From Trueperaceae bacterium (GTDB taxonomy: Bacteria > Deinococcota > Deinococci > Deinococcales > Trueperaceae): a stretch of DNA of 19,556 bases. The stretch is from NCBI GenBank assembly GCA_040905465.1, contig JBBDRK010000047.1:1-19556 (forward strand), given 5' to 3'. Below are positions 1-19,556 of this stretch, one piece after another (within the stretch, counting starts at the first letter, position 1; each line of letters opens with the position of its first letter). The notes under the pieces are model-generated. The model searched no databases. It had not been told where the DNA came from and saw nothing but the letters and a program-made list of their open reading frames with translations. The position numbers and the translations under genes were made by a program.

Positions 1-55
<55 letters not shown>

Positions 56-67
56 AAGACAAGAGAA

Positions 68-104
68 ACGCCCACGGCCGATAAGGGCGAGGGCGTCACT
101 TTTT
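68..104 (+). terminator. Probable intrinsic terminator after the tRNA
   Basis: ACGCCC (68-73) pairs with GGGCGT (91-96) around an imperfect inner stem, followed by TTTTT (100-104). Confidence 0.55.
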
Positions 105-366
105 GCAATTGATGGGCGACGCCCTCGATCCCTCCGTTTGCCCCTGTGCGACCTAGGCGTGCTCTTCACACAGTTAAGCACAACAGTAACTACGCTCACA
201 TTACTTCCATCATACAAGCCCTTTCTGACGTCACACAGGCAACGGGGGAGCTATGTCGAACTGTCCCTGGAGAGGGACAATCGTACTTGTAATCAGCTAA
301 TGTGGTGGTGTTAGGATGAGTTTCTTGCAGAGGAGATAGATTGCACCGCTTGGGGGCGGAGGTAGT

Positions 367-780
367 GTGAATCTCATAGAGCTTAGCGTTTTGGTACCAG
401 AAGAGCGAGTTACCGAGTTTTACGTGATGCTGGGGAATTGGCTCGGCGGCAAGCCCGACCAGGCCGAGAACGGCGAGGGCTCAGGCGAAGCGGGGGGTCG
501 GCGGCGCCGGCGCGCCCGCCAGTCTCCGCGCGCGGCCCTCAACAGCCGTTATGCCGGTATCAGTGAATACCTCAAAGAGCAGAGTGGCCAGACGGCCGAA
601 GCGAGCTTCGGCGACATCGAGAAGGCGATCGGCAGCAACCTGCCGGCGTCGGCAGAACGTCACCGCGCGTGGTGGGCCAACACCGAGCGCAACACGCAGG
701 CACGCGTGTGGATGGAAGAGGGCTGGCGGGTCGACCGGGTTGACTTCGACAACCGCACGGTCTCGTTCTCGCGCAACTGA
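367..780 (+). CDS. Small protein with C-terminal DUF7662-like domain (function unknown, possibly nucleic-acid binding)
   Basis: GGAGG SD precedes the GTG. The C-terminal ~78 aa (SRYAGISEYL...SFGDIEKAIG..LPASA..HRAWWAN...QARVW.E.GWRV..VD....TV.F.R) match my recollection of the DUF7662 family. An Arg-rich linker RRRRRAR precedes the domain. Confidence 0.75.
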   Translation: MNLIELSVLVPEERVTEFYVMLGNWLGGKPDQAENGEGSGEAGGRRRRRARQSPRAALNSRYAGISEYLKEQSGQTAEASFGDIEKAIGSNLPASAERHRAWWANTERNTQARVWMEEGWRVDRVDFDNRTVSFSRN

Positions 781-805
781 CGCGCTGGCACCGGACCGTT
801 CACGG

Positions 806-1759
806 TCAGCGCGAGGCGACCTCGTCGCCTACCTCGAGTTTGGAAAGCGGCTCGCCGCTTTCCAAACAATGTTCGACGACCGCGTCCTCGAGGGTGTTCA
901 GTATTGCTGGGATATTTCCGAGACCGGAGAGAAAGCGTAAGCGCAGCACCGGTATCAGACGAGCGAGCGCAAGATAGTGCTGCATCATCCGCTTCTTCCT
1001 GTCGGAATCGCTGAGGCTGAAGCAGTAGGCGTGCGGCAAGATCGCTGAGAACGCGGCGGCGGGCATGAGTCGCTCAACTGTCGCAACTCGACTTGCGGCA
1101 CCGGCGGGAGTCTCACCAGTCTCCGCCCGCTCACCTGCCTGCCGCTCCAATACACAGATCGCCGCCAGCTCGTGTTTGCCGGTTGCAATGACCGGTCGAG
1201 GTCCCTTTACCCGAACGGACTCGCGGGACCGCTCGCCGAAATGTTCGGCTGACGCCTGTCGCAGGCGGAGGGAAAACGGTATCTGCGAAAGGATGGGATA
1301 CGGTCCGGCAACGTCGAACGCTACGGCATCATCGGCGTACAGTTCATGCCCTCGACGGGTCATCGCGTAAGCGAGCGTCGACTTGCCGGTCTCCGATACG
1401 GCACAAAGAGCAAGCACGCCCCGGGGCATCACCACGGCGCTCGCGTGAAGCACCTCGCGGCCCGCGAGCTGAAGCGCCATCGGCAGGACGGTGCGGTAGT
1501 AGGTGTCAACCACGTCCGTCGACGGGATGCTCGGGCCGGGCACCACGGTTGCACTCCCCGCGGCATCGAGCCGGAAGTCGCCTATCCCTACTATGTGCAT
1601 CCACGGTTGACCGCCGGCTACCTGACCGTAAGCGCACTCGCGGCCCTGATTGTCGCACCACACCTCGATCTCGGTGGAGGAGGAATCCCATCGCGGCGGG
1701 GCCAACACGTCGTCGAACCGTAAGCCCTCTACGGTAAGCTCGGCAGACTCGAGACTCAT
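806..1759 (-). CDS. HPr kinase-like RiPP (lasso) peptide kinase (PadeK/ThcoK/PsmK-like)
   Basis: Contains LHASAV, Walker A-like AVSETGKSTL and YADD motifs of HPr-kinase-fold proteins, directly downstream of the precursor. Start placed at ATG 1759 (GAGGAAGG SD). The upstream ATG 1813 lies inside a hairpin. Confidence 0.85.
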   Translation of the reverse strand: MSLESAELTVEGLRFDDVLAPPRWDSSSTEIEVWCDNQGRECAYGQVAGGQPWMHIVGIGDFRLDAAGSATVVPGPSIPSTDVVDTYYRTVLPMALQLAGREVLHASAVVMPRGVLALCAVSETGKSTLAYAMTRRGHELYADDAVAFDVAGPYPILSQIPFSLRLRQASAEHFGERSRESVRVKGPRPVIATGKHELAAICVLERQAGERAETGETPAGAASRVATVERLMPAAAFSAILPHAYCFSLSDSDRKKRMMQHYLALARLIPVLRLRFLSGLGNIPAILNTLEDAVVEHCLESGEPLSKLEVGDEVASR

Positions 1760-1787
1760 CGAAACCTTCCTCGGTTGAATTTGAGGC

Positions 1788-1821
1788 GCCTGGCCACGGC
1801 CGAGTTCGGCCATGACCAGGC
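1788..1821 (-). promoter_or_regulatory. 15-bp mRNA stem-loop between precursor and kinase
   Basis: The minus strand reads GCCTGGTCATGGCCG-AACT-CGGCCGTGGCCAGGC, fully paired with two U-G wobbles. No U-tract follows. Confidence 0.7.
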
Positions 1822-1837
1822 AATCGAACGGAGACGG

Positions 1838-1987
1838 TTAGAGCTTGTCTTCGAACCCGACTCCAGGCACCTTGCGGGGCTCGCCAGGATCACCGGCGGT
1901 GCCGCTGAGCTTGCCGCCTCCCAGTTGGACGACGTCACGGACGCGCCCTACGTACTTCACTTTCATGGGCTTCCAAGGCTTCTTCAT
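1838..1987 (-). CDS. Lasso-type RiPP precursor peptide, 49 aa: MKKPWKPMKVKYVGRVRDVVQLGGGKLSGTAGDPGEPRKVPGVGFEDKL
   Basis: Near-perfect SD AGGAGGTGA (2000-1992) precedes ATG 1987. The ORF lies between cyclase and kinase. The basic leader W-K-P-M-K-V-x3-G resembles the RRE-binding (Y/W)xxPxLxxxG motif, and the core is Gly/Pro-rich. Confidence 0.88.
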   Translation of the reverse strand: MKKPWKPMKVKYVGRVRDVVQLGGGKLSGTAGDPGEPRKVPGVGFEDKL

Positions 1988-2027
1988 GGTCTCACCTCCT
2001 CTCTGGTTCCTGCAACGCAGTAGGTCT

Positions 2028-3965
2028 CTAGACGCGCGGGCGAACCCACGATTCCAGGCTGAGAATTCGCCAGAGGTCATCGATGTGGCGCTTGTCACGA
2101 GAGGACACCACCTCGGCGATGAAGCGATCCAAACCGCGCGGTTCGATTATCCCGAGATCGGCCAGCGCCGGCGCCCCGCCGAGTTCTCGCCAAGCGGCGG
2201 CGCTCTGGTCGAACAGGGTCTCGGCGAAGAAATCCCGCGACAGCAGCTTCTTCTGGCGGTCGAACCCGAACCCCGGAAACCTCCGTTCCAGGTCCTCCCT
2301 CACGAGTCCCTTGCTGCGGCCGCCACGGTTCAGCAGATGCGGCGGAACTCGATAGAGGAACTCGATCAGATCCGCGTCCCAGTAGATGTCGAATTGCCTC
2401 ATGCCGAGGCGCCGACCGCTGTCGAAGATCTCCTCCACATCGAGCGCGAACAGCGGGTGTTGCAGCGAGTGCTCCATCTGGGCGAAGTAATGTCCACCAA
2501 CGCCGGGCCTCGAGGGCCGCGCCGATCGCGCCCGAGCCCGTTCTTCGATCCGCTGTTCCAGGCGTTCCCGCAGGCTGGCGTCGGGCGCCAACCAGGCAGG
2601 GATTCGGCTCAGCCTCTCGGCGATACCGTTCTCGAGTCTCCGCTCCTGGAGAGTCGGAGCGAGCGCCTCCAGAAGCTGCCGCTGTCGCGATTTGGCAAGC
2701 GGTCTCAGACCGTTTGACCACACGATGTTGCGCCACAGAGGCAGGGACGGCAATCTCAGCGAGCGCTGCAATGCCGCCGCGAAGCGCACGAGTCCGGGAA
2801 GATCGAGCGAAGCCAGCAGGTCCGCCGCCAGGAGCGGGGTGACGGTCAGCCACTCGTCCCCTCCCCCGCCCGTGAGGATCGTTCTGCAACCATGCCTTTT
2901 GCCCTCCAGCGCCAGCTGATGATAAGCGGGGAGCCACACGTTCTGCGGCGGGGCGGAGCCGCCAACGGAGAAGTCGAGGGCGGTCTGCACGAGTCCCTTT
3001 TCCCCAACGACGGAAACGAGATCCATGGTGGTGATCGGGATTCCCAGGCTGTCGGCGACTCGGCGCTGTGTCTCCTCTTCGCTGACCTCTCCGGGAAAGA
3101 GCAGTGACAGAGCTCGCGGACCGGGCGTTCCGTTGCCCCGCGAATGCTCCACGGCGGCCGCCGCCACCGACACCGAGTCGAGGCCGCCACTGAGGTAGAT
3201 TCCCGCTGGTCCTTGCCTCAACGCCCTTCCAACCGACTGGTCGAGCAAACGGCCGAACTCACCTAGCTCGCTCTCGTCGACCCACTCCGCTCCCGCCCCG
3301 ACAGGGGGCGGTCGCCAGTACCGCTCCACCCTCAACGACGTTCCGTCGGCCACCAACAGGCTGCCGGGGGGCACCCGCCGCAGGCCACGGTAAAAGGTCT
3401 CCTCCAGGCCGGGATGATGACGGGCCAGCAGGCCGGCGGCCAACGCCCGGTCCACGGCCAGTCCCGGTCCGGAAGCCCGCTCAAAAGCCTTCAGCGAGGT
3501 GGCGAACTGCAGTACGTCGTCCTGCCTGCTATAGAACAACGGAAATACTCCGACACGATCGCGCGCTGCCAGAAGCCGACTCCGGCGGCCGTCCCAGAGG
3601 CAGAAAGCAAAGGTTCCCTTCAGCCGCCGAACCGTCTGTTCACCCCAAGTGAGATGTGCAGCGAGGACCAGGTCCGCATTGTTCTGCGGCGCGTCCCGGC
3701 CGACGTCGGCAGCGGCGATGATCTCCTGCCGGTTGTATATCGTTCCCTCGAAAACCACGGCAGAACCGTGCTCGGCAGCGACTTCCGGTCGCTGGCCCGG
3801 TTGGAACCGGAGGCTCAGCACGCTACCGCCGGATGCCGCGATGGCGAGGCAGCCACGATCCTCTGCCGGCGCCGAGGCACCGTCGTCGAGGGTAACCAGC
3901 CACTCGCCGGCGAAAGGACCGGTCTGCTCGCCAGGCCGAAGCGCGGTGCTAAGCGCCATCGACAC
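2028..3965 (-). CDS. Lasso cyclase (protein C), asparagine synthetase-like ATP-dependent macrolactam synthetase
   Basis: Contains LSGGLDS PP-loop, TGGGGDE, ARDRVG..PLFY and KGLVRE motifs. It lacks the N-terminal Cys of true AsnB and is clustered with RRE and B2. Confidence 0.92.
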   Translation of the reverse strand: MSMALSTALRPGEQTGPFAGEWLVTLDDGASAPAEDRGCLAIAASGGSVLSLRFQPGQRPEVAAEHGSAVVFEGTIYNRQEIIAAADVGRDAPQNNADLVLAAHLTWGEQTVRRLKGTFAFCLWDGRRSRLLAARDRVGVFPLFYSRQDDVLQFATSLKAFERASGPGLAVDRALAAGLLARHHPGLEETFYRGLRRVPPGSLLVADGTSLRVERYWRPPPVGAGAEWVDESELGEFGRLLDQSVGRALRQGPAGIYLSGGLDSVSVAAAAVEHSRGNGTPGPRALSLLFPGEVSEEETQRRVADSLGIPITTMDLVSVVGEKGLVQTALDFSVGGSAPPQNVWLPAYHQLALEGKRHGCRTILTGGGGDEWLTVTPLLAADLLASLDLPGLVRFAAALQRSLRLPSLPLWRNIVWSNGLRPLAKSRQRQLLEALAPTLQERRLENGIAERLSRIPAWLAPDASLRERLEQRIEERARARSARPSRPGVGGHYFAQMEHSLQHPLFALDVEEIFDSGRRLGMRQFDIYWDADLIEFLYRVPPHLLNRGGRSKGLVREDLERRFPGFGFDRQKKLLSRDFFAETLFDQSAAAWRELGGAPALADLGIIEPRGLDRFIAEVVSSRDKRHIDDLWRILSLESWVRPRV

Positions 3966-4215
3966 TCAACACCTGTTCCTCTGTCAACGACTGCAGAAGC
4001 CCCTCGACCTCCGTGCGCAGCGACTCCGACTCCACGCTGTACTCGTCGGCCAGCCGCCTCTCCATCTCATCCTTGCTGAGTCCGTCGTTCGCCATCTCGT
4101 AGAGTTTGCCCGCAGTGTCGTTCAACTCGAGGATTCGATCGGTCGCCAGGTTCACCAACACCATCGACTCTCCCAGGCGCTGCGCTACCACATCAGGATT
4201 CGGTTTCCACCTCAT
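3949..4215 (-). CDS. PqqD-family RiPP recognition element (lasso B1/E protein)
   Basis: 88 aa with pattern P.VV...LGE.MVLVNL......ELNDTA..LYE....L..EY.V....LR.EV..LL..L....VL. GGGGG SD present. Overlaps the cyclase start. Confidence 0.92.
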   Translation of the reverse strand: MRWKPNPDVVAQRLGESMVLVNLATDRILELNDTAGKLYEMANDGLSKDEMERRLADEYSVESESLRTEVEGLLQSLTEEQVLSVDGA

Positions 4216-4281
4216 GCTCGCCCCCCTTTCGGTCGGTCCTCACCGGCCGCCCGGCCCGAGCCGGACTTCCGTTCCTGTCGC

Positions 4282-4782
4282 TTAGTCATGCCCATGGCCG
4301 CCGGTACCTCCACGCAGCGTCACCATGCTCTTGAACGCGAGGAGTTCGCCCCCGCCTATCAGGACTTCCTGCTGCCACTCCAGCCAGGCATGTCCTTGTA
4401 CGTCGCCACGGCTCGTGCTGGCCATGCCGACATGGACTTCTGAAGGGCTGCCTCGTTGGCGCAACAGTACCTGCAGCGCCAAGGCCCGGGTGAGGCAGGT
4501 CGCGCTCGGCACCCTGCTCGAAACGGCGGTAACGGCCCAGGCGAGTCTCCTTGCCCGATAGGACGTCAACGGGCGGGTTTCGATGCGGCGCTTCGTCAAT
4601 GCCCGGTGCAGGCGCGAAAGGGGAACCAGCCAGAGCGCGAGGCGCACGAACAGAATCACGGGCAAGACGCGCAGGAGAAGGCGTCGGTCCTCCTGGCGCA
4701 GGGTCAAAAGTTGAAGTGGCGGAATTCGGCCAATCGACGAAACCGCATGACACATTCTCGTCTTCAGCGCTGTACCAGGCAC
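4282..4782 (-). CDS. Lasso peptide leader peptidase B2 (transglutaminase-like)
   Basis: Contains ATCLTRALAL (catalytic Cys) and GHAWLE (catalytic His) motifs. Start is GTG 4782 (GAGGGG SD) or ATG 4755. Confidence 0.92.
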   Translation of the reverse strand: MPGTALKTRMCHAVSSIGRIPPLQLLTLRQEDRRLLLRVLPVILFVRLALWLVPLSRLHRALTKRRIETRPLTSYRARRLAWAVTAVSSRVPSATCLTRALALQVLLRQRGSPSEVHVGMASTSRGDVQGHAWLEWQQEVLIGGGELLAFKSMVTLRGGTGGHGHD

Positions 4783-4916
4783 CGCGGGCCCCCCCTCGGA
4801 CTAGATCGCCTACCCTCGGCGGCTTCGACTCTCGCCGCCCTCCGCTTATGTGTGTTCGAACTGTAAACCAGTGCTCAATCGGGAGATGTGCGAAGGTCAC
4901 TGGCGGCATTGTGACG

Positions 4917-4988
4917 CTGCCCGGCCCTGCCGTGCGGGCCCTGCCTATACTGCCCGCACGAAGGTCGGGGCCAGCAACAGCCGGGCAG
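4917..4988. promoter_or_regulatory. Nested inverted repeats enclosing a TATACT -10 box in the divergent B2/ABC intergenic region
   Basis: CTGCCCGGC (4917-4925) pairs with GCCGGGCAG (4980-4988). CGTGCGGGC (4931-4939) pairs with GCCCGCACG (4952-4960). TATACT is at 4946-4951. Confidence 0.5.
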
Positions 4989-5043
4989 GAGCAGTTTGGA
5001 CGGCGCCGGCGAGGCGAGGCACCAGGGAGGTCGAGGGGCGTCA

Positions 5044-6924
5044 ATGGATTCACCGGTCAGGGAGTCCGACGAGAACCGGTACGCGGAATCCACTGCGTCC
5101 ACCGGCACCTTTCTCGATCTTTTTCTGAACCTCCTGTCGTGGCGCTTCGCCGGACTCGTCCTGTTGACGCTACTGATCGCTCTGGCATCAGGAATTGCCC
5201 TGGTGATGCTCATACCGATGCTCCAGGTTGCAGGTCTGAGCGTGCCGGTCGGCGCCGGGGAACGAGTGGCTGAAACGGTTTTCACCGGCATGAAAACGCT
5301 CGGCGTAGAGCCGAACTTGCTCTCGGTGCTGGCGCTGAATCTCTTAATCGTCGCCGTAACTGCGTCGTTGTCGCGTCTTCAGGCAGTCAGCTCGGCAAGA
5401 TTCAACCAGTCGGTGGTCAGGAGCCTGCGGCTGGACCTGTACCGGAACCTCTCTCGCTCCGACTGGCTCTACTTCGCGGGGCAGCGTAGCTCTCGCTTCT
5501 CGCATATGCTGCTCGGCGAGCTCGAGCGGGTGGGCGGAGCCGTCTCCGCCCTGGTGTCGCTGCTGGTCAGCGCCGGGAGGACTCTGGTCTACACCGCCAT
5601 AGCGGTCACGCTGTCACCGATCCTCACTGGCCTCACGCTCGCCCTTGGAGGCGGCCTGTCCCTTGTCCTTCTTCGCCGTACCAGCATGGCCCGTGCTATC
5701 GGGCAGGGTGTGTCGGAGGCCTACGAGGCGCTCTACTCCACTACTGCCGAGCATCTGGCGGCCATGAAACTCACCAAGAGCCACGCGCTGGAGCCGCGCC
5801 AGACCCTCGAGTACGCGGAGGTCAGCCGTCGCGTCGAGGCGGCTCATGTCGATACCGCCCGAAATCAGGCCGACGTGACTCTATGGCTACAGGTCGGGAG
5901 CATCGCGGCGCTCAGTGCGATCGTCTATGCAGCTCTGGGTATTCTGGCGCTACCCGTTACGACCGTGCTGCTCCTTCTGTATCTGTTTTCGAGACTCCTG
6001 CCGCTCCTGGCAGGAGTGCAGAGAAACTACCAGTCGTTCATCAGCCTCCTGCCCGCCTACGGGCGGCTGAGGAGCGCATTGGAGCAGAGCGAACGCGCCC
6101 GGGAGACCGTCAGCGAGCAGATGGATCCGTTCGTGTTGAGGCGGGGGATCGAGCTCGAAGGCGTAACGTTCGAATATCCGAATGGCGACGGCGCGGCGGT
6201 CCTGGAACTCGATCTGTATTTGCCCGCCGGCCAGACGACCGCAATCGTCGGACCCTCCGGATCCGGCAAGAGTACCGTGGCCGACTTGGTGATCGGCCTG
6301 ATATCCCCAGGTGCGGGGGTGGTCGAGATCGACGGCGAGCCCCTCACGCCCCAACGGCATAGGGCCTGGCGCAGCCGCGTGGGTTACGTCTCCCAGGACC
6401 ACTTCCTCTTTCACGAAAGCATTCGCACCAATCTGTCGATTGCGCGGCCGGAGGCGAAAGAGCAGGAGCTGTGGGACGCTCTGGAATCGGCCGCGGCGGA
6501 CTTCGTCGGCGAGCTGCCAGACGGGCTGGATACCGTTGTCGGAGACCGCGGCCTGCGGCTGTCGGGCGGGGAACGGCAGCGCCTGGTACTTGCCCGCGCA
6601 CTGCTGCGCGACCCGTCCCTGCTCGTCCTGGACGAGGCGACGAGCTCCTTGGACACCGAGAACGAGGAGCGGATCAAGGAGGCCATCGATCGGCTCGCCG
6701 GCAGAATGACCATCCTGGTGATCGCACATCGCCTGGCGTCGATACGTTCAGCGCACGCGATTCACGTCCTCGAAGGGGGCCGCCTCATCGAGTCCGGGAC
6801 CTGGACGACGCTTCTCGAACGCGAGCACAGCCGCTTTCGGACGTTGGCGGCAGCGCAGGGTCTGGAACTGAATCCAATCAGTCCGACCGCGTTCGATCGG
6901 CCAGCAGAGTCCCTTCCACGCTGA
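5044..6924 (+). CDS. ABC exporter, fused permease + ATPase (lasso D-type)
   Basis: N-terminal TM helices, Walker A GPSGSGKST, Q-loop, signature LSGGERQR, Walker B LLVLDEATSSLD and H-loop IAHRL. No C39 peptidase domain is visible. Start placed at ATG 5044 after GAGGGG. Confidence 0.93.
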   Translation: MDSPVRESDENRYAESTASTGTFLDLFLNLLSWRFAGLVLLTLLIALASGIALVMLIPMLQVAGLSVPVGAGERVAETVFTGMKTLGVEPNLLSVLALNLLIVAVTASLSRLQAVSSARFNQSVVRSLRLDLYRNLSRSDWLYFAGQRSSRFSHMLLGELERVGGAVSALVSLLVSAGRTLVYTAIAVTLSPILTGLTLALGGGLSLVLLRRTSMARAIGQGVSEAYEALYSTTAEHLAAMKLTKSHALEPRQTLEYAEVSRRVEAAHVDTARNQADVTLWLQVGSIAALSAIVYAALGILALPVTTVLLLLYLFSRLLPLLAGVQRNYQSFISLLPAYGRLRSALEQSERARETVSEQMDPFVLRRGIELEGVTFEYPNGDGAAVLELDLYLPAGQTTAIVGPSGSGKSTVADLVIGLISPGAGVVEIDGEPLTPQRHRAWRSRVGYVSQDHFLFHESIRTNLSIARPEAKEQELWDALESAAADFVGELPDGLDTVVGDRGLRLSGGERQRLVLARALLRDPSLLVLDEATSSLDTENEERIKEAIDRLAGRMTILVIAHRLASIRSAHAIHVLEGGRLIESGTWTTLLEREHSRFRTLAAAQGLELNPISPTAFDRPAESLPR

Positions 6925-8215
6925 GCGGCACCCCGTCCAGCTCCAGCCGCGGGTGTTCGTTGCCATCGGGTCCGGCGACCCAACTCAAGTCGGCCTGATA
7001 CGACCGGCGGCGAAGCCCAAGCAGCAGCGCTATCGCTTGCAGCTCGCGGTCCTCGTACCCCGCCCGTCCCAATATCCGCAAACAGCGATGGATGCTCATC
7101 CGAATGCGGCGCCACCGTCCGGCAGTGAGCCGACGAGGCGCACGCCTGGGCATGGCGAGGGAACTGGCCGGCGACCGAAGGCTTTCTCTGAGTTGCGCAA
7201 GCCGCAACGCCTCCAGAACGGCCGGCAACTCGCGCAGCACGGCGAACGGCGCAATCAATATCTCGGCCAGCGCTAGCATCGACCGCTCCAGATAGCGATT
7301 GCCGCGCTCGGGAGCTACCAGCAAATTCCACAGATGGCGCTGGAGCCGCGAGGGGGCTGTAAGGTTGCAGACGCCTTCGAACGGGTCACAGCGGCTGCGG
7401 AAGATACGGTATGTATTCGCGCATCCGAGCTCGATCGCACGGTCCTCGAGCTCCCATGGCTCGAGCTCGAACTCCTCCTTCAGGATTCGGAAGTCGAGAT
7501 AGTCGTGAGCGCGCAGTTCCCAGTCCTCGGGCGACCAGGAACGATTGAGCACGAGGCCGATAAGCACAGCGTCCACAGGGTGGAGCTGTCGCACACGAAC
7601 CCCGTCCCAATCGATTACTTGCGATTTCGCCCAGGCCTGCCGGGTAATCCTCTCCTGTCGACCGTGCGACGCGAGGTGATTGTGATTGTTGTGTACGAGC
7701 CGGCGGTGCACATCGAGGTGGACGCCGGAGCGCCGGTGTCGCAACTGCATAACTTCGTGTCCGCTATAGCTCTCCGTCCTACGGGCATGCGCCGTCGCTG
7801 GCCAGTCGGCATGCCACAGCAACTGCCAGCACTGTTCCTGAGCGAGATCGCCCGCTCGCACCGCGTCGGATGGGCGAATCAGAAGGTCGACGTCGCTGTA
7901 GCGCCGTTGCGCAGTGGCCGGGTAGACGAACTCGGCGAGATGGAACCCTTTGAAAACCAGAGCCTCGATTCCTGAACGTTGCCAGCTCCGCAACAAACGC
8001 CTAAGTTCGCCGCGAACGGCGAGATGGCGAGCGCTGGCGACCATCTCGGCAGTCCTCACGACCGGCCCGGGGTTGCTGAGAACTCCCGCGGCGTAGCTGG
8101 CGAGACCGAGTTCGCTGAGCAGCTGTGGATCAGGAGCTGTGTCAGGCGTGTCCGTCAGAAATCGTTCCACCTGCCTGGCGTGTCTTCGGCGTGAGCCGAT
8201 CCGTGGCGAGGCCAT
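6878..8215 (-). CDS. Nucleotidyltransferase family protein (NTP_transf_5-like) with C-terminal degenerate B2-like domain
   Basis: Contains LVFKG.HLA..VY.....R.YSDVDLLI and LDVH motifs typical of RiPP-cluster nucleotidyltransferases. The C-terminal ~120 aa align by eye with the B2 gene of this cluster. Confidence 0.85.
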   Translation of the reverse strand: MASPRIGSRRRHARQVERFLTDTPDTAPDPQLLSELGLASYAAGVLSNPGPVVRTAEMVASARHLAVRGELRRLLRSWQRSGIEALVFKGFHLAEFVYPATAQRRYSDVDLLIRPSDAVRAGDLAQEQCWQLLWHADWPATAHARRTESYSGHEVMQLRHRRSGVHLDVHRRLVHNNHNHLASHGRQERITRQAWAKSQVIDWDGVRVRQLHPVDAVLIGLVLNRSWSPEDWELRAHDYLDFRILKEEFELEPWELEDRAIELGCANTYRIFRSRCDPFEGVCNLTAPSRLQRHLWNLLVAPERGNRYLERSMLALAEILIAPFAVLRELPAVLEALRLAQLRESLRSPASSLAMPRRAPRRLTAGRWRRIRMSIHRCLRILGRAGYEDRELQAIALLLGLRRRSYQADLSWVAGPDGNEHPRLELDGVPLSVEGTLLADRTRSD

Positions 8216-8377
8216 GAGTCATTCTCGGGGTCAGGCGAGTCGCCTTCGGGGCAGGCGTCACCTGCCTGCTCGTGCCCTGAGCGCAATCGACGGAGCCGCC
8301 CGGCAGCGCGGCTTCGGGGCGACCAGTTGATCGACCGGCTGACGCTATGCTGTGCTCGTGAAAGTGGGAGAGGAAAG

Positions 8378-9079
8378 TTGACGCCGTCGATACCCATAGC
8401 CCTGGCCGCCGGCATCCTTTCCTTCCTTTCGCCCTGCGTCCTGCCCCTCGTCCCTTCGTACCTGGCGTACCTCGGTGGGGACGTCAACAGACGGCCGGTC
8501 GTGATCCGCAACAGTTTGCTGTTCGTGCTCGGTTTCTCCTTGGTGTTCGTGTCGCTGGGTGCCTCGGCCAGCCTGGTCGGCGCCGTCGTGCTGGACAACC
8601 GTGGCTGGCTCATGCGGCTCGGCGGGTTGGTAGTCATCGCCTTCGGGCTGATGCTCTTTGGCGTGCTGCGCGTACCGTTCCTGTACCGGACCGCGCGCCC
8701 CGGATATCCCGAAAACGGCAGCACTCCTCTGGGCGCGGTAGTGATGGGGATGTCATTCGCCATCGGTTGGACCCCCTGCATCGGCCCGGTGCTGGGCGCA
8801 ATCCTCACTCTGGCGGGTGCTTCGGGAACGCTCTCCACCGGAGCGGGCCTGCTGGCGGTATACGCCGCCGGACTGGCCATCCCCTTCCTGATCGCGTCGT
8901 TCGGCCTCGGAGCTGTGACCCGTTTCACCGAGCGATTCCGGCGTTACCTGCCGTGGGTTGAGCGGGTCTCCGGGGGCATCCTGGTAACGGCCGGCCTGTT
9001 GATGGTAAGCGGCTACTACACGCGGTTGAACGCATACATGATCAGGCTCACGCCTCAGTGGCTGATCGAGCGCCTCTGA
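8378..9079 (+). CDS. ccdA: Cytochrome c biogenesis protein CcdA (DsbD transmembrane domain)
   Basis: Contains AGILSFLSPCVLPLVP and GWTPCIGPVLGAIL motifs with six TM segments. Start placed at TTG 8378 after GGAGAGG. Confidence 0.93.
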   Translation: MTPSIPIALAAGILSFLSPCVLPLVPSYLAYLGGDVNRRPVVIRNSLLFVLGFSLVFVSLGASASLVGAVVLDNRGWLMRLGGLVVIAFGLMLFGVLRVPFLYRTARPGYPENGSTPLGAVVMGMSFAIGWTPCIGPVLGAILTLAGASGTLSTGAGLLAVYAAGLAIPFLIASFGLGAVTRFTERFRRYLPWVERVSGGILVTAGLLMVSGYYTRLNAYMIRLTPQWLIERL

Positions 9080-9146
9080 TTGGCGAGCCACGGCCCACTG
9101 TGGCGGCGACAGGTCGAAATACTCGCACGGCAGCGAACAGGCTGGA

Positions 9147-9155
9147 TGATAAGCT
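9147..9155 (+). promoter_or_regulatory. Extended -10 box for leaderless murI transcript
   Basis: TG-A-TAAGCT (TAAGCT at 9150-9155) lies exactly 6 nt before GTG 9162, and there is no SD. Confidence 0.6.
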
Positions 9156-9161
9156 TTGGAC

Positions 9162-9998
9162 GTGAGCCAAGCGCATTCTTCCCCGCTCGGAGTATTCGAT
9201 TCCGGCGTCGGCGGACTCACCGTCCTTCGCGAACTGCAACGAGTACTTCCCCACGAGGATTTCCTCTACCTCGGCGATACCGCCCGCCTGCCGTACGGCA
9301 GCAAACCGCCGGAGATGGTCGCCGAATTCGCCCGTGAAATCTCCTGGGCGCTGGTGGAGCGCGGGGTCAAAGGGATCGTCGTGGCCTGTAACACGGCCGC
9401 TTCCGCCGGCGGCCTGGCCGAACTGGCATCGTCTTTGCCGGTGCCGGTATGGGGGGTCATCGATCCGGGCGTTCGGTCAGCGATAAGCCGGAGCCGCGGA
9501 GGATGCGTCGGAGTACTCGGTACTGTAGCCACCATACGCTCACGGGCCTATCAAGCGCGGCTCGAGGCCGCCGGCGTCGACACCTGGGCGAAGGCCTGTC
9601 CGCTGTTCGTGCCGATCGTCGAGGAGGGGATTTCAGACAACGAGATCGCCGGACTGGTTGCCCGTCACTATCTGGACAAGCGACCCGAACTCGACGTTCT
9701 CATTCTCGGTTGCACCCACTACCCGGCTCTCAAGGGAACGCTTCAGGAAGTGCTGGGTCAGGGAGTTACGCTCGTCGACTCCGCCGAGGAAACGGCTGTT
9801 ACAGTGGCCGCCGACCTGTCCGACATGGGGCTCGCGGTAGAGCACGACCGTGTCGGCCGGATTCACCATCTGGTCACCGGCGATCTCGAGAGCTACCTGC
9901 ATACCGCCCGTGTCCTGGGAGGTCCCGACGGAACCGCCGAGCGCCTCGGCTATCCGCTATCAAGCCTCGACCGCGCGCTCTACGAGCCGGTTGGCTGA
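9162..9998 (+). CDS. murI: Glutamate racemase
   Basis: Contains FDSGVGGLTV, DTARLPYG.K, VACNTA and LGCTHYP motifs. Confidence 0.97.
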   Translation: MSQAHSSPLGVFDSGVGGLTVLRELQRVLPHEDFLYLGDTARLPYGSKPPEMVAEFAREISWALVERGVKGIVVACNTAASAGGLAELASSLPVPVWGVIDPGVRSAISRSRGGCVGVLGTVATIRSRAYQARLEAAGVDTWAKACPLFVPIVEEGISDNEIAGLVARHYLDKRPELDVLILGCTHYPALKGTLQEVLGQGVTLVDSAEETAVTVAADLSDMGLAVEHDRVGRIHHLVTGDLESYLHTARVLGGPDGTAERLGYPLSSLDRALYEPVG

Positions 9999-10001
9999 CG
10001 C

Positions 10002-10718
10002 GTGCGCCATGAACGCGGCGAGACCGAGATGCGCCAGGTATCGATTACCCCCGGGTACAACCGGTATGCCGAGGGTTCCGCCCTGGTCGAGTGGGGACAT
10101 ACCACCGTCCTGGCGACGGTTACCGTCGACCCGCGCTTGCCGCCGCATCTGCGCGGCCGCGGCAACAGGCCGCCGGAAGGGTGGTTGACGGCGGAGTACG
10201 CGCTATTGCCCCGCAGCACCCAGGAGCGCTCCTCGCGCGAACGGCTCTATGCGGGGGGACGAACCCAGGAGATCCAGCGGCTGATCGGTCGTGCGCTGCG
10301 GACCGTAACCGATCTGAGCCTGTTTCCGAACAAGACGTTAATAGTCGACGTCGATGTGCTGCAGGCCGACGGTGGGACGCGCTGTGCCGGACTGGTGGCC
10401 GGTTACGCGGCTCTGCACCAGGCCGCCAATCGTCTGATATTCGCGGGCGACTTGGCCGAGTGGCCCCTCCTGTTCGAATTGGGTGCCGTGAGCGTGGGTA
10501 TTGTCGACGGGGAGGAGTACGTCGATCTGGAGTACAGCGAGGACGTGCGGGCAGAAGTAGACCTCAACGTGGTGGCCACCGGCGATGGACAGGTAATAGA
10601 GGTGCAGGGAGGTGGCGAGCAGCGACCCGTGCCGGCCGAACGGTACGTCGGTCTGGTCGCAAAGGGAGTGAGCGCGGTGCAGAGCCTGACGCAGTCGATC
10701 CGTCCGCAACTCCGGTGA
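10002..10718 (+). CDS. rph: Ribonuclease PH
   Basis: Contains AEGSA, GWLTAEY.LLP.ST, GRTQEIQRLIGRALR, DVLQADGGTRCA and DLEYSED motifs. Confidence 0.96.
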   Translation: MRHERGETEMRQVSITPGYNRYAEGSALVEWGHTTVLATVTVDPRLPPHLRGRGNRPPEGWLTAEYALLPRSTQERSSRERLYAGGRTQEIQRLIGRALRTVTDLSLFPNKTLIVDVDVLQADGGTRCAGLVAGYAALHQAANRLIFAGDLAEWPLLFELGAVSVGIVDGEEYVDLEYSEDVRAEVDLNVVATGDGQVIEVQGGGEQRPVPAERYVGLVAKGVSAVQSLTQSIRPQLR

Positions 10719-10725
10719 GAGGACA

Positions 10726-11373
10726 GTGATGAAGCCGAAGTTGGTGTTGGCAACCAGGAACGAGGGCAAGATCAGCGAGATGCGACTCGCGCTGGCGGAG
10801 ATGGACGTGGATCTGCTGTCGGCACGTGAACTCGGACTTGGAGAGGGTCCGGAGGAACACGGCTCGTCATACGAGGAGAATGCGCTGATCAAGGCAGCGC
10901 ATGCCGCGCATGCCAGCGGGCTGCCCGCCTTGGCCGACGATTCGGGGCTCGAGGTGGACGCGCTCGACGGCGCGCCCGGTATCCACTCGGCTCGATTCGG
11001 CGGCGAGCTCGGTTACGGCGAGCGTATTGCCTACCTGTTGCAGCGACTCAAACATCTTCCTCCCGAGGATCGCGGCGCAAGCTTCGTAAGCGTGCTCGTT
11101 CTGGCGACCGCTGACGGTCGGATAAAGACCTTCACCGGGAGGTGCAGCGGCAGGCTCCTCCTCGGTCCTCGCGGGGAGGGGGGCCACGGCTACGATCCCA
11201 TCTTCTGGAGCCCGGAGCTTGGGAAATCGTTTGCCGAGGCGACCGAGTCGGAGAAGGGCAGGGTGAGCCACCGCGGCCTCGCTATCGCCCAGTTGCTGGA
11301 CTGGTCACGCGGCCACGAGTCGTGGCTGACGACCGGGCCGCAGCTCAACGGCGCCGGTGACCGCTCCGACTGA
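10726..11373 (+). CDS. rdgB: Non-canonical purine NTP pyrophosphatase (RdgB/HAM1)
   Basis: Contains LATRNEGK, ENALIKA, ADDSGLEVDAL.GAPGI.SAR, GYDPIF and SHRG motifs. Follows rph as in many bacteria. Confidence 0.96.
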   Translation: MMKPKLVLATRNEGKISEMRLALAEMDVDLLSARELGLGEGPEEHGSSYEENALIKAAHAAHASGLPALADDSGLEVDALDGAPGIHSARFGGELGYGERIAYLLQRLKHLPPEDRGASFVSVLVLATADGRIKTFTGRCSGRLLLGPRGEGGHGYDPIFWSPELGKSFAEATESEKGRVSHRGLAIAQLLDWSRGHESWLTTGPQLNGAGDRSD

Positions 11374-11543
11374 ACGGAAGCGAACTATCTGGGGTTCGGC
11401 GCCCGCACCTTCCTCGTTCGGACCTGCCTTCAGGGCGCTCCGCCCCTAGTTGACCGGGAATCTTTTCATCTTGGGTACTACAATGGTCGATCGAGGCCCG
11501 GCGGCGACCTCTGGCGTGGTCGGACCTCGAGGGAGGCACACCG

Positions 11544-12536
11544 ATGAGGTACTACCCATTCAATATTCGGGCTTCGCTTACGGCGCTGCTGATCGTTGCC
11601 GGAGCTGCTCTCGCCCAGCAGGCGCCATTGCCGGCAGCCGCCCAGGATGCCCTCGACCAGGGAAGAGCGGCGATGAACCAGGCGCTGTCCACCTATGAGG
11701 CCCAGTATCCCGACCGAGCGCTGTGGCAGGAGGCCTTCAGACACGGTCGCCGAGCTCAGACTCTCGCTCCGGAGCATCCCGAGCCGCAGCTCTTCCTGGC
11801 CGAGGCATATAGCCGTTCCAACTGGTTCGGGCCCGCCTGGAACGCCTGGCTCGCATACCTCGACCAGGGCAACCTTCTGGACGCCGATGCTACGCCGCTA
11901 TTCAGTGAGGTCGGGTCACAGCAGGGTTACAACTACTACCGCCAGGGACGCCTGAGCGATGCTGCCGACGTCTACCGGCGCATCATCGATGAAGTGCCCT
12001 TCGACCTGGAAGCCCACACCTGGATGGGTCGCTTGCTGATCGAGATGGGCCAGCCCGAGCAGGCCATCAGCTACTGGCAGACGGTCGTCGACCGAAATCC
12101 CGGCGACTCCAGGGCGGCATATTTTCTCGAGCTCGCCCGCGACCAGTCTCGCTGGGGGACGGAGGCGGTAAACGCATTCCGGCAAGGAGTCGAGTTCCAC
12201 GAGCAAGGGGCGCTCGAGCGGGCGCGCGAGCGCTTCGCCCGCGCCACCACTCACAATAGCCGCTTCCCGGACGCCTGGGCCTGGCTCGGACGCGTCGCCT
12301 TCGAGCGGGGCGACTACGCGGATGCCCGCACCTTTTACGAGCGGGCAAGCAGCCTGGCACCCTCGAATCAGACCTACAGTTACTTCCGTGAGGAGTCGGA
12401 GCGGCGGGTCGAGACGGGTGTTGGCGGTGCACGAGGTACTCCCGATGTCGATGGTGCTGAAGGCGCTCGCGGTGCCGATGGTGCCGAAGGTGCTCCCGCT
12501 GTCGATGGTGCCGAGGGGAACGACCGGACCCCCTGA
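11544..12536 (+). CDS. Secreted/periplasmic tetratricopeptide repeat protein
   Basis: GGGAGG SD, signal peptide (…LLIVAGAALA|QQ) and several TPR-like helical pairs (e.g. DAWAWLGRVAFERGDYADARTFYERASSLAPSN). Confidence 0.85.
   Translation: MRYYPFNIRASLTALLIVAGAALAQQAPLPAAAQDALDQGRAAMNQALSTYEAQYPDRALWQEAFRHGRRAQTLAPEHPEPQLFLAEAYSRSNWFGPAWNAWLAYLDQGNLLDADATPLFSEVGSQQGYNYYRQGRLSDAADVYRRIIDEVPFDLEAHTWMGRLLIEMGQPEQAISYWQTVVDRNPGDSRAAYFLELARDQSRWGTEAVNAFRQGVEFHEQGALERARERFARATTHNSRFPDAWAWLGRVAFERGDYADARTFYERASSLAPSNQTYSYFREESERRVETGVGGARGTPDVDGAEGARGADGAEGAPAVDGAEGNDRTP
12426..12518 (+). repeat. Degenerate 27-bp tandem repeat (~3.4 units) in the TPR gene tail
   Basis: GGTGCACGAGGTACTCCCGATGTCGAT / GGTGCTGAAGGCGCTCGCGGTGCCGAT / GGTGCCGAAGGTGCTCCCGCTGTCGAT / GGTGCCGAGGGG encodes GARGTPDVD-GAEGARGAD-GAEGAPAVD-GAEG. 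Confidence 0.8.
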
Positions 12537-12909
12537 CGGCCGGGAATACCGATCATAGGTAGCCGACCATGCGTGAGGCGACACGCGCCGCTTCCGGCGC
12601 AGGGCGCGCCCCGGGCCGGTTGTGTTTGCCGGGCGTGCCGACCGCTGCTCCTCATGATCCTCACGCTGGTCGAATGTGCACTTCACTCCCTTTGGCTTGC
12701 GGCTTTGAAGCGGACGGCGAGCCACCTCGCCTTGGCCTTCGCAAGCACAACGACTCATCCGATCACCTGAGAATTCAATGAGGACGAGGTGAGATGTCTA
12801 ACCGGCTCATGGTCATGCGCGGCATGGTCGCGCCGGCTCTGGAGACGTAGCCTGTTCAGCGTAGGCTTTTGGGGCTTCACGTACCCAGATCAAAGGGGGG
12901 ATCAACGAA

Positions 12910-13689
12910 ATGAAACAGAAACTTCTCATGCTCCTGGCCGTATTGCTCACTGGCGGCATGCTGGTGGCTTGCGGTCCGGGCGACGAACTCGCCGATGACA
13001 CCGGTGGCGGCATAGTCGACGAGCCACTCGGTACCGAAACCACAGACACCCTGGACGGCGACACCACGACGGAGACTTTCGGTGACGACGCCGCCGATAC
13101 GACGGCGGACACCGGCGAGACCGTCGAGATGGACCTCGGTGAAGGCGAAGAAGTCGCCGACGATGCGGCTGCCGAGGATGGTGTTGCCGCCGACGCCGAA
13201 ACCGACGCCGACGTCGACGTGACAACCGAGGAGACCACGGAAGATACCGCCGATGACACTACAGCCGAAGCAGGCGAGGGAGAAGACGGGGACGTTGCAG
13301 GCGGTGGTGCCGCACCGGCCGCCGGTGAAGCGGTCGTCGTGACGTTCAGTCAGGCCGCCGAAGGCGTTGCCGTCGAGAACGTGCAGGGCGCCGAAGATGC
13401 CGAGTCGGTCGCTTCTACCGACGAGACCAACCCCGACCTGAACCTGACGGTTGGCCAGCGTTACGAGTTCGAATACGACGGTGAAGGCGATCTCGTCTTC
13501 TTCAACTCGGACAACGAGGCACTGTTGTCGAGCGCCGGAATCGAAAGCGCGTTCGCAGAGGACGGCGAAGTTCAGGCCGAGATGGAGGACGGCCGGGTGA
13601 GCTTCACGCTGACTGAAGAGTTGGCGCAGGAACTCGATCACTACGCCGTTGGTCCCGAAGAGCAAGGCGGGCAGGTAAACGCCAACTGA
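12910..13689 (+). CDS. Highly acidic lipoprotein with disordered D/E/T-rich stalk and C-terminal beta domain
   Basis: GGGGGG SD, signal peptide with lipobox LVA-C21, and a mature chain dominated by D/E/T/A. Confidence 0.85.
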   Translation: MKQKLLMLLAVLLTGGMLVACGPGDELADDTGGGIVDEPLGTETTDTLDGDTTTETFGDDAADTTADTGETVEMDLGEGEEVADDAAAEDGVAADAETDADVDVTTEETTEDTADDTTAEAGEGEDGDVAGGGAAPAAGEAVVVTFSQAAEGVAVENVQGAEDAESVASTDETNPDLNLTVGQRYEFEYDGEGDLVFFNSDNEALLSSAGIESAFAEDGEVQAEMEDGRVSFTLTEELAQELDHYAVGPEEQGGQVNAN

Positions 13690-13714
13690 TCGGAGGGAAG
13701 AACCGAAATCAAAG

Positions 13715-13743
13715 GGGGCGGAGCGCAGAAAGCGCTCCGCCCC
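13715..13743. terminator. Probable bidirectional intrinsic terminator between lipoprotein and glpX
   Basis: Perfect 12-bp stem GGGGCGGAGCGC-AGAAA-GCGCTCCGCCCC between convergent genes, with T-containing tails on both strands. Confidence 0.75.
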
Positions 13744-13777
13744 TACTTCTTGCCACCCCGCAGGGTGACTCCTGTCG

Positions 13778-14848
13778 TCAGATCTGGACGTGCACGCGCG
13801 CCCCGTCACCCAGCAGGTGCACGGCGTCTGAAAAACGCACTACCCGCGTGTGGTAACCCATCGAGACTGTATGGGTCCGAGCGCCGTTCTTGAAGAACTT
13901 CACGCCTCGCAGCAGGTCACCATCGGTAATCCCTGTTGCGCTGAATACTATGTGCTCTCCCGGTGCGAGGTCGTTGGTTCCGTAAACCCGCTCCGGATCG
14001 GCGCCCATCGCCTCGAGCCGCGCGCGCTCCTTATCGTTGCGAGGCCGGAAACGAGCCTGTATCTCACCACCCAGGCACTTTAGGGCGGCCGCGGCAAGGA
14101 CACCCTCCGGCGCCCCGCCGATTCCCATCACGGCGTGCACATTGGTCCCTCGTACCGCCCCGGAAAGGGCGGCTATCACGTCTCCGTCTCCGATCAGCTT
14201 GACCCGAACTCCACATGCCCTGACTTCGCGAATCAACTGCTCGTGCCGTGGCCTGTCGAGTATCACCACGGTCAGATCCTCGATGTCGCGGTCGAGGCTC
14301 ATCGCTACAGCCCGCAGGTTCGCCGCCGCCGGCCAGGTGAGGTCCACCTTGCCCGCCGCCGGCGGCCCCACGATCAGCTTCTCCATGTAGGTGTCGGGCG
14401 CCTGGAAAAGCCCGCCCTTCTCAGCCAGGGCGATTACGGCGACGGAGTTGTTCACCATTCGAGCGGTGATGCCCGTTCCCTCTACCGGGTCGACGGCGAT
14501 GTCCACGGGCCACCGCCCGGTGCCGGCCCTGCCCACGCGCTCGCCGATGAACAGCATGGGGGCCTCGTCTCGCTCACCCTCGCCGATCACTATCTCGCCG
14601 TCGATGTCCAGCTCGTTGAGCACGCGCCGCATCGCGTCGGTGCCTTCCTGATCCACCAGGTCCGAGTCGCCCTTGCCGGCTGCTCGACTGGCGGCGATGG
14701 CCGCTTGTTCGGTCACTCGAACGGTATCGAGTACCAGCGCGCGCTCCATGTCGCCCGAGGGTATCGAGAGCGTCCTGCCACCCTTGGTTCCCCCGTTCGG
14801 TTGCGTTTGACTACGCTCCGCCTTATCCCTCGGTTGATTCTTGGCCAT
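13778..14848 (-). CDS. glpX: Class II fructose-1,6-bisphosphatase
   Basis: Contains [46 protein letters not shown] and ATGITDG motifs. Start is uncertain (ATG 14848 or the downstream MERALVLD). Confidence 0.95.
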
Positions 14849-14950
14849 GATTGAGCATTGTCCCACACGCCGCCCGGCACGGCGGTGTTGTACGGCCCTT
14901 GTGCCGGCGTCTGGCCCAGGTTGCAAACCGGGCCCGGGGTGCCCGGGACG

Positions 14951-15715
14951 TCAGCCTTTGCCGCGATCTCGGTGCCGCTCCTCCAGTAACGACGCGACCG
15001 CCATCATCGATTGGCCACGCTCGTGCAGCACTACCGTAAGGTGAAAGAGCAGGTCGGCCGCCTCGGCCACCAGCTCGTCGTCTTTCCCCTCGAGCGCCGC
15101 CACGATGGTCTCCCCGGCCTCCTCGACCACCTTCTGCGCCTCGTAGCCCAGGCCCCTGGCATGCAGCCGCGTCACATACGAACCCTCCGGCAAGTCGCGC
15201 AGCCGCTCGCCCACTACTCGTTCCAGCAACTCGAACGCCCGTGCCGGTCCGGACTCGCCGGCGACCGGCTCCGGCGCGCCTGCCGCTGCCGGTGCCGGCT
15301 CACTGGCGGTGCCGGTCGGACCCGCCGCCGGCTCGCGAGCAGAACCGTCAGGGGCGACCGAAGCGGTACGGAAGAAGCAGGACCTGGCGCCGGTATGGCA
15401 TGCCGGCCCGGTTTGCGCCAGGCGGTACAGGACGGCGTCCCCGTCGCAGTCCAGCGCGACCTCTCTCACCTGCTGGATGTTGCCGCTGCTGTCGCCCTTG
15501 CGCCACAACCGGCCGCGTGAACGGCTGAAGTAGTGGGCACGGCCGGTCTCGACCGTCAGTCTCAGCGACTCGCGGTCGGCATACGCCAGCATCAGGACCT
15601 CTCCACTGTCGTGGTCCTGAGCGATAACCGGCACCAGGCCACGCTCGTCGAATCGGACATCGTCGAACAGGACGGCCTCGTTTCCGCCACCCGCACCCGC
15701 CGCCGACGAGCTCAC
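14951..15715 (-). CDS. hisIE: Bifunctional phosphoribosyl-AMP cyclohydrolase / phosphoribosyl-ATP pyrophosphatase
   Basis: HisI motifs: SRSR..LW.KG.SSG, DCDGDA, GPACHTG..SCF. HisE motifs: [18 protein letters not shown]. An Ala/Pro-rich linker joins the domains. Confidence 0.95.
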
Positions 15716-16857
15716 CGCGACTCCGCCAACGCCCGATCGAGGTCGGCAATCAGATCGTCAGGGTGTTCGAGCCCCACCGAGAGGCGCAGCAGATCTCGGG
15801 GTGTGGCGCTGTCGGGTCCCTCTACCGATGCGCGGTGCTCGATCAGACTCTCTACTCCGCCGAGCGACGTCGCCCGGGTGATGAGTCGTACGCCCGCAGC
15901 CACCCCGGCCGCACCGGCCTCGCCGCCTTGCGGACGAAACGACAGCATGCCGCCGAAGCCTCTCATCTGGCGTCTTGCGACATCGAATCCCGGATGCGTG
16001 GGCAGCCCCGGGAAGTACACCTGCGCCACCCGCCGGTCGGCCTCGAGGAAGGACGCCACCGCGGCGGCGTTTTCGAGATGACCGCGCAGGCGGTAAGGCA
16101 GTGTTTTGATTCCGCGCAGAGTCAGCCAGCAGTCGAAGGGCGACGGCACGGCGCCTTCGCAGCGCTGCAGGAACCGGATTCGCTCGAACGCCTCGCCCGC
16201 GGTTCGGGCGATCACGGCGCCGCCCAGGACGTCGGAATGGCCGGAGAGGTACTTGGTGGTTGCGTGTAATACCAGATCGGCCCCCAGTTCGAAGGCGGGC
16301 AGCATCCGGCCGGGTGTCCAGGTAGCGTCGCACAACACTCGTGCGCCTGCGGCTCGAGCCAGGCGAACCACCGCGGCCAGATCCGTGACCTTGAGCAGAG
16401 GGTTCGACGGCGTCTCGACCCACACCAGCCGCGTATCGCCGGTCAGCGACCGCTCGACCGCCGCCAGGTCGCTCATGTCGACCCGGCTGACCGAAACGCC
16501 CCACGGTACGAGCGCCTCGACCAGTAGCCGGCGGATGCCGTGGTACATGTCGTCGGGCACCAGTACCCGCTCGCCGGGTCGCAGTAATGACCGCAACGCG
16601 ACCGAAGCGGCCGCCGATCCGGAAGAGAAGGCGGCTGCCTCGGCACCGCCTTCGAGCGCGGCCAGCGTACGCTCCAGCGCGTCCCGGTTGGGATTGCCCT
16701 GGCGGGTGTAGACAAAGCCGCCCGGATAGTCGCCGGCGGCCGATCGTTCGAACGTGGTCGACAGGTGTATTGGGGCGGTGACCGCACCGGTAGCCGGGTC
16801 GGGTCCGCCCGCGGCGTGGATGGCCAACGTCTCCAGCTTCTGACTCGCGAAGTTCAT
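15712..16857 (-). CDS. Cystathionine gamma-synthase/gamma-lyase family PLP enzyme (Cys/Met metabolism)
   Basis: Contains [25 protein letters not shown] (PLP Lys), [11 protein letters not shown] and LRLSVGLE motifs. The real start is ATG 16857 ([12 protein letters not shown]), which overlaps the hisF stop. Confidence 0.93.
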
Positions 16858-17633
16858 ACGATGCGCACCTCGAGACCTCTTTGCGCCAGCAATCTCTTCA
16901 CCTCTCCTACGGTAGTCTCTCCGCGATGGAAGATGCCTGCCGCCAAGGCGGCGTCCGCCTGGCCGCCGGTCAGGACTTCCAGCATGTGCTCCGCCTTGCC
17001 GGCGCCGCCTGAAGCGACCACAGGTACATCGACGGCGCGCGAGACGCTCCGCATGATTTCGAGATCGTAACCGCTCTTCATGCCATCGGCGTCGATGCTG
17101 TTGACGACTATTTCGCCGGCTCCCAGCTCTTGTCCTCGCACCGCCCAGGCAACCGGCTCCAGGCCGGTCGTCCGCCTTCCGCCCGCGCTCATGACCTCCC
17201 AACCCGGGACTTCGGCGCGCCGCCTGGCGTCGATCGACAACACAACCGCCTGCGAGCCGTAATGATCGGCCGCCTGCCGGATCAGATCCGGTTCGGCCAG
17301 CGCCCCGGAGTTGAGCGACACCTTGTCCGCTCCGGCCAGGAACAGGGCACGGAAATCGTCGAGGGTCCGTACTCCGCCGCCGACGGTTAGAGGCATGAAA
17401 CATTGCTCGGCTACCCGGGTAGCCACCTCGAGCATCGCCTGGCGCCCCTCGGAACTGGCGGTGATGTCGTAGAGCACCAGTTCATCCGCTCCCTGAGCGT
17501 CGTAGCGCAACGCCAGCTCGACCGGGTCGCCGACGTCTTCGAGCTCACCGAGCTCGGCACGTCCGAACTGCTGACCGCGGGTCGTGCGGCCGTCATGCAC
17601 GTCGAGACAGGGAATAATTCGCTTGGCCAACAC
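16854..17633 (-). CDS. hisF: Imidazole glycerol phosphate synthase cyclase subunit
   Basis: Contains [46 protein letters not shown]...GYD and ASGGAG motifs. Confidence 0.97.
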
Positions 17634-17639
17634 CAGGCG

Positions 17640-17645
17640 AGCATA
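17640..17645 (-). promoter_or_regulatory. -10 box for leaderless hisF transcript
   Basis: TATGCT on the minus strand lies 6 nt before GTG 17633, and there is no SD. Confidence 0.6.
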
Positions 17646-17729
17646 CCGTGCCGAGATAGCAAGGCCCAGAGAGGCCCGTCGAAGATCGGGGTCGCGGGAC
17701 CCGGTCGACTACCGGGTCGAGGAGTCCCC

Positions 17730-18968
17730 TCAGCGAGCCAGCAACGACATAATCTCCACATGGTGGGTGTGGGGATAGAAGTCGTAGGGACGAGCCAACC
17801 GCAAGTGCCAGCCGGTGCCGAGGAAATAGGCGGTGTCGCGGGACCAGGTGGCCGCGTCGCAGGAAACGTAGAGCAGCCGATCGGCGCTGGACGAGTCGAT
17901 GAGCTCGCGGGTCTCGCGGCCCAGGCCGGAACGTGGCGGATCGACCGCGATCAGCTCGGCGCCGGCAGGAATCGGAGACTTTAGCGCGTCTCCGGCATGA
18001 AAAGCTATGTTCTGTATCCCCAACCGCCGGGCGTCGGCGCTACCGCGGCTGACACTGCCCCGGTCTATCTCTACCGCTTCGACGCGCCCGAACGAGGGGG
18101 CGAGGTGCATGGCGATCAACCCCGAGCCGGCGAAGAGCTCGAACGCGAACTTCCCGGCGCCGGCCGCTACGGCGGCATCCCGGTAGAGCGCCGCGGCGGC
18201 ATCCGGATTGGGCTGCGCGAAGGAGGTAACGCTGACCGACACGTCCAAGTCTCCGTACACCTGGCGTATGCGCTTGCCACCGGCCAAGCGCTCGCTGCCA
18301 CCACGGAACCGGCCGCGAGCGTCGTAGCGAGCATAGGCCACTCCTATCACGCCGGCCTCCACCAGCTCGTGCGCGTAGGGCAACAGCGTTCGCTGCGGAG
18401 ATGTGGCGATCAACGCCAGAAGGGCCTCGCCGCGGTCGTTTCCCCGGATCGCGATCTCGCGCACACCTTTCGGAGGAGGCCGCCGGAGCAACTCCCGCCA
18501 TACCTCGGCCACCGACCGGTTGGCCACTGGGTCGTCGTCCAGCACCACCGCAGCGTTGCTGCCCGGTTGCCTATAGCCCAGGCCCTCGTCGGTCACTACC
18601 GGCTGCACCGCGCTCCGGTAGCGCCACAGCGAGGGCGACGGGCACACTTCCGAAATCGCCACCGGCTGGCTTCCGCTCGGCAACGCCCGGTTCAGCGCGT
18701 CGACTATCACTTCCCGCTTGAGCTCGAGCTGACGAGAATAGCGGATATGGCCGTAGTCGAGTCCCGGATGTCGCAGCACCGGCAACCGGTCGGGGCTCGG
18801 CTCGATGATCTCCTCTGCCTCGGCACGCAGTACCCCGGAACGCTCCTCTGGCCGGCCGCGTACCAGCTCGCCCGGAATGCCTCCGCGAACCAGAACCAAC
18901 CGGCCCTCGGGCAGTCGAGCCAGGCTCAGGCCACCGTGGACGATTCGCTCGAGCCTGAGTTCGATCAC
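17730..18968 (-). CDS. RlmD/TrmA-family RNA m5U methyltransferase with N-terminal TRAM domain
   Basis: TRAM-like N-terminus, then SFAQPN, ELFAGSG, DPPRSGL, YVSC (catalytic Cys) and PYDFYPHTHHVE motifs. Confidence 0.92.
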   Translation of the reverse strand: MIELRLERIVHGGLSLARLPEGRLVLVRGGIPGELVRGRPEERSGVLRAEAEEIIEPSPDRLPVLRHPGLDYGHIRYSRQLELKREVIVDALNRALPSGSQPVAISEVCPSPSLWRYRSAVQPVVTDEGLGYRQPGSNAAVVLDDDPVANRSVAEVWRELLRRPPPKGVREIAIRGNDRGEALLALIATSPQRTLLPYAHELVEAGVIGVAYARYDARGRFRGGSERLAGGKRIRQVYGDLDVSVSVTSFAQPNPDAAAALYRDAAVAAGAGKFAFELFAGSGLIAMHLAPSFGRVEAVEIDRGSVSRGSADARRLGIQNIAFHAGDALKSPIPAGAELIAVDPPRSGLGRETRELIDSSSADRLLYVSCDAATWSRDTAYFLGTGWHLRLARPYDFYPHTHHVEIMSLLAR

Positions 18969-18974
18969 CGGTGC

Positions 18975-18980
18975 AGTGTA
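18975..18980 (-). promoter_or_regulatory. -10 box for leaderless methyltransferase transcript
   Basis: TACACT on the minus strand lies 6 nt before GTG 18968. Confidence 0.6.
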
Positions 18981-19065
18981 GCCGAGACGTGGGCGGCTGC
19001 GCGATCCGCTCGCGGCGATCGGCCGCTCTCACGCCGGCCGCCGAAAGCCGTTGGTCGGCCCCTGT

Positions 19066-19071
19066 TATACT
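19066..19071 (+). promoter_or_regulatory. -10 box for leaderless membrane-protein transcript
   Basis: TG-T-TATACT lies 6 nt before ATG 19078. Confidence 0.6.
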
Positions 19072-19077
19072 CGCTCC

Positions 19078-19556
19078 ATGAAGCGCTCCGTCCAGGAAAT
19101 CGTCGAGCTGTTGGTGTTCGGCCTGATCGCGTTGCTGATCGGAACCGCACTGCTGTGGCTGGTCGGCTGGGTATTCGATCTGGTGGGCGTGCTGTTCAAG
19201 TTCTTCGCCGGACTCATCTGGAGCTTGCTGCGGTTCATCGTGCCCGTAGCGATCGTGGCCGCCATCGTGTATGCGTTGGTCCGCCTGTTCCAGCAGCAGC
19301 GGGAGCGGAGTACCGAGCAGCGCCAGGACGCCGCTGCGACTGCAGCGGCGACGGCGACGACACCTCCGGACGAAACAACCGACCGATCACCGGCAGAGGC
19401 GGACGAGAGTGGCAAGGCTCATGTCAGCGAGGTCTGGGTCCCTCCGCAGCCATCTCCACCGGCAGGGCCGCCACCCGCCGAGCAACCGTCTGCCGCGGAA
19501 TCACCCGACGAGATATCGCCCGCCGGGCATCGTTCTACCGAGACGACGTATGCCGA
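19078..19556 (+). CDS. Hypothetical membrane protein, truncated by window end (not in ORF track)
   Basis: Open frame MKRSVQEIVELLVFGLIALLIGTALLWLVGWVFDLVGVLFKFFAGLIWSLLRFIVPVAIVAAIVYALVRLF followed by an Ala/Pro/Thr-rich tail. No stop occurs before the window end. Confidence 0.8.
   Translation, partial: MKRSVQEIVELLVFGLIALLIGTALLWLVGWVFDLVGVLFKFFAGLIWSLLRFIVPVAIVAAIVYALVRLFQQQRERSTEQRQDAAATAAATATTPPDETTDRSPAEADESGKAHVSEVWVPPQPSPPAGPPPAEQPSAAESPDEISPAGHRSTETTYA

Follow-up and report, generated by a model that had tools for sequence, protein, structure and literature searches.

The window analysed here, a stretch of 19,556 nucleotides from a Trueperaceae bacterium, contains a gene, N, whose product joins a nucleotidyltransferase of the PsmN/LppN type to a C-terminal homologue of the lasso leader peptidase B2, and this pseudo-B2 domain appears, from its nearest relatives in sequence, to have been inherited from transferase-B2 fusions with an intact protease. 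Our preferred reading, held tentatively, is that N combines an intact transferase with a dead B2 remnant that is kept folded, no longer cuts and still holds the precursor for the transferase. The features of N are as follows.

6878..8215, minus strand: gene N, 445-aa PsmN/LppN-type nucleotidyltransferase with a C-terminal pseudo-B2 domain (open reading frame and translation)
7400..8044, minus strand: NTP_transf_5 catalytic domain of N, residues 58-272 (Pfam envelope)
6911..7240, minus strand: pseudo-B2 (degenerate Transglut_core3) domain of N, residues 326-435 (hhalign, library-wide HMM search, secondary structure of the model, structural neighbours and conserved columns)
7046..7048, minus strand: codon of Arg390, in the catalytic-Cys column (Cys96 of the cluster B2) of the joint alignment
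6953..6955, minus strand: codon of His421, in the catalytic-His column (His131 of the cluster B2), present here and not conserved

The transferase half matches PF14907 with an E of 7.6e-23 (81.8 bits; Pfam cut-off 31.2), and N is the single match above that cut-off in the 3.53-Mb genome. In alignments of 30 and 50 sequences the conserved Gly and the D-x-D metal-binding motif (G90, D108 and D110) are invariant, the whole set K89-G90-F91, D108 and D110 is invariant or nearly so, and D168 and H170 are nearly invariant. Foldseek of N returned the nucleotidyltransferases MenT1, LnuA and ANT(2'')-Ia (E 2e-5 to 1e-3), which points to a nucleotidyltransferase fold, and a search of the Atlas with the whole protein found further clusters with PF14907, one of 402 aa and one of 546 aa in Bacillota, aligning over residues 16-422 and 16-441, figures that are end points only. 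D108 and D110 would correspond to D134 and D136 of PsmN; this equivalence, like the chemistry of N, is an inference.

Judged by gene content, N lies in a paeninodin-like lasso cluster, in which precursor, cyclase C, split B1 and B2, HprK-like kinase and ABC exporter occur together.

806..1813, minus strand: K, HprK-like kinase (PF07475 E 4.9e-5 and TIGR04352 E 3.4e-4, both below cut-offs; a conserved neighbour in related loci)
1838..1987, minus strand: candidate precursor A, 49 aa, a small ORF between C and K, with homologous peptides in the same place in L001-L003, L007, L010, L026 and L034
2028..3965, minus strand: C, lasso macrolactam cyclase, asparagine-synthase-like (PF00733, GATase_7; NF033535 E 2.9e-38, below cut-off)
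3949..4215, minus strand: B1, PqqD-like RiPP recognition element (RRE) (NF033530 E 2.6e-8 and NF033536 E 7.7e-7, both below curated cut-offs; aligns with the B1s of related loci)
4282..4782, minus strand: B2 leader peptidase, intact, with Cys96 and His131 (PF13471 E 3.5e-22; NF033537 E 1e-23)
4996..6924, plus strand: D, ABC exporter (PF00005, PF00664), divergent from the B2 operon and convergent on N

Candidate A has a leader with a W-x-P-M-x-V motif, a core that begins near GGGKLS and a last residue other than Ser, and Jackhmmer started from it found relatives in degenerate-type loci only. The 3' end of N and the convergent exporter gene share 47 bases (6878-6924). N is encoded with the HprK-like kinase, the discrete RRE and the exporter, the same neighbours recur in L001-L003, L007, L010, L026 and L034, and in 8 of 36 fetched loci N has B2/B1/kinase genes next to it, which bears out the view, put forward in an earlier note on this DNA, that the separately transcribed gene belongs with the cluster.

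The same note had matched the C-terminus of N by eye to the cluster B2; its span corresponds to residues 326-445 plus the stop codon, since codon 326 starts at position 7240. All three string pairs were found in place, with VLRELPAVLEALRLA at residues 326-340 of N, DRELQAIALLLGLRRRS at 389-405 and EHPRLELDG at 420-428, and their partners at residues 36-49, 95-111 and 130-138 of B2 (4282-4782, minus strand). Several results would fit a chance resemblance to an unrelated helical/beta tail: pairwise BLASTP of N against the cluster B2 gave a non-significant E of 2.3, Pfam and NCBIfam returned no family for the tail, PF13471 and NF033537 included, even at E<=10 (whole protein, residues 281-445 and residues 306-445), and Foldseek of the domain model against the PDB gave at best cyanase at E 0.21, which is not meaningful. 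Against this stand the profile comparisons. Aligned by hhalign, 37 degenerate tails matched 9 stand-alone B2s with a probability of 81% and an E of 1.2e-5 over 105 columns, laying N 326-434 onto B2 36-144 in the same register as that chosen by eye, and the comparison limited to the domain reached 87.2% (E 3.9e-6); the 21 controls, a reversed profile and 20 column shuffles, all stayed at or below 0.7% with E >= 0.076. A profile built from 14 degenerate tails only was also searched against 1.84 billion representative proteins and gave 41 matches at E<=1e-3, with PF14907 in 30 of the 41 and PF13471 in 7; it matched the intact-like fused domain of protein P0051 in place (E 6.8e-10) and P0054, a 147-aa PF13471 protein (E 2.9e-8). 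A continuum of intermediates, among them P0051, P0046 and P0031, and the structural neighbours of the tail, described below, also speak against chance. Chance resemblance is ruled out by the controlled hhalign comparison and the library-wide search, and we consider it hardly credible. The profile data confirm a likeness far above chance and, at the level of profiles, a descent shared with B2 domains, so that the tail is, as had been claimed, B2-like and a genuine B2/Transglut_core3 homologue. Sequence searches of the PDB found no solved relative, with one match for B2 (glutaminyl cyclase, E 0.45) and none for the N alignment.

In the AF2 model of full-length N (pLDDT 94.2) the pseudo-B2 domain is predicted to pack tightly on the transferase, with a pTM of 0.90. 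The modelled domain comprises a helix at 307-342 with the conserved L330-P331, a basic helix at 365-381 with W368, a helix at 387-403 that starts at the old nucleophile site, and strands at 408-414 and 420-426. For the ESM Atlas model of residues 325-438 the nearest cluster is 'lasso peptide biosynthesis B2 protein' (TM 0.59, 106 aligned), and the other nine Atlas rows comprise eight with a transglutaminase, Peptidase_C93 or NAT family and one without a family. VIA-align of the AF2 domain model placed transglutaminase/papain-fold chains at ranks 1-4, 6, 8 and 10, among others (Z 5.3-3.1), and its best 50 rows include MOA/PSL protease domains, NATs, TglA, protein 4.2, LapG, PeiW/PeiP, TG2/TG3, protein glutaminases, SpvD and SseI. 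Two independent predicted models agree on a transglutaminase-like/papain-like core fold, the scores being modest, with Z below 8 and the TM of 0.59 on a short stretch. An Atlas feature search with residues 322-445 returned no named family (scores <=0.87). The tail's kinship with B2 is consequently upheld both by profile, through significant hhalign matches, and by structure, through predicted models with transglutaminase-like nearest neighbours. Part of the B2 sheet is missing in N, because the alignment spans only B2 residues 36-144 and the type II (degenerate) tails stop soon after the ELDG strand.

The active site itself has been lost. Arg390 occupies the Cys column of the joint alignment, in agreement with the earlier assignment of Arg to the catalytic Cys position, and the catalytic Cys is found in 0/37 degenerate tails, 12/12 intact fused domains and 9/9 stand-alone B2s; for the catalytic His the corresponding counts are 2/37, 12/12 and 9/9, and the alignment gave no dependable position for the third, acidic residue. 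Nearly all degenerate tails carry Arg, Pro, Ala, Asp or Gly in the Cys column, with Ser in one. Arg at this column or at the residue before it occurs in 33 of 37 degenerate tails, none of 12 intact fused domains and three of nine B2s, and W368 is conserved in 37/37 degenerate tails. The alignment confirms that the domain has no nucleophile and should be catalytically dead. That it is still a protease through other residues might be argued from the His421 retained in N, but with Cys absent from all 37 tails, Ser in one, His in two and a column made up almost wholly of Arg, Pro, Ala, Asp and Gly, we regard this as very improbable.

As to the origin of the domain, one ORF was matched by both the N and the B2 queries in 13 of the 36 loci, and a PF14907+PF13471 fusion was confirmed by Pfam in 4/4 tested. 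The intact-type fusions come from Deinococcus and Thermaceae (Deinococcota) and from Gemmatimonadota, and they adjoin a PqqD RRE and an HprK-like kinase without a separate B2; of the 16 intact-type loci, 10 proved to have an RRE, which lies no more than 4 kb away in nine of them and roughly 8.6 kb away in L029. No cyclase was matched in any intact-type locus, and an all-vs-all small-ORF search near the 16 intact-fusion loci recovered the RREs and no common precursor. Limited to the domain, hhalign of the degenerate tails against the 12 intact fused domains gave 98.3% (E 2.5e-14), and intact fused domains against stand-alone B2s gave 99.4% (E 8.5e-22). A recent copy of the adjacent B2 was considered and rejected, because the tail is closer to the intact fused domains than to the stand-alone B2s (E 2.5e-14 against 3.9e-6). 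Nor was the dead domain retained from the cluster's own B2: the intact domains closest to it are B2 domains that other lineages already carry joined to the transferase. In a tree of the transferase half (56 rows, with midpoint rooting for drawing only) the domain-type labels need 3 changes, and 16 of the 17 intact-type rows form one group with an SH-aLRT of 95 when the tree is read as unrooted. The intact state would be ancestral because a lost catalytic dyad is not regained; this is an argument, as an unrooted tree gives neither the number nor the direction of losses. A literature search of one collection found no description of a transferase-B2 fusion or of a pseudo-B2.

The pseudo-B2 domain is under purifying selection, with dN/dS of 0.25-0.74 in 7 pairs; for the transferase half the values are 0.10-0.45 in 6 pairs with computable dS, and in the closest pairs the domain exceeds the transferase half roughly twofold. 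In one degenerate clade no RRE, B2 or precursor was seen nearby in 3/3 loci checked (L004 with full 10-kb flanks, L009 and L030 as short contigs). The dead domain seems to be kept there without a nearby RRE, since none of the three loci shows one. L009 and L030 are rich in sugar-nucleotide and glycosyltransferase genes.

Based on these data, we propose that a two-domain transferase-B2 architecture would be ancestral to the N subfamily. In the lineages of the window, most members with enough flanking DNA have a stand-alone B2 for the cutting, and the fused copy has lost the nucleophile in all, the His in most and the last strand(s) in all; it would have been kept as a folded module on the transferase, gaining the invariant W368, the basic helix and an Arg where the active site used to be. 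The pseudo-B2 would then most likely be noncutting yet hold the precursor, alone or as the B1-leader complex, and the transferase could work on the peptide once the kinase has phosphorylated it, either ahead of leader removal or irrespective of it. Docking of precursor or RRE by the domain is plausible, any binding being presumed; a prediction of the complex between full-length N and B1, from alignments of 50 and 11 rows respectively, scored 0.00 in two runs without controls and speaks neither for nor against it. Two observations bear against strict RRE docking, namely the same dead domain in three loci without an RRE nearby and the missing last strand(s) of the B2 sheet. B2 reportedly pairs this sheet with B1 in a beta-sandwich (PMC13381572).

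A real possibility, to which we give some credit, is that the domain is a purely structural relic, kept as the transferase fold depends on it for stability or interface and binding neither peptide nor RRE. The tight predicted packing (pTM 0.90), selection that is relaxed yet purifying, the truncated sheet with its unconserved His and the retention of the domain in loci without RRE or B2 would all fit, but the type-II-specific invariant W368, the basic helix and the Arg in 33/37 tails look like gained function and not simple decay, and the intact fusions adjoin RREs, from which the ancestral domain would certainly have handled RRE-bound peptides. A timing decoy seems unlikely. In that case the pseudo-B2 would vie with the active peptidase for the complex of B1, leader and precursor and keep the cleavage site covered until the peptide has been phosphorylated and has undergone N-dependent tailoring, as might be expected of a nucleophile-less B2 homologue in a cluster with an active B2 and one B1, and according to PMC6993621 such kinases use precursors that still carry the leader; the truncated sheet and the loci without an RRE count against it. 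Returning to the reading of a noncutting domain that holds the precursor, a bolder and rather doubtful version would have the dead B2 repurposed as a reader of the phospho-precursor, in which the conserved Arg (33/37) in the old cleft, flanked by the invariant Trp and the basic helix, would hold the phospho-peptide or the junction of leader and core and pass it on to the transferase, and the intact fusions next to RRE and kinase would mark out, in Deinococcota and Gemmatimonadota, a branch of linear phosphorylated RiPPs that depends on B2, lacks a cyclase and gave rise to the lasso-associated enzyme.

Among the tailoring enzymes of the paeninodin-like lasso and linear polyphosphorylated peptide (LPP) pathways, the N-type transferases are the least understood; according to PMC6993621 and PMC13381572, the chemistry of PsmN is unresolved and LppN was inactive in a heterologous host. 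Part of the N subfamily carries a cryptic B2-derived module, descended from fusions with an intact B2 half, which gives a concrete hypothesis for how such enzymes find their peptide. Intact, intermediate, dead, and dead with a second intact B2, the domains would form a natural series from RiPP protease to pseudoenzyme, and they point to uncharacterised cyclase-less cassettes of RRE, kinase and transferase-B2. Curated profiles miss the pseudo-B2 domain, so that genome-mining tools leave half of the protein without annotation.

Compared with the lasso B2 (PF13471, NF033537), the leader peptidase named MEROPS C96 in PMC10318531, the N tail is homologous over B2 residues 36-144, shares the gene neighbourhood and keeps the order of elements, with the L-P helix, the helix from the nucleophile position and the strand from the His position. 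It differs in having Arg390 for the nucleophile, a His that is not conserved in the family, an invariant Trp and basic helix of its own and no last strand(s), in lying below every curated profile threshold and in being attached to a nucleotidyltransferase as its C-terminal domain. Like N, PsmN (pseudomycoidin cluster) and LppN (LPP clusters) belong to the uncharacterised-NTP-transferase family, and their genes accompany those for an HprK-like kinase, a discrete RRE and an MsbA-like exporter (PMC6993621; PMC13381572), a likeness drawn from descriptions. The structure-based likeness to ANT(2'') reported for PsmN was found for N too. According to PMC6993621, hexose is not added to phospho-Ser without PsmN, which also loses its activity when both Asp residues of its predicted metal-binding pair are mutated. 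The precursor in this cluster differs from those systems in not ending in Ser, and the chemistry may therefore differ from that on the characterised PsmK/PsmN substrates. The PF14907+PF13471 fusions, such as that of Deinococcus pimensis DSM 21231 (L014), belong to the same transferase subfamily as N and have in common with it the linker R-C-D-P ... E-R-G and the position of the B2-type domain, but their Cys and His are intact, their C-terminal strands are present and neither a stand-alone B2 nor a cyclase is nearby; from this comparison they resemble the cyclase-less LPP systems, of which they would be counterparts that depend on B2. Erythrocyte protein 4.2 is an inactive transglutaminase. It has no sequence relation to the N domain beyond the fold (VIA-align Z 4.1), and it offers a parallel in that a transglutaminase-like fold without the catalytic Cys serves a non-catalytic role, as we propose for the pseudo-B2 domain of N.

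The gene cluster of the window (G+C of about 65%) is of the paeninodin-like lasso peptide type, and its genes are arranged as follows.

806-1813, minus strand: HprK-like kinase (K)
1838-1987, minus strand: precursor candidate (A), 49 aa
2028-3965, minus strand: cyclase (C)
3949-4215, minus strand: B1, a PqqD-like RRE (NF033530, E 2.6e-8, below the cut-off)
4282-4782, minus strand: B2 leader peptidase (PF13471, E 3.5e-22; NF033537, E 1e-23)
4996-6924, plus strand: ABC exporter (D), convergent with N
6878-8215, minus strand: N, 445 aa, with PF14907 (NTP_transf_5) at residues 58-272

The genes for N and the exporter have their stop-proximal 47 bases in common (6878-6924), on opposite strands. As the earlier note had proposed, N is tied to the cluster, since it is syntenic with B2, B1, C and K in the related loci L001-L003. 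The precursor candidate ends in ...FEDKL and not in Ser, its homologues in L001-L003 likewise lacking a C-terminal Ser, and its leader motif reads W-x-P-M-x-V, compared with the published [Y/W]-x-x-P-x-[LVIFA]. Directly downstream of N, L002 (11356-11550, plus) and L003 (6291-6554, plus) have another precursor-like small ORF, in which the same leader is followed by a short, hydrophobic tail (...VKIAVISGVVPD); the window showed no counterpart of it. The source genome (3.53 Mb, 81 contigs, 95% complete) contains one gene above the PF14907 cut-off, N itself, and a second PF13471 B2 (E 1e-25) on another contig (locus L039, G000:C18:22364-23823), which is adjoined by a cyclase-like gene with 31% identity to the window cyclase across 309 aa; L039 is probably a second lasso cluster, one that lacks an N gene.

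The tail of N had been read by eye as a relative of the cluster's B2. All the strings quoted for this lie where they were placed in the N and B2 sequences, and 6878-7240 corresponds to N residues 326-445 plus the stop codon. This similarity is invisible to ordinary means: BLASTP of N against the cluster B2 gave an E of 2.3, and Pfam and NCBIfam gave no match on the tail at E≤10. PF14907 and PF13471 were both present in 2 of 32 N relatives from a homologue search (2 of 30 on rescan), and the PF13471 part of the database protein P0032 aligns exactly onto the N tail, its Cys opposite Arg390. Three profiles of the region that follows the conserved R-C-D-P motif were built from 36 loci from species genomes and from database proteins, comprising 37 non-identical degenerate tails, 12 intact fused domains and nine stand-alone B2s (the window's and eight from the loci). 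By hhalign, the degenerate tails matched the stand-alone B2s at 81% (E 1.2e-5, 105 columns), in the same register as the alignment by eye. For the domain only, degenerate tails gave 98.3% with the intact fused domains (E 2.5e-14) and 87.2% with stand-alone B2s (E 3.9e-6), and the latter two gave 99.4% with each other (E 8.5e-22); the controls, a reversed and 20 column-shuffled profiles, stayed at ≤0.7% (E ≥ 0.076). An independent search of 1.84 billion representatives with an HMM of 14 degenerate tails only (E≤1e-3) returned 41 proteins in all, with PF14907 in 30 and PF13471 in seven; P0051 was matched in place at a weakly intact fused domain (E 6.8e-10), and P0054, a 147-aa PF13471 protein, was matched at E 2.9e-8. 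Nine short matches without a family are fragment-like in appearance, and P0056 (1004 aa) is likely a false match. These profile comparisons establish the proposed homology between tail and B2 and show the degenerate form to be rare.

The full-length N was modelled by AF2 from a 50-sequence alignment (pLDDT 94.2, pTM 0.90), and the whole model matches the nucleotidyltransferases MenT1, LnuA and ANT(2'')-Ia. Arg390 is placed at the start of helix 387-403 and His421 at the start of strand 420-426, a predicted layout that is the one expected of a transglutaminase core. The neighbours of the tail by VIA-align and in the ESM Atlas are B2/transglutaminase-like; Foldseek of the isolated domain model (pLDDT 84.3) against the PDB found nothing, and a sequence search detected no B2 structure in the PDB. 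In the exhaustive VIA-align comparison of the domain model, papain/transglutaminase-fold chains ranked top with Z of 5.3-3.1, under the tool's caution line (PSL and MOA protease domains, arylamine N-acetyltransferases, TglA, protein 4.2, LapG, and further PeiW/PeiP, TG2/TG3, protein glutaminases, SpvD and SseI). The structure nearest to the Atlas model of residues 325-438 was a 'lasso peptide biosynthesis B2 protein' cluster (TM 0.59, 106 aligned), and eight of the nine other rows were assigned to transglutaminase, Peptidase_C93 or NAT families, the remaining row being without a family. The two independent predicted models point the same way, to a transglutaminase-like fold, with modest scores.

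In the joint alignment Arg390 falls in the catalytic Cys column, as first suspected; Cys is found there in 0/37 degenerate tails (R 20, P 7, A 3, D 2, G 2, and L, S and E once each), 12/12 intact fused domains and 9/9 B2s. His occupies its own column in all 12 intact fused domains and all nine B2s and in two of the 37 degenerate tails, so the His421 seen in the window is not conserved. Degenerate tails end shortly past the ELDG strand, without the last strand(s). Their dN/dS in seven pairs was 0.25, 0.43, 0.52, 0.44, 0.58, 0.74 and 0.34, and that of the transferase half 0.10-0.45 (six pairs with defined dS). Judging from these values and from the conserved positions of their own (L330, P331, L363, W368 in 37/37, R377, R380, L401, R403, R404, L424, G428 and L431), the degenerate tails are not in free decay. 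Arg stands at or directly before the old Cys position in 33/37; most intact fused domains have a residue other than Trp at W368. W368 (7112-7114) and R390 (7046-7048) may form a new binding site.

The N relatives fall into three architectures. Type I, the transferase with an intact B2 domain, was found at L008, L011, L013, L014, L016-L018, L020, L021, L025, L027-L029 and L031-L033 and in P0032, in Deinococcus pimensis, D. murrayi, Meiothermus/Thermaceae, Longimicrobium and Gemmatimonadales, and both Pfam domains were confirmed in the four proteins tested. Type I genes neighbour PqqD RRE and HprK-like proteins, with an RRE within 4 kb in 9/16 loci and at ~8.6 kb in a tenth (L029); query searches of these loci matched no cyclase or separate B2. 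At L011:9902-12567, L027:5655-8337, L014:8732-11284 and L033:9824-12051 (Gemmatimonadota, Deinococcus, Thermaceae) the fusion adjoins a PqqD RRE and an HprK-like protein gene, and no precursor or cyclase was found. The control genome of Deinococcus radiodurans matched both PF14907 and PF13471. Type II, the degenerate form, comprises the window, L001-L007, L009, L010, L012, L024, L026, L030 and P0003-P0027. Type III carries a second, intact B2 after the degenerate domain (L015:361-2238, P0029, P0047, P0050, P0055 and P0061; 613-646 aa, intact PF13471 C-terminal) and could have arisen by fusion of N to a downstream B2 gene, a gene order seen in L001. An unrooted tree of the transferase half was built from 56 rows, without the truncated, frameshifted or over-extended L019, L022, L023, L024, L034, L035, L036, P0028 and P0030. 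In it, 16 of the 17 rows of type I group together (SH-aLRT 95), and the architecture labels need three changes in total. Because regain of a lost Cys-His pair is unlikely, we infer that fusion with an intact B2 domain is ancestral and that degeneration occurred on one or a few occasions. Since the tail resembles the fused intact domains more closely than it does the B2 next door, it was inherited with the gene and not captured locally. The PF14907+PF13471 architecture is visible in precomputed Pfam annotations, and the degenerate domain escapes curated profiles; the literature searched contained no paper on this fusion or on a pseudo-B2.

N-type enzymes are known from Bacillota. PsmN is reported to be needed for the attachment of one or two hexoses to the C-terminal Ser of pseudomycoidin, which is phosphorylated, and to lose activity when both Asp residues of its predicted metal-binding pair are mutated (PMC6993621; review PMC9266682). 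G90, D108 and D110 are kept in the window N, so that its transferase half is probably active. In the simplest mechanism, the dead domain would keep the ancestral holding of the precursor, or of the B1-leader complex, for the transferase, a putative role to which we give slightly less than an even chance. Strict docking to the RRE is harder to reconcile with the clade of L004, L009 and L030, which keeps the dead domain although neither an RRE nor a B2 occurs in the locus DNA examined; moreover, B2 is reported to contact B1 via a beta-sandwich (PMC13381572), and part of the sheet by which they reportedly meet is missing in the tail. That the tail is a purely structural relic is somewhat less likely than the holding role, and a timing decoy is improbable. 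The clade (L009:2198-8734, L030:1809-9178, L004:9950-14626) lies outside recognisable RiPP clusters, among genes for UDP-glucose dehydrogenase, family-2 glycosyltransferases, a sugar transferase, RmlA/RmlC-like proteins and an MsbA-like exporter; around L009 and L030 the genes are those of UDP-glucose dehydrogenase, glycosyltransferases and dTDP-sugars.

The pseudo-B2 tail as a putative holding module offers a testable route to peptide recognition by N-type enzymes, of relevance to RiPP enzymology. Degenerate-type N is also found in cyclase-less clusters with B1/K/A/K/D/B2 (L007:2367-8578, L010:4287-11014, L026:3840-11353 and L034:460-5711, B2 not being seen in L034), which contain two or three HprK-like kinase paralogues and precursors with the leader of the window (W-x-P-M-x-V ... 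V-V) and Ser/Arg-rich cores. These clusters resemble the linear polyphosphorylated peptide systems of Bacillota, but have a B2 where the latter have an SpI peptidase.
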